This document shows positions 1-64,000 of a DNA stretch of 64,000 bases, in pieces. Under the pieces are notes generated by a model that worked only from the letters and a program-made list of their open reading frames with translations, did no database searches and had not been told where the DNA came from. How positions within the stretch are numbered: position 1 is the stretch's first letter; every line of letters begins with the position of its first letter. The translations under genes were made by a program, and so were the position numbers. This DNA is from Candidatus Falkowbacteria bacterium. Its GTDB lineage: Bacteria > Patescibacteriota > Patescibacteriia > Patescibacteriales > WJLG01. The DNA lies in NCBI GenBank assembly GCA_963747695.1, contig CAVVFV010000010.1, positions 325,618 to 389,617 on the forward strand, given 5' to 3'.

Positions 1-660
1 AGTTACCAGCAACCAATAAAGAGTTAGCCCGCCCGGCAAGCTGATACCGATAAAAACCGTGAAGAGCGGCATAAAATAAAGCATTTGCTTATTCAGCATA
101 GCGGTCATATTCTCATCCTGGGCGCCCTTGGTGCTAATGGGCGCTTTCTTGGTGTACATCATTTTTGCCTGGAAAAATTGGGCGGCGCCGGCCAAAACCG
201 CCAAAATCCAATTCGGCTTGGATAAATTGAGGAAACCAAAGGAAATGACATTGATAACGTCGGGCTTGGCGATAAAAGGATAGACCAAATTCAGCGATCC
301 CTTCATCAGACCGGTACGAAAAACCTGATAGACGGCGATCAGGAACGGGAGCTGGATCAAGAGCGGCAAGCAGGACGAAAGGGGATTAATCTTATTATCC
401 TGATAAAGTTTGATCATCGCCTTGCCCTGTTCTTCCTTGCCCGGGAATTGCTTCTTGATTTCTTCGATCTTCGGCTGTAAATCCTGCAAAGCTTTCTGGG
501 ACACAATCGATTGTTTAGAGAGCGGCAGCAAAATCACCCTGATAATGATAGTTAAAAGGATGATGGCAATGCCGATGTCGTGCCCGGGGATGACGTCATA
601 GAGCCAAATCAAAAGATTGAGCAGCGGCTGGTAAAAAATTATTGTCAGTAGGTGAACCAT
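1..660 (-). CDS. yidC: Membrane protein insertase YidC (C-terminus cut by the window edge)
   Basis: Absent from the ORF track because it runs off the left edge. Minus-strand ATG at 658-660. My translation is MVHLLTIIFYQPLLNLLIWLYDVIPGHDIGIAIILLTIIIRVILLPLSKQSIVSQKALQDLQPKIEEIKKQF...NPLSSCLPLLIQLPFLIAVYQVF, a YidC/Oxa1 core. Synteny with yidD-rnpA-rpmH supports the call. Confidence 0.9.
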   Translation of the reverse strand, partial: MVHLLTIIFYQPLLNLLIWLYDVIPGHDIGIAIILLTIIIRVILLPLSKQSIVSQKALQDLQPKIEEIKKQFPGKEEQGKAMIKLYQDNKINPLSSCLPLLIQLPFLIAVYQVFRTGLMKGSLNLVYPFIAKPDVINVISFGFLNLSKPNWILAVLAGAAQFFQAKMMYTKKAPISTKGAQDENMTAMLNKQMLYFMPLFTVFIGISLPGGLTLYWLLVT

Positions 661-737
661 TTAATAGCAGTTAAGAATTAAGAGATAAGAGAGAAAAATT
701 TTCAAAATTTATCTCCTATCTCTTCTCTCTTATCTTA

Positions 738-1001
738 TTATGCTGGGTCGATACCGCCTTTATTCCAAGGATTACAACGTAAAATGCGCCAACAAGCCTT
801 GATTCCGCCCCGGACCAAACCATATTTTTCAAGAGCATTGATGGCATATTCGGAACAGGTGGGATGAAAGCGGCATCGTCCGTAAGGCGCCAAAACCTTT
901 AAAGGACCGTGATCCAAAGATAAAGTACGCTGATAAAACCGAATAGCCTGGATGACGATCAACGAGGAATAATGATTAAGCTGGCGAATTAAGCTTTTCA
1001 T
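738..1001 (-). CDS. yidD: Membrane protein insertion efficiency factor YidD
   Basis: 87 aa with the YidD signature [19 protein letters not shown]. Lies between yidC and rnpA. Confidence 0.9.
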
Positions 1002-1047
1002 ACTTTACTAGCGGGCATTGCAGGCTAAAGGCTTAAACAGCTCGCCT

Positions 1048-1386
1048 TCATAATATTCTCAATCTTTTCAAATTATCAAGCAGAGATTTTTGCAGCTGAG
1101 AGAATTCAGTCCCTTTGGCCGCGGGCAGCACAGTGATCACGATATCAAACCCCGGTTTCAAATTCGCGATCTCGGCGCGCAATATTTCCCGGATTCGCCG
1201 TTTGATCTTGTTGCGCTCCACGGCTTTCTTGCTCACTTTCAAGCCGATCATTATTCCCAGGCGGTTTTCCTGGCGGCCGGAAGCCAAAACCTTGACCCCC
1301 ATCAACTTATCAAAATTCGACCGCCCTTTTTGCCAAACGGCGTCAAAATCCTTTTTCTTTAGTAAACGATTGGCTTTTTTTAACAT
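1048..1386 (-). CDS. rnpA: Ribonuclease P protein component
   Basis: 112-aa basic protein (KKAVERNKIKRRIREILR) immediately downstream of rpmH on the same strand. Confidence 0.9.
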   Translation of the reverse strand: MLKKANRLLKKKDFDAVWQKGRSNFDKLMGVKVLASGRQENRLGIMIGLKVSKKAVERNKIKRRIREILRAEIANLKPGFDIVITVLPAAKGTEFSQLQKSLLDNLKRLRIL

Positions 1387-1437
1387 TTAAACCGAAATGC
1401 CACGGCCGAGAGCCGTAGCATCAAAATGGTAATCTCT

Positions 1438-1578
1438 TTATTTAGATAATCTTTTGCGGCCCCTGTCGCGTCGTCTCTTTAAGACGTTGCGCCCGTTTTT
1501 GGTTCTCATTCTTTTACGAAAACCGTGCTTCTTTTTCGCCCTTCTCGCGTTAGGCTGGTAAGTTCTTTTAGTCGACAT
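1438..1578 (-). CDS. rpmH: 50S ribosomal protein L34
   Basis: Too short for the ORF track. My translation is [46 protein letters not shown] (46 aa). Conserved position upstream of rnpA. Confidence 0.9.
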
Positions 1579-1695
1579 AGATCAAATCGTTCGTTTAATT
1601 TTAATTTAATCTCACTATAACACGGCAAAATTGATTAGTCAATCATTCGCGGCCCGTTCGATATTTTTTTTACTATCTTGCCAAAAGACCGCTTT

Positions 1696-1706
1696 TGCTA
1701 TATAAT
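1696..1706 (+). promoter_or_regulatory. Extended -10-like promoter element (TGcTATATAAT) upstream of the DksA/TraR-like gene
   Basis: tgctatataat lies about 70 nt upstream of the ATG at 1777. The same TGnTATAAT style recurs upstream of many genes in this window. Confidence 0.35.
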
Positions 1707-1776
1707 AGAGTTTGACAAATATAAATTTGGCGAAGAAAAACTTTGCTTAAGGCTCAGTTTTTTTAAGTTTAATTTT

Positions 1777-2172
1777 ATGACCAAGGAAACCAAGCAAGGT
1801 TTAGACAAGGAAACTCTGGAAAAAATCAAAAAGGATCTTACTGAGCGGAAAGAAAAAATTCTGGCCGATTTAGGCGAGATCGCCAAGAAGGATCCGAAAT
1901 TGGGCGAAGATGAATATAAGCCGGCTTTCCCCGAATACGGCGACAAACCCGATGAAAATGCCCAGGAGATCGCCGAATATACCACCAACTTGGCCGAAGA
2001 GGATATGCTGGAAAAAACTTTGCGCGATATCGATTCGGCTTTGGACCGGATCAAAAAAGGTACTTACGGTATTTGTAAATATTGCAGCAAGCCGATCGAC
2101 CCGCGCCGCCTGATGGCCCAGCCGACCGCCGGCGCCTGCATCGATTGCAAGACCAAATTGCAAAACAGCTAA
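1777..2172 (+). CDS. DksA/TraR-family C4 zinc-finger protein
   Basis: C-terminal CKYCSKPIDPRRLMAQPTAGACIDCK (CxxC-N17-CxxC) follows an acidic coiled-coil region. I chose the internal ATG at 1777 (MTKETKQ...) rather than the track start at 1678. Confidence 0.8.
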   Translation: MTKETKQGLDKETLEKIKKDLTERKEKILADLGEIAKKDPKLGEDEYKPAFPEYGDKPDENAQEIAEYTTNLAEEDMLEKTLRDIDSALDRIKKGTYGICKYCSKPIDPRRLMAQPTAGACIDCKTKLQNS

Positions 2173-2180
2173 TAATTTTA

Positions 2181-2248
2181 TTCCCCTCCAGGGAGGGGTG
2201 GCTCGCGCCGCCTTGTCCGCCTCGGGCGGAGCGAGACGGGGTGGGTTT
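2181..2248 (+). repeat. E1 GC-rich palindromic repeat, copy 1 (long variant)
   Basis: ttcccctccagggaggggtggctcgcgccgcc..ggcggagcgagacggggtgggt. It shares the CCCCTC/GAGGGG hairpin and the GGGGTGGGT tail with five other copies. Intergenic, 9 nt after the stop codon. Confidence 0.8.
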
Positions 2249-2273
2249 AAACCGGGGAAACACCGAGTAGCAA

Positions 2274-2756
2274 ATGGAAACGACTTCTAAAAATAAACGC
2301 ATATCAATTAAGACGGTTATCTTTATCATTCTGGCCGTCTTTTTTGTTATCGCCGACCGTTTTCTGACGGTTCTTTCATTCAACGGGTTACTTGACCGGC
2401 CGATCCCGATCATTGGTAACTTTTTCACCTTAAATTTCGTAAAAAATTTTTATATCGCCTTTTCCATACCTTTTTCCGGCCCCCTCCTCACCGCCTTGAT
2501 TGGCGCAATAATCCTAGCTTTGCTGATTTATTGGATAAAATTATTTATTCCTTATTCCCGATTTGCTATTCCGAATTCCGTTCTTGCCCCCTTGACAATA
2601 TTAATATTGGGTGCTATTCTTAATTTTACTGATCGTATCTTATATGGCTTTGTAATCGATTATTTCTCCCTGCAATATTTTACAGTATTCAATTTAGCCG
2701 ATATAATGATCACTCTTTCAATTGCCTGGATGATCTTTACCATAAGGAAAAAATAA
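2274..2756 (+). CDS. lspA: Lipoprotein signal peptidase (signal peptidase II)
   Basis: Multi-TM 160-aa protein with NFTDRILYGFVIDYF and FNLADIMI, which are LspA catalytic-region motifs. Confidence 0.8.
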   Translation: METTSKNKRISIKTVIFIILAVFFVIADRFLTVLSFNGLLDRPIPIIGNFFTLNFVKNFYIAFSIPFSGPLLTALIGAIILALLIYWIKLFIPYSRFAIPNSVLAPLTILILGAILNFTDRILYGFVIDYFSLQYFTVFNLADIMITLSIAWMIFTIRKK

Positions 2757-2757
2757 T

Positions 2758-2988
2758 ATGAAGATTCAAATCTCAAATCAAATGAAAAGAGAGATGGAGA
2801 CGGCCGCGCAAAGAATTTTGAGCGGCGAACTAACCAAGCTGACGCTTCCGAGCAATGGGGCGATTGAACTTTCAGCGACCGACAATGGTGGAGAAAAAAT
2901 CGAGTTGGCCGGCGGAGCGGTTTATGTCCGATGCGACGAGATTCTTGGCAACACCCCTTTGTCGGACAGGAAAATGATCAATCAGTAA
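2758..2988 (+). CDS. Hypothetical small protein
   Basis: 76-aa ORF whose start overlaps the lspA stop (ataATAtg). I recognise no motif. Confidence 0.45.
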   Translation: MKIQISNQMKREMETAAQRILSGELTKLTLPSNGAIELSATDNGGEKIELAGGAVYVRCDEILGNTPLSDRKMINQ

Positions 2989-3030
2989 CAAAGGGGAGGA
3001 CTAGGCTTTTCCCCTTTTTTGATAAGCAAT

Positions 3031-3732
3031 ATGGAAACTTTTTACATCAACCCGGAAAACAAAACCGAGCAAGAAGGCGGCCGGATGGAAACGGCGATTT
3101 TCAATGAAGATCATATTGAAAAAACTGTCGAAAAAATAAGAAAGTCGGGAAAAAAATTGGGCGAAGGAAACTACGCTTCAGTTTTAACTTTGTCTGATTC
3201 TTCAAACTATTGCGTCAAAGTAAATAAGGCCAATTCGGGCGACGAAAACGATCCGATCGAAGAGCTTGATTTTATGGAAGTCGCCAGGGACATGGGCATT
3301 AACACGCCGACGCCCCGCGCACTGGTTATTGACGGCGAAGGAGAAAATAAAAAAATTTACACTTTCATGGACACCATTGACGGCCTAAGTTTGCGCAGCA
3401 TCATGGAATCTGATTCGCTGAAAAAAATTCCGGACTACTTTAATTTTTTTGATTTCTTTGAAAAGCTTGAGGCCGATGTAAAAAAAATGAACGAATCAAT
3501 CTATCACCGCGATATCAAGCCGGAAAATATATTGCTTGATAAAAACGGCAATCATTGTATTATCGATTTCGGCCAGTCAAAATGGATTAAAGACTTACAT
3601 TTGAATGAAAATATGACGTTTGCCGGAGATTTAACTAATCTGCGTAAAACCAAACTGCTATTTGCCGATTTTCTAAAAAGCAAGAAGATGGATTTAAAGA
3701 AACAAAGCGAATTACATCAACAAAAAAAATAG
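3031..3732 (+). CDS. Small Hanks-type Ser/Thr protein kinase-like protein
   Basis: Catalytic loop YHRDIKPENILLD and an IIDFG (DFG) motif. The ATG at 3031 is preferred over the TTG at 3019 used by the track. Confidence 0.7.
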   Translation: METFYINPENKTEQEGGRMETAIFNEDHIEKTVEKIRKSGKKLGEGNYASVLTLSDSSNYCVKVNKANSGDENDPIEELDFMEVARDMGINTPTPRALVIDGEGENKKIYTFMDTIDGLSLRSIMESDSLKKIPDYFNFFDFFEKLEADVKKMNESIYHRDIKPENILLDKNGNHCIIDFGQSKWIKDLHLNENMTFAGDLTNLRKTKLLFADFLKSKKMDLKKQSELHQQKK

Positions 3733-3753
3733 ACTCTCTGACAGGCAGAGAGT

Positions 3754-4191
3754 CTATTTTATTTCGACCATTCTTCTTTCTTTCCCGAGGTGCGCAATTT
3801 TGATCGTTTTTTTCCTCTTCGTTAATGACCCTTTTACTTTCTCCGGCCACTCGATCAAACAGACCGAATCTTGATCGCCAAGATAATCCCCGGCGCCGAT
3901 CGCGGCTAAGTCGCGGGCGGATTTCAGGCGATAGGCATCGATGTGACAGAGGTGTTTGATGGTCGGATTGTTTTTTACCGGATAGATTTTCATCAAGACG
4001 AAAGTCGGACTGTTGATATTACGCTTGATGCCCAGCCCCAAAGCAAAGCCGCGGGCAAAGACAGTTTTTCCCGCGCCCAAGTCTCCGGACAAAGTATAGA
4101 CCTCGCCGCCTAGAGCACGCTTGGCCATGGTTTTGGCCAGCGCAATCGTTTCTTTTTCCGAATGAGTAATTTTTTTCATTTTATGTTTCAC
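3754..4191 (-). CDS. tsaE: tRNA t6A37 biosynthesis ATPase TsaE
   Basis: GDLGAGKTVFARGFA Walker A plus SPTFVLMKIY, the TsaE/YjeE signature. Confidence 0.85.
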   Translation of the reverse strand: MKHKMKKITHSEKETIALAKTMAKRALGGEVYTLSGDLGAGKTVFARGFALGLGIKRNINSPTFVLMKIYPVKNNPTIKHLCHIDAYRLKSARDLAAIGAGDYLGDQDSVCLIEWPEKVKGSLTKRKKTIKIAHLGKERRMVEIK

Positions 4192-5881
4192 CTAAAATTC
4201 TGATGATCGAGCAGAATGGTCTAATGGCTTTTAAAGCCGCTTCGATTTTTTTATCCTTGGGCAATCCCTGCAATTCGACGAAAAAATAATAGTCCCAGGC
4301 TTCCGCAGCCGTCGCTTTGGAATGAAGCTTGGTCAGGTTGATATTCCGCTGGGCAAATTCGTTAAGGATGTCGCGCAGGATGCCGGGACGGTCATAAACC
4401 GCCAAGAGCAGCAGGGTTTTATCCGCGCCCAATTTCTCGGACAATTGCGGGGAATCTTTTTTGGCAATGATGTAAAACTGGGTGAGATTATTTTTTTTGT
4501 CTTCGATATTTTCAAACAAAATTTCCAAGTGATATTTTTCGGCCGCGATCCGGCTGCCGATAAAAGCGACACTGGGGTCGTTACTGGAAAGGATCGCCTG
4601 CACGGTGCTGGACTCGACTTCCAGTTTTGCGGCGGGAAAATTCTGATCAAGCCAATTCCGCGCCTGGGCCAATGGCTGGGCATGCGACTTGACCACTTTG
4701 ATCTGTCGGGCATCTTTGGTCCGCGCCAAAAAATACAAATGCACCGGTAATTCATAAGAACCGACGATCCGCAGCGGATGCCGGACCAGATTGTCCATGG
4801 TTTCCTGGATCACTCCTTCGGTCGAATTTTCCGCCGGCACAATGCCGAAAATCGCTTCGTCATTGGTTACGGCGCTAAAAACTTCAGTGATGGTCGAGCA
4901 AGGCATTTCTTCGGTCGCGCCGGGAAAAACATCGCGCGCCGCTTGATGCGAAAAGGTTCCTTCCGGACCCAAATAGGCGATTTTCCCTCGCAAATTATCC
5001 AATTTGATCGTGCCGGCATTTTTTTTCAATTCCACCGGCTGGCGATCGAGCAAGGCGATCAATTCCACCGCCTTAGCCTGCGCGATGGGAATAAAACTCT
5101 CCATCGCCGCCGCGGTTTCGGCGAAACCGGCGACAAAACCGGTCCGGTCTTTTTTCGCCAACTGCTTGATAATTTTTTTCGCTTCGCCCAAAAATTCTTC
5201 GGTCAAAGCGGCAAAAAAAGGATTGGCCATTTCCAGATCGGCATATAGTTCGGGATTGCCGCCTAAAACTCGACCGGCCACGACGCTCTGCAACCGGAAA
5301 ACCGGCGTGGAAAAAACATTGAGCAGTTCAAAATCCTGTTTCTGGATCGTCCGCGCAAAAATTATATTGATAAAATGAGTAAAGGCTTGAACCACGGCCA
5401 TCTGCCGGTCATGATCAGCCGGCGAGCTATAAATTAGTTTTGCTCCGTTATCTTTAAAAAGTTTGGCCAAATATTTTGTCCACTGATTATCCCGGCCGGA
5501 GCAGAAAACTATCACCTGCTTTTCCAGATTCGACACCAGCGGACCGAAGAGGGGATGCATCCCGGTCACGCCGCAGTCCGATTTGGTTTTCATCATTTCG
5601 GCCATTGGCAATTCTTTGAGCGAGGTTAAATCGCAAAGCAAGGCCGCGGGGCGGACTTCGTCGCGGATTTCCCTAATCACTGCCGTGACGGCCGGGATCG
5701 GCACGCAGATAATGACGATATCGCATTTTTTCGCCAACTGTTTGGGAGTCAATTCGGTTTTCCTGCCCGACACTAAAACTTCGAGTCCTACACCCGCAAA
5801 AAAACTCTTGAACCAGCCGCCTAAACGGCCATTGCCGCCGATAATTCCGATCAGCGGTTTTTTATGATCGATTTTTTTCAT
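4181..5881 (-). CDS. Fused prephenate dehydrogenase (TyrA-like N-half) / prephenate dehydratase with ACT domain (PheA-like C-half)
   Basis: N-half has IGIIGGNGRLGG (Rossmann), GMHPLFGP and PADHDRQMAVVQAFTHF. C-half has KIAYLGPEGTFSHQAA, PAENSTEG and an ACT-like LLLAVYDRPGILRDILNEF. Confidence 0.85.
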   Translation of the reverse strand: MKKIDHKKPLIGIIGGNGRLGGWFKSFFAGVGLEVLVSGRKTELTPKQLAKKCDIVIICVPIPAVTAVIREIRDEVRPAALLCDLTSLKELPMAEMMKTKSDCGVTGMHPLFGPLVSNLEKQVIVFCSGRDNQWTKYLAKLFKDNGAKLIYSSPADHDRQMAVVQAFTHFINIIFARTIQKQDFELLNVFSTPVFRLQSVVAGRVLGGNPELYADLEMANPFFAALTEEFLGEAKKIIKQLAKKDRTGFVAGFAETAAAMESFIPIAQAKAVELIALLDRQPVELKKNAGTIKLDNLRGKIAYLGPEGTFSHQAARDVFPGATEEMPCSTITEVFSAVTNDEAIFGIVPAENSTEGVIQETMDNLVRHPLRIVGSYELPVHLYFLARTKDARQIKVVKSHAQPLAQARNWLDQNFPAAKLEVESSTVQAILSSNDPSVAFIGSRIAAEKYHLEILFENIEDKKNNLTQFYIIAKKDSPQLSEKLGADKTLLLLAVYDRPGILRDILNEFAQRNINLTKLHSKATAAEAWDYYFFVELQGLPKDKKIEAALKAIRPFCSIIRILGET

Positions 5882-5887
5882 CGCTTC

Positions 5888-6781
5888 TTATTTATTTACA
5901 AAATCCAGCCAGGAAAGATATTTCTTGTTTTGGCCGTGGATGGCTGCCTGAAAGGCTTTAGCCAGCTCGGCGGTTACCTTGGACTTTTTAGCATAAGCCA
6001 CCCGGCCAATCTTGCCAATCGCGGTTATTTCCGCCGCCGTCCCGGTAAAGAAGGCTTCATCGAATTTTTTCAATTCGGCGAGCTGGATATCTTTTTCCAC
6101 GACTTTATATTTTAAATCCTTGGCAATTCTGATTATCGAATCTCGGGTGATGCCCGGTAGTATCGATCCTTTTTTAGGCGTGATCACGGTTTTGCCGCGG
6201 ACGAAAAAAATATTTTCTCCCGGCCCTTCGGCAATAAAGCCTCTCGTGTCAAGCAGCACCGCTTCATCGGCCTGATGCTTATGGGCATCAAGGGAAGCGA
6301 GAATCGAATTAAAATAATAGCCGGTAACCTTGGCAGTCATCATCCCGGACCTGGGGTGCAGCCGGATGAATTTAGAAATATGCACTTTGACTTTGTCGTG
6401 ACCCAGATATTTTCCCCAAGGCCAGGCGGCAATGGCCAGCTCAACCGGCGCGCCCACCGGCGAAAGCCCCATTTTTTCTCCGTAAAAAATCAGCGGGCGG
6501 ATATAGCACTCTTGCAATTTATTTTTTCTGATCAACTCTTCGGTCGCGCGGATAATTTCCGCCCGGGAATAACCGATCTTCATCCCCATCACCTCCGCCG
6601 AATGGAACAGGCGATCGACATGTTCTTCAAACCGGAAAATTGCCGGCCCTCGTGACGTATCGTAACAGCGGATCCCTTCGAAAACTCCGCTGCCATAATG
6701 CAGACTATGAGATAACAGCGGCACTTTAGCCGATTTAAGGGAAATAAATTTCCCATCTAACCAAACCAGATTATTTTTCAT
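5888..6781 (-). CDS. ilvE: Class IV (branched-chain-type) aminotransferase
   Basis: 297 aa with FEGIRCY, EAVLLDTRGFIAEGPGENIFFV and LPGITR motifs. Confidence 0.8.
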   Translation of the reverse strand: MKNNLVWLDGKFISLKSAKVPLLSHSLHYGSGVFEGIRCYDTSRGPAIFRFEEHVDRLFHSAEVMGMKIGYSRAEIIRATEELIRKNKLQECYIRPLIFYGEKMGLSPVGAPVELAIAAWPWGKYLGHDKVKVHISKFIRLHPRSGMMTAKVTGYYFNSILASLDAHKHQADEAVLLDTRGFIAEGPGENIFFVRGKTVITPKKGSILPGITRDSIIRIAKDLKYKVVEKDIQLAELKKFDEAFFTGTAAEITAIGKIGRVAYAKKSKVTAELAKAFQAAIHGQNKKYLSWLDFVNK

Positions 6782-6895
6782 ATTACCTAAAATTATTGAA
6801 TTATCTGAGATTTATTATACCTTCCCAGCGTGGCCAGGTCAAAATAAAAACATCCTGCCTAGGTCGGATGTTTAATCTTCTTAGTGGGCAATATA

Positions 6896-6940
6896 GGACT
6901 CGCCAGTGGATGAACCCCCGGCGCCCGGTCGGACTTGCCC
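6896..6940 (-). repeat. tRNA-associated double-hairpin element, copy A (5'-truncated, degenerate)
   Basis: Minus-sense gtccgaccgggcgccgggggttcatccactggcgagtcc matches copies at 23224-23270 and 55761-55806. It is flanked by gggcaa (6886-6891) and ttgccc (6935-6940). Confidence 0.6.
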
Positions 6941-6960
6941 CGCCCCATTTACGTTTTTTG

Positions 6961-7034
6961 TGGATCCAGTAGGATTTGAACCTACGACCTCCTCGGTGTA
7001 AACGAGGCGCTCTAACCAGCTGAGCTATAGATCC
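6961..7034 (-). tRNA. tRNA-Val (anticodon TAC)
   Basis: Hand-folded cloverleaf: GGATCTA/TGGATCC acceptor, GCTC-AGCTGGTTA-GAGC D arm, CCTCG-TTTACAC-CGAGG anticodon arm, GTAGG-TTCAAAT-CCTAC T arm. 74 nt, no encoded CCA. Confidence 0.9.
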
Positions 7035-7049
7035 CCATTATTAAATAAT

Positions 7050-7204
7050 GGTAATTAGACAAATGGGGCGGGGTGAATAAACCGGATGCTCTAACCCGCC
7101 TCGACGAGCTGAAACTCGTCTTCGGCGAGGCGGGCCAACTGAGCTAATTACCCTGAATGCTCCCTGTCCCGCCGTGGCGGGATAACCAGTTGAGCTATAA
7201 GCCC
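7050..7204 (-). pseudogene. Two tRNA 5'-fragments (D-arm consensus) interrupted by GC-rich hairpins
   Basis: Minus-sense GGGCTTATAGCTCAACTGGTTA (7204-7183) is followed by hairpin cccgccacggcggg. GGGTAATTAGCTCAGTTGG (7153-7135) is followed by a 40-nt hairpin (7095-7134), then TTAGAGCATCCGGTTTAT. Neither fragment completes a cloverleaf. Confidence 0.45.
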
Positions 7205-7208
7205 AAAA

Positions 7209-7715
7209 CTATCTTATATACAAATAGATTTTCGGTTGTTCGGGAAGGCTGTCGACTTGGGCCGGGGTCCAGCCCGGCATCGGCCAAGTGTAACAAATTA
7301 CTCTGGCGCCCGGCTTCAATTCCTTTTCCATCTTTACCCGCAATTTTTGCATGATGCGCGGCATCAGAAAAACAAAGATCGCGTCGGCTTCCCCCAAATT
7401 TATCCCCCAAAAATCGCGGAAATAAATTTTCGGCTTATCCTTGCCGCGGAAAAAAATAATCTTGAATTTAGCGATCAAATAGGGGAGCAAGGAAATTTCA
7501 AAGCCTTCGGATACGGCTCCGGCCGCCGCGGCGGCAAAAAGAGTCCGGCCGTCGCCCGCGCCAATGTCAAAAAATTTTTCTCCCGCTTTCAGCCTGGCCA
7601 GCTTGATCGCCCGCTCGACATCTTCCCGATACATCGGCAGCCAAGGAGCCGCCCGCCAAGCCGCGTAAACAAAGGTTAGCCCGAAAATAAAGACAATTAG
7701 ATAAATCCAAATCAT
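7209..7715 (-). CDS. Membrane-anchored class I SAM-dependent methyltransferase
   Basis: N-terminal TM helix followed by FFDIGAGDGRTLFAAA (motif I). Confidence 0.65.
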   Translation of the reverse strand: MIWIYLIVFIFGLTFVYAAWRAAPWLPMYREDVERAIKLARLKAGEKFFDIGAGDGRTLFAAAAAGAVSEGFEISLLPYLIAKFKIIFFRGKDKPKIYFRDFWGINLGEADAIFVFLMPRIMQKLRVKMEKELKPGARVICYTWPMPGWTPAQVDSLPEQPKIYLYIR

Positions 7716-7779
7716 AAAAAATATCCTAAATCAAGCGGCCTAAATAAAGATCTAAAATTGTAAATTGAAAGTAATTCTG

Positions 7780-7863
7780 TGCCCGAGAGGAGACTCGAAC
7801 TCCTAAGGCCTTGCGGCCGCTACCACCTCAAGGTAGTGCGTCTACCAATTTCGCCACCCGGGC
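7780..7863 (-). tRNA. tRNA-Leu (anticodon GAG)
   Basis: GCCCGGG/CTCGGGC acceptor, CTACC-TTGAGGT-GGTAG anticodon arm, long variable arm CGGCCGCAAGGCCTT, AGGAG-TTCGAGT-CTCCT T arm. 84 nt. Confidence 0.9.
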
Positions 7864-7867
7864 TATT

Positions 7868-7900
7868 CAAAAATGACCGTGTAAGTCACACGGTCATTTT
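7868..7900 (-). terminator. Intrinsic terminator after rplS
   Basis: Stem atgaccgtgt/acacggtcat with A/T runs on both sides, placed directly between the rplS stop (7904) and tRNA-Leu. Confidence 0.7.
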
Positions 7901-7903
7901 ATC

Positions 7904-8299
7904 TTAGTATGCTTTTTCTTTCAATCTCTTATTATACTCGCCGCGCAGATAATACAATTTGGATTTACGGACTTTCGCCTGTTTCTTGATGACGATCCGG
8001 TCAACCGTCGGAGCATGCAAAGGAAAAATCTTTTCCACGCCCACGCCTTCGGAAATCTTGCGAACCGTAATCGAAGCGCCGGCTTCGTTACCATGTTTCT
8101 TGGCGATAATCATACCATCAAAAAACTGCAAGCGTTCTTTTTCTTCGCCCTTGGCGTTCGTCTCTTTGATCTTCTGATAAACGCGGACGGTCATTCCCGG
8201 TTTCAATTCGGCAGGAACAGCCGCCTTGCCTTTAGTGTCTTTTTCTTCCGTCTTAGCCTTAACTTCAGCCTCGGCGGGAATATTTTTTTCTTCAGCCAT
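7904..8299 (-). CDS. rplS: 50S ribosomal protein L19
   Basis: [42 protein letters not shown]. The ATG at 8299 is preferred to the TTG at 8311. The N-terminal Lys/Glu-rich extension is longer than in E. coli L19. Confidence 0.9.
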
Positions 8300-8536
8300 A
8301 TTTTTAATCAATTAAGAAATAAGAATTAAGAAATAAGAATTTTTTCAGCTGGCTCTTAATCTCCAATCTGATTTCTGTTATTTTTAATATAAAAAATAGA
8401 ATTCAGTGATTCTATTTGAGATTAACCCTTTAATTCAAATCTTTTTCAATATTATAACAAAAACTTCGGAATGTCAATGTTTTTGCATTATGGATCCAGA
8501 ACAAAACACAATTGGCTAAAATTAATCGTTTTCCCC

Positions 8537-9094
8537 CTATTTTATTCGTTTTTCAACCTCGGCCAAAATTATCGCGAAAACCTGTTCGATCTCCAAATTT
8601 GTCGTGTCCAAAACGAACTCGTAATTTTTTAAATCAAAGACGTCAATGTTAAAATATTTGGCATAGCGCATTTTGTCGCTTTCCCGTCGGGCCATTAGGC
8701 TTTTCAAAACATCTTCCACCGATTGCAAATTTTTTCCTTCATTGCGCTCGCCGCTTTTTTGCAAGGCGCCAAAAATTCTTTTCGCGCCTTCGGTGAAAGA
8801 AACATCCAAATAAATTTTAAAAGATCGGGGGATAAAATACCAGGAAGTCCGGCCTTCAATGATAAAATTATCCTGCGTTTCACCCAGATTTTTTTGATAT
8901 TCATCGACTTCCAAATCAGTCGAGGGATCGGTTTCACCCAGCTTATTATATTCTGCCAAAGTCAGCCCGCGCTCCTTGGCCTTTTCCCGCCGGATGCCGC
9001 CGATATAATAACGCGGCCAGCCTAATTTGGCCGCCAGCATCTTAGCGATAGTTGATTTTCCCGAACCTTCAGCACCCGATATCGATATAATCAT
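8537..9094 (-). CDS. cmk: Cytidylate kinase-like nucleoside monophosphate kinase (archaeal-type)
   Basis: MIISISGAEGSGKSTIAKMLA P-loop at the N-terminus, IEGRTSWYF, 185 aa. Confidence 0.7.
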   Translation of the reverse strand: MIISISGAEGSGKSTIAKMLAAKLGWPRYYIGGIRREKAKERGLTLAEYNKLGETDPSTDLEVDEYQKNLGETQDNFIIEGRTSWYFIPRSFKIYLDVSFTEGAKRIFGALQKSGERNEGKNLQSVEDVLKSLMARRESDKMRYAKYFNIDVFDLKNYEFVLDTTNLEIEQVFAIILAEVEKRIK

Positions 9095-9244
9095 ATAAAT
9101 TCATCTTATCACCGGCCAGCGACAAACTCAATGTCATATTACATAAAATCCAAGATTCTAAGCACTAAATCCTAAACAAGCACAAAAATTCAAAATACAA
9201 AATTAGGAAACGTTTTGAATTTATGATTTTGAGCTTTGAATTTA

Positions 9245-9290
9245 GTCCCCTTTTGGGAGGGGTGGCCGCGCCGCGCGGACGGGGTGGGTT
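9245..9290 (+). repeat. E1 GC-rich palindromic repeat, copy 2
   Basis: gtccccttttgggaggggtggccgcgccgcgcggacggggtgggtt, upstream of smc. Confidence 0.8.
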
Positions 9291-9318
9291 AGGATTTCGG
9301 ATTTTGAGCTTCGAATTT

Positions 9319-9346
9319 TTGTAAATACTCTACTTTGCGGTATAAT
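9319..9346 (+). promoter_or_regulatory. Candidate sigma70-type promoter of smc
   Basis: TTGTAA (9319-9324), 16-nt spacer, TATAAT (9341-9346), 30 nt upstream of the ATG at 9377. Confidence 0.45.
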
Positions 9347-9376
9347 AATAAACTAAACGTTAAAACATTTCACGAT

Positions 9377-11998
9377 ATGTATTTGGAGAAGCTAGATATC
9401 CAGGGTTTTAAATCTTTCGCCAGCAAAAACACGCTGGTTTTTCCGGCTGGCAACAAAGAAAAGAAGGGAATTACGGTGATCGTCGGGCCGAACGGTTCGG
9501 GCAAATCCAACGTCGCCGACGCGGTGCGCTGGGTTTTGGGCGAACAGAGTATGAAGACCTTGCGCGCCAAAACCTCCGAGGATGTCATCTTTTCCGGATC
9601 TTCTTCCAAGGGCCAGCTGGGCATGGCTGAGGTTTCTTTGTATTTGAATAACGAAGACGGCCAAGCGCCGATCGATTTTTCGCAATTGGTTATTACCCGC
9701 CGCATCTACCGCGACGGGGAAAGCGATTATTTATTGAATGAAGCCAAGGTCCGGCTGGCGGATATCCAGATCCTCTTAGCCAAATCCGGCGTCGGCCAAA
9801 AAACTTACAGCGTGATCGGCCAAGGAATGGTGGAGTCCTTTTTGGCCACGACCGCGAGCGAGCGCAAAGAATTTTTCGATGAAGCCACCGGGGTGCGCCA
9901 ATTCCAGATCAAGCGCGAACAATCTTTATCCAAACTGATCGCGAGCTACGAAAATTCCGGGCAAGCCAATATGCTTTTAGCCGAAATCGAACCGCGCTTG
10001 AAAAGTCTAACCCGCCAAGTGAATAAACTGCGCCAGCGCGATGAGATTGAAACCGAATTGAAAAATATCCGCACCGGTTATTTCAAATTCGTCTGGCATA
10101 ATTTGAATGATAAATTTTCCGAATATAATAATAAATATTTATCTTTGGAAGAGATTTTACGCGGCAAAACCGCAGAATTATCGCGGCTTAACGCCGAACT
10201 CGGCAAAATGGAAGAAAGCCGCGAGACTGAAGAATACGATAGATTGAGCGCGCAAGCCGCGGAAATCCAAAAGCAGCGCGAAGAAATTTTAAAAAAGATC
10301 GCGGCCACCGACGCTGAACTGACCCTGCAGTTGGAGGCGTCGGGCAATTTTGATCTTTCCTGGCTCGTTAGCAAAGAAAGCGAACTGAAACAAGAAGTCG
10401 ATCATGCCGAAAAGGTTCTCGCCGATTTGCAGAACGAGTTAGCGGCGAAGAATAATTTGGTCAAGAATTTCAGCGATGAAAAAAAGGTCTTGAATGATAA
10501 AATCGAGGAGATGAATAAATCCTTGCGTGAATTGTCCGGCTCCGGCAAAGGCATCGCCCGCGATGAAAAGAAAATCGCTTCGCTCTTAAGCGAAATAAAA
10601 ATTGAATTGGAAAAATTGGAGGAAGAAAACGATCTAAATAAACTTAAAGAATCATTGGGCAGATTAAAGCCGCTTATTTCCCAGGTCATCGCTTTGAGCT
10701 CGGCGGGCGTCGATAATGAGGCGTTTTATGCCAAGCAGCATGAAATCCAGGAAGGCCTTTTGCGCTTAGCCAAGGAGAAAGAAGAGCTGATCGGTCGCGC
10801 GCTTGATCCGGAAATGGCCGCCAAGTCGCTCGAGGAAAAAATCAATTTGCTGAATGAAAATCGGCGCCGCCAAAAAAATGAGCTGGAAACTACTTCAGCT
10901 AAAATCAAATCAAGCGGCGAGAATAAAGGCGACACGGACGTCAAAGACAAAAAAAACAAGCTGGAAGTTGCCCTCAAGGAGATCGATTCGCAGGTCGGAG
11001 CGATAAAAGAAAAACTTAATGCCTTCAATCGGGAACGGGAAGAAAAACGCTCCCGGCTTTTCCGCCTCCAGCGCGAAGGCCAGAATTTGCAGCAAGAGAT
11101 CAATCGGCTTTCCAACGAACTCAATGTCATCAAGATCGATTCGGCCAAATATGAAACCCGCTTGGAAGATCTAGAAACTGAGATCCGCAAAAATTTCGCC
11201 GATCTCAAAGACATCAAGGAAACCCGGACGCCGGAAAATATCAATACTTTAGAAGCGGAAATCAAGATCCGCCAGCTGGAAAACCAGTTAAGCCTGATCG
11301 GCGGCATCGACCCGGAAGTGGAAAAGGAATATTCTGAAACCAAAACCAAATTTGATTTCTTAAAGGAGCAGGTCACCGATCTGGAAACGGCTATCGGCAC
11401 ACTGGAGGGAGTCATCAAGGAATTGGATGGCAAGATCAAAGAAAGATTCGACAAGGAATTCAAAGAGATCTGCCATAAGTTTGAAGAATATTTTAAAATC
11501 TTGTTCAATGGCGGTTCGGCCAAGATCATCAAGCTGGAAGATGAGGAAGACGTGGCAAAGTCAGATGGCACGACTGAAGAAAAGAAAGATGAGCAAAATG
11601 AATTGCAGGAAAAAATCAAACGGCTTTCCAAATATAATGCGACCGGTTTGGCTGGGATTGAGATCCAAGCCTGCCCGCCCGGCAAAAAAATAAATACCAT
11701 CAATATGCTCTCCGGCGGCGAAAAAGCCTTGACCGCGATCGCCTTGATTTGCGCCATTATCAGCGCCAATCCCTCGCCGTTCGTCTTCTTGGACGAAGTC
11801 GATGCGGCGCTCGATGAATCCAATTCCGAACGCCTGGCCAAAATCCTTGAAGACTTATCTTCCAAAACTCAATTCATCGTCATCACCCACAACCGCGCGC
11901 CGATGCACCGCGCCAACGTCCTCTACGGCGTGACGATGCAGGAAAACGGCGTCTCCAAACTATTGAGCATCAAGTTGGAGGATTATATCAAAAAATAG
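9377..11998 (+). CDS. smc: Chromosome segregation protein SMC (short coiled-coil form)
   Basis: MYLEKLDIQGFKSFA, Walker A GPNGSGKSN, signature LSGGEKALTAIAL, Walker B FVFLDEVDAALD. I used the ATG at 9377, not the track start at 9335. Confidence 0.9.
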   Translation: MYLEKLDIQGFKSFASKNTLVFPAGNKEKKGITVIVGPNGSGKSNVADAVRWVLGEQSMKTLRAKTSEDVIFSGSSSKGQLGMAEVSLYLNNEDGQAPIDFSQLVITRRIYRDGESDYLLNEAKVRLADIQILLAKSGVGQKTYSVIGQGMVESFLATTASERKEFFDEATGVRQFQIKREQSLSKLIASYENSGQANMLLAEIEPRLKSLTRQVNKLRQRDEIETELKNIRTGYFKFVWHNLNDKFSEYNNKYLSLEEILRGKTAELSRLNAELGKMEESRETEEYDRLSAQAAEIQKQREEILKKIAATDAELTLQLEASGNFDLSWLVSKESELKQEVDHAEKVLADLQNELAAKNNLVKNFSDEKKVLNDKIEEMNKSLRELSGSGKGIARDEKKIASLLSEIKIELEKLEEENDLNKLKESLGRLKPLISQVIALSSAGVDNEAFYAKQHEIQEGLLRLAKEKEELIGRALDPEMAAKSLEEKINLLNENRRRQKNELETTSAKIKSSGENKGDTDVKDKKNKLEVALKEIDSQVGAIKEKLNAFNREREEKRSRLFRLQREGQNLQQEINRLSNELNVIKIDSAKYETRLEDLETEIRKNFADLKDIKETRTPENINTLEAEIKIRQLENQLSLIGGIDPEVEKEYSETKTKFDFLKEQVTDLETAIGTLEGVIKELDGKIKERFDKEFKEICHKFEEYFKILFNGGSAKIIKLEDEEDVAKSDGTTEEKKDEQNELQEKIKRLSKYNATGLAGIEIQACPPGKKINTINMLSGGEKALTAIALICAIISANPSPFVFLDEVDAALDESNSERLAKILEDLSSKTQFIVITHNRAPMHRANVLYGVTMQENGVSKLLSIKLEDYIKK

Positions 11999-12085
11999 CT
12001 TAAAGTTTAAAAGTTTACTTTTCATCGACATCACATAATGGTATAATCTAAATTCATATAAGTTGTATAAAACTAGCCAACAAAA

Positions 12086-12105
12086 AAATCCGGGAAACCG
12101 GATTT
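12086..12105 (+). terminator. Hairpin downstream of smc
   Basis: aaatccgg-gaaa-ccggattt with a GNRA-like loop. The U-run is short. Confidence 0.4.
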
Positions 12106-12111
12106 AATCTG

Positions 12112-12258
12112 TTTACTAACTGACGGTGGCAAACTACCAAACCAAGAAAATAGAAATTTAATAGTAAATTCGAATTACATATTAATCGCCGCTAGCGGCT
12201 AATGAAGCTTAAGAGCCACTATCTTCAAAGTAGATAATTGCCACCGTCAATTAGTAAA
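12112..12258. repeat. 147-bp element closed by 21-bp inverted repeats (MITE-like or structured RNA)
   Basis: tttactaactgacggtggcaa (12112-12132) pairs with ttgccaccgtcaattagtaaa (12238-12258) with one mismatch. An internal palindrome gccgctagcggc is present. Confidence 0.6.
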
Positions 12259-12294
12259 ATTAATAAAATCGAATGCAAAAAAATGCGTTCGATT

Positions 12295-12702
12295 TTATTT
12301 TCTTCTAACCTCAATTCTTTTTTTAAGATCAATTACAAAAATACTGCCCCTCGTCTCGTCTTGAATTAGTTCGGGCACATACTTACCCTTTATCCTTGAT
12401 AAAGATAATTCGGAATTTAATTTAAAAAAATTGTGAGCCGAAATCCACGCGGTCTTATTCTTTTCATTATGATTCAAGGGGAAAGTTCCTTCGCCAAGCT
12501 CGTCTCCGCCTAACTGAAATCCAATAATTTCTGCATCCTTATCATAAAGCATTAGACATTTTTTAAATCTTGAAATTTCGTTTGCTCTATAAAAGCCGGA
12601 GTAAAATGAAATTGCTCCGCTTCCATTAATTCCAATATAATTACTTCCTACTCGAGAACCAAAACTTCTTACTTCAATAAAATTAGGCTTGAAATCAATC
12701 AT
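12295..12702 (-). CDS. Hypothetical protein (AT-rich orphan)
   Basis: 135-aa ORF, visibly more AT-rich than its neighbours. It is followed by hairpin aaaatcgaatgc/gcgttcgatttt at 12265-12295. No motif recognised. Confidence 0.55.
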   Translation of the reverse strand: MIDFKPNFIEVRSFGSRVGSNYIGINGSGAISFYSGFYRANEISRFKKCLMLYDKDAEIIGFQLGGDELGEGTFPLNHNEKNKTAWISAHNFFKLNSELSLSRIKGKYVPELIQDETRGSIFVIDLKKRIEVRRK

Positions 12703-12936
12703 AAATTTATATAATTAGTTATCTGTATTAAGTATAGCACCAAATTCCATAGTTTGCAATGGCTAAAAAAATTACTAATATTTAACATTTATCACGATTT
12801 AACAATCGCAATTTTTCAAAAATCTGCTTAAACAATGAAACAAAATCAGAAGTAACTTCAGTAGCTATTCTGATAGCAACACTTCAAACAACACCAAAAA
12901 ATTCAGAAACATCACCTTTATACTCTTGCGCTTTTT

Positions 12937-13018
12937 TGGTTCCGGCAGAGTCTCGCGCCAGCGGACTCGGCCGCAATTTTCATCAGAGTCCCCGAGGTGC
13001 GAGACTCTGACGAGGCCA
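12937..13018 (+). repeat. E2 GC-rich nested-stem element, copy 1
   Basis: tggttccggcagagtctcgcgccagcggactc...gagtccccgaggtgcgagactctgacgaggcca. Outer stem agagtctcgc/gcgagactct, inner stem ggactc/gagtcc. Homologous to 48599-48684. Confidence 0.7.
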
Positions 13019-13161
13019 AAAATTACCAATTACCAAAACAATTATTTTCGTTTCACAACAATATAGCAATTTAGCAATGTAACAATTTTTTGATATAATA
13101 AAAAAGTCTTTGTCATAAATATTTCTTCTCTCTTATCTCTTAATTCTTATCTGATCAAAAT

Positions 13162-14682
13162 ATGTCTTCCAAAATATTTTCCGCTGCAGTCGTCGGGCTG
13201 GATGCCGAGCTGGTCGAAGCCGAGGCTGACACTGGCGGAGGAGAATTCGGGAAAATTTTTCTGGTCGGCTTGCCGGACAAGGCCGTTTCCGAGGCTCGCG
13301 AACGGGTCAGATCCGCCATCAAGAATTCCAATTTCGAATTTCCTCACGTCTCGGTGACCGTCAATCTGGCGCCGGCCTATCTGCCCAAACACGGACCGTC
13401 TTTTGATCTGCCGATCGCCTTGAGTATTTTGCGCAAGAGCGGATTCATCTCCGAAAAAATTAATCTTGATGATTTTATTTTCACCGGCGAATTGGCTTTA
13501 AGCGGCGACCTGCGGCCGATTAATGGCGCTTTGCCCATCGCTTTGTGCGCCAAACGGCTGGGAAAAAAATTCTTATTCTTACCGGAAGAAAATGCCGCCG
13601 AGGCTAAATTGGCCAAAGAAATTACGGTAATCCCGGTTAAAAATTTATATCAGCTGGTCCTGCATTTACGGGGCGAAATCGCGATTCCCGAATTTCCTTA
13701 TCGCGATCCGGAACTTTATAACGTGCCGGTCGAATACGATATGAGCCACGTGAAAGGGCAGGAACACGTCAAGCGGGCGATGGAAATCGCCGCGGCCGGC
13801 GGCCATAATTTATTGATGTTCGGCCCGCCCGGCTCGGGCAAAACATTGCTCGCCAAAACTTTTCCTTCGATCCTGCCCGATCTGGCTTTTGCTGAAGCTT
13901 TGGAGGTTACTAAAATTTATAGCGTAGCCGGAAAACTGAAAGAAAAAAACGGGCTGATCAAATCACGCCCTTTCCGCGCCCCGCACCACACCGCTTCCAG
14001 CGCCGCTTTGGTCGGCGGCGGCGTTCAGCCGCAGCCGGGAGAAATATCGCTTGCTCACCGCGGCGTTTTATTTTTGGACGAATTTGCCGAATTTCCCCGC
14101 CCGGTTTTGGAGGCTTTGCGCCAGCCTTTAGAAGACGGCATCATCACCGTCAGCCGCGCCGCCGGTCATCTGGAATTTCCGGCCAAATTTATCTTGATCG
14201 CTTCGATGAATCCTTGTCCTTGCGGATACTACGGCGATCGTACCCGGACCTGCTCCTGCTCGGCGATGCAAATCCAGAATTACCGCAAAAAAATTTCCGG
14301 CCCGATCCTTGATCGCATCGATATGCATCTCGAGGTGCCCCGAGTGGAATTCAAAAAATTAGACGCCGACCTGCCCGGTGAAAATTCCCGCTTAATCAAA
14401 GACCGGGTGACGCGCGCCCGGGAAATCCAGACGGAAAGATTTAAGAAGGAAAAGATTTTTACCAACGCCGAAATGAGCTCGGAAAAAACCCGGCAATGCT
14501 GCGCCCTGGATGATGAAGCGAAAAAACTGATCAGTTCGGCCATCGAAACGCTCAACCTGTCCGCCCGTTCCTATTTCCGTTTGCTTAAACTGGCCCGGAC
14601 GATCGCTGATTTGGACGATGAACCATCAATCTCCACCGCTCATCTGGCCGAAGCCCTCCAATATCGGGAAAAAATCACCTAG
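13162..14682 (+). CDS. comM: Mg-chelatase-like ATPase ComM/YifB
   Basis: Lon-protease-like N-terminal domain, GPPGSGKTLLAK Walker A, VLFLDEFAEF Walker B, C-terminal ChlI-type region. 506 aa. Confidence 0.9.
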   Translation: MSSKIFSAAVVGLDAELVEAEADTGGGEFGKIFLVGLPDKAVSEARERVRSAIKNSNFEFPHVSVTVNLAPAYLPKHGPSFDLPIALSILRKSGFISEKINLDDFIFTGELALSGDLRPINGALPIALCAKRLGKKFLFLPEENAAEAKLAKEITVIPVKNLYQLVLHLRGEIAIPEFPYRDPELYNVPVEYDMSHVKGQEHVKRAMEIAAAGGHNLLMFGPPGSGKTLLAKTFPSILPDLAFAEALEVTKIYSVAGKLKEKNGLIKSRPFRAPHHTASSAALVGGGVQPQPGEISLAHRGVLFLDEFAEFPRPVLEALRQPLEDGIITVSRAAGHLEFPAKFILIASMNPCPCGYYGDRTRTCSCSAMQIQNYRKKISGPILDRIDMHLEVPRVEFKKLDADLPGENSRLIKDRVTRAREIQTERFKKEKIFTNAEMSSEKTRQCCALDDEAKKLISSAIETLNLSARSYFRLLKLARTIADLDDEPSISTAHLAEALQYREKIT

Positions 14683-14764
14683 CGAGCAACGAATTGATTA
14701 CTTTTTCTCTCATTTATGTTATAATGGAAATGGGAAATTATCACAATTACTCTCTTTTTCGTCT

Positions 14765-16135
14765 ATGAAAAACAAATTTTTTGGCTTGTTTCTCGTTTTA
14801 TGTTTTCTGCTGACTGCCGGCGCCGGTTGTACGACGACCGTCCCGCCTTCCAGCGTTAAACCGGTTGTCCTAACCTATTGGCGGACCTTTGATGATGAGG
14901 ATGCTTTTGCCACCATCATCGCCAATTACCAAAAAATCCATCCTTATGTCACCATCCAATATAAAAAATTCCGCTATGACGAATACGAAAGCCAGCTGAT
15001 CAACGCTCTGGCCGAAGATCGCGGCCCCGATATTTTTTCCATTCCGGCAAGCTGGGTCACGGAATACCAAAACAAGATTGTCCCTCTGCCGGCGCAATTG
15101 AGCTTGGTTTATCCGGTAACCACCGGCACGCTCAAAAAAACCACGGTCGCGGAATTACGCACCACCCCGAGCCTGACTTTGAAGGATTTAAAAACTAATT
15201 TTGTCGACATTGTTTATAATGATGCCGTTTTAAACAAGAATGGCGTTGACCAGATTTACGGCCTGCCGCTGTATATGGACACGATGGCGATGTATTACAA
15301 TACCGATCTTTTTAATAATGCCGGCATTTCCGAGCCGCCGCAATATTGGAATACTGAATTCCAGCAGGATGTAAAAAATTTAACCAAGCAAAACAATCAA
15401 GGCAATATCATCCAGTCCGGCGTGGCTTTAGGCGGCAGCGCCAATGTCCAGCGGCCGCAAGATATCCTGTCGCTCTTGATGATGCAAAATGGCGCGGTGA
15501 TGATGAACAATGGCACGGTGATGTTCCAGCAGATCCCGCCGGGCGGCCAGCAAAGCTATAACCCCGGTCTGGAAGCCTTGCGTTTTTATACGGATTTTTC
15601 CAATCCGGCCAAAGATGTTTATTGCTGGAACAGCAATCTGACTGATTCGCTGACGATGTTTGAACAGGGAAATCTGGCCATGATGTTCGATTATAATTAT
15701 GATTTGCCGACGATCAAAGCGGCGGCGCCGAAATTGAATTTTGCCATCGCCAAGATGCCACAGATCCAATTCAATACCAACCAAGTGAATTACGCCAATT
15801 ATTGGCTGGAAACTGTTTCCGCCAAAAGCAAGAATATCAACGAGGCGTGGGATTTTGTCCAATATGAAACCTCCCAGGATCAAGTCCAAAATTATTTAAA
15901 AGTAGCCCAAAAACCCACCGCTTTACGGGCTTTGATCAACTCGCAGGTTAATGATATAAATCTCGGCGTCTTTGCCAGCCAAGTGCTCACCGCCCAAAGC
16001 TGGTATCGCGGCGCCAACCCGCTGGCGGCGGATAATGCGATGATCGGAATGATCGACCAAGCGGTTAAAGACAGCAAAGATATCAATAATATCATCAATC
16101 AAGGCGCGGCCACCGTACAGCAGACGATCCAATAA
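14765..16135 (+). CDS. ABC transporter substrate-binding lipoprotein (sugar-type)
   Basis: Lipobox MKNKFFGLFLVLCFLLTAGAGC at the internal ATG 14765. Overall resemblance to the extracellular solute-binding family 1. The track start at 14618 overlaps comM and is rejected. Confidence 0.75.
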   Translation: MKNKFFGLFLVLCFLLTAGAGCTTTVPPSSVKPVVLTYWRTFDDEDAFATIIANYQKIHPYVTIQYKKFRYDEYESQLINALAEDRGPDIFSIPASWVTEYQNKIVPLPAQLSLVYPVTTGTLKKTTVAELRTTPSLTLKDLKTNFVDIVYNDAVLNKNGVDQIYGLPLYMDTMAMYYNTDLFNNAGISEPPQYWNTEFQQDVKNLTKQNNQGNIIQSGVALGGSANVQRPQDILSLLMMQNGAVMMNNGTVMFQQIPPGGQQSYNPGLEALRFYTDFSNPAKDVYCWNSNLTDSLTMFEQGNLAMMFDYNYDLPTIKAAAPKLNFAIAKMPQIQFNTNQVNYANYWLETVSAKSKNINEAWDFVQYETSQDQVQNYLKVAQKPTALRALINSQVNDINLGVFASQVLTAQSWYRGANPLAADNAMIGMIDQAVKDSKDINNIINQGAATVQQTIQ

Positions 16136-16234
16136 TCACGCAACACATATCACATAACACGTAACAAGAAGAATTCCCAATGCCTCGCGGAAAATAAATT
16201 GTTACGTGTTACGCGCTATGCGTTATATTTAAAA

Positions 16235-16654
16235 ATGTTCAAAATTAAATTGCCAAAAATATTATTAACCGCTTCGCTCTGGTTATGTTTTTTCCCGATC
16301 GTTGCTTTCGCCCAGGGAATTTTGCCGACCGAAACCGGTAAAGGCCCGTCTTGCGCTTCCAGCAATTGCGGGAATTATTCCTTGATGGATTTTCTCCAAT
16401 TAGCGGTGAAAATTTCCGATTGGATCCTCGGCTCGGTCGGGGCGATCGCTTTATTGTTCTTCGTCTACGGCGGCTTCGTCTTTATTCTTTCCGGCGGCAA
16501 CGAAGAAAGAGTCAAGGAAGGCAAACAAATATTAATCAATTCGATCATCGGCCTGGCTATCGTTTTCACCAGTTATATAATAATTAAATTTGCCGCCGGA
16601 CTTTTGGGCGCCGGAGTTACGCCCGGTTTGCAAATCAACGTTCCTACCAAGTAG
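16235..16654 (+). CDS. TrbC/VirB2-like (type IV secretion pilin-like) small membrane protein
   Basis: Signal peptide, Cys-containing region, then two hydrophobic helices separated by GGNEERVKEGKQ. This architecture is typical of CPR 'T4SS pilin' proteins. Confidence 0.55.
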   Translation: MFKIKLPKILLTASLWLCFFPIVAFAQGILPTETGKGPSCASSNCGNYSLMDFLQLAVKISDWILGSVGAIALLFFVYGGFVFILSGGNEERVKEGKQILINSIIGLAIVFTSYIIIKFAAGLLGAGVTPGLQINVPTK

Positions 16655-16673
16655 CAGCCGCCACATTTTCAGT

Positions 16674-17339
16674 ATGTTATTCAAAAGCAATAAGATCAAA
16701 GAGGATGAGGAGACCGTGGCGGAAAAATTGCGCGCCGCCCGAGAAGAGAAAAAAATTTCCCTGGCCGATGCTGCCAAACGTTTGGGCATCAATCGCGAAT
16801 ATCTGGCCGCGCTGGAGAATAGCGATTTTGCGGCCCTACCTAGCGGCGTTTACGTCAAGACATTTTTGCGCGAATATTCTGCTTTTCTCGGTTTGGATCC
16901 CGCGCGGCTGGCGAACAAGTATCAAAAAGAAAACGGTCCATTGGCCAACGAGAAGAAAGATGTTTTTTCGAAAAAGAAGGTAAGTAAACTGGAGCTACTG
17001 ATTTTTCCGCGAATTCTGAAGAACATCTTGTTGTTGATCGTCGCGGTAGTTCTTTTCTCTTATCTTGGCTATTATCTGCTCAATACTTTTTCTTTGCCTA
17101 AAGTGGAAATTTATCAACCGCCGGATAATCTGGTGACGCAAGATAATTTCGTCGATGTTATCGGCCGAGCCGATTCTAAAACTCAAATCACCATCAACGA
17201 CAAGCCAATCACCAAGGACGCTGACGGAAATTTTCAAGAAAGAATCAATCTGGACAAAGGCATTAACACCATTATAATTTCCGCCCAGGATAAATATAGC
17301 CGAAAAAAAATCATTACCAAACAAGTCCTGGTTAAATAG
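16674..17339 (+). CDS. RodZ-like HTH/transmembrane protein
   Basis: N-terminal HTH (LRAAREEKKISLADAAKRLGINREYLAALE), then YVKTFLREYSAFLGLDP, one TM helix and an extracytoplasmic beta-rich domain. Confidence 0.65.
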   Translation: MLFKSNKIKEDEETVAEKLRAAREEKKISLADAAKRLGINREYLAALENSDFAALPSGVYVKTFLREYSAFLGLDPARLANKYQKENGPLANEKKDVFSKKKVSKLELLIFPRILKNILLLIVAVVLFSYLGYYLLNTFSLPKVEIYQPPDNLVTQDNFVDVIGRADSKTQITINDKPITKDADGNFQERINLDKGINTIIISAQDKYSRKKIITKQVLVK

Positions 17340-17359
17340 TTATCTTCTTATTACTTTCT

Positions 17360-17914
17360 ATGAATAAACCAACTGGCGGCACTTCGCTGCTCGATGTCAA
17401 CTTCATAATGGAGAAAGCCCGCATCAAGGAAAGGATGAAAGTGGCCGATTTGGGTTGCGGCACCTCGGGACACTTTGTCTTCCCGGCCGCTAAAATCGTC
17501 GGACCGCATGGGATGGTCTATGCCGTTGATATCCTCAAACCCTCTTTGGAATCGATCGCCCGCCGCGCCCGACAGGAAAATATCCAAAACATCGCGACCG
17601 TCTGGAGCGACCTGGAAGTTTATCGCGCCACCAAAATCGAGGCCGAGAGCCTGGATGTTGCTTTGCTGATCAACACTTTATTCCATTCGCAAAAAAGAGC
17701 CGAGATCTTGCGCGAGTCTATCCGGATGATAAAAAGAGGCGGATATTTGCTGGTGGTGGAATGGGAAACCACTTCCTCGCCCTTCGGCCCGCCGCCGGAA
17801 AAAAGAGTGAAGATCGATCAATTAAAAAAAGTTGCCGAACAACTCGGCCTGAAGGTCGAGGAAGAATTCGATGCCGGAGAATTCCATTACGGCGTCCTTT
17901 TTACTAAAATATAG
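17360..17914 (+). CDS. Class I SAM-dependent methyltransferase
   Basis: VADLGCGTSGHFVFPAAKIVG motif I, 184 aa. Confidence 0.7.
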   Translation: MNKPTGGTSLLDVNFIMEKARIKERMKVADLGCGTSGHFVFPAAKIVGPHGMVYAVDILKPSLESIARRARQENIQNIATVWSDLEVYRATKIEAESLDVALLINTLFHSQKRAEILRESIRMIKRGGYLLVVEWETTSSPFGPPPEKRVKIDQLKKVAEQLGLKVEEEFDAGEFHYGVLFTKI

Positions 17915-17992
17915 CGCCCTTGCCAAAAAAACCGCCTTAATGCTAAGATAATCAATCATTCATTCAAATAATTAGCGATCAGCATCAATCTT

Positions 17993-18376
17993 ATGAGCAA
18001 CTTTTTAACCCTGCAGTTCTGGTTCGACCAAAATCCCGCGCCTTTAATCCCTTCAATGGCCCGCTTATTGCTGGCGATAATCGTCGTTTTCCTGATTGCC
18101 GCCGTCGTCTGCTATATTTTATACCGCCGCAAAGGATTTTACCGGCCGCTTTGGTACAAGATTATGAATTTCTGCGCCGGCGACGCGGTTATCGGCCTGA
18201 TCCTTTATTTCTTCAGCCAGCAGATGATCCCCTTCCTTTCCATGAAACTCTGGTATGGCCTCTGGGCGATCCTAATGATCGGTTGGGCGATCGTCATCGC
18301 GGTCTACGGAAAAAAATTACCCGCCAAGAGGAAACTTCTGGATCAAGAAAAAATGTTCAAAAAATATTTGCCTTAA
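17993..18376 (+). CDS. Hypothetical membrane protein
   Basis: 127 aa with three or four hydrophobic helices. Followed by a clean terminator. Confidence 0.55.
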   Translation: MSNFLTLQFWFDQNPAPLIPSMARLLLAIIVVFLIAAVVCYILYRRKGFYRPLWYKIMNFCAGDAVIGLILYFFSQQMIPFLSMKLWYGLWAILMIGWAIVIAVYGKKLPAKRKLLDQEKMFKKYLP

Positions 18377-18388
18377 ATATTCAGCATC

Positions 18389-18417
18389 AAACGTCCCGCT
18401 AGTCGGGACGTTTTTTT
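18389..18417 (+). terminator. Intrinsic terminator
   Basis: acgtcccg-ctagt-cgggacgt followed by ttttttt. Confidence 0.8.
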
Positions 18418-18531
18418 ATCGGGCGGCAACCGAAATAGTATCGCGCTCGAATAAACTATTCCCGGCAAACATCACGACAACTGGCCTGCCCTGCGGTATA
18501 ATATGATTTAATGTTACCCTTAAGTAATCAT

Positions 18532-18894
18532 ATGGCCACGGCAAAAAAAACACTCGGAAATTTCGGCGAACAATTAGCGCATAATTTTTTAGCAAATCGC
18601 GGTTACGAGATTCTTTTTCAAAACCGGAAAATCGGCCGTTGGGAAATCGATCTTATCGCCCGATTAAAAAACCAGATCATCTTCGTTGAAGTCAAAACTT
18701 TGGCCAACGCGAGAATGATACCAGCCGAGCAGGCGCTAACTCGCCGCCAGATTGAAATTTTAACCAAGGCCATCCGTTTGTATTGCTGGCGCAACAAAAT
18801 AAATCCGGCTAATTCTCGGCTCGATTTTATTTCGATCAATTTGGATCGACTGACTAAAATCGCCCGCCTCCGCCACTATCAAAATATTATCTAG
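18532..18894 (+). CDS. yraN: YraN-family (UPF0102) endonuclease
   Basis: GEQLAHNFLANRGYEILFQNRKIGRWEIDLIARLKNQIIFVEVKT. The start could equally be the ATG at 18511. TATAAT lies at 18497-18502. Confidence 0.8.
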   Translation: MATAKKTLGNFGEQLAHNFLANRGYEILFQNRKIGRWEIDLIARLKNQIIFVEVKTLANARMIPAEQALTRRQIEILTKAIRLYCWRNKINPANSRLDFISINLDRLTKIARLRHYQNII

Positions 18895-18963
18895 CAACGA
18901 AATGAATCGCCGATTGACTAAAAAAACGGATCAGATTAAGATGTAATAAAATTTAATACCAAT

Positions 18964-19992
18964 ATGACGATTAAGAATAAAATTATCTTGCTGCCGTCTT
19001 TAGCTTTCATTTTCTTGATCTGTTTTTATTTTGGCCAGACTACCTTAGCCGATACCGCGCCTGCCGATCAAATTCCCGAACCGACAATCTTAGCCACCAC
19101 GCAAGTTGAAGAAGCTACTAATAGCCAAATCGAAATTAACGGGCTGGTTCCGCACGGTAATAATATTTTGATTTATGTTAACGGAAACTATGATGGTATG
19201 GCTAATATTAGCGAAATAGATAACAATATTTCAAAATTCTCCTACTTATCATCTGCCTTTTCTTCTGACCAGCCTTTTGAAATAATGGCCCTGGCCCAAA
19301 ACAATGCCTCCCTCAAATTTTCCGCTCCGGCCCTGGCCAGCGTGAACTCGGTCGTTCTTAAAACTGCTATTGAACCAGCTCCTCAAAACAATCAGTTTTT
19401 TGAGCCCGGCAAATTAGCTGTTCTCAACTCTCCCAGACTCTTAACTCCGGTCGGTGCTGATTGCGTTGTCAGCCCTTTGATCTCGGGCACCGGCCCAATT
19501 GGTTCTTCAATCTATATTTATATCGATGATTCACTTGCAACGATCATTCCCGTCTCCAGTTCGTCTCCCAGCACATTATCATTCAACTATAAACCCAGCG
19601 GGGTTCTTTCCAGAGGTAGCCATGTCGTTTATGCGATTGCCAGGGACAACCAAGGGAGCAAGAGCGCCAAATCTAATATTTTGAATTTCTGCACAATCAT
19701 TCCCCGCATTACAGCTTCTAGCACGGCCGCAAGCACAACCGATCAAAAACTCGCAACCGGAGAAGGTGCCGCATCGAATTCTCCAGCCAGTTTGGTTTTT
19801 CAAAAAACGCTTCCAAATAATTACCCTAATAATAGCCTAAGAAACACTATAAACTTAATTGTTTTTGCAGTCTTTATTGCCGGATTAATCGCTTGGATGA
19901 TCATTATTGGCAAAGATCTTGCCAGGGAGCGCTCCGAAGCAATCGAGACAAAAACTGATTCCGGCAATGATGATTTACCGGAAAAGAAATAA
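18964..19992 (+). CDS. Secreted, C-terminally membrane-anchored protein with Ig-like repeats
   Basis: N-terminal signal/TM segment, two similar beta-rich segments (ILIYVNGNYDG / IYIYIDDSLAT), and a C-terminal TM helix plus charged tail. Confidence 0.55.
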   Translation: MTIKNKIILLPSLAFIFLICFYFGQTTLADTAPADQIPEPTILATTQVEEATNSQIEINGLVPHGNNILIYVNGNYDGMANISEIDNNISKFSYLSSAFSSDQPFEIMALAQNNASLKFSAPALASVNSVVLKTAIEPAPQNNQFFEPGKLAVLNSPRLLTPVGADCVVSPLISGTGPIGSSIYIYIDDSLATIIPVSSSSPSTLSFNYKPSGVLSRGSHVVYAIARDNQGSKSAKSNILNFCTIIPRITASSTAASTTDQKLATGEGAASNSPASLVFQKTLPNNYPNNSLRNTINLIVFAVFIAGLIAWMIIIGKDLARERSEAIETKTDSGNDDLPEKK

Positions 19993-20046
19993 TTATCGTG
20001 ATAAGCGTAATAGATCCTTCAAATAACAAATACTCGTTCAACAAGC

Positions 20047-20073
20047 AAAAACCGCGAATAATTCGCGGTTTTT
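20047..20073. terminator. Bidirectional terminator
   Basis: aaaaaccgcgaat-a-attcgcggttttt between the convergent 18964-19992 gene and tRNA-Ala. Confidence 0.75.
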
Positions 20074-20079
20074 GCTTTG

Positions 20080-20153
<74 letters not shown>

Positions 20154-20363
20154 TGATTGTCAATTACAAATTACAAATCTTTAATGAATCGTTTTTCAAA
20201 AAACGATAAATTAGTAGCTAATATTAAACAATAATAATAAATTTATTTAATATTAGCAAAATTATATAATATCATATTTTAGTCCACAATAGCGTGGACT
20301 AAAGCCGCATAAAATCCATTAATTTTAATGCCGCTGATAATTTATAATTTTTAATTTATCCTG

Positions 20364-20435
20364 TGTCCCCACCATGAATTGAACATGGATTTAGGACTTA
20401 GGAGATCCTCGTTCTATCCTTTGAACTATGGGGAC
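20364..20435 (-). tRNA. tRNA-Arg (anticodon CCT)
   Basis: GTCCCCA/TGGGGAC acceptor, AGGAT-CTCCTAA-GTCCT anticodon arm, CCATG-TTCAATT-CATGG T arm. 72 nt. Confidence 0.9.
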
Positions 20436-20540
20436 GATTAACCGATAATTATTTTCCCTCAAAGCGCCATTCTTTCTTATTTTAAAAGCCCGCGCGCAAA
20501 TGTGGGCTTTATCTGACTTTAATTTTAATTATATAGCTCT

Positions 20541-20569
20541 TTGACACGTTGTCAATAGTAAAGTAAAAT
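20541..20569 (+). promoter_or_regulatory. Sigma70-type promoter upstream of the bactofilin gene
   Basis: TTGACA (20541-20546), exactly 17 nt spacer, TAAAAT (20564-20569). Confidence 0.55.
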
Positions 20570-20648
20570 GGAAATAATCCAAAGCGACCGAATATCCCTT
20601 CAAACCCTGCCGGCTAACAAAAAAATTACTAGATAACTTTTTAAATTT

Positions 20649-21062
20649 ATGTTTAAGCAAGATTCCAAAGAAAACTACAAGGAAGAATTCAAGGACGCGG
20701 AAACTATCATTGGCCCTTCAGTGATGGTTAAAGGAAATTTTAACAGTACCGGCAACATCGTCATCGATGGCGTTCTCAAGGGTGGCGTTAAAACAGCCGG
20801 CAATATTTACATCGGTGATCATGCGAACATTACAGCTGATCTGGAGGCCAAGTCCGCCAGAATCGGCGGCGAAGTCAAGGGCAACCTAAAAATCGAAGGA
20901 CATTTGCAGGTCGTTGCGGCGGCCAAAATTTTTGGCGATATCGAATGTGCCCTATTGTCAGTCGAATCGGGCGCCGTCATCAATGGAAAAATCGTGATGA
21001 CCAAGGATTTGGCTCTTGAAAAAAAGGAGGATAAGCCCGAACCGTCTCTAGATGAAAAATAA
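20649..21062 (+). CDS. Bactofilin (polymer-forming cytoskeletal protein)
   Basis: Repetitive beta-helix pattern GNIVIDGVLKGGVKTAGNIYIGDHANITADLEAKSARIGGEVKGNLKIEGHLQV, with charged termini. Confidence 0.8.
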   Translation: MFKQDSKENYKEEFKDAETIIGPSVMVKGNFNSTGNIVIDGVLKGGVKTAGNIYIGDHANITADLEAKSARIGGEVKGNLKIEGHLQVVAAAKIFGDIECALLSVESGAVINGKIVMTKDLALEKKEDKPEPSLDEK

Positions 21063-21083
21063 TCGTTTAACGGGTTTTCTTTT

Positions 21084-21803
21084 ATGTACGCCTACATCTA
21101 CGATGATTTAATAACTCAGGGGAAATTTAACAAACTGCTTTATCAGATCGAAAAGCGGTTGACGGATTTAAATTTAAACGGAAAAATAATCCGTCTTGGT
21201 GTTTCGAAAAATATTAAATCAGCCGTTGATGACGAAATCCGCCAAGGGACAAGAACGATCGTCGCCGTCGGCAACGACAAAACGGTCAGCCAGGTTATCA
21301 ACCACATTATCAACAATCGTAGCGACGAGCGGCAGCTGGTCACCTTAGGGATAATCCCAATTGATCTTAAGGAGAGCAAAATCGCCGCGGCGATGGGGAT
21401 CAGATCGATCGGATCAGCGTGCGAAATTTTATTGGCCCGGCGGCTGGAAGTTTTTCAATTAGCTCAGATTAATCAAGGCTATTTTTTGTTTAAGGCGGTG
21501 CTCAATGCTTCGGATACGATTTTAGAAATAGACAAAAATTATATCATTCAAAACCTCAAACCGGCCTTGGTGGAAGTTACCAATCACCCGATTTTAACTG
21601 TGCCGGAAGTCGCTGACCGAAAATTGGAATTACGGGTTTACAACCGGGAAGGGGAGAGTATGTTTTCTTTTAAGGATTTATTAGTTATCAATAAAACCGC
21701 GGCCATCATTACCGACGATTCACTGGCTGTGCAGCCGCCGGCGAAGATCAAACCGAGTCGGGAAAAGATCAGAATAATCGTGGGGAAGGAAAGGAAAATT
21801 TAA
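21084..21803 (+). CDS. DAGK/YegS-like lipid-kinase-fold protein (degenerate motif)
   Basis: TIVAVGNDKTVSQVINHII sits where diacylglycerol-kinase-type proteins have GGDGT. 239 aa. Confidence 0.5.
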   Translation: MYAYIYDDLITQGKFNKLLYQIEKRLTDLNLNGKIIRLGVSKNIKSAVDDEIRQGTRTIVAVGNDKTVSQVINHIINNRSDERQLVTLGIIPIDLKESKIAAAMGIRSIGSACEILLARRLEVFQLAQINQGYFLFKAVLNASDTILEIDKNYIIQNLKPALVEVTNHPILTVPEVADRKLELRVYNREGESMFSFKDLLVINKTAAIITDDSLAVQPPAKIKPSREKIRIIVGKERKI

Positions 21804-21892
21804 CTTCTTTCTTCCCGATTCCCGCCCAGCTTCCTCAATATTCTCAAAGCTCCGCCTTTCGAGTCCCATCAACCTCAGTGTAAATTAAGAGA

Positions 21893-21918
21893 AGCCTGAC
21901 GAAGGTCAGGTTTCTTTT
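21893..21918 (+). terminator. Intrinsic terminator
   Basis: cctgac-gaag-gtcagg followed by tttctttt. Confidence 0.6.
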
Positions 21919-21988
21919 GATTTATGCGGAGTCTACGGGCCGATTTTGAAAAAATTGATTGGGTAGAAGTCGGAGCGGTGGTTGATAA

Positions 21989-22660
21989 TTATTTTTTATT
22001 GCGACCGATGAATGCAAAATAATCCTTATCATCCTTCCACGTCTTTAAAAATTGAAAATTTTTAAAATGTTTTTTAATTAATTGCCTGTTATATATAAAA
22101 TGTGTCAAACCTGCTTCATTTCCTTGGGTCGGCAAATAAGTGTTTGGCGCAATTTTTTTGGCAGTCTTCACTAAAAACAGTCTAATTTTTCCTTTTGAAA
22201 TACGACCGCATAAAGTAATAAAAATTAATCCACCCGGTTTAACAATCCGGGTGATTTCTTTAATTGTTTTTAGGATAGCGGTTTCTTTGGCGTGTTGTAA
22301 TACTTGAACGCTAATTAAAGCGTCAAAATAGTTGTCTCGATATGGCAATGGCGCAAAAGCGTTTTCTAATTTTAAATCAGCTTGTAGCCTGCGTTCCTTT
22401 AGGGTTTTTCTTAATATTTTTAAGCCAGACGGGGCGCTATCTAGGCCGTAAACACTAAAATTATTTGCCAAAGGCAAAATATTTCTACCTGCCCCACAGC
22501 CAAGATCTAAAACTTTTTTAACCCCAAGCTCTTTAAATATTTTAACAACCTTACCTAAATCCGGGTGAGGGGTTTCTAAAATATCGTAATACTTGTAATC
22601 TTTTCCCTCGCCCTTATAAATTTGTTCCCATTGAGAACTTTTTGTTTTTAGGTTGTTCAT
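21989..22660 (-). CDS. Class I SAM-dependent methyltransferase (AT-rich cassette)
   Basis: VLDLGCGAGRNILPLA motif I and LISVQVLQH. Visibly lower GC than the surrounding core genes. Confidence 0.75.
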   Translation of the reverse strand: MNNLKTKSSQWEQIYKGEGKDYKYYDILETPHPDLGKVVKIFKELGVKKVLDLGCGAGRNILPLANNFSVYGLDSAPSGLKILRKTLKERRLQADLKLENAFAPLPYRDNYFDALISVQVLQHAKETAILKTIKEITRIVKPGGLIFITLCGRISKGKIRLFLVKTAKKIAPNTYLPTQGNEAGLTHFIYNRQLIKKHFKNFQFLKTWKDDKDYFAFIGRNKK

Positions 22661-22795
22661 AATAAAAGTATAACAAAAAATTGCTTAAACAGCGATTTTC
22701 ATAAAAAAGAGAATAATTTCTAAACCCGTCTGCCGTTATCTCAAAAGCGACCTTTTTAATACAAAGACAGCTCCAATATTGGCGCTGTCTCATGT

Positions 22796-23047
22796 AGCGG
22801 AGTGGGCGGGATCGTTCCCTCGCGGCTCTCGCCTCGCTCCTGACCAGTTCGAGCCCCTGAACGAGCCAAGGGGTTGACTTACATGAGCTGCGGTCGCGCT
22901 CGCGTCGCTTCCGCTCCGCTCACTTGTCCAGAGGCAGCGCCGACCTGCCCCCGGCAGGTCGTCGGCCGCTCGCCTGCGTCTGCCGCCGCCGGAATTGCGG
23001 CGGCAGACGCGTCTCGCTCCTGCAGTTCGAGTCCCGCTTCCTCACAA
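22796..23047 (+). repeat. GC-rich T-loop-ended units U1 (partial) and U2 (full, about 22863-23047)
   Basis: Both end in CTCGCTCCTG(AC)CAGTTCGAG(C/T)CCC. U2 aligns block-by-block with the minus-strand units at 55201-55365 and 55401-55571. 22796-22811 repeats 15 of 16 nt of the tRNA-Asp 3' end region. Confidence 0.7.
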
Positions 23048-23092
23048 CTCAAATTTAAAACAGCCCCGAATAGGGGCTGTTTTAAATTTGAG
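23048..23092. terminator. Bidirectional terminator shared by tRNA-Asp and unit U2
   Basis: Perfect hairpin ctcaaatttaaaacagcccc-gaat-aggggctgttttaaatttgag abutting the tRNA-Asp 3' end. Confidence 0.75.
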
Positions 23093-23166
23093 CGGAGTGG
23101 ACGGGACTCGAACCCGCGACCTCTTCCGTGACAGGGAAGCGTTCTAACCAACTGAACTACCACTCC
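23093..23166 (-). tRNA. tRNA-Asp (anticodon GTC)
   Basis: GGAGTGG/CCACTCC acceptor, CTTCC-CTGTCAC-GGAAG anticodon arm, GCGGG-TTCGAGT-CCCGT T arm. 74 nt. Confidence 0.9.
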
Positions 23167-23223
23167 AAAAATTTTTTTAAATATAAATAAGTGTTTGATT
23201 TTATCCGCCTTGTTCTTATTATA

Positions 23224-23283
23224 GGCCTCGCCAGGGGATGAACCCCTGGCGCCCGGTCGGATGACCGGGCGAACTACCACTCC
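23224..23283 (-). repeat. Double-hairpin element copy B fused to an exact 13-nt copy of the tRNA-Asp 5' end
   Basis: Minus-sense GGAGTGGTAGTTC (23283-23271, identical to 23166-23154) followed by gcccggtcatccgaccgggcgccaggggttcatcccctggcgaggcc. Confidence 0.75.
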
Positions 23284-23506
23284 AATTATCAGATGAACTA
23301 CCTTATTATATCATCTAAAAACAAAAAACGAAATTGCTTTCGCTTTCTTAAGGAAAAGAATATCAATAACGGCGATAACAGTCAAGGCCGTTCTTGGTTA
23401 ATTAGTCAATTAGTTAATTAGTTGAAAAAATCGGGCGTGTCGCGCCTTATCGCACTTCTTGACGCCTTGCGACTAATTAACTAATCAACTAATTTACCAA
23501 TTTCTT

Positions 23507-23537
23507 TTATCCACCTCTTATCAACACCTTATGAACA
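23507..23537 (+). promoter_or_regulatory. Three phased DnaA-box-like 9-mers upstream of dnaA
   Basis: ttatccacc (23507), ttatcaaca (23518) and ttatgaaca (23529), spaced exactly 11 nt apart. Compare the consensus TTATCCACA. Confidence 0.65.
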
Positions 23538-23672
23538 TTTACAGCCTACTTAAATATTCCATCCTCTGATATACTGATTACTTGCTGCGGCAGATTATTT
23601 CTGCGCCGCTATTGCAAAATTATTTTACTTATCCTAAGATATAAAATCAGCTTTAAAAAACTCTTTGCTTCT

Positions 23673-25046
23673 ATGAATAACGAGCAAATTTGGCAAGCGG
23701 CCTTGGGCGAGATTGAATTGAATTTGTCCAAAGCAAACTTCACCACGTGGTTTAAGAATACTTTTGTTTCTTCTTTTGAAGACGGCCGGGCGATCCTCTG
23801 CGTCCCTAATGCTTTTACCAAGTCGTGGTTAGAAACAAAATATCACAAAGAAATCGCCAGCGCGCTCGAGCATGTCGTAAATCTAAAAATCAAAGAAATA
23901 CTTTACAAAGTGGAGTTGAAGAAAGCTGCGGCTGGTGCCGGCCTCCTGGAAAAAATCCATCTCAAAAAGAAAAAAGAAAACAGTGAAAGCAATGAAATAG
24001 TTTCCTCGGCCAATCGCTTCGGACTCAATCCTAAATATACTTTTGAAGCTTTTGTCGTCGGGCGCGGGAACGAACTGGCCCATGCCGCTTGCCAGGCGGT
24101 GGCCAATAACCCCGGCCGCGTTTATAATCCGTTATTCATTTACGGCGGCGTCGGTCTGGGAAAAACTCATCTCCTGCAGGCCATCGGCAATGAAATAGCC
24201 AAACGGACCAACAAGGTTCTTTATACCACCAGCGAAAACTTCACCAACGACTATGTCAACTCGGTCCGCTCGGGCAAGGCCAAGGACTTCAAAGACCGTT
24301 ATCGCAATGTCGATCTCTTATTAATCGATGATGTGCAATTCATGGGCGGCAAAGACGGAACTCAACAAGAATTCTTCCACACCTTCAACGAACTGCAGCA
24401 AGCCGACAAACAAATAATTCTCACTTCCGACAAACCGCCGAAATTGATTCCGGCGCTCGAGGCGCGGCTGGCTTCGCGTTTCGAATCAGGAATGGTAGCC
24501 GATATCGGCCAACCGGACGTGGAAACCAAAGTGGCCATCTTGGAAAGAAAGGCGCGGGAAAAAAATTATCTCCTTGATACTGAAATCCTTCATTACGTCG
24601 CGGCAAATATTAAAAATAATATCCGCGAGCTGGAAGGCGCATTAAACAAAATCGTCGCTTATCATGAATTCAATAACACCGCGCCGACTTTAAAAACCGT
24701 CAAAAGCATCCTTAACGACTTAATCGTTTCCACCCAGGCCCGCTCGATCTCACCCCGGGATATTATGGAAGCCGTCTGCCGCTTCTATAGCATTGAAAAC
24801 AAAGATTTGATCGGCAAGGGCCGTAAAAAAGAGCTGGTCTGGCCGCGCCAAATTTCTATTTATTTGATGCGCAAGGAAATCAATTACTCCTACCCGACGA
24901 TCGGCAATGAGTTGGGCGGCCGGGATCACACCACGGCCATGCATGCTTATAATAAAATCCTCGACGAAGTTGAAACCAAGGAAAACGAAAAAGTAATTCA
25001 GGAAATCGAATCGATCAAGCAAATCCTTTACAGCTCCCCTTTGTGA
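23673..25046 (+). CDS. dnaA: Chromosomal replication initiator DnaA
   Basis: GGVGLGKTHLLQAIGN, LLIDDVQFMGGK and C-terminal HTTAMHAYNKI. 457 aa. Confidence 0.95.
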   Translation: MNNEQIWQAALGEIELNLSKANFTTWFKNTFVSSFEDGRAILCVPNAFTKSWLETKYHKEIASALEHVVNLKIKEILYKVELKKAAAGAGLLEKIHLKKKKENSESNEIVSSANRFGLNPKYTFEAFVVGRGNELAHAACQAVANNPGRVYNPLFIYGGVGLGKTHLLQAIGNEIAKRTNKVLYTTSENFTNDYVNSVRSGKAKDFKDRYRNVDLLLIDDVQFMGGKDGTQQEFFHTFNELQQADKQIILTSDKPPKLIPALEARLASRFESGMVADIGQPDVETKVAILERKAREKNYLLDTEILHYVAANIKNNIRELEGALNKIVAYHEFNNTAPTLKTVKSILNDLIVSTQARSISPRDIMEAVCRFYSIENKDLIGKGRKKELVWPRQISIYLMRKEINYSYPTIGNELGGRDHTTAMHAYNKILDEVETKENEKVIQEIESIKQILYSSPL

Positions 25047-25247
25047 GCAACCTGTGAACAAGCCCGTCCGGCGCTGTTCACAACCACCGCACAACTTTTC
25101 ACAACATCGGGATAACTTTTGCCGCCATTCAGTTTTACACAATCCGCAAAAAAAATTCCCCAGCTCATCCCCACCTTAGCCGGCCTTCCCGCGCCCCGAA
25201 ATAATTTAATATTAAAGAATATTTTTTATCCACCCGCTTTATCCACC
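25042..25247. promoter_or_regulatory. Putative oriC: DnaA-box cluster in the dnaA-dnaN spacer
   Basis: tgtgagcaa (25042), tgtgaacaa (25053), tgttcacaa (25075), ttttcacaa (25096), ttttacaca (25133), and ttatccacc twice (25226, 25239). An AT-rich stretch follows at 25200-25290. Confidence 0.65.
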
Positions 25248-25294
25248 CGCTTATTACTATTATTAACTTAAGATATATTTAATTAACAAAAGAT

Positions 25295-26437
25295 ATGAAT
25301 CTCTCAATCCTGAAAGAAAATTTAAAACAAGGATTGTTCGTTGTCAGCCACTTAGCCGGTAAAAATGCTAACCTGCCGATTTTGAATAATATTTTAGTCG
25401 AGGTTAAAAAAGAAGGAGTGCGGCTGGTCACCACGAATTTGGAGGTCGGCATAACGCATTTTATTCGCGGCAAGGTTGAAAAAGAAGGAAGTTTTACGGT
25501 GGATGCCAAGATTTTTGCCGACTACATCAATCTTTTGCCGAATAAAAAGATAGATTTGATCAGGGAGGATGGCGCGCTGCGCGTCGAGTGTGAAAATTTC
25601 AAGACAAAAATAAAAACCGAAGCCAGTGAAGATTTTCCTTTGATTCCGCAAATTGAGAAAAAAAATAAAAAAACGGTCAAGATTTCCGACTTGAAGAACG
25701 CCCTCGCGAAAGTAGTTTTTGCCGCCGCTTCGAGCGAATCCCGGATTGAGTTGTCTGGAGTCTTGTTTACCATTAACCAGAATAAATTAGTCTTGGCGGC
25801 CACCGACAGCTATCGCTTGGCGGAAAAGGAGCTGGAAATTAAAGAAGACTCGGGCGAAGGGAAAGAGAAGAACGTCCCGGAACAAAAAGTAATTGTCCCG
25901 GCCCGGACGATCCAGGAGATTTTGAGAATTTTAGCCGGCCTGGATCAGGGTGAAGGCGGCAAGAAGGAAATCAGTTTTTATATCAACGACAGCCAGATCT
26001 TGTTTGCCGTTGATAACACCGAGCTGATCTCGCGTTTGATCGAGGGGCAATACCCCGACTATAAGCAGATTATTCCGGCGGCCGGTAAAACCACGGCGGT
26101 GTTGAACCGCTTTGAATTAATTAGGGCCATTAAAGCGTCGGCGCTTTTTTCCAAAAGCGGCATTAACGATATTAATTTGGATTTCCCTGAAGGCAAGAAT
26201 CAGGTGATCGTCTCGTCGGCTTCCGGCACCACCGGCGAGAATATCGTCAAGATCGAGGCCGAGACCACCGGCATCGACAATGGCATCATCATCAACTATC
26301 AATATTTATTAGACGGGCTGAACAATATCGACGAAGAGACGATCAAACTGGAAGTGATCGACGGCAACACGCCCTGTCTGATCAAACCGCTCGGCGAAAA
26401 GGGATATTTATACATCATTATGCCGATTAAACAATAG
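25295..26437 (+). CDS. dnaN: DNA polymerase III beta sliding clamp
   Basis: 380 aa, MNLSILKENLKQGL... typical clamp N-terminus. Lies directly after dnaA. Confidence 0.9.
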   Translation: MNLSILKENLKQGLFVVSHLAGKNANLPILNNILVEVKKEGVRLVTTNLEVGITHFIRGKVEKEGSFTVDAKIFADYINLLPNKKIDLIREDGALRVECENFKTKIKTEASEDFPLIPQIEKKNKKTVKISDLKNALAKVVFAAASSESRIELSGVLFTINQNKLVLAATDSYRLAEKELEIKEDSGEGKEKNVPEQKVIVPARTIQEILRILAGLDQGEGGKKEISFYINDSQILFAVDNTELISRLIEGQYPDYKQIIPAAGKTTAVLNRFELIRAIKASALFSKSGINDINLDFPEGKNQVIVSSASGTTGENIVKIEAETTGIDNGIIINYQYLLDGLNNIDEETIKLEVIDGNTPCLIKPLGEKGYLYIIMPIKQ

Positions 26438-26451
26438 AAAAGGAGGATAAA

Positions 26452-26613
26452 ATGAGTCATGGAATATCGGTGGCGGTTCGTTGTGGCAAGGTGCGGGTAA
26501 AAATGCCGGCTTGGCTGTGCGGCACGCTAAGCATGCGCGAAATCAGGAAATGGAAGGCCGCGCAATATCCCAGAAGAACTCATAAAAAGTCACCAAAAAA
26601 GCAAAGCAAATAA
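26452..26613 (+). CDS. Small basic hypothetical protein (53 aa)
   Basis: Below the ORF-track cutoff. Strong SD aaaggagg lies 6 nt upstream of the ATG. Sequence MSHGISVAVRCGKVRVKMPAWLCGTLSMREIRKWKAAQYPRRTHKKSPKKQSK. Followed by a terminator. Confidence 0.45.
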   Translation: MSHGISVAVRCGKVRVKMPAWLCGTLSMREIRKWKAAQYPRRTHKKSPKKQSK

Positions 26614-26642
26614 CAAAAAGATTTGTCGCGCCTAAACATTAC

Positions 26643-26674
26643 AAAAACCGCCACCTGTTAAGATGGCGGTTTTT
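26643..26674. terminator. Bidirectional terminator
   Basis: aaaaaccgcca...tggcggttttt between the small ORF and the convergent PBP gene. Confidence 0.7.
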
Positions 26675-26685
26675 AAATTGATCAT

Positions 26686-29625
26686 TTAGGGTTGTGGTGT
26701 GCCGGACTGAGCGCGGGTGATCGAGACGGTGGCTTCTCCAGTCTTGACCAGATCGCCTTCCCAACTGTATGCCTTGCCGAAAATCGTGTAGGTTCCTGAA
26801 GTGAGCGGCCCGGGCCAGCTGAAAGAAATATCACTACCAGTGATCGAATTGATTGTGCCCAATAAGGTGTCGGCACCGCCGCTGGGGCGCGTGTAGACCT
26901 CGATGCGGCCGACCTGATTAGAGTTGGTTAATTGGAACTTAAGGATAGCCGGCAATTCGCCTTCGCCCAAAGCCAAGCCGCTGGGCGGCCAGGTGAGCGC
27001 GGCTGTGAAAGAAGTGTTGATTTTTTCGTTGCCTCCGACCAGGTTGATTTCGACGGCATCGGAAGAACAATTGCCCACATCATCGCAGGCGGTCACTTTA
27101 AGTTCGTGGTAACCATTGGCCAAGAAGGAAAGCGATTGATTGTTCAGGTTGAAGAAGCTGCCGGATTTTTCAACGAAAAGATTATCGTTGATATAATAAT
27201 TTACCGTAGCGATTCCGCGCGGTGCCGAAGCCTGGATGTCGGTCGACAAGAAGTTCCCGGTGATGATTGCATTATTAGTCGGACTGATTATTTTTACCGT
27301 CGGTTTATTCTCTTGGGTGTGGACGTTGTCGAATAATGTCGGCGGCGTGCCGGAGGCTGTCGCGATGCTGGAGGTGGCGGCTTGTTTGGCGGTCCAAGCC
27401 TGGACATCTTTCTCCCACTCGGCATATTGCGGATCTTGGGAAGGGTCGGTGGGCACCGGCCCGGTCGGGTCGTCTTTATTCACGTAATAAAGAATAGAAT
27501 GATTTTGGTTATAGGTTTTTTGGATGATCATGTCCGGCGGGGTCAGGTCGGTCGCCAATAAGCCGGTAACTTTGTCGACGTTGACTGTTTGACCCGGAAT
27601 CGCGCCATCAAGGATCGGCTTGCCGGTTATCGGAATAGTTGGCTTGTTGAATTGTTCGATCGGCGTATTGGCTAGGACAGTGGTCATATATTCGTGCCAG
27701 ATCGGACCGGCAGCGTTGACGGCCTCGGAACTCTTGTTCATCGCTTTGTTATCGCTATTGCCGACCCAGACTCCGGTAACGATCGAAGGCGTGTAGCCCA
27801 TCTGCCAGGCATCATGGTAATCGTTGGTCGTGCCGGTTTTGGCGGCGACCGGGCGATCGCCGAGCTGCAAGTTGCTGTGCAAGCCGAACATATAGGCGCG
27901 GGCGTTGTTGTCGGACAAAACATCGGTGATTTCGCGGGCTACATTCTGGTCCAAAACGGTTTGCTGTTGCGGCTGCCACTGTTGCAAAACTTTTCCGTCC
28001 TTATCTTCGACTTTCAAGATCGTCGCATACGGATGGTAAACCCCTTCCTGGGCGAAAATCCCATAAGCGTTCGTGTGCTCCAGTAGTTCGACTTCGGCGC
28101 CGCCCAAGGCGAGCGATAAGCCAAAACGGCTGGGATCGTTCAAGCTGGTGTAACCGAAAGTCTTGGCCAGCGCGACGATGTTATCCAAACCGGCCAGATA
28201 AGTGGCCTTGACCGCCGGAATATTCAATGAGCCTTGCAGCGCCGTGCGGATGCTCACCGGCCCTAATTCCTTGCCGGTAAAGTCTTGGGGCTGGTAAGGA
28301 TTTTTCGGGTCAGAAGAAAAATTGGTTGAGACGTCATAAAGAATGGTGTTAGGGGTATAGCCTTTCAAGAAAAGCGCCGAATAGACTACGGGTTTAAGCG
28401 ATGAACCGGGCTGACGCAAAGAAGTGGCGATGTTGACCTGGCCGTCGATATCCTCGTTGAAATAATCGCGCGAGCCGACCATCGCGAGCACCTGGCCGGT
28501 TTTGGGATCGATGGAGACCAATGCGGCGTTAGAAGCGCCAAAACTGTTATAAGGACTTTCTTTACCGGTTTTTTTATCGACGATCTTGGTTCTGTCCCAC
28601 CAGTCATTGATGGATTTTTCTGCGGCCTGCTGGTCGGTCATGTCCAACGAGGTGGTAATTTTTAAGCCACCTTGCTCCACCATCGCTTCGCCATATTCTT
28701 GAGTCAATAATTCTTTGACGTACATGACAAAATGAGGGGCGACAATATTTTCCGTGTCCACCGCGAATTTGAGTGTTTCGTTCTTGGCGGCAGTGGCCTC
28801 ATCATTAGTGATGTAGCCTTGGGCAGCCATCAAATCCAAAATGTAATGCTGGCGGGCGATGAGCAAATCTTTATGCGAGCCGTAAGGCGAATAGACTGTC
28901 GGCGATTGCGGCAGCGCCGCCAAGACGGCAGCCTCGGCCAGATCAATGTTTTTGACGTCTTTGTTGAAATAGCGCTGGCTGGCCGCTTCCACGCCGTAAG
29001 CGGTGGAACCGTAAGGGATCTCGTTAAGATACATCTGCAAGATTTGGTCTTTGGAAAATTTTTGTTCCAGTTTGTAAGCCAAGATCAACTCTTTGATCTT
29101 CCGGGTGAACGTCTTTTCATTGGTGAGCACGGCATTCTTGATAAACTGCTGAGTCAAGGTCGAGCCGCCGGCCGTCTTGTGAAAAACAATATCAGTGAAA
29201 GCGGTGCGCAAGATCGCCTGGACGCTAAAGCCGGATTTTTCCTCGTAAAAATTTTTGTCTTCGACGGCGATCGTCGCCCACTTGACGTTGTTGGGGATGT
29301 CCTGAAGCTGCACCAAAGTTCGCGCTTGGTCGCCGTGGATTTCGTAAAGCAAAACCGTGCCGGTCCGATCGTAGATCTTGGTGCTTTGCGCCACCTGCCG
29401 GTCTAAGAGCTGGTTCGGGTTGGGTAAGTCGCGGGAAAGCCAGGCAAAAAGCGCGAACAGCGAAACAATGCCCAGCAAAACCAGGATGACGATAACTTTA
29501 AGCATTGTTTTATTAAAAATAAAGCGGGTGACAGGATTACCCTTTTTATTTCTGGCTTGCCAGCTGGAATTATTCATCGGGGTATGATTGGCCTTTTTGG
29601 ACGACCAAGTTTGTTGAAAATTCAT
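26686..29625 (-). CDS. Class A penicillin-binding protein (PBP1A-type) with a long C-terminal Ig-like extension
   Basis: GT51 motifs AVEDKNFYEE and GGSTLTQQFIKN. Transpeptidase motifs SSLKP (SxxK), SLN and KTGTTND. About 250 extra beta-rich C-terminal residues. Confidence 0.9.
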   Translation of the reverse strand: MNFQQTWSSKKANHTPMNNSSWQARNKKGNPVTRFIFNKTMLKVIVILVLLGIVSLFALFAWLSRDLPNPNQLLDRQVAQSTKIYDRTGTVLLYEIHGDQARTLVQLQDIPNNVKWATIAVEDKNFYEEKSGFSVQAILRTAFTDIVFHKTAGGSTLTQQFIKNAVLTNEKTFTRKIKELILAYKLEQKFSKDQILQMYLNEIPYGSTAYGVEAASQRYFNKDVKNIDLAEAAVLAALPQSPTVYSPYGSHKDLLIARQHYILDLMAAQGYITNDEATAAKNETLKFAVDTENIVAPHFVMYVKELLTQEYGEAMVEQGGLKITTSLDMTDQQAAEKSINDWWDRTKIVDKKTGKESPYNSFGASNAALVSIDPKTGQVLAMVGSRDYFNEDIDGQVNIATSLRQPGSSLKPVVYSALFLKGYTPNTILYDVSTNFSSDPKNPYQPQDFTGKELGPVSIRTALQGSLNIPAVKATYLAGLDNIVALAKTFGYTSLNDPSRFGLSLALGGAEVELLEHTNAYGIFAQEGVYHPYATILKVEDKDGKVLQQWQPQQQTVLDQNVAREITDVLSDNNARAYMFGLHSNLQLGDRPVAAKTGTTNDYHDAWQMGYTPSIVTGVWVGNSDNKAMNKSSEAVNAAGPIWHEYMTTVLANTPIEQFNKPTIPITGKPILDGAIPGQTVNVDKVTGLLATDLTPPDMIIQKTYNQNHSILYYVNKDDPTGPVPTDPSQDPQYAEWEKDVQAWTAKQAATSSIATASGTPPTLFDNVHTQENKPTVKIISPTNNAIITGNFLSTDIQASAPRGIATVNYYINDNLFVEKSGSFFNLNNQSLSFLANGYHELKVTACDDVGNCSSDAVEINLVGGNEKINTSFTAALTWPPSGLALGEGELPAILKFQLTNSNQVGRIEVYTRPSGGADTLLGTINSITGSDISFSWPGPLTSGTYTIFGKAYSWEGDLVKTGEATVSITRAQSGTPQP

Positions 29626-29859
29626 AATAATTGTCTTGAAGTAGCGTATATAATACCTTAGAAATAATATAACGTCAAGATAAACCCATTATAACATAAT
29701 TAAACGCCGACAGCTAAAAAATAATGAAGTTAAATTAAAAAAAAAGAGAAGATAAATAGCTAAAAGAGGTGTTTTTTTGCCATTGACAAAAAGATAAAAT
29801 AGTGCTAAGATATAGACAGTAAATAATTGTTATTTCACCAATAAACAAAGGAGCGCGTC

Positions 29860-30003
29860 ATGGATGAATATTATAATCAGAAGAAGAACCCTGGCAAAAA
29901 AGCGTCAAACGCAATCATGCCTTGGCTAGTATTGGGAGCCGTTGTGGTTATCGTCCTCGGCATAATCGTTGAATTAATGGGCAAAGCTTCTGGGCTTTGG
30001 TAA
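29860..30003 (+). CDS. Small single-TM hypothetical protein (47 aa)
   Basis: Below the ORF-track cutoff. SD aaaggag upstream. Sequence MDEYYNQKKNPGKKASNAIMPWLVLGAVVVIVLGIIVELMGKASGLW. Confidence 0.4.
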   Translation: MDEYYNQKKNPGKKASNAIMPWLVLGAVVVIVLGIIVELMGKASGLW

Positions 30004-30148
30004 AACAATTTCAACAAAGAAATGAAAAGACTATGGCTTTATCGCGTAGTCTTTTTTCATTTAATAAAACAAACAAACAAAAACCGCCCGGATTTTTCCG
30101 AACGGTTTTTGTTTGTATATTTTTAACTTTTAATTTTAAACTTTTAAC

Positions 30149-32404
30149 TTATCTTCGGTCTCGCCTCGGGCCGCGGTTACCGCCGCCGAATTCCCGGCGC
30201 GGACGGAAACCGCCGCCGAACTCGCCTTTCTGTTCGCCTTTGCGGTCGACCCAGAGCGGTTCGTTCTCTTTGCAGTCTTTCATCGATAAGTTGATCCGGC
30301 CCTGGTCATCGATCTCATCGATCTTGACGGTAACCATCTGGCCGACGGAAACTAAATCCGACGGACTGCCGACGCGGTAAGGCGCCAGCTTGGAAACGTG
30401 GACCATGCCGTCGTTGCCCGGAGTCAATTCGACAAAAGCGCCGAAGTCCAAAATCTTAGCTACCGGACCGGTGAAGATTTCGCCGGCCTTGAATTCATGA
30501 CAGATATTTTTTATCCAATCGACAGCTTTGGCGACATTCTCGGCCTTGGTGCCGGTAACAAAAACCGAACCATCGTCTTCGATATCGATTTCGACTTCAT
30601 GCTCATCGATTATCTTATTGATCATCTTGCCACCGGGGCCGATGACGTCGCGGATCTTTTCCGGATTGATCATAAAGCTGACAACGCGCGGCGCGTAAGG
30701 CGATAATTCAGCGCGCGGCGCCGGAATGGCCTGGGCCATCACTTCTAATATCTGCAAGCGCCCCTTGCGGCCGCGTTCTAAAGCTTCTTTGACGACGTCC
30801 AAGATCAAGCCGTCGGTCTTGGTATCAAGCTGGATAGCGGTGATGCCTTCCGAGGTGCCGGTGATCTTAAAATCCATGCCGCCTTTGCCGTCTTCCAAGT
30901 CTTGGATATCAGTTAAGACTTTCCAGCGGCTCATATCGGCGTTGGAAGCCAGACCGATGGCCACGCCCGCGACCGGACGTTTGATCGGCACGCCCGCGTC
31001 CATTAATGAGAGAGAGGAGCAGCAAGTCGAGCCCATCGAAGATGAACCGTTCGAGCCCATGGTTTCGGAAACGACGCGGATGGTATAAGGGAATTCATTT
31101 TTTTCAGGAATGACCGGCAGCAAGGCTTTTTCCGCCAAAGCGCCGTGGCCGATTTCGCGGCGACCCGGGCCGCGGTTCGGGCCGGTTTCGCCGACCGAGT
31201 AGGAAGGGAAATTATAATGATGCATAAAGCGCTTGGTGCTTTTGCCTTCCAGTCCTTCCAAATTTTGTTCCAAGCCCGGCGCGCCCAAAGTGACGATCGA
31301 CATAATCTGGGTTTCGCCGCGGCTGAATAAACCGGTGCCGTGATTGCGGGGCAATAAAGCGACTTCGGAATAAAGCTGGCGGATCTCGTCGAGTTTTCGT
31401 CCATCGACGCGTTTTTCGTTGTCCAAAAGCTGTTTGGTGATTTCGGCATCGACCGCGTCTTCGACGGTCTGGCCGATGACGTACTTGCGCAGGTCTTCAC
31501 TGATGTCCTGGTCGAATAAATATTTATCCAAACCTTCCTTGATCTTGGCGACGGCCAGCTTTCTTTCGCCTTTGGTGTAATATTCTTTGTCGAAAAGAGT
31601 GGCAAAAACATTTTTGGCAAGCCAGCTTTCGGCAACAGCGATTATCTTTTTCTTTTCTTCATCCTTTTGAATCTGCTCGGCGGACAAAAGCCGGGTCTTG
31701 GCGGTTTTTTGCTTGACGCCGACTTTTTTCTTGAAGTCATTGATCAGTTCGATCGCCGGCTGCATTTCGGTTTGGGCTTTAGTGATCGCCTCGAGAATTA
31801 TTTCTTCCTTGACTTCGTTGGCGCCGGCTTCGATCATCACGGTGCGGTCTTTGGTGCCGACCACGGTCAATTCCATCTGGCTTGTCGCCATTTGGGTGAA
31901 GCTCGGATTGAATACTAAGCTGCCTTCGATCAGACCGACTTTGACGCCGCTGATCGGCCCTTTCCATTCGATGCCGGAAATGGTCAACGCGGCCGAAGCG
32001 GCGACCAAGGCGACGATGTCATAATTGTTTTCGTTGTCATAAGACAAAACCGTGCAGACGACTTGCGTGTCTTTGCGGGAATCGCCGGAGAATAACGGAC
32101 GTAGTGAACGGTCAACCATCCGGCCGTTCAAGATCGATTCATCAGACGGACGTCCTTCACGCTTGATCCATCGGGAACCCTTGATGATGCCGGCCGCATA
32201 AAGTCGTTCTTCAAAATCGACCATCAACGGGAAATAATCGACGTTGCGTTCTTCTTTAGCTTCGACGACGGTGGCCAAGACGACGGTCTCGCCGTATTGG
32301 CAGATGACGGCCGCGTCAGCCTGTTGCGCCACTTTACCGGTGCGCAGAGAAAGTGGGCGGCCAAGCCATTGACCCGTCACTTTCTGTTCTTGAAAGTTAC
32401 TCAT
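30149..32404 (-). CDS. pnp: Polyribonucleotide nucleotidyltransferase (PNPase) with an RGG-like tail
   Basis: Two RNase PH domains, KH (GPGGKMINKIIDE) and S1 (GEIFTGPVAKILDFGAFVELTPGNDGMVHVSKL). C-terminal GGGFRPRREFGGGNRGPRRDRR. Confidence 0.95.
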   Translation of the reverse strand: MSNFQEQKVTGQWLGRPLSLRTGKVAQQADAAVICQYGETVVLATVVEAKEERNVDYFPLMVDFEERLYAAGIIKGSRWIKREGRPSDESILNGRMVDRSLRPLFSGDSRKDTQVVCTVLSYDNENNYDIVALVAASAALTISGIEWKGPISGVKVGLIEGSLVFNPSFTQMATSQMELTVVGTKDRTVMIEAGANEVKEEIILEAITKAQTEMQPAIELINDFKKKVGVKQKTAKTRLLSAEQIQKDEEKKKIIAVAESWLAKNVFATLFDKEYYTKGERKLAVAKIKEGLDKYLFDQDISEDLRKYVIGQTVEDAVDAEITKQLLDNEKRVDGRKLDEIRQLYSEVALLPRNHGTGLFSRGETQIMSIVTLGAPGLEQNLEGLEGKSTKRFMHHYNFPSYSVGETGPNRGPGRREIGHGALAEKALLPVIPEKNEFPYTIRVVSETMGSNGSSSMGSTCCSSLSLMDAGVPIKRPVAGVAIGLASNADMSRWKVLTDIQDLEDGKGGMDFKITGTSEGITAIQLDTKTDGLILDVVKEALERGRKGRLQILEVMAQAIPAPRAELSPYAPRVVSFMINPEKIRDVIGPGGKMINKIIDEHEVEIDIEDDGSVFVTGTKAENVAKAVDWIKNICHEFKAGEIFTGPVAKILDFGAFVELTPGNDGMVHVSKLAPYRVGSPSDLVSVGQMVTVKIDEIDDQGRINLSMKDCKENEPLWVDRKGEQKGEFGGGFRPRREFGGGNRGPRRDRR

Positions 32405-32578
32405 GTTGTGATTTGTGCTTGGCCGACAAACTTCAGTCCGATTAGGAACTGCGTGTTTGGCGACCAGGCGTTATATTAAATTATTACTAATTAATTCTAA
32501 TGCTAATTTTCGAATGACGCGAATCAAAATATTTTTAGGTGGTGTGGGAAGATTGTTTCTTCCCACGCTGTTAAAGAG

Positions 32579-32869
32579 CTAGGTGGTACGATCCTTTTTT
32601 GGATTCAAGTAATAAAAGGCAAAGAAGATTATAAGTGGGCCGTAAAGGATAAATTCAAAACATCCGTTCTCTGGATGCTTTGACGCGAATACACCAACAC
32701 CTCCAATTAAGGAGACGAATAATCCTACCAGTATTACGACTCCCATACAAACGTAGTCCAAGCAAAGAGATGCTACCTGCAGCTCGCTTTTTAATGTTTT
32801 GCTTTCTTTTACTGTGCAAAGAAAAGCCTTCCAATAACGAGCCATTGCCCCTAAAACGTTTCTCAACAT
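32579..32869 (-). CDS. Hypothetical small membrane protein
   Basis: 96 aa with two hydrophobic helices. Terminator gtgggaag..cttcccac just downstream at 32553-32575. Confidence 0.45.
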   Translation of the reverse strand: MLRNVLGAMARYWKAFLCTVKESKTLKSELQVASLCLDYVCMGVVILVGLFVSLIGGVGVFASKHPENGCFEFILYGPLIIFFAFYYLNPKKDRTT

Positions 32870-32970
32870 TTTGGCCTCCTCAGGTTAAATTTGTTTTGGT
32901 GAAACACCGCCTAAAAATATTTTGTAAAGATCAAGATAGTATTAAAACTCTTTAAAAATTAGTATTGTAT

Positions 32971-33468
32971 TTATCTTATTAGAAATTTTTTATTCTCGCT
33001 TAAATCAATAAAATCATCGGCGGCCTCTATCAGTTTTGAGGAACAGGATTTGCGGAAAGCGAGTACTTCAACCAAACAGCCTTTGGTATTTTGCAGATAT
33101 TCAACCAGCGGAACATAATCGCCGTCGCCGGAAACTATAACTATGACGTCCAATTTTTCCGCTAGCTTGACCGCGTCAATCGTTAAGCCAACATCCCAGT
33201 CCCCTTTTTTGGTGCCGCCGGGAAAAATTTGTAAGTCTTTCATGTTCACTTCAAAGCCCAATTGAGACAATGCTTCAAAAAACGGTGTTTCTTCTTCTCC
33301 TTCGGTTTTGACGACGTAAGCGATGGCGCGGATCAATTTCCGGTCCGCGACCGCGGCCTCCAGAACTTCTTTATAATTCAGGTGGGCGCTGAAAAGATTT
33401 CGGGCCGAGTGATACATATTAGATGCATCAACAAGGACTCCTACTCTTTGCTCCTTATGTTTTATCAT
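32971..33468 (-). CDS. NYN/LabA-like domain protein
   Basis: VGVLVDASNMY and VIVIVSGDGDYVPLVEYLQ. The ATG at 33468 is preferred over the GTG at 33507. Confidence 0.75.
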   Translation of the reverse strand: MIKHKEQRVGVLVDASNMYHSARNLFSAHLNYKEVLEAAVADRKLIRAIAYVVKTEGEEETPFFEALSQLGFEVNMKDLQIFPGGTKKGDWDVGLTIDAVKLAEKLDVIVIVSGDGDYVPLVEYLQNTKGCLVEVLAFRKSCSSKLIEAADDFIDLSENKKFLIR

Positions 33469-33687
33469 AATAATATAATTTAAACTAAGAAAATAAATCC
33501 GAAGCACGAAATCCTAAATCCGAAACAAGCACGAATTTTCAAAATCCAAAATTCAAAACACGTTTTAAATTTTTGTCATTTGAATATTTGATTTGTTTGG
33601 GATTTCGAGCTTAGAATTTCGGATTTTAAATGTTGATAAAGGATTTAAATAAATATAAGCCCGAAAATCGGGCCTATATTATAAAAA

Positions 33688-34068
33688 CTAGTCGTTTTTT
33701 TCTAAAGCAGCCTCTTCGCGCATGGCTTCGTCTTCGGCGGCGCCTTCGGCAGCCAACTTGGCCAAAGCGTCTTCCCTTTCCTTGTCCTCTTCCATCTTCT
33801 TGGCGATCTTCAATTTCAATTTTTCCGCCACATCGGTAAAGGCTTTTTCATTCTCCTTCTGCAAATACTTCAACAATTTTCTCCGCTCGCTGACTTTTTT
33901 CAGCAATCCCCGCCGGGAAGAAAAATCTTTACGATGTTCTTGCAAGTGCTTGGTCAATTGCTTGATCTCTTCGGTTAAAATGGCGATCTGGACTTGCGGC
34001 GAACCCGTGTCGTTGGCGTGTTCCTGAAACTTTTTGATGATCTTCTCTTTGATTTTTTTGTCTAACAT
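33688..34068 (-). CDS. rpsO: 30S ribosomal protein S15 with an acidic/Ala-rich C-terminal extension
   Basis: [48 protein letters not shown], plus about 37 extra residues. Confidence 0.9.
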
Positions 34069-34212
34069 TGGCTTTTGCCGTAGCCGAGAAACGGTTAAGG
34101 CCTAAGGGGCCTCTGCCGCAACCAAGATAGGGTTACATATTATTATTTTAAAGATACAATAAAGATAACATAATAGTTTGAAAAAAGCAAGATTAGGGCT
34201 TGGAAAATGAAA

Positions 34213-34238
34213 AAGCGGACAGGATGGCTGTCCGCTTG
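34213..34238 (-). terminator. Intrinsic terminator of the 34261-35469 gene
   Basis: Minus-sense aagcggacagcc-atcc-tgtccgctt followed by tttt. Confidence 0.7.
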
Positions 34239-34260
34239 AGTATGGTTAAGGTGAAAAAGT

Positions 34261-35469
34261 CTACTTCTTTACGTTGGCCTTTTGTCCGTTTTCCGTTGGT
34301 CCTTTGGGGGCGGTTTGGTCGGCCGGTTTTCCTGGCGCAGTTTGAGCTTTCTGCCCCGCTCCGGATGACTTTTCTTCATCCGTGGCTAATGATTTGAGCT
34401 GTTGGTTGAGTTCGCCCAATTCTTTTATCGTTTTCTTGACACTCGCAGCCGCAGCCAGTGGTTCAGAGCGCTGATTGAGCTTGTTAATTGCTTTAATCGT
34501 TCGCTTGATTTTTTTCTCCGTATAGATTTTTTTTCTGAACTCCATTACCGCCGGAGGCCCATTGAAGATCAAGAACGGGATAGCCGCTAGACCCGCATAC
34601 CATAGCATCGCCTGCCAACTGCTAGTTCGCCAGCCGACAAAGAAAATCGTCTCGACGAGGTAAAAGATGCCCAGAGGGATAACGCAGCCCCTGATCGTAC
34701 CTTTTTTATCAAACCTGTTTTCCGGGTCAAGCCACCTTTTGTAGTCATCTTTGATTGTCGTTGCCACCAGGACGAGGAATCCGAAAGAAAACCCCAGATT
34801 GGCTAGCAGCAGTTTCATCGGCCAGGTGGTGATGGCGGTTTGGAAAAGAGCAATACTTTCGATAGTCAGGAAAGTCAAGGAAATGGCGACGAAGATCCCG
34901 CCCATTGTCAAATAAACAGGATTATGGATTTCCTTTTTCCCTTGGCTGGCGATGGCGCAAAAACCGGCAAACAGAAACATTAATAGCACGTTGATCGCCA
35001 TGAGCGGATCAACAGTCCGTTTCAAGCCGACTTCGCTTTCCATTGGCATGATGACTTTGTTGCCTTCATCGATAAAATACTCGATTCCGGACTTGACCTT
35101 GCCAACCATCAGTGAGAGAAAACCGCTATAAGTCGTTTTGTACGACGCAAAGACGATGGAATCTTTGTGCTGTAAGGCTACGGTCGCTTGATCGGCGGTG
35201 ATTGTGTCGCTCCCTACATAAATCCGTTCCTGCTCCAGCGATGTCTTGGACGAACCGTCGAAGCGGTAAAATTGGCCCGCTTTGGCCGGCCGCAAACAAT
35301 GCTGCTCGCTGGAATTTTGCCGCCAAATCGACCAATAACCGGTTGTGCCTCGCATCACCACATATTCGGTATTCGAATAGAGGGGGTTGCACGGCTTACA
35401 GTACGCGTTTTCTTCCGCTGCGCCCGGGACGGCTGCGAGCAGCGACAAAAACAGAAAGAGATAAGGCAT
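34261..35469 (-). CDS. Hypothetical polytopic membrane protein with signal peptide and C-terminal coiled-coil
   Basis: SD aaggagg lies 5 nt before the ATG at 35469 (MPYLFLFLSLLAAVPGAAEE). At least 6 TM helices. Confidence 0.6.
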   Translation of the reverse strand: MPYLFLFLSLLAAVPGAAEENAYCKPCNPLYSNTEYVVMRGTTGYWSIWRQNSSEQHCLRPAKAGQFYRFDGSSKTSLEQERIYVGSDTITADQATVALQHKDSIVFASYKTTYSGFLSLMVGKVKSGIEYFIDEGNKVIMPMESEVGLKRTVDPLMAINVLLMFLFAGFCAIASQGKKEIHNPVYLTMGGIFVAISLTFLTIESIALFQTAITTWPMKLLLANLGFSFGFLVLVATTIKDDYKRWLDPENRFDKKGTIRGCVIPLGIFYLVETIFFVGWRTSSWQAMLWYAGLAAIPFLIFNGPPAVMEFRKKIYTEKKIKRTIKAINKLNQRSEPLAAAASVKKTIKELGELNQQLKSLATDEEKSSGAGQKAQTAPGKPADQTAPKGPTENGQKANVKK

Positions 35470-35626
35470 AGCGCCTCCTTTGAGTAAGGTGAAGGTTGAT
35501 ATTTTCCTAATAATATCCGACAATAATTGACAAGGTACAAAAATCACCCTACTTTATAATATCAAGCTTAATTTGTCAAGTCGACGACTTGGCGGATTGT
35601 CCGGATAACCGTATACTTTATTTATT

Positions 35627-37270
35627 ATGATCAAAGAGATAATTGAACAAAACCCCAAGACTGCGGGAGAGTTGATGACTCTGAAGCGGAAACTGGCCAA
35701 AAGATTCGGAGAAAAAATTCCCCGGCACTCGGATTTGTGGCGGGAGTATTTAGCTTTGGTAAAAACCGGAAAAATAAAATATGATGAAAAATTCGCCCGC
35801 TTGTTGAAGCGGCGGGCGGTGCGGACGCTTTCCGGGGTGGCGGCGGTGGCGGTACTGACCAAGCCTTGGCCGTGCCCAGGCCAGTGTATTTTTTGCCCGA
35901 CGGAAAAGAATGTGCCGAAAAGTTATCTATCCAATGAGCCGGCCGTGATGCGGGCGATCCGGAATAATTTTGATCCTTACCAGCAGATGCGCACCAGACT
36001 GGAAGCTTTAGAGATCAACGGCCATCGTCCGGAAAAGATCGAGTTGATCGTCATCGGCGGCACCTGGAGCGTCTTGCCGACAGCTTATAAATTTTGGTTC
36101 ATCAAGGAATGCTTCCGGGCAGCGAACCGATTTCAAAGAAGAAATAAGAAAGAAGAAAGAAGAAAAAAAGTAAAAGAAAAAAAAATTGAAAGTTTGAAGA
36201 AAAATTTTTTTTCGGAACAGAAGAAAAACGAGAGGGCGAAGTATAAAATTATCGGGATCACTCTGGAAACGCGACCGGATTATATTGATGAGAAGGAATT
36301 GATTGAGATGCGCGAACTGGGCGCGACGCGCGTGGAGTTGGGCGTGCAAGCGATCGATGATCAGATTCTAGCGAAAAATAATCGCGGCCATGGCGTCGCG
36401 GAGATCGCCCGCGCCACGGCGTTACTGAAATTTTTTGGTTTTAAAGTTACTTATCATCTAATGCCGGGCTTGCCGGGCGCAACGGCCAAAAAAGATTTAG
36501 CAATGTTCAAGCAATTATTTTCCGACGAGCGTTTCCAGCCGGATCAGCTAAAATTTTATCCCACCGTGGTGACCAAGGGCTCGAAACTTTATCAATGGTG
36601 GAAAGCTGGAATTTATCATCCGTATTCGGATAAAGTTTTGCGGCAATTAATTGTGGAGTGTAAAAAAGCCGTGCCCGAATATGTCCGCATCATCCGCTTG
36701 ATCCGCGATATTCCCGGCGAATCGATCGAGGCGGGCAATACGATCACCAATCTGCGGCAGGTGATGCAGCAGGAAGGCGCGCGCTGCCGTTGCATCCGCT
36801 GCCGCGAAGTAAAAGATAAGTCGATTAAGGTCGGAAAACTAAAATTAAATATCCGCGAATACCCGGCGTCAGGCAGTCAGGAATTTTTTATTTCTTTTGA
36901 CAGCGCTGACGGAAAAACCCTTTACGGTTTTTGCCGGCTGCGGCTACCAGAGAGAAGAGAGAAAAGAGAAAAGATAAGAGAAAAAGAATTTTTATTTTTG
37001 AATGAGGCGGCAATCGTTCGGGAATTGCATGTCTATGGCGAACTGGTGCCGACCGGCAGCAGAACCACCCCCAAACCCCTCCTTGGAAAGGAGGGGAGAA
37101 TCCAGCACGGCGGTTTGGGAAAGAAATTGTTGGTCGAAGCGGAAAAAATTTCGCGGCAGCATAAATTTAAAACGATTGCCGTGATTGCCGGCATCGGTGT
37201 GCGCGTCTATTATAAAAAATTGGGCTATCGGCTGAAGGCCGGATATTTGGTTAAACGATTGGCTGATTGA
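35627..37270 (+). CDS. elp3: Elp3-like radical SAM / GNAT acetyltransferase (tRNA U34 cm5-modification family)
   Basis: Radical SAM cluster motif CPGQCIFCP, TRVELGVQAIDD, VRELHVYG...QHGGLGKKLLVEAEKI (GNAT). Lys/Glu-rich insert RRNKKEERRKKVKEKK. Confidence 0.85.
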   Translation: MIKEIIEQNPKTAGELMTLKRKLAKRFGEKIPRHSDLWREYLALVKTGKIKYDEKFARLLKRRAVRTLSGVAAVAVLTKPWPCPGQCIFCPTEKNVPKSYLSNEPAVMRAIRNNFDPYQQMRTRLEALEINGHRPEKIELIVIGGTWSVLPTAYKFWFIKECFRAANRFQRRNKKEERRKKVKEKKIESLKKNFFSEQKKNERAKYKIIGITLETRPDYIDEKELIEMRELGATRVELGVQAIDDQILAKNNRGHGVAEIARATALLKFFGFKVTYHLMPGLPGATAKKDLAMFKQLFSDERFQPDQLKFYPTVVTKGSKLYQWWKAGIYHPYSDKVLRQLIVECKKAVPEYVRIIRLIRDIPGESIEAGNTITNLRQVMQQEGARCRCIRCREVKDKSIKVGKLKLNIREYPASGSQEFFISFDSADGKTLYGFCRLRLPERREKREKIREKEFLFLNEAAIVRELHVYGELVPTGSRTTPKPLLGKEGRIQHGGLGKKLLVEAEKISRQHKFKTIAVIAGIGVRVYYKKLGYRLKAGYLVKRLAD

Positions 37271-37354
37271 CAGGTTTCGTCATTTATGATAAGGTAATTT
37301 GAAATTTTAACGCACATTATTAATCTAAAATAATGATAAAGAAAGGCGGTTTTT

Positions 37355-37930
37355 ATGGATTGCCGGCTGTTCTTACTGGAAAAGTTTGATTTTTTTCACC
37401 GGGTTTACGGTTTGAGATCATCGATTGACCTCTCGGAATTCATGCGGAGTTCGATTGAGAAGCACGGCTTGGCTTTGGCGTTTTTGATCGTTCCGTGCGG
37501 CTTGACGCACAAAATTGTCCAAAAGGTTTTTCGGGAAAAGCTGGGGGTGAAGTATGATTTTCCCGCGGAGCTTGATGACCTGAAAAAAGTCACCCACGAC
37601 CGCTGGCCAAAGCAGAGCTATTTTATCCGCCACGGCGGCCACCAAGAAGCGACCGGAGGCGATAAGCAATTAAAATTGCTGGCAGCGGAAAAAATCTGGG
37701 AACGCGGAATCAAGACGATGACCTCACTGGAGGTCTCGCAATTCGCGTTTGAGTATTTTTTTGCCAATGGCGCGCCGGCCGACAGTAATAGTATTAGTTT
37801 GGGTTCTGGTTCGCGCCACTCTGACGGTTGCGTTCCGCACGTCTACTTCGACGACGGCAGGGTCGGCGTCGACTGGTACATTCTGTCCAATGCTGGCTCC
37901 CGCTTGCGTGCCCGTTCTGCAGCAGTTTAA
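37355..37930 (+). CDS. Hypothetical protein
   Basis: 191-aa ORF followed by a terminator (cctctcg..cgagagg + T-run, 37956-37990). No motif recognised. Confidence 0.5.
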   Translation: MDCRLFLLEKFDFFHRVYGLRSSIDLSEFMRSSIEKHGLALAFLIVPCGLTHKIVQKVFREKLGVKYDFPAELDDLKKVTHDRWPKQSYFIRHGGHQEATGGDKQLKLLAAEKIWERGIKTMTSLEVSQFAFEYFFANGAPADSNSISLGSGSRHSDGCVPHVYFDDGRVGVDWYILSNAGSRLRARSAAV

Positions 37931-38030
37931 AACTTGTAACTCTTTTCTTTAACCCCCTCTCGTTCGTCTTGGACAGCGAGAGGATTTTTTTATCCAAAAA
38001 AAATGCCGACGCTGGAGCGCGGGCTGCGTT

Positions 38031-38112
38031 CGTAGGCCCGCAATATTTTGCGAGCGGAATTGCGGAAAATGGCTTATGAGGCCTGAAGCGCGCAAAATAT
38101 TGCGCGCCTACG
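38031..38112. repeat. 22-bp inverted repeat hairpin with 38-nt loop
   Basis: cgtaggcccgcaatattttgcg (38031-38052) pairs with cgcaaaatattgcgcgcctacg (38091-38112) with one mismatch. Followed by attttttg and tgtggtataat. Confidence 0.6.
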
Positions 38113-38221
38113 GCAGCGATTTTTTGTGGTATAATGTAAGTGTAAAAAGCGCAAACACATTTTTTACCAAGAGGCGGATGAAAATTTTTCGTTACGCGTT
38201 AGGTGTTATGCGTTACGCGAT

Positions 38222-39265
38222 ATGAAACCGATTAAATTTCCTCTAGACGAGCAGGCGCACGACAAGATAATCGAGTGGTGGTATTGGAACGGTAATCTCC
38301 ATGATCACGCCGGCAACCGTTATGCTTTTATGGATTGCCTTTTCCAGGTAAAGCCGCTCAAGATCAGATTCCCTTTTATGAAGATGCCTTTTGACAAGGC
38401 GTATTTTTCGCATTCCTTGCTTTCCGATATCGGGAAACAGAAATCCTATCCGACAATTGACTATCTCTCGCTGGTTTCGCGCGACAGTTTCAAGCAGTCA
38501 CTGCTATTTATAAATTATATCGATACGAACCTGATTGACGGCTATGTCGTCTCTTCGATGGTGGAGATCGAGCCGCTGAAATATCGGATCCGGGCGGAAA
38601 ATTTAGACTTGATCCTGACGGCGCAAAAGAAACCTCTGCTGGTGGCAGGGTCGGGTTATCTGAGTCTGGGCAAAGACACCACTTATTATTATTCGTTGAC
38701 GAATTTGAAAACCGAGGGAATCATCAGAATTGGCGGCAAAGAGATCAAGGTCTCGGGAAAATCCTGGATGGATCATCAATGGGCCGATGCGCCGTATTCT
38801 AAAAAAGCTAAAGATAAATGGAATTGGTTTTCGCTGCAATTTGATGATAACACGGAGATGCTCTGTTATGAATGGTCGTGCGGAGACAAGAAAATGTCGG
38901 TAGTCGGGATTTCTTATCCGAACGGGAAAATCGAGCATCTAACGGAGGTTGTTTTTAGGCCGATCGGCAAAGAATGGACTAGTTCGAAAACCAAAGCAAG
39001 ATATCCGCTGAATTGGCAGATTGAAATACCGACTAAAAAGATAAAGTTGACAGTTACGCCGCTCATTAAGAATCAGGAAATGATTTTCGGCACGCTCAAT
39101 TATTGGGAAGGGCCGATTTCGGTCAGCGGCAATTTAGGCAACAAGAAGGCGACCGGCCGGGGATTTCTGGAGCTGGTCGGCCGTCCTTCACAATACAAGG
39201 CTTATAATTTTTTTAAGGAAAGTTTGAGTGAAACGATCAAGAATTTGCAGAAAAGATTGAAATAA
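38222..39265 (+). CDS. AttH/CrtC-like lipocalin-fold protein
   Basis: N-terminal DEQAHDKIIEWWYWNGNL and WMDHQW, typical of the AttH / hydroxyneurosporene-synthase-like family. Confidence 0.7.
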   Translation: MKPIKFPLDEQAHDKIIEWWYWNGNLHDHAGNRYAFMDCLFQVKPLKIRFPFMKMPFDKAYFSHSLLSDIGKQKSYPTIDYLSLVSRDSFKQSLLFINYIDTNLIDGYVVSSMVEIEPLKYRIRAENLDLILTAQKKPLLVAGSGYLSLGKDTTYYYSLTNLKTEGIIRIGGKEIKVSGKSWMDHQWADAPYSKKAKDKWNWFSLQFDDNTEMLCYEWSCGDKKMSVVGISYPNGKIEHLTEVVFRPIGKEWTSSKTKARYPLNWQIEIPTKKIKLTVTPLIKNQEMIFGTLNYWEGPISVSGNLGNKKATGRGFLELVGRPSQYKAYNFFKESLSETIKNLQKRLK

Positions 39266-39276
39266 ATTTGAATTTT

Positions 39277-39645
39277 ATGGTTACGGATATAAAAAAAATA
39301 TTTTTTTCCATCCTTTTTTTAATTTTTATTTTTGTTTTGTCGGCGTGCGGCGCGGCCAAAGCGCCGGCTAAGCAGCCAGCGGTCGCCGCTCCGACCGGGC
39401 TGACCATGGCGGTGGTCGCCGAACATAATTCGTCGACCGACTGCTGGCTGACGGTAAATAACAATATTTACAACGTAACCGACCATCTCGCGCCGAATCC
39501 GAGCGGAGAAGCGGCGATGGCGGCCTATTGCGGCCGAGACGCCACGACTGTTTTTGATGCCGATGAGAAAAACTCCGGCCAGCCGATTTTTGATATCGAC
39601 CGGCAGACTTTGGAGCAATTCTATATTGGTTCATTGGCCCGCTAA
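39277..39645 (+). CDS. Cytochrome b5-like domain lipoprotein (heme-ligand His not evident)
   Basis: Lipobox LSAC, then HNSSTDCWLTVNNNIYNVTDHL..GRDATTVFD. PNPSG replaces the usual HPGG. Confidence 0.6.
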   Translation: MVTDIKKIFFSILFLIFIFVLSACGAAKAPAKQPAVAAPTGLTMAVVAEHNSSTDCWLTVNNNIYNVTDHLAPNPSGEAAMAAYCGRDATTVFDADEKNSGQPIFDIDRQTLEQFYIGSLAR

Positions 39646-39761
39646 GTTATATGATGCGAATGCTACAAATTATTCGCGAATACTACAAATACCGCGAAAC
39701 GAATTTTTCGTTAAATAGTTCGTAGTATTCGCGAACAATTCGTAGGTTCGCATTATGTGAT

Positions 39762-40688
39762 ATGAGTTTATTTTCCATTTTAATCGTCATTGTCGGTCTC
39801 TGCCTGTTTGAGACGATCTCCAGCATCGACAATGCCATCGTCAATGCCGAAGTGCTTTCGACCATGGGCAAAAAGGGCCGGCGCTGGTTTTTGCTCTGGG
39901 GATTTTTGTTCGCGGTTTTCGTGATCAGGGGATTGCTGCCCTGGATAATCGTCTGGGCGGTGACACCGAAGCTGGGGCCGATCGGTTCGCTGGTTGCCAC
40001 CTTTTCCAGTAATCCGTCGGTCAAGCTGGCAATCGAATCGTCGACGCCGACCTTGTTGATCGGCGGCGGAGTATTTTTGATTTTTTTATTTTTCAATTGG
40101 CTATTCCTCGAGCCGAAAAATTTCGGTATGCCCGGCGAGCGTTTTTTTTCCACCAAGGGCGTCTGGTTTTTCGCGGTGGTTTCCGTGCTGCTGGCCATGA
40201 TCGTCTGGTTCGCCTTGAAACAAAATTCGCTGCTGGCTTTCGGAGCGGTCGTCGGCTCCACCGCTTTTTTCATCACCCACGGTTTCAAACAGAATGCCGA
40301 AGCCAGCGAAAAGAAATTATCCAAAAGCGGCTTGTCGGACATCAGTAAGATTATTTTTCTCGAAATAATCGACGCGACATTTTCCGTCGACGGAGTGTTG
40401 GGCGCTTTCGCCTTCACGCTTTCCGTGCCGCTGATCGTTTTGGGCAACGGCCTCGGAGCCTATATCGTCAGGCGATTCACCGTCGGGAATATCGGGACGA
40501 TCAAGAAGTATCTGTTTTTGAAGAACGGCGCGATGTATTCGATTTTTTTTCTCGGCGCGATTATGCTGGCCGACGCCTTTGGCGTAAAAATCCCCAGTTA
40601 TGTTTCGCCGCTGGTGACTTTCGCGGTAGTCGGCTATTTTTTCCTCAAATCGCATTATCATTTAAAGCGAACAACTTTAAAAAGATAA
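39762..40688 (+). CDS. DUF475/TerC-family integral membrane protein
   Basis: SSIDNAIVNAEVL near the N-terminus and a second FSVDGVLGAFA motif. About 8 TM helices. Confidence 0.7.
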   Translation: MSLFSILIVIVGLCLFETISSIDNAIVNAEVLSTMGKKGRRWFLLWGFLFAVFVIRGLLPWIIVWAVTPKLGPIGSLVATFSSNPSVKLAIESSTPTLLIGGGVFLIFLFFNWLFLEPKNFGMPGERFFSTKGVWFFAVVSVLLAMIVWFALKQNSLLAFGAVVGSTAFFITHGFKQNAEASEKKLSKSGLSDISKIIFLEIIDATFSVDGVLGAFAFTLSVPLIVLGNGLGAYIVRRFTVGNIGTIKKYLFLKNGAMYSIFFLGAIMLADAFGVKIPSYVSPLVTFAVVGYFFLKSHYHLKRTTLKR

Positions 40689-40708
40689 AAAATTTTTAAT
40701 CAATAAAA

Positions 40709-40733
40709 AAAGTCCGGCTTGGCGTCGGACTTT
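40709..40733. terminator. Bidirectional terminator
   Basis: aaagtccg-gcttggcgt-cggacttt between convergent genes. Confidence 0.65.
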
Positions 40734-40742
40734 TGCGTTTTT

Positions 40743-41189
40743 TCAGAAAGCGTTGAACAGTTTTTCCCGCTTGGTCATCTTATCGGCCGTGATGGTCAGA
40801 AAAACAATGAAGTGGTTGACGTATTCTTCTCTGCCACCAAGGCATAAGCGGTCGCGAGTTTGGATGGCAAGAGCGGCTAATTTTCGCAGCGCCCGCGGTT
40901 CGGCACCGCGAAAAAATGAGTAAGTTTTGTTGATCTCCGTCAGGAAATCAAATCTTACCTGCAAATCATTTTCGAAGCGGTCGATTTCCGATTGATCGGC
41001 GGACACCAGATTGCAATTGGCCAGATGGATCGTCTTGACAATCAGGATAATGTCGCCCGTAATGAAATCGGCCGCTTCCTTTGTACCTAAAGCCGCGTCT
41101 TGCAGGTCGCGCAGGCTTTCGGCCATCCGGGAAGTTATCGCTTCGATCATTTCCAGCAATTGTTTCGCGTTAATTTTATCGCGTGCCAT
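40743..41189 (-). CDS. Hypothetical protein
   Basis: 148-aa helical ORF. No motif recognised. Confidence 0.5.
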   Translation of the reverse strand: MARDKINAKQLLEMIEAITSRMAESLRDLQDAALGTKEAADFITGDIILIVKTIHLANCNLVSADQSEIDRFENDLQVRFDFLTEINKTYSFFRGAEPRALRKLAALAIQTRDRLCLGGREEYVNHFIVFLTITADKMTKREKLFNAF

Positions 41190-41281
41190 TTTATCCTCTT
41201 TTCCGGGTAGTTAAAGAGCAAGCAGCGGTTTGGTTGTTGAATATTATTACATAAATATTTATAAAAGTCAATAGTTAAGTT

Positions 41282-41310
41282 TTGACAGAGTCGATTTTTG
41301 ACTGTAATAT
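41282..41310 (+). promoter_or_regulatory. Strong sigma70-type promoter of glyA
   Basis: TTGACA (41282-41287), 17-nt spacer ending in TG, TAATAT (41305-41310). Confidence 0.6.
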
Positions 41311-41392
41311 TTAGCTATTAGTAATATTTTTTGCCATATGGTGTAACAAAATGTGATCTAAACAGATTCTTATTAAATTAATGATTTTTATT

Positions 41393-42646
41393 ATGTTGAA
41401 ATATGAAAATATAAAACAGGAGGACGGGGAAGTTTACGTGGCGATCATGAAGGAATCGGAACGGCAGGCGGATGAACTGGAAATGATCGCTTCGGAAAAT
41501 TACGTTTCCCCTGCCGTTTTGGAAGCGATGGGGTCGATTTTGACCAATAAATATTCCGAGGGCTATCCTGGTCACCGCTATTACGGCGGCAATCAGGTGA
41601 TTGATGAAGTGGAAACGATCGCGATTGAACGCGCCAAAAAATTATTTGGCGCCGAACACGTGAATGTGCAATCGCTTTCCGGCTCACCGGCCAATGCTGC
41701 GGTTTATTTTGCTTTTTTGAAACCAGGCGATAAAATTTTGGGGATGAAGCTGGACCACGGCGGTCATCTTTCCCATGGCCATCCGGTAAATTTTTCCGGC
41801 TTGCTCTATAATTTTGTCCAATACGGCGTCGATGCCGAAACCGGTTATATTGATATGAAAGAAGTGCGCGCCATGGCCTTAAAAGAAAAACCGAAAATGA
41901 TCGTGGTCGGGGCGACGGCTTATTCGCGGGAGATCGATTGGGCGGAATTCAAGAAGATCGCCGATGAAGTCGGCGCCTATTCTTTCGCCGACATCGCTCA
42001 TACGGCCGGCCTGATCGCCGCCGGACTGCTCGCCAATCCGGTGCCGATTTTCGATGTTGTTTCGACTACTACGCACAAAACTTTGCGCGGCCCTCGCGGT
42101 GCGATAATTATGTGCAAAGAAAAATTCGCCAAGCAAGTCGATCGGGCGGTTTTTCCGGGTATGCAAGGCGGCCCGCACGATCACACCACCGCGGCCAAGG
42201 CCGTGGCTTTTGGCGAAGCATTGCAACCGCAATTCAAGGTATATGCCAAACAAGTTATTGCGAACGCCAAAGTTTTAGCGGAAGAATTTATCAAACGCGG
42301 CTATCGCGTCATTTCCGGCGGCACGGACAATCATTTAATGGTCGTGGATATGACCAGCAAAAATATTACCGGCCGCGATGCCGAAGCAGCTTTAAATAAG
42401 ATCGGTATTTCGGTCAACCGCTCCACTATCCCTAATGATCCTAATCCGCCGATGAAACCGTCCGGCGTTCGTTTTGGCACCCCGGCGCTCACCACTCGCG
42501 GCATGAAAGAAAAAGAGGTTTTGCAAATAGTTGAATGGATCGATCAAGCGATAATGAATAAAGATAATGAAGAAAAATTGGCGGAATTAAAAAAAGAAGT
42601 GAAAAAACTCTGCGGCAAATTCCCGCCGCCCACTTCGTGTAACTAA
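41393..42646 (+). CDS. glyA: Serine hydroxymethyltransferase
   Basis: IASENYVSPAVLEAMGS, and TTTHKTLRGPRG carrying the PLP lysine. The start could also be the ATG at 41381. Confidence 0.95.
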   Translation: MLKYENIKQEDGEVYVAIMKESERQADELEMIASENYVSPAVLEAMGSILTNKYSEGYPGHRYYGGNQVIDEVETIAIERAKKLFGAEHVNVQSLSGSPANAAVYFAFLKPGDKILGMKLDHGGHLSHGHPVNFSGLLYNFVQYGVDAETGYIDMKEVRAMALKEKPKMIVVGATAYSREIDWAEFKKIADEVGAYSFADIAHTAGLIAAGLLANPVPIFDVVSTTTHKTLRGPRGAIIMCKEKFAKQVDRAVFPGMQGGPHDHTTAAKAVAFGEALQPQFKVYAKQVIANAKVLAEEFIKRGYRVISGGTDNHLMVVDMTSKNITGRDAEAALNKIGISVNRSTIPNDPNPPMKPSGVRFGTPALTTRGMKEKEVLQIVEWIDQAIMNKDNEEKLAELKKEVKKLCGKFPPPTSCN

Positions 42647-42661
42647 TAACGCGTTAAAAAA

Positions 42662-42707
42662 GTCCCCTCTTGGGAGGGGTGCCGAGCCCGGCGAGGCGGG
42701 GTGGGTC
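42662..42707 (+). repeat. E1 repeat, copy 3
   Basis: gtcccctcttgggaggggtgccgagcccggcgaggcggggtgggtc, 16 nt after the glyA stop. Confidence 0.85.
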
Positions 42708-42724
42708 TATTCCCGACATTATTT

Positions 42725-43795
42725 ATGGTTGAAATAATTGTAAATTTAGAAAAAAATGGGTATCCGATAAAAATTGGGATGGGCATTGTTGCTGAAGAAA
42801 ATTTCAAAAAATTCGGTTGCGATAAATGCGCTATTATCACGGATTCAAATGTCGAGAAACTTTACGCCAAAGATTTGGAAAAAAAATTAAATCAAGACGG
42901 GGTTATTTCGGAAATATTTAGTTTCCCGGCCGGCGAGACGTCAAAAACATTTGCCACGGTTATTTCGCTCGGCCGGAAAATGATCAAAAGCGGTTTTGGC
43001 AGAAATTCGCTGATAATCGCTTTGGGAGGCGGGGTGGTCGGGGATATTGCTGGATTTTTGGCCTCGATTTACGAAAGAGGAATCAAATTTGTCCAGATAC
43101 CGACAACTCTGCTGGCACAAGTCGATAGCAGTATCGGGGGGAAAACCGGAGTTGATACTCCCGAAGGAAAAAATTTACTCGGGACTTTTTATCAGCCGCA
43201 GACCGTAATATGTGACATTAATTTTTTGTCGACTTTGCCAAAAAAAGAAATCAAAAATGGCTGGGCGGAATTAATAAAAGATGGGATGATCAAAGATAAT
43301 CGATTTTTTGAATTTTTACAAAAAAAACATTCAAGTCTCGATGAAAAAGATCTAGCGGCAATCATTACCAGCGCGGTCGGGATAAAAGCGAAGATTGTAA
43401 GCCAGGATGAAAGGGAGTCGGGAGAAAGAATCATTTTAAATTACGGACATACAATCGGCCATGCGATAGAAACGATTGAGAACTATAAGATTTCCCACGG
43501 CGAGGCGGTCGCGTTGAGAATGATTTATGAAGGAAAAATTTCTTCCTTGCTTGGTTATTTGACTGCGGCAGATTTAAAAAAACAAAATGAACTCATCCTC
43601 TCGGTCGGTTTACCGGTAAATTATCGAGGTAATATTGATAAATTGATTGAAATAATGCGGCGGGACAAAAAGGCGCTGGATAGCAATCCGCATTTTGTTT
43701 TGCCGATAAAAATCGGAGCGGTTAAAAATGAAGGAACTAAATTTGCTTTTGCCGTTGAAGAGAAGATAATAAAAAGGGCCTTAGAATCGAGATAA
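42725..43795 (+). CDS. aroB: 3-dehydroquinate synthase
   Basis: GGGVVGDIAGFLASIYERGIKFVQIPTTLLAQVDSSIGGKTGV and NYGHTIGHAIE. The ATG at 42725 is used because the track GTG at 42701 lies inside the E1 repeat. Confidence 0.9.
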   Translation: MVEIIVNLEKNGYPIKIGMGIVAEENFKKFGCDKCAIITDSNVEKLYAKDLEKKLNQDGVISEIFSFPAGETSKTFATVISLGRKMIKSGFGRNSLIIALGGGVVGDIAGFLASIYERGIKFVQIPTTLLAQVDSSIGGKTGVDTPEGKNLLGTFYQPQTVICDINFLSTLPKKEIKNGWAELIKDGMIKDNRFFEFLQKKHSSLDEKDLAAIITSAVGIKAKIVSQDERESGERIILNYGHTIGHAIETIENYKISHGEAVALRMIYEGKISSLLGYLTAADLKKQNELILSVGLPVNYRGNIDKLIEIMRRDKKALDSNPHFVLPIKIGAVKNEGTKFAFAVEEKIIKRALESR

Positions 43796-43808
43796 GGTAA
43801 AATAATAA

Positions 43809-43852
43809 ACCCACCCCGCCTCGCCGAGCTCGGCACCCCTCCCAAGAGGGGA
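43809..43852 (-). repeat. E1 repeat, copy 4 (inverted relative to copy 3)
   Basis: The reverse complement tcccctcttgggaggggtgccgagctcggcgaggcggggtgggt differs from copy 3 at a single position. Confidence 0.85.
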
Positions 43853-43887
43853 TTTTAAAAAGCGTTACGGGTTACGCGTTATGAGTT

Positions 43888-44748
43888 ATGCGAATAATTG
43901 ATGGAAAAAAAATAGCCGATAAGATCAAGGACGAGATCGTCGCCGAGATTTTGTTAGCCAATAAAAATGATATTCATGCGCCGAAGCGGCCGCTGCTCGC
44001 GATAATTCTGGTTGGCGACCGGCCGGATTCGCAGCTTTATGTTTCCTTGAAAGAAAAAGAGGCGAAAAAAGTCGGCGTGGACACCACGCTTTATAAATTG
44101 TCGGTCAAGGCGCCCGAAAAGGAATTAGAAGAAACAATTAGTTTTTTAAATAATGATCAGGCGACTGACGGGATTTTATTGCAATTGCCGCTGCCGGATA
44201 ATTTCAATACCGATAAAATCGTCGCGCTGATTGATCCGGCTAAAGACGTTGATCATTTTCATCCGGAAAATTTGAAAAAATTAATGGACGGCGACGAAGA
44301 GCTGCTGCCGCCGGTCTGCCAGGTCATTTTGGAAATTTTGGAAGATATCAAATATGATCCAGCCGGCCGTTCCGCCTGCATCGTGGCTAATTCGGAAATT
44401 TTCGGCCTGTCGCTTGCCAAAATTCTGGAACTTCACGGCGCCTTGACTAAAATTGTCACTCCGGCCGATGAGGACTTAGTCGAACAAACCGTTAAGGCGG
44501 ATATTTTGGTAACGGCGGTCGGGCAACCCGATTTGATAACCGGAGAGATGGTAAAAAAGGACGCGGTGATCATCGACATCGGCATCAGCAAAGAAGATAA
44601 TAAAATTTTGGGTGATGTTAATGCCGCAAGCGTTAAAGACCGAGCCGGCTATCTCACGCCGGTACCGGGCGGAGTTGGGCCGATCACCATCGCCGCGGCG
44701 CTGAAGAATACCGTGGAAATTTGGAAAAAAAATAAAAAAGTTGACTAA
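43888..44748 (+). CDS. folD: Bifunctional methylenetetrahydrofolate dehydrogenase/cyclohydrolase
   Basis: ILVGDRPDSQLYV, GILLQLPLP and TPVPGGVGPIT. Confidence 0.9.
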   Translation: MRIIDGKKIADKIKDEIVAEILLANKNDIHAPKRPLLAIILVGDRPDSQLYVSLKEKEAKKVGVDTTLYKLSVKAPEKELEETISFLNNDQATDGILLQLPLPDNFNTDKIVALIDPAKDVDHFHPENLKKLMDGDEELLPPVCQVILEILEDIKYDPAGRSACIVANSEIFGLSLAKILELHGALTKIVTPADEDLVEQTVKADILVTAVGQPDLITGEMVKKDAVIIDIGISKEDNKILGDVNAASVKDRAGYLTPVPGGVGPITIAAALKNTVEIWKKNKKVD

Positions 44749-44807
44749 TTTTTTATAAAAGCGCAGAGTGATGCAGAGGGGCTGAACATTCCAGATTTAT
44801 CAACGCG

Positions 44808-45158
44808 ATGGGGGGCAAAATGAACGGAAAAAACATAGGGAAAACGAACATTAAGGGAAAATTACCTACTTATGATGAGTATTGCGATGTCTCGGCCCAG
44901 GGTGGTCTGGATGAAATGGCTTGTACCATAATTTCTGCCAGGATGCGCGAGAAAAAAGTCGAGCCGGGGAAAATAATCGTTTGCCGGATCGACACGGGCG
45001 CGGAAGCCGACGTTACTAATGTTTTGGCCCTGGTCGATTTGCATGCCCAATTCGGGACCAGATTGCTGGTCTTTACTCATGATGCCGGTTTGCAGCCGAC
45101 AATTGATGAAGTGGCGGAAATTATTTCAACGGTCGGCAACAACGGCCCCTTGATCTGA
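44808..45158 (+). CDS. Hypothetical protein
   Basis: 116-aa ORF. No motif recognised. Confidence 0.45.
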   Translation: MGGKMNGKNIGKTNIKGKLPTYDEYCDVSAQGGLDEMACTIISARMREKKVEPGKIIVCRIDTGAEADVTNVLALVDLHAQFGTRLLVFTHDAGLQPTIDEVAEIISTVGNNGPLI

Positions 45159-45266
45159 ACCGCCTTAACCTTTTCTTCAAGCCACGGCAGACGCTATCGT
45201 CTGCCCTTTTTTATACCAAATTTATTTATCCTTATATTAGCATAAATACTTGTTTTATGTTAATCA

Positions 45267-45295
45267 TTGACTTATTAATTAACATATGTTAATAT
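45267..45295 (+). promoter_or_regulatory. Promoter with overlapping 16-bp perfect palindrome (candidate TA operator)
   Basis: TTGACT (45267-45272), 17-nt spacer, TAATAT (45290-45295). The palindrome attaacatatgttaat (45278-45293) covers the spacer and the -10. Confidence 0.55.
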
Positions 45296-45319
45296 ATACA
45301 TATAAGCTTAACAAAAATT

Positions 45320-45598
45320 ATGATTAAAAATAAGCAATTGAATATGAATAAGGATTTTTACAGTGTTAAAGAATTGGCCGATTTATTGCATTTAAGCCGG
45401 ATCACGATTTTTAACCGCATAAAAAATGGGAAAATCGAGGCGGAAAAAGTCGGGCGTAATTATATTATCAAAAAAAAGGACGTTGATTTAATTATTCTAG
45501 ACGGGTTGACCGACAAGGTTAAGAGTGAAATTGAGAAGGGGGTTAAGAGGGTTATCGCCGAATACGGGGACGTCCTAAAAAAATTAGGTAAAGAATAA
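45320..45598 (+). CDS. Excisionase-type HTH DNA-binding protein (putative antitoxin)
   Basis: YSVKELADLLHLSRITIFNRIKNGKIEAEKVGRNYII. Its stop abuts the Doc start (TAATAATG). Confidence 0.7.
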   Translation: MIKNKQLNMNKDFYSVKELADLLHLSRITIFNRIKNGKIEAEKVGRNYIIKKKDVDLIILDGLTDKVKSEIEKGVKRVIAEYGDVLKKLGKE

Positions 45599-45599
45599 T

Positions 45600-46028
45600 A
45601 TGGCGATTCAAAATATTTCTCTCGAGACAATCAAATATATCGCGTATTCTTTAGCTAAAGATACGATGAGCTGGAATGAACCGATCCCGGAATTTGAGAC
45701 CCGCTTTCCCAATGTTTTGGAAAGCTGCATTGCGGTGCCTTTTCAGAAATTTTCTCAACAATTTTTATATCAAGGCTTATCCGGCAAGGCGGCGGTTTTA
45801 TTTTATCTATTGATAAAAAATCATCCTTTTCAGAATGGCAACAAGCGCATTGCCATTACCACCTTGTTGATTTTTTTATATTTAAACAATAAATGGCTTA
45901 AAGCTGATAACGCGGAATTATATAATTTCGCAGTTTGGGTGGCGCAAAGTCCGGCCGAGGCCAAGGACGACATTGTGCCGTTTATTGAAAAATTTATCAG
46001 CAAAAGATTGAATAATTCTCAGAAATAA
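45600..46028 (+). CDS. doc: Fic/Doc-family toxin (death-on-curing type)
   Basis: Fic motif HPFQNGNKRIAITT. 142 aa. Confidence 0.8.
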   Translation: MAIQNISLETIKYIAYSLAKDTMSWNEPIPEFETRFPNVLESCIAVPFQKFSQQFLYQGLSGKAAVLFYLLIKNHPFQNGNKRIAITTLLIFLYLNNKWLKADNAELYNFAVWVAQSPAEAKDDIVPFIEKFISKRLNNSQK

Positions 46029-46068
46029 ATTTTACCGCAGGTTGGCAAGCAATATTTAAGGCAAAAAA

Positions 46069-46311
46069 ATGTATTACCTTTATATCTTGAAGTGTGCGGA
46101 CAAAACTTTGTATACCGGCATCACGGTGGATTTAGTGCGGAGATTAAAAGAACACAATGAATCTAAAAAAGGCGCCAAATATACCCGCGCCAGAAGGCCG
46201 GTGAAAATTGCCTACTCTAAAAGATTTCTCAACCGCTCGGCGGCTGCCAAAGCGGAAAGCCGAATAAAAAAAATATCCCGGCGAGATAAACTTAAATTGA
46301 TCAAACAATAA
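46069..46311 (+). CDS. GIY-YIG nuclease-family protein
   Basis: YYLYILKCADKTLYTGITVDLVRRLKEHN. 80 aa. Confidence 0.8.
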   Translation: MYYLYILKCADKTLYTGITVDLVRRLKEHNESKKGAKYTRARRPVKIAYSKRFLNRSAAAKAESRIKKISRRDKLKLIKQ

Positions 46312-46365
46312 AAAAGAATTTTTAACCGGCTTGCGCATAGCCGGTATTTTTTATAAGATGAATGA

Positions 46366-48558
46366 ATGACTAATGAAAACATCGAATTTACGGCAGAGTC
46401 CGCTTTGCGAGACTCTGCCGGGGCAAAGCAGCAGGCCGTGGAATTACTGAAGATCCATTATGGTTTTGATAAGTTCCGGCCGGGGCAGGAGGAAGCGATT
46501 GATGCGATATTGGATGGCAAGGATGTTTTAGTGGTGATGCCGACCGGCGGCGGCAAATCTTTGATCTACCAATTACCGGCTTTGGTTTCGGACGGCGTGA
46601 CGATCGTGATCTCGCCGCTGATCGCCTTGATGAAAGATCAGGTCGACTCGATGAATAAGATCGGCGTACCGGCGACGTTCATCAATTCTTCGATTTCGCC
46701 TGACGAGGCCAAAGAAAGATTAACTCTGGTCAAAACGGAATTTTATAAACTTTTATATATAGCGCCGGAAAGATTTTATAATGACGAATTTGTTTCTCAG
46801 CTTGCCGAACTGAAAGTCAAATTATTCGCCGTGGATGAAGCGCATTGCATCAGCCAGTGGGGACATGATTTTCGCCCGGCCTATATGCGTTTAGGCAGGG
46901 CGATCGAGATGTGCGGGCGGCCGCCGATCGCGGCGCTGACCGCCACGGCTACGCCGGAAGTCAAAGAAGATATTTTGAAACAACTGGGAATGACCAAAGC
47001 GGAAAAGATTATCACCGGTTTTACCCGGCCGAACCTGCAATTTGGCGTGATCAAAGCGCCGGACGCGCAAAAATTATCGTTGATCGCCGATACGGCCGAA
47101 AATATCGAAGGTTGTGGGATCATTTATACCGGCACTCGCGCCAAGGCCGAAGAAATTACTGATCTATTATTAGAACGCGGACTTGAAGCGGTTTTTTATC
47201 ATGCCGGAATGGATCCGGAAAGCCGCAGCTGGACGCAGGAAAATTTTTTGACTGGTAAAACGAAAATAATCGTTGCCACCAATGCTTTCGGTTTAGGGAT
47301 CGATAAAAAAGATGTGCGCTTCGTCATTCATCACGATATGCCCGGGACGATCGAGGCTTATTATCAGGAAGCCGGCCGCGCCGGACGCGACGGCGCGCCT
47401 TCGCTGTGTTTATTGTTTTTTGCGCCGAAAGATCGGTTTTTGCGGGAATTTTTCATCAAGGGTGATAACCCAACGCCGGAAACCGTTTTGGAAATCTATG
47501 AAGTGCTAACTAATTATGAAACCGACCGGATCTTTACGACCTATGCCGAGCTGATGGAAAATCTATCGGATAAAGTTCCGGATATGGCGGTCGGCACTTG
47601 CTTGAAAATTTTAGAAAAGGAAGGTTATATCGCCCGCTCGAGCGAAAAAACCAGCCCGGCTTTTTTGCGTCAGGTAAATAATCATCAGATGACTTTGGAT
47701 TTTATTTCCAAACAAGCCAAGAAGCAGGTTGAGATTTTGAATAAACTGCAGGCGCGATTTGATAAAGAATTGATTGATGGCTGGGAGTTTGATCTGGACG
47801 AAGTGGCCGGCATCATCGAAACCAGCCGTGAGGCCTTGGTCAGATCGATCAATGCCTGGAAAAAAGCCGAACTGGTGGAATATACTCCGCCCAAGCGCGG
47901 CACGGAAATCCAAATTCTGAAACGCGTCCCGCGTGAGGAAGTAAAAATAGATTTTTCGGCGATGCGCGAGAAAGCCCGGCGCGCTTATCGCAAATTAGAT
48001 GAGATGGAAGATTATGTTTATCATTTCGGCTGCCGTCCGGAATACATTTTGAATTATTTCGGTGAATACGATGTTAAGCTCTGCGGCAAATGCGATAATT
48101 GTTTAGGCGGCGGAGAAGTAAGAAGTCAGAAGGCAGAAGTAAGAAATAAAAAATATGAATCCGGAAACGATAAGCCGCTGTATTATAGAAAAAGAAGCGA
48201 GGAAAATATCGGAACCGGTTTTGGCGATATCAAAGTGGAGAAGAAAACTTTAAGCACTAAATTGACCCAGCTGGAAACTTTGGACTTATATAATAAAGGG
48301 AAGAGTATTGCCGAAATTGCGGCCGAGCGAGGATTTGCGGAAAATACTATCTATGGACATTTGGAATTTCTGATTGAAAAAAAATTGATCAAGGATGTCG
48401 ATAAATTGGTTAGCGCGAAAAAGCAGGACAAGATTTTCGCCGCCATCAAGAAAGTCGGGGCCGCCAAATTGACTCCGATCAAGGATGAACTCGGCGACGA
48501 TTATTCCTGGGAAGAAATAAAGCTTGCCCGCGCGAAATTCAAATCTCGTAGCGCGTAA
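46366..48558 (+). CDS. recQ: ATP-dependent DNA helicase RecQ with C-terminal HTH extension
   Basis: PTGGGKSLIYQLPAL, FAVDEAHCISQWGHDFRPAY, zinc-binding CxxC region CGKCDNC. 730 aa. Confidence 0.9.
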   Translation: MTNENIEFTAESALRDSAGAKQQAVELLKIHYGFDKFRPGQEEAIDAILDGKDVLVVMPTGGGKSLIYQLPALVSDGVTIVISPLIALMKDQVDSMNKIGVPATFINSSISPDEAKERLTLVKTEFYKLLYIAPERFYNDEFVSQLAELKVKLFAVDEAHCISQWGHDFRPAYMRLGRAIEMCGRPPIAALTATATPEVKEDILKQLGMTKAEKIITGFTRPNLQFGVIKAPDAQKLSLIADTAENIEGCGIIYTGTRAKAEEITDLLLERGLEAVFYHAGMDPESRSWTQENFLTGKTKIIVATNAFGLGIDKKDVRFVIHHDMPGTIEAYYQEAGRAGRDGAPSLCLLFFAPKDRFLREFFIKGDNPTPETVLEIYEVLTNYETDRIFTTYAELMENLSDKVPDMAVGTCLKILEKEGYIARSSEKTSPAFLRQVNNHQMTLDFISKQAKKQVEILNKLQARFDKELIDGWEFDLDEVAGIIETSREALVRSINAWKKAELVEYTPPKRGTEIQILKRVPREEVKIDFSAMREKARRAYRKLDEMEDYVYHFGCRPEYILNYFGEYDVKLCGKCDNCLGGGEVRSQKAEVRNKKYESGNDKPLYYRKRSEENIGTGFGDIKVEKKTLSTKLTQLETLDLYNKGKSIAEIAAERGFAENTIYGHLEFLIEKKLIKDVDKLVSAKKQDKIFAAIKKVGAAKLTPIKDELGDDYSWEEIKLARAKFKSRSA

Positions 48559-48587
48559 CTCACAACGCTTAACGCCTAAAAATTTTT

Positions 48588-48699
48588 GTCATCCTCTGTT
48601 GGTTCCGTCGCAGTCTCGCCGCGGACTGCGACGCGATTGCCGCGCGTCGGGCAGCAGTCCGAGGCGAGACTGCTGCATGACCAAAAGGGGGCGGATGAC
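48588..48699 (+). repeat. E2 GC-rich nested-stem element, copy 2
   Basis: ttggttccgtcgcagtctcgccgcggactgc...gcagtccgaggcgagactgctgcatgaccaa, closed by gtcatcc (48588-48594) and ggatgac (48693-48699). Confidence 0.7.
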
Positions 48700-48729
48700 A
48701 AATCGGCGCGGTTTTGATAATCTGGAATT

Positions 48730-49422
48730 ATGAACAAAGATACGCAGAAGGAATTATTGAGGATCGTGCGGAAGAATTATGAGGATGACGCGCGGACCTT
48801 TGATGAAACGCGGGAAAAACATATTTATTCCCCGCTTTTAGAAATGCTTCAAGGAGTTGATCGGGGTGCTCGCGTTTTGGATGTGGGCTGCGGCAATGGG
48901 CGGCTGCTGAAAGTTTTGGCCGAACGGCATGCCAAATATATCGGTGTGGATCAAAGCGAATCGCTCGTCAAAATCTGCCGTGACAAATATCCGGAATATA
49001 AATTTGCCGTTGAGGATATTCTGAGTCTGGGTGAATTGCCCGAATATGATTTTGATTATGTTTTTTGCATTGCCGTTCTTCATCACTTGCCGGGTAATGA
49101 TTTAAGATTGCAAGCCTTGAAGCAGCTGAAAAACAAGATCAGAGCCGGCGGAAAAATAATCTTAACTGTCTGGAATATGTGGCCGCAGGAAAAATATCGC
49201 CGGATGATTTATAAATTCGCGCTGTTAAAAATTGTCGGCAAGAATAAGATGGACTGGAACGATGTTTTATTCGATTGGCGCGCGCCGAATAGCCAGATGA
49301 GCAAGCGGTATTATCATATTTTCAATCAGTGCGAATTGATTCGGCTGGCCAAAAAATCCGGACTTAAGGCGGAAAAAATCTTTAAAGATAAGTTTAATTA
49401 TTATTTAGTCTTGACAAAGTGA
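48730..49422 (+). CDS. Trm9/ALKBH8-like class I methyltransferase
   Basis: VLDVGCGNGRLL, CIAVLHHLPG, ILTVWNMW and KRYYHIFNQCELIRL. This is the pattern I associate with tRNA mcm5U34 methyltransferases. Confidence 0.65.
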   Translation: MNKDTQKELLRIVRKNYEDDARTFDETREKHIYSPLLEMLQGVDRGARVLDVGCGNGRLLKVLAERHAKYIGVDQSESLVKICRDKYPEYKFAVEDILSLGELPEYDFDYVFCIAVLHHLPGNDLRLQALKQLKNKIRAGGKIILTVWNMWPQEKYRRMIYKFALLKIVGKNKMDWNDVLFDWRAPNSQMSKRYYHIFNQCELIRLAKKSGLKAEKIFKDKFNYYLVLTK

Positions 49423-49525
49423 AGTTTTGCTGATAAATTACTTAAGGTCTATTCGGTAATTTTAATGCGGCAAAAAAAGATTTTGTTGAGTCCCTGTCCT
49501 TTAACCTATATCCAAGGAGGAAGAC

Positions 49526-49903
49526 GTGAGCGATACCATCGAAAAGGCAGAGCTAGCCGGCCTGAGTGATTTGCTCATCAGCGATCAGCTCGTGGTGGAC
49601 GTTGCCGGCAAGAAGCTGTTCGTTTTTGTAAATCGCCAGAAGGAAACCGGCCTACGGAAACTTGTGGTGGACGTTGCCAGCAAGAAGCTGCTCGTTTCAG
49701 CAAATCATAAGAAAAAATCCGGTCTGCAGAAAAACGCCGAACATTCTGCCGCCTATCGCCTTTTTTTTGGCGAGCGGGAGACATCGCCCGGAGAAGCAAT
49801 GTTGATCTTTTGGCATTACTATGCTTTGGAAACCAGCCATTACATCACTGAAAACGGCACTTTTACCCTCCTGGTCGGCCAAGGTCGTCCTCGCCTGAAT
49901 TGA
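49526..49903 (+). CDS. Hypothetical protein with a 24-aa tandem repeat (GTG start)
   Basis: SD aaggagg 6 nt before the GTG. DNA repeat of period 72 nt (49592 and 49664) encodes VVDVAGKKLFVFVNRQKETGLRKL and VVDVASKKLLVSANHKKKSGLQKN. Confidence 0.55.
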   Translation: MSDTIEKAELAGLSDLLISDQLVVDVAGKKLFVFVNRQKETGLRKLVVDVASKKLLVSANHKKKSGLQKNAEHSAAYRLFFGERETSPGEAMLIFWHYYALETSHYITENGTFTLLVGQGRPRLN

Positions 49904-49919
49904 AAACGGTTCCGCGCCT

Positions 49920-49950
49920 GCCCTGATAGCGATATCAGGGCTTTTGTTTG
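49920..49950 (+). terminator. Intrinsic terminator
   Basis: gccctgata-gcga-tatcagggc followed by ttttgtttg. Confidence 0.75.
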
Positions 49951-50183
49951 ACAGGTATTTTCGCCCGTGTTATTATCTTATTTCAGGCTAGTTGTTCTTC
50001 GGACAAGTAGCCATTTTTATTGAAACTGTATATTGTAATATTGCTATACTGTTATATTGTTGCGCAACGAGAAGAATATTTAGCAATATAACAATATGAC
50101 AATATAACAATTTATTTAAAATATCTAAAAAATATAATCATGTTTCATGTTACACGTTTCATGTTTCATGTTATCAGAAAATT

Positions 50184-51566
50184 ATGTCTGAATTATCCAG
50201 CGCCATCCGCGCGGTGTGCGAAGAAAAAGGTTTGAGCTATGAAGCCGTGGTGGAAACCATCGAGCTGTCTTTAGCTGCGGCCTATCGCAAGGACTTTGGC
50301 CAGAAAAATCAGAACATCAAAGTGAAATTCAATCCGGAAACCGGCGAATCCGAAATTATGGACGTCAAAACCGTGGTCGCCAATCTGCCGGAAGATTATT
50401 TTGACCTTGAGGGCAAGGTCAATGAAAAATACCGCCCCAAGCGCGAAGAAATTTTGATTACCGCGCCGGTCGCCGCAACGGCGAGCAATCAAAGCAAGGC
50501 TCCGGTTGAGGAAATCGTCGGCGCCTCGATCGAAGGTGAAGAAGACCTGATTAAATTCAATCCGAAAACGGAAATCCAAATGAAGGACGCTTTCCTGATC
50601 AAACCGGATGCGGGATTGGGAGAAGAAATAATTACCAATTTGGAGGTGCCCAAAGAATATGGCCGCATGGCCGCGCAAACCGCCAAGCAGGTCATTATCC
50701 AGAAATTAAGAGAAGCCGAGCGCGAAATGGTGATGAATGAATTCAAGGACAAAGAGCACGAAGTCGTCACCGGAGTGGTGCAGCGCCGCGAGGGCCGGAA
50801 TGTTTTGGTGGATCTGGGCAAGGCGATCGGCCGGTTGCCGATGGAAGAGCAGATTTACGGCGAAAAATATGAAACCGGCGACAAGGTGAAAGTATATATT
50901 AAGGAAGTCCGTTCCGGCTCTAAAGGTCCGGAAATAATCTTGTCCCGCACATCGGATGAAATTTTGAAAAAGATTTTCTTTTTTGAAATACCGGAAATAT
51001 CCAATGGCTTGATCGAGATCAAGGGTGTGGCCCGCGAGGCCGGCAACCGCTCGAAAGTGGCGATCTGGACCGACCAGGAAAACGTTGATCCGATCGGTTC
51101 CTGCGTCGGACAAAGAGGCAGCCGCATCCAGACGATCATCTCCGAATTGGGCGGCGAGCGGATCGATATGGTCAAATATGATGATGACCCGGCCCGCTTT
51201 GTTTCCAATGCGCTGTCTCCCGCTAAGGTGATCAGCGTGGATTTGCGGCCGGAAGAACGCCGGGCGCTTGTTAAGGTAATGCCCGATCAGCTGTCTCTGG
51301 CGATCGGCAAACGCGGTCAGAATGTCCGTTTAGCCGCCCGATTGACCGGCTGGAAGATCGATATTATGGAAGAAGGCGACGGCACCTCGGCCAAACTATC
51401 TTCGGAAATACTCGAAGCTGCCCCGGAAGAAGTCGCCGGCTTGGCGGAAAAATTAACGGCCGAAGAAGTAAAACCGGAAGAATCGCCGACCGAAGAAAAA
51501 AAAGAAAAAAAGCCTAAGAAAGAGAAAAAGGCTAAAGTTAAAAAAGAAAAGAAAGAAGAACAATAA
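50184..51566 (+). CDS. nusA: Transcription termination/antitermination factor NusA with Lys/Glu-rich tail
   Basis: S1 and two KH domains (IGSCVGQRGSRIQTI, AIGKRGQNVRLAARLTGWKIDI). C-terminal EEKKEKKPKKEKKAKVKKEKKEEQ. Confidence 0.9.
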   Translation: MSELSSAIRAVCEEKGLSYEAVVETIELSLAAAYRKDFGQKNQNIKVKFNPETGESEIMDVKTVVANLPEDYFDLEGKVNEKYRPKREEILITAPVAATASNQSKAPVEEIVGASIEGEEDLIKFNPKTEIQMKDAFLIKPDAGLGEEIITNLEVPKEYGRMAAQTAKQVIIQKLREAEREMVMNEFKDKEHEVVTGVVQRREGRNVLVDLGKAIGRLPMEEQIYGEKYETGDKVKVYIKEVRSGSKGPEIILSRTSDEILKKIFFFEIPEISNGLIEIKGVAREAGNRSKVAIWTDQENVDPIGSCVGQRGSRIQTIISELGGERIDMVKYDDDPARFVSNALSPAKVISVDLRPEERRALVKVMPDQLSLAIGKRGQNVRLAARLTGWKIDIMEEGDGTSAKLSSEILEAAPEEVAGLAEKLTAEEVKPEESPTEEKKEKKPKKEKKAKVKKEKKEEQ

Positions 51567-51679
51567 TTTATTAGGCACTTAGGAAATTAGGTACTTAGGC
51601 GCAACGAAAGTAAAGTGATAATCTAAGTATCTGGCTTCCTAGTCACCTAATTACCTAATCAACTAAGTACCTAACTAAT

Positions 51680-52603
51680 ATGATTTACGTTATTGGACAC
51701 AAATCTCCGGACTTGGATACGGTCGCCGGCGCGATCGCTTGGGCGGGATTGGAAAATAAAACCAACGGAACGACCGATTACGTTTCGGTGATTGCCGGCG
51801 ACGTGAATAAGGAAACGGCGTATGTGCTGGAAAAATTCGGCATTAAAATTCCGGAAAGATTGGCGAGCGCCAAAGGCCAGAAACTTTATTTGGTCGATCA
51901 CAACGAAGAATCGCAGATGGTGGAAGGCGCGGCCGAAGCTGAGATCGTCGGCGTGCTGGATCATCACAAGATAAATTTCAAGTGCGAAAAACCGATTGAA
52001 TTCAAGAGTCTGCCTTGGGGATCGGTCTGCTCGATCATCGCCCAGCAATATTTCTGGAAAGAAGAAAAGATCGAGAAAAATCTGGCCGGCCTGATGCTGG
52101 CCGCGATTTTGGTGGATACGGTCATCACTAAATCCCCGACTTGCACTGAAATTGATAAAGAGATCATCGCTAAGTTGGCCAAAAGGGCGGGCATCAAGGA
52201 TTGGCGCGCTTTTGGAATGGAAATTTTCAAGGTCCGCGGCGCGGTTTCTGATAAGAGCGCGGCTGATATTATCAAAGGCGATTTCAAAGATTTTGATTTC
52301 AAAGCCGGGAAGTTCGGCATTGGCCAAGTGGAAACCGTTGATCTGAATGACTTTGCCGCCAAAGAAGAAGCGATCATCACCGAGCTTTCCAAGATGCAAC
52401 AGACCGGCGGCTATCACAGCGTAATTTTATTCATTACTGATATCATCAAGGAAGGCTCTCAATTTTTGGTCGCGACGAAAGACTTGGCGGCGATGGAGAA
52501 AGCGTTAAAAAATAAATTAGTCGATAATAAGGTTTATCTCCCCGGCGTCATGTCCCGCAAAAAACAGGTGGTGCCGATGTTGAGCGAAGTTTTTGATAAA
52601 TAA
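51680..52603 (+). CDS. ppaC: Family II (Mn-dependent, DHH) inorganic pyrophosphatase
   Basis: MIYVIGHKSPDLDT, LVDHNE, VLDHHK, and a DHHA2 C-terminal half. Confidence 0.85.
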   Translation: MIYVIGHKSPDLDTVAGAIAWAGLENKTNGTTDYVSVIAGDVNKETAYVLEKFGIKIPERLASAKGQKLYLVDHNEESQMVEGAAEAEIVGVLDHHKINFKCEKPIEFKSLPWGSVCSIIAQQYFWKEEKIEKNLAGLMLAAILVDTVITKSPTCTEIDKEIIAKLAKRAGIKDWRAFGMEIFKVRGAVSDKSAADIIKGDFKDFDFKAGKFGIGQVETVDLNDFAAKEEAIITELSKMQQTGGYHSVILFITDIIKEGSQFLVATKDLAAMEKALKNKLVDNKVYLPGVMSRKKQVVPMLSEVFDK

Positions 52604-52644
52604 AATATAATGCTAATTTCGCTAATGATGCGAATCTACGAATG

Positions 52645-52688
52645 ACCCACCCCGTCCGCGAGGCGCGGCCACCCCTCCCAAGAGGGGA
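52645..52688 (-). repeat. E1 repeat, copy 5
   Basis: Reverse complement ttcccctcttgggaggggtggccgcgcctcgcggacggggtgggt. Flanked by AT-rich aattagcat/attcgc word arms. Confidence 0.85.
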
Positions 52689-52736
52689 ATTCGCGCAATT
52701 AGCATCATTCGAAAATTAGCATTAGAACCAATTAGC

Positions 52737-54062
52737 ATGAAAGTAATAAAGAATATTTTACCCAAATCACAAATAGAATTTTTGGTTGAATTGACCGCCG
52801 AAGAATTCAAGCCGAGCATTGAAGCGGCCGCCGCGCAGATTTCCGAGGAAGTGAAGATTGATGGCTTCCGGCCGGGCAAAGCGCCTTTGGATATGGTGAA
52901 GAAGAAAGTCGGCGAGATGAGCATCCTGGAAAAGGCGGCCAATATCGCGATCAATAAATCGTTCGGCAAAATTTTGGAGGAAAATGCCAAGGACGATAAG
53001 ATTATCGGTCAGCCGATGGTGGATATAACCAAATTGGCTCCGGAAAATCCGCTGGAATTCAAAATAACTTTGTCGGTTTTGCCGGCAGTTACTTTGGGCG
53101 AGTATAAGAATTTAGGCGTTAAACCGACGAAGGCGCAGCTTGACGATAAGGAAGTGGAAAGAGTGATCGATTATCTGCGCGAGACCCGCGTCAAGGAAGT
53201 AGCAGTAGACCGCGAAGTAAAAAAAGATGATAAAGTCACGGCTAATATCAATATGTTTTTGGATAGCGTGCCGATCGAAGGCGGCCAGACGCAAGCGGCC
53301 ACGCTGATCATCGGCAAAGAATATTTCGTGCCGGGATTTGACGCTAAAATTATCGGCGCCAAAAAAGGAGAAACTAAAGAATTTACTCTCCCCTATCCGA
53401 AGGATTTTCATCAGAAAAATTTGGCGGGCAAGAATGTGGAATTTAAAGTGGAGATCAAAGATATTTTTGAACGGGAAGTTCCGGCGATGGATGATGAGCT
53501 GGCCAAGAATTTCGGCGGCAAGGACTTGGCAGATTTGAAAGTGATGATCGAGAAAGATATCTTGGGCCAGAAAAGTTTTGAAGCGGAGCGTAAGACTGAA
53601 CTGGATATGCTGGAAAAGATTTTGGCCAAGACTAAATTCGACGATCTGCCGGAAATGCTCGTTTCCAACGAAACGGAAAAGATGCTGATTGAATTGGAAG
53701 AGAATGTCTCGCGGCAAGGCGGCAAGATGGAAGATTATTTATCCAGCCTGAAAAAAACCCGCAATCAGTTAGCTTTGGATTTGTTGCCGGAAGCAGTGAA
53801 GCGCGTCAAAACCGCATTGCTGATCCGCGAGATCGGCGAATTGGAAAAAATTCAACCGACCGAAAACGATGTGGAAGAAAAAATCAAACAATTGATGGAG
53901 CAATATAAAGGTTATGCGAAAGTCGAGGAGCGGGTGAAAGATCCGAACTATCGCGCCTATCTCAAAAATTCGCTGGCTTCGCAGCAAGTCGTGGAGAAAT
54001 TGAAGGAATGGAACGTCACTGGCAGAGACGAGATAAGAGATAAGAAAGAAGAAAAAGTTTAG
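52737..54062 (+). CDS. tig: Trigger factor
   Basis: N-terminal ribosome-binding GFRPGKAPLDMVKKK and a central FKBP-like segment. 441 aa. Confidence 0.9.
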   Translation: MKVIKNILPKSQIEFLVELTAEEFKPSIEAAAAQISEEVKIDGFRPGKAPLDMVKKKVGEMSILEKAANIAINKSFGKILEENAKDDKIIGQPMVDITKLAPENPLEFKITLSVLPAVTLGEYKNLGVKPTKAQLDDKEVERVIDYLRETRVKEVAVDREVKKDDKVTANINMFLDSVPIEGGQTQAATLIIGKEYFVPGFDAKIIGAKKGETKEFTLPYPKDFHQKNLAGKNVEFKVEIKDIFEREVPAMDDELAKNFGGKDLADLKVMIEKDILGQKSFEAERKTELDMLEKILAKTKFDDLPEMLVSNETEKMLIELEENVSRQGGKMEDYLSSLKKTRNQLALDLLPEAVKRVKTALLIREIGELEKIQPTENDVEEKIKQLMEQYKGYAKVEERVKDPNYRAYLKNSLASQQVVEKLKEWNVTGRDEIRDKKEEKV

Positions 54063-54121
54063 TGAAAAATTTAATGCCCGTTTTTGCGGGCATTAAAATT
54101 AAATTATAAAACGACGTAGTT

Positions 54122-54583
54122 ATGTCAGTCCTAGCGGTAAACAAAAGAGCGACATTTGATTATGAAGTTCTGGATAAATATGAAGCCGGGCTGGTTTTGT
54201 TCGGCCATGAAGTCAAATCGGTACGCGCCGGCAATGTTAATTTGAAAGCAGCCTATATCACTTTAAGAACTGATCACGCCGGTTTGCCCGAAGCTTATCT
54301 GATCAACGCCCACATCTCTTTATATAAATATGCCAGCACGATTAAAGATTATGATCCGACCCGTTCGCGCAAACTTTTATTGAAGGCTAAAGAAATCAAA
54401 TATTTGTTAGGAAAAACCAAAGAGCAAGGCTTGACTTTAGTGCCATTGCGTATCTATACTAAGAACAGAATTTTGAAATTGGAATTCGGTTTAGCGCGCG
54501 GCAAGAAGAAATTCGACAAGCGCGAAGACCTCAAGAAAAAAGACCTTGACCGCGAATCTCGCGCGATGATGAAGCGATATTAA
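54122..54583 (+). CDS. smpB: SsrA-binding protein SmpB
   Basis: NKRATFDYEVLDKYEAGLVLFGHEVKS. Adjacent to ssrA. Confidence 0.95.
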   Translation: MSVLAVNKRATFDYEVLDKYEAGLVLFGHEVKSVRAGNVNLKAAYITLRTDHAGLPEAYLINAHISLYKYASTIKDYDPTRSRKLLLKAKEIKYLLGKTKEQGLTLVPLRIYTKNRILKLEFGLARGKKKFDKREDLKKKDLDRESRAMMKRY

Positions 54584-54594
54584 AAGATTTAACA

Positions 54595-54696
54595 CACCCC
54601 GTCGCCGCGGCGGCGCCACCTCCGCCTCGGCCCGCCTTGCTGAAGCTTTGGCGAGGCAGGCAAGCCTTGGGCGAGACGGGCCTCTCAAGAGGGGAA
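54595..54696 (-). repeat. E1-related repeat, copy 6 (long, degenerate)
   Basis: Begins caccccgtcgccgcgg and ends cctctcaagagggga. The central part is a longer imperfect palindrome (gcctcggcccgccttgc...gcaagccttgggcgag). Confidence 0.6.
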
Positions 54697-54764
54697 TCTA
54701 AACACCGAACTTTGACAATAAAATAATTTGTAATTTTTAATTCTTAATTTGTAATTGATTGAAA

Positions 54765-55142
54765 GGGGATGCCAGGCTTCGATGACAAGAATTATTGCTA
54801 ATACTCAAGGCGTGTCGGATTTCACGTAAAACGGTCCAAAATCACAATTGCGAACAAAATCGCTCGCGGAGCCGCCTTCACTTGGAAGGTTCCGGCTTTC
54901 GCGCCTGTTGCCGCTTAATACCGGCAGCCATTTCGCCTTCTGACTCCTCTGGGGAGGTGGGAGTGTCATTTTAGAGGATCAGGTTGCCAGTGTCGGCTCT
55001 TAGACTGGCAACCGAAACTAAATAGGGCTCGCCATTATTTTTTCGCCTTGCTTTTAGGTAATGGTCAAACTCAAGCTGGGCTAAACTTGTAGTAGTATTA
55101 TCAATAACTTGCCAGACGCGGGTTCAATTCCCGCCATCTCCA
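54765..55142 (+). ncRNA. ssrA: tmRNA (SsrA)
   Basis: 5' GGGGATG pairs with 3' CATCTCC. T arm GCGGG-TTCAATT-CCCGC. Tag reading frame 54850-54918 (GCG AAC ... GCC GCT TAA) gives ANKIARGAAFTWKVPAFAPVAA. Adjacent to smpB. Confidence 0.9.
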
Positions 55143-55143
55143 C

Positions 55144-55193
55144 AAGGTATTTTTTTGTATTTTTTTTGCTAAAAAAATACAAAAAAATACCTT
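55144..55193. terminator. 50-nt perfect palindrome, bidirectional terminator after ssrA
   Basis: aaggtatttttttgtatttttttt-gc-taaaaaaatacaaaaaaatacctt. Confidence 0.75.
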
Positions 55194-55200
55194 GCTGAAT

Positions 55201-55365
55201 GGTGCGGGAATTGAACTGGTCAGGAGCGAGGCAATGGCCGCGAGGGAACGAGCGGCCGGCAGCCGAGCGTCCGCCAAGCATTCGGGGAATGCTTGGCGCT
55301 GACCCTGGACGAGGGAACGAGCCGCTTTCCGGCGGCGAGTGACCGAGCAACGGTACCCAGACATG
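55201..55365 (-). repeat. GC-rich T-loop-ended unit U3
   Basis: Minus-sense catgtctggg...gtccagggtcagcgcc[hairpin]...ctcgctcctgaccagttcaattcccgcacc. Paralogous to U2 and U4. Confidence 0.7.
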
Positions 55366-55400
55366 TTTTTTTAAAAAGTTTTACCATTTTATTTGCAGAT

Positions 55401-55571
55401 TGCCGCGGCGGGAATTGAACTGGTAGCGAGCGAGATATGAGGTGAGGCGGAAGCCGAGTCGAATAATCGAGCGACGCCGGACGCGACCCAAGGGAGCGTT
55501 TGGCGGCAACTCTGGACGAAGGAGCGAGGCGGAATTCCGCCGCCGAGCGACTGAGACGGCAGTTCAGATGG
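55401..55571 (-). repeat. GC-rich T-loop-ended unit U4
   Basis: Minus-sense ccatctgaac...gtccagagttgccgcc...ctcgctcgctaccagttcaattcccgccgcggca. Confidence 0.7.
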
Positions 55572-55629
55572 ATAGTTTTATACTTTTAGTTTTTTAGTGT
55601 AAAATGTATACATTATTAAATGTTAAGTT

Positions 55630-55713
55630 GGTCCAGTGGCGGAACTGGTATACGCGCAGCACTTAAAATGCTGTGTCCGCGAGGGCATGTGGGTTCGAGT
55701 CCCACCTGGACCA
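55630..55713 (+). tRNA. tRNA-Leu (anticodon TAA)
   Basis: GGTCCAG/CTGGACC acceptor, CAGCA-CTTAAAA-TGCTG anticodon arm, variable arm TGTCCGCGAGGGCAT, GTGGG-TTCGAGT-CCCAC T arm. 84 nt. Confidence 0.9.
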
Positions 55714-55751
55714 CAGGTAATTTTTTGCGAAGTTTTTTAAACCTTTGCAAT

Positions 55752-55817
55752 AAGGGTTCGCCCGGTCATCCGACCGGGCGCCCGGGGTTCATCCCCGGGC
55801 GAGTCCCTCCCGGACCA
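55752..55817 (+). repeat. Diverged copy of the tRNA-Leu 3' end with double-hairpin element copy C inside the T-loop
   Basis: aagggttcg[cccggtcatccgaccggg cg cccggggttcatccccggg]cgagtccctcccggacca, compared with the genuine 3' end gtgggttcgagtcccacctggacca 40-100 nt upstream. Confidence 0.75.
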
Positions 55818-55905
55818 CATAAATAAATTAAAAATTAAAAATTAAGAATTAAAAATGACAGCTTGATTTTTTTTGAGATCGCTGATATTATTGTATTTGT
55901 AATTT

Positions 55906-57264
55906 TTAACTTTTCATTTTTAATTGAATTTTGCGGGTATCGTATACCGGTATTATGCCACCTTGCCATGGTGGAGAAACGGGTCCAATTCCCGTTACCC
56001 GCTCACTAATCATACAAGCCTCTTTTTTAGGAATTTTTTTTAACGCGAAGCGCAGCTCCACGTAAGGTTTAATGGGCACAAATTTAAGTTTTCCGGTTTT
56101 TAAAAACAAGTTCGAGCCGCAAATTTTACGCAACGAAGATTTTTTGGAGGATAAGTCGCCAGTTTTCACTGTTTCATCCAATAAAACTGCATCTTTTATC
56201 CAATTTTGGAGAGGTTCGAGCCAAGCGACAACCCCCTTGTTTAAGCTGGCCATTTTTTCCTCTAAATCCCTCTTCTGTAAGACAAGCTTTCTCTTTTCTG
56301 CCCGATAAACCTCGCGGTCGATATCTTGCTCCAAAAGGGCATCAAGAAGGACACGGAGCTTGTTGGAAATGGCCGCTATCTCCGCTTTGATCGCTTGGCT
56401 CTCCGTGCCTGACGATTGGAGTGCCTCTTTTTCATCCTTTTCCGCCATCTTCAATAATTCTGTGGCGCAATCGGCAGGCAAAATGAACTCTTTTAGGATA
56501 TCCGGCAATTGGCCGGTTAAATCATCTTCTTTGACGCAGGGTTGGGAACAGGTCCCTCTTTTTTTTGTACAACGGTAATAAGCGTAGCGATGAACATTAC
56601 CGTTCTTTTGATGCTTAATTTTAACTTCTCCGGTTATGGCGCAACCGCACTCATCGCACCGGATAAGCCCGCAAAAAACTTTTGGCTCACCCTTTGGATT
56701 TTTAGGCGGTTTGCCACGCTCATTTAATACTTTTTGAACTTTATCAAAAAGCTGTTTGGATATAATCGGCGTATGTTTGCCTTCGTGAAGCTCTCCGTCA
56801 TAGCGAAACAAGCCGAAATAGAAAGTGTTGGTTAAAATATACGTCACGCGGTCGCGCGATATGGTTTTGCCAGATCTGGTATGGATGCCGCGCTCGGCCA
56901 AAAATTTCGCTACGTCCTCAAGGCGGGTGTCGCCATTGGCGTAATACTCAAACGCTTCGCGAACGGCTTTCGCGATTTTTTTGTCGACGACAATCGTCTT
57001 GTATCTCCGGTCGTTGAAATAGCCGACGGGCGCGCGCGAAGGATATTCGCCGTTTTTAACTTTTTCATTAAGGCCGCGCCTGGTGTTTGTGCTTAGGTCG
57101 ATAATAAACTGGTTGGCCATGCCAAACTCGACGCTCATCAGCAGAATATTGTCCGTCGAGCGATAACTGCGGTCGTGGGTTTGGATGTGCTGGATTATCC
57201 CCCGCTGGAGAAACCAGCTAATTTGCCCGCCGTCGACGGGTATAATGGTCCAGGAATCCTGCAC
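55906..57264 (-). pseudogene. Large serine recombinase, 5'-truncated by the IS element
   Basis: Recombinase domain (PVGYFND...ILTNTFYFGLFRY), zinc ribbon (CGLIRCDECGCAI...YYRCTKK) and coiled-coil are present. The N-terminal catalytic-Ser region is missing, and the reading frame abuts the IS left end. Confidence 0.75.
55933..56003 (+). tRNA. tRNA-Gly (anticodon GCC)-like, non-canonical T-loop
   Basis: GCGGGTA/TACCCGC acceptor, CCACC-TTGCCAT-GGTGG anticodon arm, ACGGG-TCCAATT-CCCGT T arm (C where U55 is expected), weak 3-bp D stem. It lies antisense inside the 3' end of the recombinase ORF. Confidence 0.6.
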
Positions 57265-57314
57265 ACATTTTGACCCATTAAAAAGTTGGATTCGGGGTGG
57301 TATAATAACCCCAT

Positions 57315-57653
57315 ATGAGTAAACAAAACAAAGTATCCAAAGAAGAGAAAGCTAAGATCGTTCTAACCGTCCTGCGGGGCGAAAAGACTGTCAGCGAGAT
57401 TGCGGCGCAATACAGTGTTCATCCCAACCTGATAACCCGCTGGAAACAGACAGCCACCGAAAGCATGGCCGAGCTGTTTGAAGACAAGCGCAATAAGATT
57501 GAAAAAGACAAGTTTCAAGAGCAAGAACAACTGGTAGACAGGCTGTATAAATTGGTTGGCCAGCGAGACATTGAGCTCGACTGGCTCAAAAAAAAATTAT
57601 CAATCTTTGACGATGATCGACCGGCTAAAATTGGTCGACCGAGAAAATCCTGA
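57315..57653 (+). CDS. IS3-family transposase OrfA (HTH)
   Basis: KEEKAKIVLTVLRGEKTVSEIAAQYSVHPNLITRWKQ followed by a leucine-zipper-like region. Confidence 0.85.
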   Translation: MSKQNKVSKEEKAKIVLTVLRGEKTVSEIAAQYSVHPNLITRWKQTATESMAELFEDKRNKIEKDKFQEQEQLVDRLYKLVGQRDIELDWLKKKLSIFDDDRPAKIGRPRKS

Positions 57654-58521
57654 TATCACTCTGACCCGCCAGACTGAATTGCTGGACATCTCCCGCTCCC
57701 GCCTGTATTACCAGACCGAAGTCAGCGAGAGGGATCTGCTCATTATGAATCTGATTGATGAAATATATACGGAAAATCCAAGCTACGGCAAGAGGACGAT
57801 AGCGGCCATTATCAGGCGCGACCATAAAATTCCGGTTGGTAAAAAACATGTCCGGACGCTAATGATCAAGATGGGTATTACGGCGATATATCCGAAGAAA
57901 AAGAGGGATTTGAGCCAGCCGGACAAACAGCATAAAATTTATCCGTATCTGCTCCGCGGACTATCAATCACCAGGTCGAATCAGGTTTGGAGCACGGATA
58001 TCACCTACATCAGATTAGAACACGGCTTCTGCTATTTAACGGCTATCATCGATTGGCATTCGCGCTATGTCATTGCCTGGGAATTGTCTAACACATTAGA
58101 TATCGATTTTTGCTTGCGAGTTCAAGAGCGAGCCTATGCCTTGGCAATCCCTGAGATTTTCAACTCTGATCAGGGCAGCCATTTTACCAGTCCGAAATTC
58201 ACCGCCGCCAGTCTGGAAAAAGGCGTCAAAATCAGCATGGACGGCAAAGGCCGCTGTTTGGACAATATCTTCATTGAGCGATTGTGGCGGACAGTTAAAC
58301 AGCAGGATGTTTACATCAAGCACTACGAATCGGTGGCTGAATGCCGAGCCGGCTTAACGAAATTTTTTGACAGCTACAACAATTACCGTCCGCATCAGTC
58401 GCTCAACTACCTTACTCCCGCCGAAGCCTATTTCGGCCAAAACAAAAAAACTGCCTTTACAGAGCAGCTTAATATACCAAGCTTTAATTTAAATGCCGTC
58501 CTGACCAACCCAACTATTTAA
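57556..58521 (+). CDS. IS3-family transposase OrfB (DDE integrase core)
   Basis: WSTDITYI (D), NSDQGSHFTS (D), IERLWRTVKQQ (E). Presumably expressed as an OrfAB fusion across the A9 run at 57588-57596. Confidence 0.85.
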   Translation: MASETLSSTGSKKNYQSLTMIDRLKLVDRENPDITLTRQTELLDISRSRLYYQTEVSERDLLIMNLIDEIYTENPSYGKRTIAAIIRRDHKIPVGKKHVRTLMIKMGITAIYPKKKRDLSQPDKQHKIYPYLLRGLSITRSNQVWSTDITYIRLEHGFCYLTAIIDWHSRYVIAWELSNTLDIDFCLRVQERAYALAIPEIFNSDQGSHFTSPKFTAASLEKGVKISMDGKGRCLDNIFIERLWRTVKQQDVYIKHYESVAECRAGLTKFFDSYNNYRPHQSLNYLTPAEAYFGQNKKTAFTEQLNIPSFNLNAVLTNPTI

Positions 58522-58542
58522 TCTCAAAATATTGTGTTGACA

Positions 58543-58794
58543 AACTGGACCACTATAGTTACCCATGTAGATGGATCGGCAAGGGTACAAACTGTAAATA
58601 AGATGCAGAATCCCAGGTTGTACAGCCTCATTAGTGAATTCGAAAAAATCACTGGAATTCCAATTATTCTTAATACCTCTTTTAATGTAAATGGCGAGCC
58701 CATTGTTGAATCTCCGGAAGATGCTATAAAATGTTTTATGGGAACGAATATTGATGTGCTGGTGATTGGAAATTATATTATAAACAAGAAATAA
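58543..58794 (+). pseudogene. C-terminal remnant of a NodU/CmcH-type carbamoyltransferase
   Basis: THVDGSARVQTV...NTSFNVNGEPIVESPEDAIKCF matches only the last ~85 residues of that family. It starts at the IS right end. Confidence 0.7.
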
Positions 58795-58840
58795 TTTTGC
58801 AGACAAAATTTTTTTAAAAGATTTGTAAAAATAAAACAAT

Positions 58841-60334
58841 ATGAAGCAGTCTAAAAGGAGTGCAATTAGTCAAAAATTGATAAGGTTTACCGAAGGGGCA
58901 TTTTTTGAGTATGTTTTGCCAAGAATAGAAGAAAAATACCCAGCCACTATTGGAAAATTTTTTGTTATCTTAACTTCATCTGTCGCTTATGGTATTGCGG
59001 ATAAGTATTCCGATTTAGATATTTTTATTATTTTTCCAGAGCATAAGGATTATTTAAAATATCATAGAAAAATGCAGAGCCTGATTGACTCAATAGAATA
59101 TCCGGCCAATTATTATGATATTTGTGATAAGGGGATTAGATTTGAATTTGAAAGTTTTCTTAAGTCAGACATACTCAATATTGTAAAAAATCAGTCAGAC
59201 AATAATTGGCTGAACCAAACAGAGTGGTTGCTATGCTGGTTCATCAACTCAGTGGCTATTTATGATCCTATAGAAGTCTTCGCAAACACTAAAAAGAAAT
59301 TACTATTTTTTCCTAAAAAAATAGTTGAAATTAAAGCAAATAATAGTTTAATTTCTTTATTAAAATATAGGCAAATCCTGTCATTAACTAAAGATAAATA
59401 CGTATTCGATGTTTATTACTTTAAGTCATTGAAGAAAATCATGGATTTAATATTTTGGAGTGAGGAAATGTTTGTCCCTCATCCAAAGTGGTCTTTCTAT
59501 TTGTCTAGATATGTAAGCAGTCTTGGTAGGCAATTTTATAAAAGTGCGTCCGTGGTGCTGGATAATAATGAAAAAAACAAGGTTTTGTTTATTGAAAAAT
59601 GGATAAATATCATAGTTAGTAGATGTGGTAAAAAGCTTTGTATGGATGAAAGATTGATAAAATATATTGCTAACGAATATAGGTATGATGTAAGGAAAAA
59701 ATATCCAACCGATAGGAATTTTTATTTTAAAAATTATTTAGAGCCAATAAAAAAAATAGATCTAGTATTTGCGTATCTTGATAAAGAAAGACTGGATAAA
59801 CAATATTATTTGATTGAAGAAATCGGATTGAATTATAAAGGGAGGATGAATTATGATAAATTATTGCGTAGGCAAGATAAATATCTATTGCATCATAATG
59901 ACGACTATCTCTTGGTCGGTGATGATATATTTAAAAAAGTGATTTTGTATTTAGTGTTTATAATATGGAGAAAAATAAGAGTTGCTACGAAAGCGCCCCT
60001 GCGAAAGAATTTTTTTAATCAGCAGTGGTATAATTTACAGGTTCTTGAGCATTTCATTGAATTTATAGCTAGGTTAGAAAAAAGAGCTTTTGTGCATGAA
60101 AATAAGCAGCTGGATTTTTTGAGGTCAGACAGAAAATTTAAAAAGGTTGCAGATTTGCTGCTAAGAACTCTTGAATTATCTCAGGACGAGAAAATTAAAA
60201 TTTATTGGGAGTGCTATAATAATCTGACGAAATATATTTTGGAAAATAACATACTAACTGAATTTCAGGTTAAAAATCCATTAGTTATTCAGTTTGATAT
60301 TGAATATTGGAAATATGAGAATTTGAGACTTTAA
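58841..60334 (+). CDS. Nucleotidyltransferase-fold (Pol-beta superfamily) protein, function unknown
   Basis: ILTSSVAYGIADKYSDLDIFIIF resembles the GS-x(n)-D-x-D minimal NTase motif. 497 aa, very AT-rich. Confidence 0.55.
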   Translation: MKQSKRSAISQKLIRFTEGAFFEYVLPRIEEKYPATIGKFFVILTSSVAYGIADKYSDLDIFIIFPEHKDYLKYHRKMQSLIDSIEYPANYYDICDKGIRFEFESFLKSDILNIVKNQSDNNWLNQTEWLLCWFINSVAIYDPIEVFANTKKKLLFFPKKIVEIKANNSLISLLKYRQILSLTKDKYVFDVYYFKSLKKIMDLIFWSEEMFVPHPKWSFYLSRYVSSLGRQFYKSASVVLDNNEKNKVLFIEKWINIIVSRCGKKLCMDERLIKYIANEYRYDVRKKYPTDRNFYFKNYLEPIKKIDLVFAYLDKERLDKQYYLIEEIGLNYKGRMNYDKLLRRQDKYLLHHNDDYLLVGDDIFKKVILYLVFIIWRKIRVATKAPLRKNFFNQQWYNLQVLEHFIEFIARLEKRAFVHENKQLDFLRSDRKFKKVADLLLRTLELSQDEKIKIYWECYNNLTKYILENNILTEFQVKNPLVIQFDIEYWKYENLRL

Positions 60335-60362
60335 TTTGGGGCAAACGATCAATTATTGAAAA

Positions 60363-60392
60363 AGGCCATTACGAGAGATCTCGTAATGGCCT
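60363..60392. terminator. Bidirectional terminator
   Basis: aggccattacgaga-gatc-tcgtaatggcct between the convergent NTase-like gene and serS. Confidence 0.75.
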
Positions 60393-60397
60393 TTCAG

Positions 60398-61612
60398 CTA
60401 TTTCTTTGTTATTACCTCCTTGCCATTTATGAATGGCCTGAGTGCTTCAGGAATGATTACATTCCCATCAGCGGTTTGGTTGTTTTCGAGGATGGCCAGT
60501 AGTACGCGGTCAGTTATCATGGTTGCGGAAATGGTGTGTGGGAAGAAGTTTTTCTCGCCCTTGACCCTGATTTTCAGCCTCCTTGTTTGAAAATCGAGAA
60601 GATTGGTATTGGAGTGTGTTTCCCGATACCCACCATAGCCAGCGAACCAGGCCTCTATGTCGTACTTTTTGTATCCCGGAGCGCCCATATCTCCCACACA
60701 AACATTTACCACGCGATAAGGAACTTCCAGGAGTTGCATGATACGCTCCTCATTCGCTAGGCAAATTTCATGAAACTTGGGAGAGTCATCGGGGTGGCAG
60801 AGTATAATCTGCTCCGTTTTGTGAAACTGGTGTACTCTGAATGCGCCCTTGGTTGCCTTGCCATAGGAACCAGCTTCGGTTCGAAAGCACGGCGTAAGCG
60901 CACAATACTTCAGTGGCAGGATCGCCTTGTCAAGAATCTCGTCCATATGGAAAGATACAAGTGTTTGCTCGGATGTTCCGATCAGGCTCGTATCTGTGTC
61001 AGAGATTCCGTAAAATTGATCCTTTGAGAACGGCAGGTAGCCCGTACCAAACAGGGTTTCCTTTTTTGCAACGATTGGGGTTAACATCAGGGTAAAACCT
61101 TGATTCAGCAGCATTTGCTGGGCAAGCTGAAAGATTGCCATAGCCAGGACAGCTCCGTCGCCGACCCAGTAATAAAAACCTGCGCCTGCCACTTTGCTCC
61201 CTCTGGCCAAATCAAGTATGCCGAGATTGACTCCGATAGTTTCGTGAGTTTGAGGTTTAAAGTCGAAATTTGGAACCTGTCCCCACTTTTTGATTTCGAC
61301 GTTATCAGCGTCGCTTTCTCCATCCGGGACATCCTCAGCAAGAATATTGGGCAGTTGCCTCCACATCTCGATTCGTTCCGCCTCGAGTTTTCCCGTGATC
61401 TCCTTCAGAATCCTGATTTCTCCTTTCAGGGAGTTATCAGCATTCTTGCCCAAAACTTTCCTTTGATGCTGTAATTCCTCCAGTTTTACCTTGTTCTTCT
61501 GAAGTTCGGTGTCTATTTCGAGTAGCTTATAGACATCAATCTCCATCTTGCGCCGCCTACAGATCTCGGCAATTAATGCCGGATCTCTTCTTAACAGTCC
61601 AAAGTCTATCAT
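60398..61612 (-). CDS. serS: Seryl-tRNA synthetase
   Basis: N-terminal coiled-coil arm, class II motif 2 FRTEAGSYGKATKGAFRVHQFHKTE, motif 3 region TISATMITDRVLLAILENNQ. 404 aa. Confidence 0.9.
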   Translation of the reverse strand: MIDFGLLRRDPALIAEICRRRKMEIDVYKLLEIDTELQKNKVKLEELQHQRKVLGKNADNSLKGEIRILKEITGKLEAERIEMWRQLPNILAEDVPDGESDADNVEIKKWGQVPNFDFKPQTHETIGVNLGILDLARGSKVAGAGFYYWVGDGAVLAMAIFQLAQQMLLNQGFTLMLTPIVAKKETLFGTGYLPFSKDQFYGISDTDTSLIGTSEQTLVSFHMDEILDKAILPLKYCALTPCFRTEAGSYGKATKGAFRVHQFHKTEQIILCHPDDSPKFHEICLANEERIMQLLEVPYRVVNVCVGDMGAPGYKKYDIEAWFAGYGGYRETHSNTNLLDFQTRRLKIRVKGEKNFFPHTISATMITDRVLLAILENNQTADGNVIIPEALRPFINGKEVITKK

Positions 61613-61799
61613 GGTACACCTCCTTAGGGTTTTAGTTGTAAAGGTTCAGGCCTCACTGACTTTGTATTATACTCCCAAAGACCAAATTTGTCAAGCACAG
61701 GCACGGCACGCTCAGTGCGCGTAGTGTTTGAGTCAAAATGCTTGATTTTATTATACATTTGTGATAACTTTATAAAATAATACAATTGGTTAACATATT

Positions 61800-62942
61800 A
61801 TGGCAAAAGACACAATAAAAAAGGGAAAGCTTAATAATCTGATTGATATTATGCAGAAAAAGGGAGGTAATGAGAGGGAAAGAGAGGATGAGGTAGCTAC
61901 TTTCCTGAAAAACGTTCCGAGAGTCCCTCATGATGAGATGATTCAAGATAAGATGGATTTTCCAACAAAGATTGTTTTCGATGTGAACTCGGCATGCAAT
62001 CTGCAATGTAAAATGTGCTACGTGAAAGGGAGAAATAATACCCAAGTTCCATATGGTGATTTTACTCGCATTTTAAGGGAAATAAAAAACAATAACTCCC
62101 GGGCTATACTTAGTTATAGTTCGCTTGAGCCATTCATGAGAAAGGATTTTTTGAAAATAACAAAAAAGACCCATGAGTTAGGAATTCCATTTTCCATTTT
62201 TACAAATGGAACATTGATTGATAAAAAAATAGCAAAGCTATTGGTGGAATATAATCCAATTTCAATCACGTTTTCTTTGCATGGGCTAAAAGACACACAC
62301 GAGATGATTAATGGGGTTCAAGGAAGTTATGATAAGGTTATTGATGCGATAAAGAATATAAATTATTACAAAAAAATACTTAAGAAAAAATTGCCATTTG
62401 TTAGGGTTAATTGTGTTATTTCATCTCTTAATTATCGAGAATTGCCAGAGTTCGTAAATATTGGCAAAAAGCTAAAATTAAATATGCGCTTCTCTCATTT
62501 AATTTGGGAAGATAAGAAGACACACGATGAAATTTTAAATTTCATAAAGAAAAATCTAAAAACTGACAGTAAAGATATAAGAATTGATTTTAGCAGCCAA
62601 CTCAGCAAAGAAGTTGATGTTAAGGATTTAATAAAAGTTATTAAAACAATAAAGAAGGACAAGGATATACAGTTTCTGCCAAGCCTCAGTGATAAGGATT
62701 TGATTAAGTGGTACACATCGCCAATATTTTTTAAGGAAAAAAAGTGTTTTTATCCATTTGAATCCATAAATATACGGTCTAATGGAGAGGTTCATCCTTG
62801 TGCGTTTATCGATTTTTCTTATGGGAATATCTTTGATAAGAATATAAAAGAAATTTGGAAATCAGACAGGGCTTTATTTTTCAAAAATTTATTGAAAAAG
62901 AACGGTGTTTTGCCACCTTGCAATAAGTGTTGTAAGTTGTAG
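61800..62942 (+). CDS. Radical SAM enzyme with SPASM/twitch-like C-terminal Cys cluster
   Basis: CNLQCKMCY (CxxxCxxC) and C-terminal CFYPFESINIRSNGEVHPC...PPCNKCC. Confidence 0.8.
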   Translation: MAKDTIKKGKLNNLIDIMQKKGGNEREREDEVATFLKNVPRVPHDEMIQDKMDFPTKIVFDVNSACNLQCKMCYVKGRNNTQVPYGDFTRILREIKNNNSRAILSYSSLEPFMRKDFLKITKKTHELGIPFSIFTNGTLIDKKIAKLLVEYNPISITFSLHGLKDTHEMINGVQGSYDKVIDAIKNINYYKKILKKKLPFVRVNCVISSLNYRELPEFVNIGKKLKLNMRFSHLIWEDKKTHDEILNFIKKNLKTDSKDIRIDFSSQLSKEVDVKDLIKVIKTIKKDKDIQFLPSLSDKDLIKWYTSPIFFKEKKCFYPFESINIRSNGEVHPCAFIDFSYGNIFDKNIKEIWKSDRALFFKNLLKKNGVLPPCNKCCKL

Positions 62943-62979
62943 GTGCATTTTATGGAAAAATAATTTTTTAATTCTAAAT

Positions 62980-64000
62980 ATGCAATATAAAGTTTCAAGA
63001 TTCGTAAAGAGCTACGAATTAGGAGGTTATAAATGTCTATATCACACTCTTTTGCAAGAGGTTTTATTCGTGAAAAATAATATTTACGAGAAGGATTTTA
63101 TTGACAAATTGACAAAACAAAATCCCAAACTACTTAGGTTAATGAAGAAACTTAAGTTTGTAATTTCTGATGATGAAGACAATGAGGTACTAAAAAATGT
63201 AGTATTGGAAAAAAAGAAATATGATAGCAACTATTCTCTATTGAGAATTTTAATGACTGACCTCTGCAATCTTAACTGCAAATATTGTAAGGTAGAAAAT
63301 AACATAATAGATAGACACAGCACCACAGTAAGCACAAATGATGTAACTGAAACTCTTAAATTATTTCAAAAAGTTTCACCTAAAAGGAAAAAATTAGTTT
63401 CTATTACGGGTGGTGAACCATTATTATTTCCGGATAAGGTTAAGGAAATAATAGAACTGTGCAAGACTCATCTGGATAATTATTGGATTATATTATTCAC
63501 CAATGCCATATTGGTTAACGCTGACATGGCAAAATATCTAAAAAAGGAAAATGTATCGATTGTCATATCGTTGGATGGCAGCGAAAAAGTTCATAATAAG
63601 TTACGCGTTTTTCATAATGGAGAGGGTAGTTACAGTAAGGTGATGGCGGGATATGAATTGTTGAGAAAGAATAAATGCCGGATTGGGTTTTCTTGCACCG
63701 CAGGAAAACACAATATCGATAATTTAGTTGAAGAAATGATTTTTATAATGAAGCATTTTAAGCCGGATAGTCTTGGTATAAATCCGCTTAAGTATCCTTC
63801 GCATAAGACAACCATTTTTTCTCATTTAACCTCGCCAGTCAAATATGCGCAACAGTTGTTTGAATTATATAAAGAAGCTACAAAAAAGGGTGTTTTTGTG
63901 GAGCAAATATATAGGAAGATTGCGCCTTTTGTAGAAAAAAGATTTAAATATTACGATTGTGGAGCATGTGGAAAAAATATTAATCTGGATGCTAGGGGGA
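62980..64000 (+). CDS. Radical SAM/SPASM maturase-like enzyme with ~95-aa N-terminal extension (3' end beyond the window)
   Basis: Absent from the ORF track because no stop occurs before the edge. My translation is MQYKVSRFVKSYELGGYKCLYHTLLQ...LRILMTDLCNLNCKYCKV...ITGGEPLL...YYDCGACGKNINLDARG. Confidence 0.75.
   Translation, partial: MQYKVSRFVKSYELGGYKCLYHTLLQEVLFVKNNIYEKDFIDKLTKQNPKLLRLMKKLKFVISDDEDNEVLKNVVLEKKKYDSNYSLLRILMTDLCNLNCKYCKVENNIIDRHSTTVSTNDVTETLKLFQKVSPKRKKLVSITGGEPLLFPDKVKEIIELCKTHLDNYWIILFTNAILVNADMAKYLKKENVSIVISLDGSEKVHNKLRVFHNGEGSYSKVMAGYELLRKNKCRIGFSCTAGKHNIDNLVEEMIFIMKHFKPDSLGINPLKYPSHKTTIFSHLTSPVKYAQQLFELYKEATKKGVFVEQIYRKIAPFVEKRFKYYDCGACGKNINLDARG

Follow-up and report, generated by a model that had tools for sequence, protein, structure and literature searches.

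What are the six GC-rich palindromic elements, here called E1, that lie scattered through the window (the whole 64-kb stretch of DNA analyzed), and how might they have come to be there? Our answer, to which we assign a probability of roughly 0.75, is that they are orphan units of a cross-phylum family of triplex-forming repeats whose gene-bearing form carries a DUF559 nuclease gene, and that the family would have spread by a process linked to that nuclease.

E1 units in the window and beyond

On its G-rich strand, the E1 unit consists of a T, a pyrimidine (Y) arm CCCCTC(C/T), a 2-nt loop, a purine (R) arm GGAGGGG, a linker made up of TG, a variable hairpin and a C, and a third block or tail, GGGGTGGGT. 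Five copies in the window are intact and one is decayed. Copy 1 (2182-2246, + strand), which belongs to the long class described below, lies between a dksA-like gene and lspA and comprises the T, the Y arm CCCCTCC (2183-2189), the loop AG, the R arm GGAGGGG (2192-2198), a 39-nt linker containing a long hairpin (2199-2237) and the third strand GGGGTGGGT (2238-2246). Copy 2 (9246-9289, +), flanked by cmk (8537-9094, −) and smc (9335-11998, +), which are transcribed divergently, has a Y arm, CCCCTTT (9247-9253), with two T.G wobbles, followed by the R arm (9256-9262), a linker composed of TG and GCCGCGCCGCGCGGAC (9263-9280) and the third strand (9281-9289). Copy 3 (42663-42706, +) occupies the glyA-aroB spacer and is built from the Y arm CCCCTCT (42664-42670), the loop TG, the R arm GGAGGGG (42673-42679), a hairpin-bearing linker (42680-42697) and the third strand (42698-42706). 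Copies 4 (43809-43852) and 5 (52645-52688) are in reverse orientation (−), the former in the aroB-folD spacer and the latter between a DHH-family gene and tig. The decayed copy 6 (54592-54695, −), between smpB and the tmRNA gene, is of the “T7” variant class, with the Y arm CCCCTCT, the R arm AGAGG(CC), a 78-nt linker and the third strand GGGGTGTGT. The 18-nt core has five matches in the window at ≤3 mismatches against 0.02 expected (0 in 100 shuffles), and the tail has six against 1.9 expected. Loop 1 is 2 nt in these copies and loop 2 is 18 to 78 nt, the latter being long because a hairpin sits inside it; DNA folding gives two hairpins per unit, at −10 to −19 kcal/mol.

A sequence-only reading of this DNA had reported six copies, and its positions hold to within ~2 nt. 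The first hairpin and the second, variable hairpin that it had drawn were both confirmed by DNA folding and by the covariation described below, and its statements that all copies are intergenic (the neighboring genes were confirmed by Pfam), that both orientations are used (three + and three −) and that classical terminator features are lacking were borne out, there being no U-run on the transcribed strand at any of the six. We likewise counted the four runs of at least three Gs that it had noted in five of the six copies, copy 6 having GGGGTGTGT instead. The reported placement after stop codons is correct for five copies, which begin 8 to 41 nt past a stop codon, but not for copy 2, which lies in the divergent cmk-smc spacer. 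Relative to transcription, copies 1 and 3 are sense and copies 4, 5 and 6 are antisense; only one terminator-like prediction involves a copy: it is at copy 3, on the antisense strand.

To place the six copies in a family, we scanned one genome per species with a pattern of core, gap and tail and obtained at least 119 loci. Among the matches listed, E1 occurs in at least 16 phyla, the groups being Cyanobacteriota, Binatia, Verrucomicrobiota/Kiritimatiellota, Lentisphaerota, Patescibacteria, Nitrospirota, Latescibacterota, Acidobacteriota/Aminicenantes, Bacteroidota, Ignavibacteriota, Balneolota, Thermotogota, Thermodesulfobacteriota, Alphaproteobacteria, Acidimicrobiia, Chloroflexota and a Nanoarchaeia bin. 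Just two matches fell on viral contigs, and so the family is not phage-borne. A fuzzy parse resolved 258 units into two classes: in the long class, to which all window copies belong, the linker is TG, a variable GC hairpin and C, and in the short class it is a bare 2 to 5 nt (the linker is <9 nt, mostly 2 to 5 nt, in 191 of 422 units). Neighboring units within 400 nt of one another (n = 102 pairs) are arranged head-to-head in 52 cases, tail-to-tail in 39 and directly in 11, and the gene-less tail-to-tail dimers have spacers of ~24 nt. By crude gene calls, 106 units lie in tandem spacers, 42 in convergent spacers and 11 in divergent spacers; the tandem units divide into 54 sense and 52 antisense, and thus the orientation bias relative to transcription that the sequence-only reading had suggested looking for does not exist in this wider sample. 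A replication-strand bias, to which five of the six window copies conform, was rejected because orientation relative to GC skew is 52:53 in the wide sample. E1 is therefore multicopy, intergenic and without strand bias, and inverted pairs are frequent. Rfam gave no match at the gathering threshold or at E ≤10, and an RNA motif had no support; a full-text literature search with E1 sequence strings returned unrelated matches only, and all-against-all clustering of the neighboring ORFs at the 119 loci listed revealed no dominant neighbor family. BIME-like arrays in which short- and long-class units alternate are present at L086 (Leptothoe sp. PORK10, 1700-2960), L008 (1205-1465) and L187 (1833-2944), with periods of ~173, 39 and 135 to 208 nt; the L086 array contains a DUF559 gene at 2182-2553.

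The window itself, whose closest named relative is a Patescibacteria MAG, is ~45% GC. It holds dnaA, dnaN, AT-rich repeats of the TAATTAGT type and the point at which cumulative GC skew is lowest (23673-26437 and 23394-23500), and together these suggest that the chromosomal replication origin lies inside it. AT-rich heptad-like repeats (GTTACGG/GTTACGC/GTTATGA and similar) abut E1 copies (43866-43895), and the same heptad-like spacer repeats are kept in two relatives (L203, 2370-2405; L207, 2350-2390). A second dispersed GC-rich family (6871-6933, 23199-23274 and 55756-55806), unrelated in sequence to E1, consists of two tandem hairpins, GCCAGGGGATGAACCCCTGGCG and CCCGGTCGGATGACCGGGCG, and every copy adjoins a tRNA gene. 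There are also a 46-nt inverted pair (22812-22857 and 55206-55251), one of whose arms lies immediately 3′ of the tmRNA gene, a solitary 88-nt palindrome rich in GC (48593-48690) and a 72-nt tandem duplication of 79% identity (49589-49732) in an ORF without a Pfam match (49526-49903). A free-standing ORF for an 80-aa GIY-YIG nuclease (46069-46311), by Fic and HTH genes, adjoins no E1 copy. One 6-nt Y-R-R* module, CCTCCT/AGGAGG/GGTGGT (37064-37094, −), lies inside an ORF (35627-37270) and is probably a chance match.

The third strand and its relation to the first hairpin

The first hairpin of E1 is a 7+2+7 palindrome, and the G-rich tail is the mirror of its purine arm: a C-G pair at position j goes with G at tail position j, and a T-A pair with T (or A). 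Variant units keep this relation. The pair of arms CCCCTCT/AGAGGGG is found with the tail GGGGTGTGT, CTCCTCC/GGAGGAG with GAGGTGGGT, CTCCTCT/AGAGGAG with GAGGTGTGT, CCCTCCC/GGGAGGG with GGGAGGGGT, CCCCTTT/GAAGGGG with GGGGTAGGT and CCCCCCT/AGGGGGG with GGGGGGTGT. Across 422 units from 190 loci, the triplex rule is obeyed at 41 of the 59 variant positions with compensated pairs, compared with 2.2 ± 1.5 positions (maximum 8) in 2000 tail shuffles, a conservative count because the parser was anchored and its tail finding was biased toward the consensus. Six independent variant classes obey the rule, among them that of window copy 6, in which the T at tail position 7 agrees with a T-A seventh pair, and all six window copies fit the succession of Y block, complementary R block and mirror G/T(A) block. 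A mirror repeat is something that neither a copying mechanism nor a symmetric protein would impose, which argues for an antiparallel purine-motif triple-helix code. Read from this covariation, the mirror relation specifies a putative antiparallel purine-motif triplex (G.G-C, T.A-T and A.A-T) and not a G-quadruplex (G4), and such natural triple covariation is in-genome evidence for the predicted non-B DNA fold.

The hairpin in loop 2 also covaries. Its cells are paired in 98.7% of cases versus 90.5% in shuffles, three of its five pairs change on both sides, and slid controls reach ≤65%. GNA triloops are present in 102 of 165 loops, 99 of the 102 being closed by C-G, and the commonest form in the family is d(C-GNA-G).

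Two other accounts would explain the elements by their secondary structure. The sequence-only reading had proposed a G4/double-hairpin switch with an i-motif on the opposite strand; such a switch would act on transcripts or on DNA. In five of the six window copies and in 212 of 422 units there are indeed four G3+ runs whose outer loops are 1 nt long and whose long central loop contains the hairpin, a comparable switch has been proposed for E. coli repeats (Kaplan 2016, as cited in PMC8044849), and related archaeal repeats turn to G4 after annealing in K+ (PMC8044849). Those archaeal repeats, which recur in Methanomicrobiaceae as PQS plus C-tract and interconvert in vitro between hairpin, antiparallel triplex and G4 (PMC8044849), resemble E1 in having G-runs beside a complementary C-tract, but their C-tract is 3′ of the G-runs and no gene association has been reported for them, whereas the covariation of E1 singles out the triplex. 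Moreover, once the variable hairpin is left aside, half of the E1 units fall short of four G3+ runs. The CTTG hairpin-1 loops and the CTCCTCC, CCCCTCT and CCCTCCC classes interrupt the runs, and in these units the tail still mirrors the first hairpin (for example, CTCCTCC/GGAGGAG/GAGGTGGGT), so that the fold which is conserved is not G4. G4 formation would have to compete with the complementary C-rich arm, an i-motif found no support, and an RNA G4 cannot be the common function since the two orientations are equal with respect to transcription. G4 formation may be physically possible for about half of the units, because an equilibrium among G4, hairpin and triplex has been demonstrated in vitro for the analogous archaeal repeats, but we regard the switch as a very unlikely explanation of E1. 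Highly improbable, too, are factor-independent terminators or stabilizers of mRNA 3′ ends, roles often assigned to REPs, with no nuclease link. The start of five of the six window copies 8 to 41 nt past a stop, the 42 convergent against 11 divergent spacers of the wider sample and the stability of the hairpins (−10 to −19 kcal/mol) speak for such a role. Against it, the transcribed strand has no U-run, although canonical terminators with a hairpin and a T-run occur elsewhere (e.g., 45186-45205 and 49920-49941), and on this ground an intrinsic terminator was rejected; copy 2 is in a divergent promoter region; the invariant tail and the triple covariation are left unexplained; orthologous copies decay in relatives, one of which lacks the spacer; and E. 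coli PIT elements had neither promoter nor terminator activity according to the earlier work that PMC4666352 cites.

DUF559 genes beside triplex repeats

Approaching the question from the repeat side, we asked which ORFs have units on both sides at 121 loci (those derived from the pattern, plus L122). At four of them, in the lineages Bacteroidales, Binatia, the cyanobacterium Leptothoe and Aminicenantes, units flank an ORF of ~120 aa that encodes a DUF559 protein (PF04480, E ~1e-30); the four come from 4 phyla, and their proteins are 53 to 60% identical. For a test from the protein side, we scanned metagenomes by DUF559 alignment alone and examined the best 80 of 553 relatives. E1 units lie within 150 nt of 71 of these best 80 genes, and a sequence-agnostic Y-R-R* finder raised the number to 75 of the 80, the four added genes carrying rule-obeying modules of variant sequence. 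This finder returned 192 modules in 236 kb versus 0 in shuffles, and unit density is 21-fold higher beside the DUF559 gene. Contig ends cut two of the five genes (of 80) that have no detectable unit.

The arrangement around the gene is regular. Upstream units are co-oriented with it in 75 cases and opposite in 17, and downstream units are opposite in 79 and co-oriented in 14, so that the cassette reads unit, A/T-rich spacer of ~2 to 26 nt, ATG to stop, 0 to 20 nt or an overlap, and inverted unit, with the tails of the two units pointing inward (tail-to-tail) around the DUF559 gene. Cassettes are 435 to 695 bp long (median, ~488 bp), with one outlier of 1488 bp. The left and right units of a cassette sometimes differ in variant class, and protein similarity tracks repeat class only modestly. 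No target-site duplications were found at the 44 cassettes with both outer flanks readable, nor did we find a recent identical insertion pair proving movement. Solo units, inverted dimers and arrays vastly outnumber DUF559 cassettes. The physical linkage of E1 units to DUF559 genes is apparently new, as the literature that we searched held no paper joining DUF559 or YcjD to intrastrand-triplex repeats.

Profile matches assign the partner DUF559 to the Vsr/PD-(D/E)XK fold, with conserved acidic and His residues (E67, D69 and H73 are invariant): in the PDB, the DUF559 profile matches the endonuclease-like protein 3HRL at E 2e-22 and the homing endonuclease I-Bth0305I (3R3P) at E 4e-3. It thus shares a nuclease fold family, and the habit of small selfish-gene-like ORFs, with the Vsr-like (EDxHD) homing endonucleases such as I-Bth0305I (PMC3239194; Dassa 2009, PMC2677866); unlike I-Bth0305I, to which the similarity is weak and than which 3HRL is much closer, the E1-associated gene is free-standing between units and not in an intron or intein. 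PADLOC gave weak nuclease-domain similarities only and no defense-system assignment. At E ≤1e-15, clustering at 90% identity divides the E1-type subfamily into at least 7975 clusters, most of them singletons on short contigs, with protein lengths of 121 to 214 aa, a spread that arises because the ORF often runs through the right-hand unit.

The coupling of DUF559 to triplex repeats recurs at a second, deeper level. The YcjD subfamily is 36% identical to E1-type DUF559, and the nearest intact unit to E. coli K-12 ycjD, ~170 nt downstream, is CCCTCGCCCC-TCT-GGGGAGAGGG-TTA-GGGTGAGGGG, that is, a BoxC or PIT element and no. 9 of the TMECO repeats of Holder et al. 2015 (PMC4666352). YcjD-type genes lie beside BoxC/TMECO units in E. 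coli, Enterobacter, Klebsiella, Franconibacter and one further contig, at different chromosomal loci; the genes of Enterobacter, Klebsiella and Franconibacter overlap an inverted TMECO at their 3′ ends, and in the further contig TMECO units bracket the gene. Of 5426 complete E. coli genomes, no more than 3377 retain ≥80% of a query made up of ycjD and its flanks. In one E. coli strain an IS1 is inserted in ycjD. No Salmonella protein was found among the best 120 YcjD homologues, which agrees with the reported absence of TMECO from Salmonella (PMC4666352).

BoxC and PIT elements were reportedly the subject of earlier studies by Bergler (1992) and by Hoyne and Maher (2000, 2002). MG1655 carries 23 TMECO copies, and 3610 were counted across 262 proteobacterial genomes; the copies are intergenic, without strand bias and in inverted A+B pairs, neither transposase or integrase remnants nor mobility genes were seen near them, and no nuclease gene was reported in association with them (PMC4666352). 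The same study reported an excess of rearrangement at triplex-motif loci, found cyanobacteria to be abundant in G/C-rich triplex motifs and noted that purine-motif triplexes do not form in RNA (PMC4666352). E1 resembles these repeats in its three consecutive blocks on a single strand, namely a Y arm, an R arm complementary to it and a third block, rich in G/T, that mirrors the R arm (class II purine motif), in being multicopy, intergenic, without strand bias and often in inverted pairs of two subtypes, and in having a DUF559 neighbor, found for both. E1 has 7 triads (CCCCTCC/GGAGGGG/GGGGTGG), whereas TMECO has 9 (CCCTCNCCC/GGGNGAGGG/GGGNGAGGG), and the window units, CCCCTC(C/T)-N2-GGAGGGG-...-GGGGTGGGT, do not match the TMECO pattern CCCTCNCCC-N3-6-GGGNGAGGG-N3-GGGNGAGGG. 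E1 is in at least 16 phyla, including Patescibacteria, whereas BoxC/PIT/TMECO is in Proteobacteria only, and its loop 2 may hold a covarying hairpin of 9 to 60 nt or more, whereas the published search used loops of 1 to 6 nt (ITxF definition, Holder 2015, PMC4666352). Under a definition in which both loops are 1 to 6 nt, loop 2 of the window copies is too long, and as a consequence long-class units such as those of the window escape the published search. A class II purine-motif intrastrand triplex has physical evidence, from CD and NMR, in TMECO (PMC4666352), whereas the fold of E1 is predicted here from covariation. We concluded that E1 is a new and very widespread sequence family, distinct from TMECO and of the same structural kind. 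We further put forward, tentatively and at somewhat less than even odds, that DUF559 nucleases, E. coli YcjD included, could be the cognate enzymes of the BoxC/PIT/TM repeats, forming a pan-bacterial class of selfish or domesticated elements whose ends would be recognized as triple-helical DNA.

Orphan units and the spread of the family

Neither tblastn nor a custom HMM found a DUF559 gene or remnant in the 64-kb window or in Patescibacteria-like loci, and the window copies are therefore orphans. In two relatives, L203 and L207, whose aroB proteins are 82% and 76% identical to that of the window, the orthologous copy 3 in the glyA-aroB spacer is decayed, with a broken purine arm, loop insertions and a mutated tail; in a third, L205, glyA and aroB overlap, and both the spacer and copy 3 are absent. 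In L203, L205 and L207 the aroB-folD spacer contains no copy 4, which is thus lineage-specific, and another assembly of the window's own genome (L122) breaks exactly at copy 4. The presence/absence differences among related genomes that the sequence-only reading had thought worth a search thus exist, and this decay and polymorphism argue for older and newer insertions drifting neutrally rather than for a conserved regulatory site. Selfish REP/MITE-like behavior, which that reading had named as an alternative, is supported. The window copies are passive passengers in intergenic spacers; they may have an exapted role in mRNA 3′-end stability, which we keep as a possibility because five of the six lie 8 to 41 nt past stops.

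We picture the spread of the family as follows. On the G-rich strand, the 7-nt Y arm CCCCTCC would pair with the R arm GGAGGGG, and after a turn the tail GGGGTGG would run along the purine arm in the major groove, in antiparallel orientation, and make G.G-C and T.A-T triplets. Such a triplex would form in vivo on transiently single-stranded DNA. In the gene-bearing form, two inward-tailed units flank one gene for a ~120-aa DUF559 (Vsr-like PD-(D/E)XK) nuclease, which may recognize the units as a folded single strand or as a 7+2+7 duplex palindrome and would nick or cut beside them; units or whole cassettes could then be copied or rearranged through nick- or break-induced recombination or repair. 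We infer that DUF559 mobilizes the repeats, much as REPs and REPINs rely on RAYT or as homing-endonuclease genes spread. Because cleavage by PD-(D/E)XK nucleases is hydrolytic and these enzymes are unable to join strands alone, a transposase-like role would need host functions.

The repeats might instead pre-exist and spread by other means, with DUF559 acting either as a free-standing homing-type gene that has tail-to-tail dimers as its insertion targets or as a repair nuclease domesticated for triplex-stalled forks. This account, which we consider unlikely, draws on the fact that gene-less tail-to-tail dimers are common (39 of 102 adjacent pairs) and resemble empty sites, on the known role of Vsr-like nucleases as homing endonucleases, and on the single-copy state and presence/absence polymorphism of YcjD in E. 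coli. It requires a separate mechanism for the spread of the repeats, however, and the deep co-divergence of the two pairs (E1-type DUF559 accompanies 7-triad units, and the YcjD type, 36% identical to it, accompanies 9-triad TMECO), together with the fixed spacing and orientation of units around the gene, favors a specific partnership over opportunistic insertion. We give almost no credence to the remaining account, in which E1 units are REPs or REPINs served by RAYT (an HUH tyrosine transposase) or MITEs of a DDE transposon. They are dispersed, intergenic and GC-rich and form inverted dimers and BIME-like arrays (pairs, 52/39/11), but the GTAG-type 5′ motif is not present, the flanked gene is DUF559 and not a Y1 transposase, no other neighbor family recurs across the 119 loci listed, and, whereas REPs are lineage-specific, the same ~28 conserved nt recur across at least 16 phyla. 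With no RAYT or DDE transposon gene flanked and no target-site duplication, both candidates were rejected. The likeness of E1 to REP/REPIN-RAYT is one of organization: short GC-rich intergenic palindromes with inverted dimers and arrays, and a small gene within inverted units alongside hundreds of orphan units. The differences are in the partner, which is a PD-(D/E)XK protein (DUF559) and not an HUH transposase, in the third-strand block and in the cross-phylum sequence.

The BoxC/PIT/TM repeats have been known since 1992 as triplex-folding sequences that mark unstable loci, without a function, an origin or a partner protein. The DUF559 link gives these long-unexplained repeats a candidate partner enzyme, and the link, which is seen in two deeply diverged repeat/protein pairs, one of which includes E. 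coli YcjD, is testable in a model organism. It also supplies a hypothesis of function for a very large uncharacterized protein family (at least ~8000 sequence clusters in this subfamily alone) and widens the range of triplex repeats to take in Patescibacteria and many further phyla, including units with a loop-2 hairpin that published triplex searches miss. If the tentative wider reading is true, these elements would be an analogue of REP-RAYT with a PD-(D/E)XK nuclease and structure-coded ends, and the nuclease would cause the genomic instability that has been reported where such repeats lie.

Follow-up and report, generated by a model that had tools for sequence, protein, structure and literature searches.

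The locus studied lies on the minus strand of a 64,000-nt stretch of DNA, referred to below as the window, with a G+C content of 44.5%. Genes for tmRNA and SmpB are present in the window, so the host is bacterial, and the closest loci belong to Patescibacteria MAGs. The minus-strand gene order is rplS, tRNA-Leu(GAG), a methyltransferase-like gene encoding 168 aa (7209-7715, minus strand), a patch of tRNA sequences, a hairpin with a T run, a strong promoter and the genes for a class IV aminotransferase and a prephenate dehydrogenase/dehydratase. The hairpin followed by the T run is an inverted-repeat terminator (6841-6873, minus strand), which ends the transcription unit, and the promoter of the aminotransferase gene (6814-6842, TTGACC-17-TATAAT, 11 of 12 matches) is located 3′ of it. 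All sequence strings cited in a preliminary description of the patch were found at their positions, including an inverted repeat, tRNA-Val, two hairpins and two minus-strand tRNA-like starts. The features listed there are real, but the patch reaches further than described, to a tRNA 3′ end at 6885 and the terminator at 6841-6873. The 331-nt stretch 6880-7210 has a folding energy of −143.9 kcal/mol (z = −6.8 against shuffles), far above the stability of the shuffles. In the independent Logan assembly of ERR11748453, the sequence is base-for-base identical on both sides of tRNA-Val, and both contigs of this assembly end inside tRNA-Val.

The patch was searched for other known RNAs and for recombination genes. 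Apart from the known tRNA, Rfam searches of the patch and the double hairpins described below (gathering threshold and E ≤ 10) yielded nothing beyond chance-level matches, and no Rfam intron family matched at E ≤ 10 in 6780-7320, i.e., there is no sign of a group I ribozyme core there. No recombinase was found among the ORFs scanned at the tRNA-Val locus. Elsewhere in the same window, tRNA-Gly is adjoined by a large serine-recombinase-like ORF and an IS3-type transposase.

The slot following the methyltransferase gene was compared in 12 related lineages (L numbers), whose methyltransferases are 67-79% identical. Three acceptor-stem types recur in it: a (GGGCTTR), a-prime (GGGTRRT) and b (GGAYNNN). 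According to ARAGORN and Rfam, the window's patch contains a single functional tRNA, tRNA-Val(UAC) of type b at 6961-7034 on the minus strand (Rfam RF00005, 74 bits, model positions 1-71). Its anticodon arm and T arm are identical to those of the intact downstream tRNA-Val of L004. No second tRNA was detected in the patch, either with ARAGORN in the default, intron and pseudogene modes or with the Rfam tRNA model even at E ≤ 10.

This gene is enclosed by a perfect 13-bp inverted repeat, CCCCGCCCCATTT at 6938-6950 and AAATGGGGCGGGG at 7061-7073, with the arms 110 nt apart; in the tRNA sense, the left arm (7061-7073) reads CCCCGCCCCATTT and the right arm (6938-6950) reads AAATGGGGCGGGG. None of 2000 dinucleotide-preserving shuffles of 6880-7210 contained a perfect inverted repeat of at least 13 bp, the longest being 12. 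The repeat, reported in the preliminary description as enclosing the whole gene, is beyond chance. No second copy of it was found in the window or in any relative locus examined. A promoter search of the segment between the arms gave no match to the consensus.

Upstream of the intact gene lie two pieces with the 5′ parts of tRNAs, both of which are paralogues of tRNA-Val(UAC) and not Ile/Lys-like, as had been suggested. Fragment 1 (7157-7204, minus strand) is a type a remnant. It begins with the acceptor 5′ strand, the D stem and the D loop, GGGCTTATAGCTCAACTGGTTA (7183-7204, minus strand), which are followed by a D-loop insertion, a GC hairpin of 20 nt (7163-7182, with the hairpin CCCGCCGTGGCGGG at 7168-7181), and it ends after the D-stem 3′ strand GAGCAT (7157-7162, minus strand). 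Fragment 1 starts 4 nt (TTTT) past the methyltransferase stop codon, and the same is true of the intact tRNA-Val of L088. In L004, the 22 nt of 7183-7204 recur unchanged and lead through a D-loop hairpin of 20 nt and ACAGGGAGCAT into the TAC anticodon arm; the homologues of fragment 1 in L004 and L094 run on into the anticodon arm TCCGG-TTTACAT-CCGGA, which is that of Val. Related D-loop hairpins of this type (CCTGCC..GGCAGG) are present in L004, L094 and L096. As the preliminary description had proposed, the same locus was compared in relatives, and an intact tRNA stands at the position of the fragment. Judged by position and sequence, fragment 1 is the positional orthologue of the intact tRNA-Val of the relatives, left at the ancestral position.

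Fragment 2 (7078-7153, minus strand) is the 5′ half of a tRNA-Val of type a-prime. As described earlier and read again from the sequence, its first part, GGGTAATTAGCTCAGTTGG (7135-7153, minus strand), is followed by a 40-nt two-tier hairpin at 7095-7134 and by TTAGAGCATCCGGTTTA (7078-7094, minus strand), which breaks off in the anticodon loop. In L093, 19 nt identical to fragment 2 are followed by a palindrome at the same site and then TTAGAGC. Intact a-prime-type genes (GGGTGAT or GGGTAGT) exist in L094, L095 and L099. Fragment 2 also has its own 3′ end on the other side of the working gene, which is new with respect to the preliminary description. This tRNA 3′ end, ...GAGTCCTATATTGCCCA, was read from the sequence at 6885-6901 on the minus strand and comprises the last 4 nt of the T loop (GAGT), the T-stem 3′ strand (CCTAT), the acceptor 3′ strand (ATTGCCC) and the discriminator A. 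This acceptor strand, at 6886-6892, is complementary to the GGGTAAT of fragment 2 (7 bp, one G-U). The homologous element of L088-L092 ends in ATTACCCA, an exact complement of GGGTAAT, and L088 has ATTACCC at the same place.

The 5′ half and the matching 3′ end thus point to a single a-prime gene split by an insert of about 200 nt, which contains the arms of the 13-bp repeat, a probable 3′ remnant at 7046-7060 and the working type b gene. One arm of the repeat lies 3 nt past the 5′ half of fragment 2 and the other lies ahead of the 3′ part. The probable remnant, GTCTAATTACCATTA (7046-7060, minus strand), is tentatively assigned as a degraded tRNA 3′ end by its resemblance to the ..GTCCTAYATTRCCCACTA 3′ ends of double-hairpin copy A (see below) and of L088. 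Nine of its bases can pair with the 5′ end of fragment 2. This pairing (7050-7058 with 7144-7152) had been noted before and is present, but it is at chance level alone, since a perfect repeat of at least 9 bp occurs in 12% of shuffles.

In the split a-prime gene, nothing remains of the variable loop, of the 3′ side of the anticodon stem or of the 5′ side of the T stem. ARAGORN was run on 1241 in-silico excision variants of fragment 2 joined to the 3′ element, from which the D-loop hairpin and, in every combination, a second stretch had been deleted, and none gave a tRNA. With its intron and pseudogene options, ARAGORN reports tRNA-Val only. Both 5′ pieces are non-functional tRNA remnants, as the preliminary description had held, whereas its other suggestion, an unusual but working tRNA-gene architecture, fails, as the arm strands are absent.

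The 3′ end of the a-prime gene is adjoined by a copy of a double-hairpin repeat. The unit consists of hairpin 1, GCCCGGTCATCCGACCGGGC, and hairpin 2, GCCNGGGGTTCATCCCCNGGC, placed between GGTTC and GAGTCC, i.e., within T-loop sequence. Three copies are present in the 64-kb window, all in this same context and all beside tRNA genes. Copy A (6902-6933, minus strand; covariance model and alignment) is the one in the patch; it retains only the 3′ half of hairpin 1, TCCGACCGGGC (6923-6933, an 11/11 match to copies B and C), and a complete hairpin 2, GCCGGGGGTTCATCCACTGGC (6902-6922). Copy B (23221-23283, minus strand, 77.5 bits) joins the first 13 nt of tRNA-Asp (GGAGTGGTAGTTC), the double hairpin and GAGGCCTAT, about 55 nt upstream of the intact tRNA-Asp. 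Copy C (55754-55819, plus strand, 85.2 bits) is built of GGGTTC, the double hairpin and GAGTCCCTCCCGGACCACA; it lies 43 nt downstream of tRNA-Leu(UAA), within a duplicate of this gene's T arm and 3′ end that matches at 23/25 nt. Among the relatives, double hairpins follow tRNA-Val in L088, L094 and L004 (the latter divergent) and tRNA-Leu(GAG) in L094, which therefore holds two copies.

A covariance model of the double hairpin was built from four copies, leaving out copy A and the second copy of L094. It recovered both, copy A at 6893-6941 (35 bits, E = 1.3e-7) and the L094 copy with 34 bits. The plain T arms of real tRNAs align to the flanks of the model with the hairpins deleted. In the stems, 92% of the cells across the copies are paired, and 6 pairs differ on both sides; of 500 shuffles, none reached the observed percent paired or covariation score and two reached 6 double-changed pairs. 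The stems are maintained via compensatory change. The 13-bp repeat was also considered as hairpin 1 of the double hairpin and rejected, as a window-type 3′ half of hairpin 1 (11/11) is still present in copy A, beside the repeat. A scan of metagenome relatives by methyltransferase alignment, which rests on generic SAM-binding motifs and covers relatives of at most 45% identity, found no double hairpin, and scans of viral contigs with the hairpin-2 and D-loop-hairpin patterns gave no match.

The D-loop insert of fragment 2 (7095-7134, 40 nt) is an imperfect GC-rich two-tier palindrome with the terminal motif CCCGCCTCG. The insert at the identical D-loop site in L093 is the reverse complement of the window palindrome: its arms match at 19/19 and 18/19 positions, and its alignment score is 65 to the reverse complement vs. 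45 to the sense strand. The L093 palindrome holds a further 29-nt palindrome nested in its centre. The motif CCCGCCTCG occurs 5 times in the window vs. 0.65 expected, 4 of these 5 in palindrome arms, namely those of fragment 2 and of the repeats flanking aroB. These are inverted repeats of about 45 bp (42663-42706 and 43809-43852), whose inner end is the same as the 13-nt terminus of the fragment-2 palindrome, CCCGCCTCGCCGA. A survey of perfect GC hairpins, which misses imperfect stems, placed 6 of 23 within 300 nt of RNA genes; such regions cover 9% of the window, and the proximity is suggestive. No Rfam match was obtained for the hairpins.

On sequence grounds, the hairpins can be assigned to dispersed palindromic repeat families found in both orientations and repeatedly at tRNA loops, a second addition to the preliminary description. 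Their dispersed copies, opposite orientations and nesting are those of DNA palindromic repeats rather than a conserved RNA domain. Among 19 ORFs scanned near the loci there was no REP-type (Y1) transposase, the IS3-type transposase and the serine-recombinase-like ORF being among them. The intact tRNA-Val genes of the relatives have "empty" D and T loops, and no two alleles were found that differ in the insert alone. Neither an empty site nor a duplicated target site was shown for any of the palindromes, whose mobility is therefore read from their distribution.

The content of the slot differs between the lineages. A single plain tRNA-Val(TAC) occupies it in L003, L085/86, L087, L095 and L099. 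In L088-92, an intact tRNA-Val is followed by a remnant without its 5′ part; L094 contains two intact tRNA-Val genes and one remnant; in L004 and L096-98, one remnant precedes an intact tRNA-Val. In L093, the remnant runs into a GIY-YIG ORF (48 bits) with which it is fused; the contig ends there, and an intact copy may lie further downstream. LAGLIDADG ORFs are found beside tRNA-Leu in relatives. Thus, homing-endonuclease genes occur at tRNA loci of the relatives, and none is present at the window's own locus. The variation from lineage to lineage is as expected of a recombination or turnover hotspot and supports this part of the preliminary description.

Taken together, broken tRNA-Val copies interrupted by palindromic repeats that are dispersed in the genome argue for a turnover hotspot and against a split or intron-bearing tRNA. 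The patch is, in our judgement, probably a tRNA-Val(UAC) locus in the course of gene turnover, in which redundant copies hold dispersed-repeat palindromes in their D- and T-loop DNA, and these palindromes are not tRNA introns. The earlier reading as pseudogenes at a recombination hotspot is partly supported: it was right in outline, while the identity of the tRNAs and the nature of the hairpins had to be corrected. Three tRNA-Val paralogues (a, a-prime and b) have occupied the slot between the methyltransferase gene and the next gene. Version b is the sole working copy, version a is left as fragment 1 at the ancestral position, and a-prime would have been split by the insert carrying the repeat-flanked working gene, with its middle deleted. 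The palindromes may insert into, or recombine at, the conserved loop-coding DNA of tRNAs. Such insertions would survive only in redundant copies, which deletions would then erode.

Duplicates may arise via nuclease-driven breaks and repair, and the homing-endonuclease genes at the relatives' tRNA loci are consistent with this step. A precedent is phage T4 SegB, a GIY-YIG enzyme that is encoded within a tRNA cluster (PMC2330249) and drives segmental amplification (PMC13096335).

One feature of the fragments is unexplained. Over the compared stretches, the window is identical to L004 at 33/33 positions and to L093 at 26/26, and L004 is identical to L094 at 34/34. At the four-fold degenerate sites of the methyltransferase gene, by contrast, identity between lineages is only 40-62%, i.e., these sites are saturated. 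Such conservation is too high for pseudogenes of great age and requires either that inactivation was recent and recurrent or that the fragments are under selection. Recent transfer of the whole unit is unlikely because the spacers and hairpin sequences differ between lineages. No intact hairpin-bearing tRNA was seen in the 12 lineages and six lineages have no remnant at all, which favours young, recurring remnants over selection. A further idea, tentative and rather doubtful, takes two forms. The palindromes may be small mobile elements of Patescibacteria that home to tRNA D- and T-loop DNA (between GGTTA and GAGC, GTTGG and TTAGAGC, or GGTTC and GAGTCC) and repeatedly knock out redundant copies, or hairpin-expanded tRNA pieces may be under selection as a new tRNA-derived RNA. 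Palindromes that repeatedly hit redundant copies in this way would explain the young look of every remnant.

Another possibility, which we consider unlikely, is that the patch encodes functional RNA structure. In this view, the 13-bp repeat and the pieces with hairpins would fold into a leader and a trailer, so that the tRNA-Val cloverleaf sits at the end of a long stem and is offered to processing of the RNase III or RNase P type; alternatively, they would serve as tRNA-like regulatory or decoy RNAs. The stability of the fold (z = −6.8), with the repeat stem around a correct cloverleaf, fits this proposal, as does the terminator after the last piece, which places all parts in one transcription unit. 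The 100% conservation of the fragments between lineages with saturated synonymous sites is in agreement with it, and so are the positions of the D- and T-loop hairpins, which are conserved while the hairpin sequences change with compensation. However, no piece is common to all lineages, and a bare tRNA-Val suffices in six of them. The extent of the remnant differs in every lineage, as deletions predict; the fragment-2 palindrome is oppositely oriented in two lineages; and the 13-bp repeat occurs in no relative. Moreover, the L004 D-loop hairpin and hairpin 2 of L088 carry C-A stem mismatches on the sense strand, which selection at the RNA level would not be expected to favour.

It is also improbable that the segment 6938-7073 is a small mobile cassette. 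As either a MITE-like element bounded by 13-bp terminal inverted repeats or the trace of an element that integrated here, it would have brought its own tRNA-Val into the resident tRNA-Val gene and so made good the function that it destroyed. The segment does separate the 5′ half of the a-prime gene from its 3′ end, with a possible 2-bp duplication (TTCA on one side, CAAG on the other), and in L004 the start of the b gene falls within the old gene's 3′ acceptor strand. Hairpin-bearing remnants lie upstream of a type-b tRNA-Val in four lineages (the window, L004, L094 and L096-98), but L088-92 and L093 have remnants and no visible type-b gene. The window offers parallels in aroB, also nested between long inverted repeats, and in the recombinase-like and transposase ORFs beside tRNA-Gly. 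Yet no other copy of the 13-bp repeat exists in the window or the relative loci examined, and there is no recombinase at the locus. The relatives' b genes have no such repeats, and their placement with respect to tsaE matches that of the a and a-prime genes, so that they look like resident alleles.

Integrases that target tRNA genes reportedly leave duplicated 3′ parts, a pattern attributed to Williams in 2002. The fragments of the Val locus are 5′ parts instead, and this counts against the cassette as an integration footprint. An integrase attachment-site remnant was separately considered for the Val locus and rejected, the remnants being 5′ ones with no adjacent recombinase. Copy C at tRNA-Leu(UAA) does show the 3′ repeat left by integrases (23/25), the only recombinase-like ORF lying beyond the next gene, tRNA-Gly, about 190 nt from this repeat. 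An integrase footprint fits copy C better than the Val locus.

Fragment 2 and the 3′ element could also be read as exons of an archaeal-type split or multi-intron tRNA, joined via the 13-bp complements and with the hairpins spliced out. This is suggested by GC-rich complementary 13-mers that come right after the 5′ half and ahead of the 3′ part, an arrangement known from Nanoarchaeum, by complementary acceptor strands and by inserts at loop positions, but is very improbable and largely refuted: the exons do not supply all four arms once the inserts are removed, none of the 1241 excisions yields a tRNA, the homologues in L004, L094, L096 and L088 lack one or other acceptor strand, there is no group I intron signal, and the host is bacterial (tmRNA, SmpB) where an archaeal one with a splicing endonuclease is required.

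Among known systems, the closest in kind are the REP- and MITE-like palindromes and the double-hairpin and hairpin-forming elements of mitochondria. REP, BIME and REPIN sequences and Rickettsia palindromic elements are likewise short GC-rich imperfect palindromes, dispersed in both orientations, nested and clustered, and can sit in RNA or protein genes with no coding function. In contrast to these elements, the copies described here lie repeatedly in tRNA D- and T-loop DNA, their number comes from 64 kb, and no RAYT-type or other cognate transposase was identified among the ORFs screened. Double-hairpin elements (DHEs) are known from Allomyces mitochondria. Repetitive hairpin-forming elements (RHEs) occur in sponge mitochondria (PMC2800124). 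Like the repeat of the window, DHEs and RHEs have two adjacent GC-rich hairpins per unit and are dispersed in intergenic DNA and RNA genes, many of them beside tRNA genes, with links to rearrangement; they differ in being organellar and in having no sequence relationship, whereas the unit described here is embedded in a T-arm context.

Other systems share part of these features. tRNA pseudogene fragments produced by duplication or integrating elements are also partial copies beside an intact gene, as is copy C (23/25 with tRNA-Leu(UAA)); the remnants of the Val locus, however, are mostly 5′ parts that bear palindromes and have no adjacent integrase. As in tRNA clusters with homing endonucleases such as T4 SegB, GIY-YIG and LAGLIDADG ORFs abut tRNA genes of the relatives, tRNA-Val alleles are mosaic between lineages and tandem duplicates occur, although the window's tRNA-Val locus contains no endonuclease gene. 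Archaeal split tRNAs and mobile tRNA introns (Nanoarchaeum; intron transposition in Thermoproteales) are summarised in PMC10714607. They resemble the patch in the GC-rich complements flanking the halves and in inserts at loops that behave as mobile units. In the window, by contrast, the host is bacterial, the halves do not make a tRNA, and there is neither a bulge-helix-bulge motif nor a complete gene.

If the turnover interpretation is correct, the tRNA genes of the reduced genomes of Patescibacteria are not static: paralogues would be gained, inactivated by palindromes and eroded within one intergenic slot, and palindromic repeats would prefer the most conserved loop-coding DNA. In genome annotation, remnants of this kind may be taken in error for tRNAs that are split or bear introns, and in assembly, contigs break at this locus. 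The finding also bears on the biology of selfish DNA in tiny genomes, where the perfect conservation of the fragments represents a concrete, testable puzzle.

In the window, aroB (3-dehydroquinate synthase; 42701-43795), with glyA and folD as neighbours, one on either side, is nested between inverted repeats, which is the same layout as that of tRNA-Val. The arms (42663-42706 and 43809-43852) are GC-rich and near-perfect, with a length of ~45 bp, or ~65 bp if indels are allowed. Hairpin CCCCTCTTGGGAGGGG lies inside each arm, and the motif CCCGCCTCG is common to the aroB-flanking repeats and the tRNA-Val locus. Another GC-rich multi-hairpin block, located between smpB and tmRNA (54600-54700), is related to the aroB-flanking repeat (..GGCGAGGCAGG.., CCTCTCAAGAGGGG).

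The T arm of tmRNA (GTTCAATTCCCGCC) has two partial copies, both inverted, downstream of the tmRNA gene (arm and copies at 55122-55135, 55204-55216 and 55407-55420). Directly next to tRNA-Gly(GCC), the region 55906-58521 carries an IS3-type transposase pair and a large serine-recombinase-like ORF that has Recombinase and zinc-ribbon domains. A GC-rich stretch of ~270 nt (22780-23047, plus strand), convergent with tRNA-Asp, has a fold z of -4.6 and ends in the T-arm-like ...GCAGTTCGAGTCCCGCTTCCTCACA; it matched no Rfam family at the gathering threshold. A ~50-nt module (CGTTCCCTCGCGGC..GCCTCGCTCCTGACCAGTTCRA) is common to this stretch and 55200-55345 on the minus strand.

The slot after the methyltransferase gene was also compared in related Patescibacteria lineages. 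In L099, an intact tRNA-Val is followed at once by two GC hairpins in tandem direct repeat (GTCCGCCgtagc...GGYGGAY; 3125-3185), a double hairpin differing from that of the window and found in the same kind of place. In L093, a GIY-YIG nuclease ORF (3140-3391, 48 bits) starts directly 3′ of the D arm of a truncated tRNA-Val fragment; it carries an in-frame TAG, and the contig ends within it. A LAGLIDADG-type ORF (about 1680-2340 in L085) precedes tRNA-Leu(GAG) by a few bases in L085, L086 and L095-L098, and a reverse-transcriptase ORF lies upstream of rplS in L087.

Between tRNA-Val and tsaE, the window contains an aminotransferase gene (5888-6781) and a prephenate dehydrogenase/dehydratase gene (4181-5881); in the related lineage L003, an aminotransferase gene is likewise found between tRNA-Val and tsaE. 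Since tsaE overlaps the 3′ end of the tRNA (CACATG) in most of the relatives compared (L004 and L085-L099), the two aromatic amino-acid genes of the window appear, from this gene order, to have been inserted at the tRNA-Val locus.

Follow-up and report, generated by a model that had tools for sequence, protein, structure and literature searches.

A candidate miniature insertion element with target-derived flanks behind tRNA-type genes of Patescibacteria

Genes for tRNA and tmRNA are classic landing sites of large elements; here, we describe a non-coding module of ~150 nt that lies behind such genes, combining a conserved predicted fold with flanks derived from the target. The module, which we call family A (GC-rich, roughly 110–165 nt per unit), was found in a 64-kb stretch of bacterial DNA (the window) with a G+C content of 44.5%, placed by its DnaA homologues among Falkowbacteria-like Patescibacteria. 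We put the chances at about even that family A is a small insertion element, non-autonomous and targeted to the 3′ part of tRNA-type genes.

Results

Four units lie behind tRNA-Asp and tmRNA

The window contains dnaA (23673-25046), dnaN (25295-26437), and smpB with tmRNA (54122-55143). An intact tRNA-Asp(GTC) is situated ~500 nt upstream of dnaA, and units U1 and U2 sit behind it; U3 and U4 sit behind tmRNA. The features are as follows, in window coordinates:

22758-22795, minus strand: T2, a second terminator, whose hairpin pairs 22765-22771 with 22784-22790 and precedes a T-rich stretch when read on the minus strand (local alignment)
22796-22811, minus strand: direct copy of the tRNA-Asp 3′ end, from the 3′ T-stem strand through the acceptor strand and discriminator to 2 trailing nt (15/16); far boundary of the insert
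~22812-22860, minus strand: U1, a truncated unit of the U3 subtype (weak nhmmer and cmsearch matches)
22880-23038, minus strand: U2, a full family A unit (cmsearch 141 bits; nhmmer 2e-31)
22976-23010, no strand assigned: H_A hairpin of U2, a perfect 14-bp stem (22976-22989 with 22997-23010) with loop CGGAATT
23025-23036, plus strand: inverted copy of the tRNA-Asp T loop and 3′ T-stem strand at the gene-proximal end of U2 (12/12, GTTCGAGTCCCG)
23025-23113, no strand assigned: 89-nt imperfect palindrome comprising the tRNA-Asp T loop to 3′ end, T1, and the inverted copy (fold)
23050-23090, no strand assigned: T1 (A-tract, GC hairpin, T-tract), directly after tRNA-Asp and at the centre of the long palindrome (sequence, inverted repeat, fold)
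23092-23166, minus strand: tRNA-Asp(GTC), intact (ARAGORN; Rfam RF00005, 72.6 bits)
54765-55143, plus strand: tmRNA gene, the second site with family A units (ARAGORN; Rfam 145.5 bits)
55122-55216, no strand assigned: 95-nt palindrome comprising the tmRNA T loop to 3′ end, an AT-rich hairpin, and the inverted copy (DNA fold −38 kcal/mol, z = −10.8)
55203-55363, plus strand: U3, behind tmRNA (cmsearch 129.8 bits); its folding strand is the tmRNA strand
55407-55570, plus strand: U4, the second unit behind tmRNA (cmsearch 112.1 bits)

An earlier, sequence-only reading of this DNA had described the interval next to tRNA-Asp as GC-rich and as holding one partial and one full unit of a family also found at tmRNA. 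Both descriptions were borne out: 22796-23047 is 69% G+C compared with 44.5% for the window (45 of the 60 nt in 22921-22980 are G or C), and cmsearch and nhmmer identified the full U2 and the truncated U1 as members of the same family as U3 and U4. U1 retains half of H_A, the 5′ strand of the long-range helix P1, and an inverted T-loop copy (GTTCGAGCCCC, 22847-22857); aligned with its full-length counterpart behind tRNA-Asp in the relative L370, it lacks ~105 nt.

A covariance-model search at full sensitivity, with filters off, returned four family copies in the window, all behind tRNA-Asp or tmRNA. Loci of relatives were fetched through DnaA and SmpB homologues. In the fetched loci that were searched, copies again lay solely behind tRNA-type genes, and neither nhmmer (~220 loci) nor the covariance model (97 loci) found members beyond the ~10 known units. 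Protein-coding units were considered and rejected: no ORF lies within the units, those that overlap them extend into the terminator or over the tRNA, and U2 and U3 do not share a conserved frame.

Units are flanked by direct and inverted copies of the neighboring gene

At the far boundary of the tRNA-Asp insert, 22796-22811 (AGCGGAGTGGGCGGGA) and 23091-23106 (AGCGGAGTGGACGGGA) run in the same direction and agree at 15 of 16 positions, as had been noticed from the sequence. We regard this repeat as non-random because a match of this 16-mer with at most one mismatch is expected only 0.005 times per shuffled 64-kb strand. The repeat was also checked as a possible piece of a second degenerate tRNA, which it is not: ARAGORN and Rfam gave no match at 22796-22870 even at E up to 10, and the flanking sequence is a U3-type hairpin loop.

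We read T1 as a bidirectional terminator, and a strict terminator scan of the window did not list it. T2 is collinearly similar to T1 (local alignment score of 13 compared with a shuffle mean of 6.9, p ~0.004), and the duplicated segment therefore spans the T stem through the terminator and exceeds 16 nt. In the window, L093, and L095, the terminator is part of the duplication, whose length at unit sites ranges from 16 to ~60 nt.

The other flank of U2 is inverted. Its end, CAGTTCGAGTCCCGC (23024-23038), carries the T-loop/T-stem copy of tRNA-Asp, 23025-23036 being the exact reverse complement of 23102-23113, and forms the outer arm of the 89-nt palindrome. This palindrome, centred on T1, has an internal bubble opposite the acceptor strand, with a DNA fold of −37.9 kcal/mol (z = −11.0), a value that none of 200 shuffles equalled. 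Read in the tRNA sense, the order of the locus is thus tRNA-Asp, T1, inverted copy, U2 body, junction remnants, U1, direct copy, and T2.

The tmRNA locus has the same layout, with direct copies that are mostly decayed and inverted copies that are perfect: GCGGGAATTGAAC at 55204-55216, and a 14-nt copy of the tmRNA T loop and stem at the start of U4 (55407-55420). Across loci, the palindromes formed by gene and terminator measured 89-95 nt with z = −9 to −12; they gave microRNA-precursor-like Rfam matches, all below threshold. The direct copies of U1, U2, and U3 are degenerate.

Occupied and empty sites in relatives

The occupied sites in relatives, with DnaA or SmpB identity to the window, were as follows:

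L004, 91% DnaA, tRNA-Asp: T1, a 14-nt inverted copy, one short unit, a 20-nt perfect direct copy, and a second terminator-like hairpin
L370, 87% DnaA, tRNA-Asp: one full unit and a 17-nt perfect direct copy beside a terminator
L002, 92% DnaA, tRNA-Asp: two units, the distal one truncated
L369, 94% DnaA, tRNA-Asp: the contig begins inside a unit
L087, 86% SmpB, tmRNA: a unit is present; the contig ends within it
L095, 61% SmpB, tRNA-Gly, the last gene of a tmRNA-tRNA-Leu-tRNA-Gly cluster: a 13-nt inverted copy and a 29-nt direct copy that includes 11 trailing nt
L093, 61% SmpB, tRNA-Gly of the same tmRNA-tRNA-Leu-tRNA-Gly cluster: a 17-nt direct copy

One layout recurred at tRNA-Asp, tmRNA, and tRNA-Gly: the gene, T1, an inverted copy of the T loop and 3′ T-stem strand, the body, and a direct copy that runs from the T loop to the 3′ end of the gene (17-29 nt, perfect in relatives), usually with a second terminator after it. 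The best-preserved sites also retain the trailing bases and T2; the terminators T1 and T2 themselves vary between loci. At every occupied site, the inverted copy matched the local T loop (ACTCGAA for Asp, AATTGAA for tmRNA, and AATCGAA for Gly). The inverted copy terminated at G53 or T54 and, in eight loci, the direct copy started at T-loop positions 54-58, so that both junctions of the body fall within the T-loop segment.

The sequence-only reading had proposed a comparison of empty and occupied sites in related genomes, and this comparison succeeded. Opposite the occupied tRNA-Asp sites of L002, L004, and L370, we found four loci of more distant relatives (L009, L020, L031, and L050; 70-75% DnaA identity) in which tRNA-Asp is followed by a terminator without an insert. 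Empty sites were also found at tRNA-Gly in L109 and at tmRNA in L088. No recent presence/absence polymorphism of units within a species was seen.

The same three-copy geometry was also observed around unrelated bodies, at tmRNA in L130 and L147 and at tRNA-Ala in L057. In L106, a terminator palindrome reaches 12 nt into the 3′ end of tmRNA, and no unit is present there.

The classical footprint of integration into a tRNA gene, as which the tRNA-Asp locus had been interpreted, found partial support. The direct repeat is real and recurrent (20 nt in L004, 17 nt in L370, and 29 nt in L095), and empty sites exist; the inverted copy, however, is unexpected for such a footprint, and there is no adjacent integrase. 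None was found next to the units at four tRNA-Asp loci (window, L002, L004, and L370). Neighboring genes in the window, L002, and L004 contained no recombinase domain, nor did those in L370 according to precomputed annotation, and a crude pattern search saw no tyrosine-recombinase-like C-terminal motif in the ORFs of the window.

Two observations concern the surroundings of the units. When the window, L002, L004, and L370 are compared, the genes between a DAGK-like gene and tRNA-Asp are not the same, a pattern like that of an integration hotspot. The 64-kb window also holds, at a tRNA-Gly gene, a degraded element of the large serine recombinase type.

Homologous bodies occur at different gene types

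Units at tRNA-Asp, tmRNA, and tRNA-Gly were connected by blastn, nhmmer, and cmsearch. We distinguished three body subtypes, each present at two gene types or more, and the flanking copies always matched the local gene. In the U3 subtype, U1 at tRNA-Asp and U3 at tmRNA are 87% identical over 46 nt, and the full tRNA-Asp unit of L370 aligns along all of U3. In the U4 subtype, U4 at tmRNA is 79% identical to the tRNA-Asp-proximal unit of L369, and their T-loop copies read TTCAAT and TTCGAG, respectively. The U2 subtype occurs at tRNA-Asp (window), tmRNA (L087), and tRNA-Gly (L093 and L095).

Between the window and L087, tmRNAs are 89% identical and the tmRNA-adjacent units 65-67%; between the window and L093/L095, tmRNAs are 65% identical and the units 70-76%. 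Unit similarity thus does not track host relatedness, and subtypes cross gene types; the units behave like a family of paralogous repeats that move or convert, and unlike a relic inherited in place. The sequence-only reading had left a choice between a miniature non-autonomous element and a highly decayed one. The former proved the better half of that alternative; a highly decayed element is at odds with the conserved fold (see below) and with units that keep 70-76% identity where the tmRNAs of the same genomes share only 65%.

The body has a conserved predicted fold on the tRNA-sense strand

RNAalifold, applied to six full units, predicted a long-range helix enclosing two hairpins. In this predicted structure, 88% of cells were paired, compared with 75% in shuffles and 30-41% for slid partners, and changes on both sides were found in 14 of 27 pairs, a number that 0 of 500 shuffles reached. 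Stems differed wholly between units, while the loops (CAATTCCGG, GGGG, GGAA) and unpaired purine-rich segments were conserved. The covariation indicates that the body retains its predicted fold by compensatory changes on the tRNA-sense strand, which is opposite to the orientation in which the units had been read before.

On this folding strand, U2 consists of the long-range helix P1, hairpins H_A and H_B, and a GCGGAAGC hairpin. The 14-bp stem reported earlier for U2 is real and corresponds to H_A; it had been thought to be lacking in U3 and U4, but these and the other units form a hairpin there too, built from different stem sequences.

Several features distinguished the two strands. The consensus energy was −17.9 kcal/mol on the tRNA-sense strand and −10.7 kcal/mol on the other, and 10 of 10 units folded better on the tRNA-sense strand, a preference that stems partly from G-rich composition and concerns a structure that had been predicted on that same strand. 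G-U type cells numbered 10 and A-C type cells 2, and by reading the alignments and folds we noted tandem G-A mismatches on the tRNA-sense strand. The motifs GAGCG/GCGAG occurred four to eight times per unit on the tRNA-sense strand and zero to one time on the other, with ~1 expected (eight and none, respectively, in U2).

The units are T-poor (9-14% T), and no promoter-like site was found at or within them. In the window, L004, L093, L095, and L370, a terminator hairpin stands at either end of the unit or array, separated from it by ≤15 nt, and truncated copies persist (U1 and the distal unit of L002). With the Rfam 15 covariance models, only tRNA and tmRNA passed, and nothing matched over the unit bodies even below threshold.

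Discussion

A model for movement between tRNA-type genes

In the insertion model, recombination at the T-loop segment would carry the family A body, or a copy of it, from one tRNA-type gene to another. The 3′ end of the gene and its terminator would be duplicated or re-supplied, such that the gene stays intact and a displaced copy comes to lie on the far side (here 22758-22811), and the recombining enzyme would act in trans. Folded single-stranded DNA may be the recognized form, by analogy with integron attC or the CTX phage attP hairpin; this is the least secure step. It is suggested because the unit lies between terminators, no promoter-like site was found, the fold is strand-specific, and a ~90-nt palindrome is formed with the 3′ end of the gene. 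By the same analogy, the order of a direct copy (in the gene), a hairpin, an inverted copy, cargo, and a direct copy would be expected from a hairpin-folded single strand that mimics a duplex target.

Several points weigh against the insertion model, which is built on a sample of ~10 units from one bacterial lineage. No recombinase, transposase, or other ORF accompanies a unit in the window, L002, L004, or L370, and the terminators, which vary between loci, may not travel with the body. An element that carried its own tRNA end hardly explains how homologous bodies gained Asp-, tmRNA-, and Gly-specific flanks. The inverted copy is not predicted by the classical tyrosine-integrase (Campbell-type) model. 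Lastly, gene conversion among units already present at several loci could yield the subtype pattern without transposition.

We also considered a broader and doubtful proposal, namely that family A and its look-alikes in L130, L147, and L057 form a new class of miniature integrative elements that enter the T-loop segment as folded single-stranded DNA through a host or helper recombinase in trans. The duplex target would be mimicked by a hairpin made of the gene-like 3′ end, the terminator, and the inverted copy, and integration would leave behind the direct, inverted, cargo, direct order, an attC/CTX-like mechanism at the tRNA genes of ultra-small Patescibacteria.

Alternative explanations

The main competitor of the insertion model is template switching combined with gene conversion. 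If replication or repair switched templates at the palindromic terminator, the tRNA 3′ end would come to lie in the direct, inverted, direct order, a geometry that resembles DUP-TRP/INV-DUP structures; GC-rich hairpins would accumulate at the junction, and ectopic gene conversion, by way of the T-loop and body sequences that the loci share, would keep the loci similar. Such a local rearrangement fits the flanks, which always come from the local gene, the resemblance of T1 and T2 to diverged duplicates, and the unit-free L106, in which the terminator palindrome extends 12 nt into tmRNA; and the unrelated bodies at tmRNA (L130, L147) and tRNA-Ala (L057) make the geometry more general than family A. 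However, homologous bodies at three gene types, in lineages with 61% SmpB and 65% tmRNA identity, would still need transfer between sites. Filler DNA would not keep a covarying fold and conserved unpaired motifs, and the junctions are sharply limited to the T loop at all loci. We hold this account to be unlikely. Less likely still is the decay of an integrase-borne island or prophage at tRNA-Asp, with the 16-nt repeat as attR and the 250 nt as leftover att-arm DNA, which we consider improbable and place last among the alternatives. A direct repeat of the tRNA 3′ end from the T loop is the classical signature of a tRNA-targeting integrase, and both the variable gene content between the DAGK-like gene and tRNA-Asp (window, L002, L004, and L370) and the degraded serine recombinase element at tRNA-Gly in the window are in keeping with islands here. 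Yet independent decay would not leave the same ~150 nt behind three gene types, and also in distant relatives, with 70-76% identity and the fold preserved. No integrase fragment is found in or beside any unit, the units stand in tandem and belong to different subtypes, the inverted T-loop copy is left unexplained, and viral contigs among the matches listed contain no units.

A further rival is that the tRNA-sense strand encodes an expressed structured RNA, transcribed through T1 or from an unrecognized promoter, which we judge distinctly unlikely. Its end copies would pair, and tRNA-processing enzymes would mature it. In its favor, the covariation supports hairpins around a three-way junction; the tRNA-sense strand is the one favored by G-U pairs, tandem G-A mismatches, and GGAA loops; the purine-rich unpaired segments are conserved; and the unit always lies downstream of, and co-oriented with, a tRNA-type gene. 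In L004, from a reading of the sequence, the ends can form a 17-bp helix, but the terminal helix is not conserved, since the direct copies of U1, U2, and U3 are degenerate, and a generic helix would not need locally copied flanks. We ranked expressed RNA below a DNA-level element because of the lack of an Rfam family match, the lack of a promoter-like site in T-poor units (9-14% T), the enclosure by terminator hairpins on both sides at ≤15 nt (window, L004, L093, L095, and L370), and the persistence of truncated copies.

Some further candidates were rejected. A primer-binding site for tRNA-primed reverse transcription does not fit copies that share the trailing bases of the gene (CT in the window, CA in L004), not CCA. 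For a phage or plasmid origin, we searched viral contigs with the tRNA-Asp 3′ end or two unit motifs (59, at least 120, and 24 loci), and there was no unit among the matches listed. If the body were an att arm in the classical Campbell scheme, the far junction would have no T-stem/T-loop half-site, and the inverted copy would stay unexplained. IS91-type insertion at GTTC and an IS110 bridge RNA do not account for the duplicated tRNA end, and their cognate genes are absent.

Comparison with known systems

Returning to family A as a candidate insertion element, one close likeness is to tRNA/tmRNA-targeting tyrosine-integrase islands. Both target the 3′ part of a tRNA-type gene with a T-loop junction, leave the gene intact, place a displaced 3′-end copy at the far boundary, form tandem arrays, and have empty sites in relatives. 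Tycheposons, too, reportedly target tRNA genes. Those of Prochlorococcus have been described as novel integrative elements (10.1101/2020.12.28.424599), and the T-loop sublocation of tRNA integration is known from mycobacteriophage Ms6 (PMC1762012). Family A differs from the islands in that its insert is 110-165 nt per unit, non-coding, and without an integrase; in that it adds an inverted T-loop/stem copy by the terminator, and its duplication can include the terminator; and in that its flanks change with the target while the body is homologous. An integrase defines tRNA-targeting integrative elements and is lacking in family A, and the inverted copy is foreign to that model.

Folded single-stranded recombination substrates are exemplified by integron attC and by the CTX phage attP(+) hairpin that XerCD uses, and a conserved strand-specific fold without evident transcription is typical of such substrates (attC, CTX attP, and REP). 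Family A resembles attC and CTX attP in an imperfect palindrome whose internal bubble re-creates a duplex copy of the target, in the strand specificity of its predicted fold, and in stems that vary while pairing is kept. Its 89-95 nt palindromes also fall within the 57-141 nt range of attC, a generic and non-discriminating feature (for attC features, see PMC5027507). The conserved triplets of family A have the polarity GTTC...GAAC whichever strand is read, whereas attC has an R″ box (RYYYAAC) followed by an R′ box (GTTRRRY). Unlike in attC or CTX, the functional tRNA gene itself supplies one arm of the palindrome, and no IntI or Xer gene is linked to a unit.

Bacterial MITEs and REP/BIME-type repeats include Correia, RPE, and REP, the last mobilized by RAYT. 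Like these, family A units are small, non-coding, hairpin-rich, G+C-rich relative to spacers, intergenic, often beside terminators, non-autonomous, and assembly-breaking. Their terminal inverted sequences, by contrast with those of MITEs, come from the target and change with it; there is no short fixed target-site duplication, and only four copies occur in 64 kb, solely behind tRNA-type genes. The body is a multi-helix fold, not the single palindrome of REP/BIME. Casposons and the integration of CRISPR spacers by Cas1 also produce long target duplications, and some casposons target tRNA 3′ ends. Family A shares with them the long direct target duplication and the preference for the 3′ ends of tRNA genes, and differs in having no Cas1 or other protein gene, a duplication of 16 to ~60 nt, and the inverted copy. 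Family A is, in sum, not a MITE by the usual criteria, not attC by box polarity, and not any Rfam family, and we found no description of its architecture in the literature searched.

If the insertion model is true, family A represents a new way for very small DNA to colonize tRNA genes and might bring to light a recombination activity in Patescibacteria, a group with barely characterized mobile elements. The model is directly testable, as the junction sequences are defined to the base. There are also practical consequences. The tRNA fragments made by units could be mis-called as att sites of islands, and the units break metagenome assemblies beside dnaA and tmRNA: contigs of relatives broke inside units in L001, L087, and L369, as expected because the units are repeats.

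The layout behind tRNA and tmRNA genes recurs with other fillers and may have a 5'-side counterpart

The arrangement of gene, hairpin, inverted T-loop copy, filler and direct copy of the gene's 3' end was also observed in three relatives' loci whose fillers have no relation to family A, the GC-rich folded unit. The direct copies there measure 16-24 nt, and the L130 filler contains nested GGGAATT...AATTCCC repeats.

Family-A-like geometry in relatives
L130, 3284-3445, behind tmRNA
L147, 1269-1470, behind tmRNA
L057, 80-253, behind tRNA-Ala

At another relative's locus, L106 (3140-3200), the palindrome of the tmRNA terminator takes in the last 12 nt of the gene (ATTGTGGAGATG), with neither a unit nor a direct copy.

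Sequences resembling tRNA 5' ends were found as well. In two close relatives, L370 (3040-3150) and L369 (225-340), the intact tRNA-Asp gene is preceded, at a distance of ~45 nt, by a pseudo-copy of its initial ~29 nt, and the D loop of this pseudo-copy holds a GC-rich insert of ~60 nt. This pseudo-copy looks like the 5'-side counterpart of the 3'-side architecture. Upstream of tRNA-Val in the window (7035-7204), we observed two fragments resembling tRNA 5' ends (7183-7204 and 7135-7152, minus strand), in which GC-rich hairpins interrupt the D loop. The tRNA-Val gene itself is bracketed by a 13-nt inverted repeat, CCCCGCCCCATTT / AAATGGGGCGGGG (6938-6950 / 7061-7073).

Two further repeat families are present in the window

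A second repeat family, B, consists of two GC hairpins, GTTCG-CCCGGTCATCCGACCGGG-CG-CCnGGGGTTCATCCCCnGG-CGAGTCC. A third family of GC-rich intergenic repeats, C, is built as ACCCACCCCG-hairpin-CCCCTCCCAAGAGGGGA; its copies lie in both orientations.

Copies of families B and C in the window
6896-6933, B, 5'-truncated, after tRNA-Val
23224-23283, B, upstream of tRNA-Asp
55754-55819, B, behind tRNA-Leu(TAA)
9246-9289, C
42659-42711, C
43804-43856, C
52645-52688, C
54590-54700, C-related sequence

Behind tRNA-Leu(TAA), the tRNA 3' end is repeated directly and family B interrupts the T loop of this repeat, GGGTTCG[B]GAGTCCCTCCCGGACCACA, which matches the last 16 nt of the gene at 14 of 16 positions. 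The copy upstream of tRNA-Asp is preceded by a 13-nt copy of the first bases of that gene (23271-23283). We found no copy of family B in the relatives' loci searched. Family C may be a REP-like or terminator-associated element. Elsewhere in the window (49589-49732), a 72-nt sequence occurs in two tandem copies with 79% identity, in a region without an ORF of at least 150 aa in the non-overlapping ORF list.

A probable degraded element lies at tRNA-Gly

The tRNA-Gly gene (55933-56004), which bears a family-A unit in the relatives' loci L093 and L095, is crossed antisense in the window by a large serine recombinase ORF. This ORF keeps its Recombinase and zinc-ribbon domains and is missing the catalytic N-terminal domain.

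Features at tRNA-Gly
55906-57264, minus strand, large serine recombinase ORF
57315-58521, plus strand, two adjoining ORFs

Judged by their protein sequences, the two adjoining ORFs look like an IS3-family transposase, and together with the recombinase ORF they look like a degraded element integrated at tRNA-Gly.

Gene content varies and contigs break near dnaA

The interval that separates tRNA-Asp or dnaA from a conserved DAGK-like gene had a different gene content in every close relative, and in L004 the orientation of the tRNA-Asp module is inverted.

Genes in this interval
Window, 21989-22660, methyltransferase
L002, 2939-4257, two unknown ORFs
L004, 2850-4634, and L370, 926-2672, TrmB-family regulators

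The interval is a variable hotspot adjoining the replication-initiation genes. In the same or related organisms, contig edges fall either within a unit or several hundred bases before the start of dnaA (contigs of P0005 and P0027, the end of L001, the end of L087 and the start of L369), so that the units act as repeats that break assemblies.
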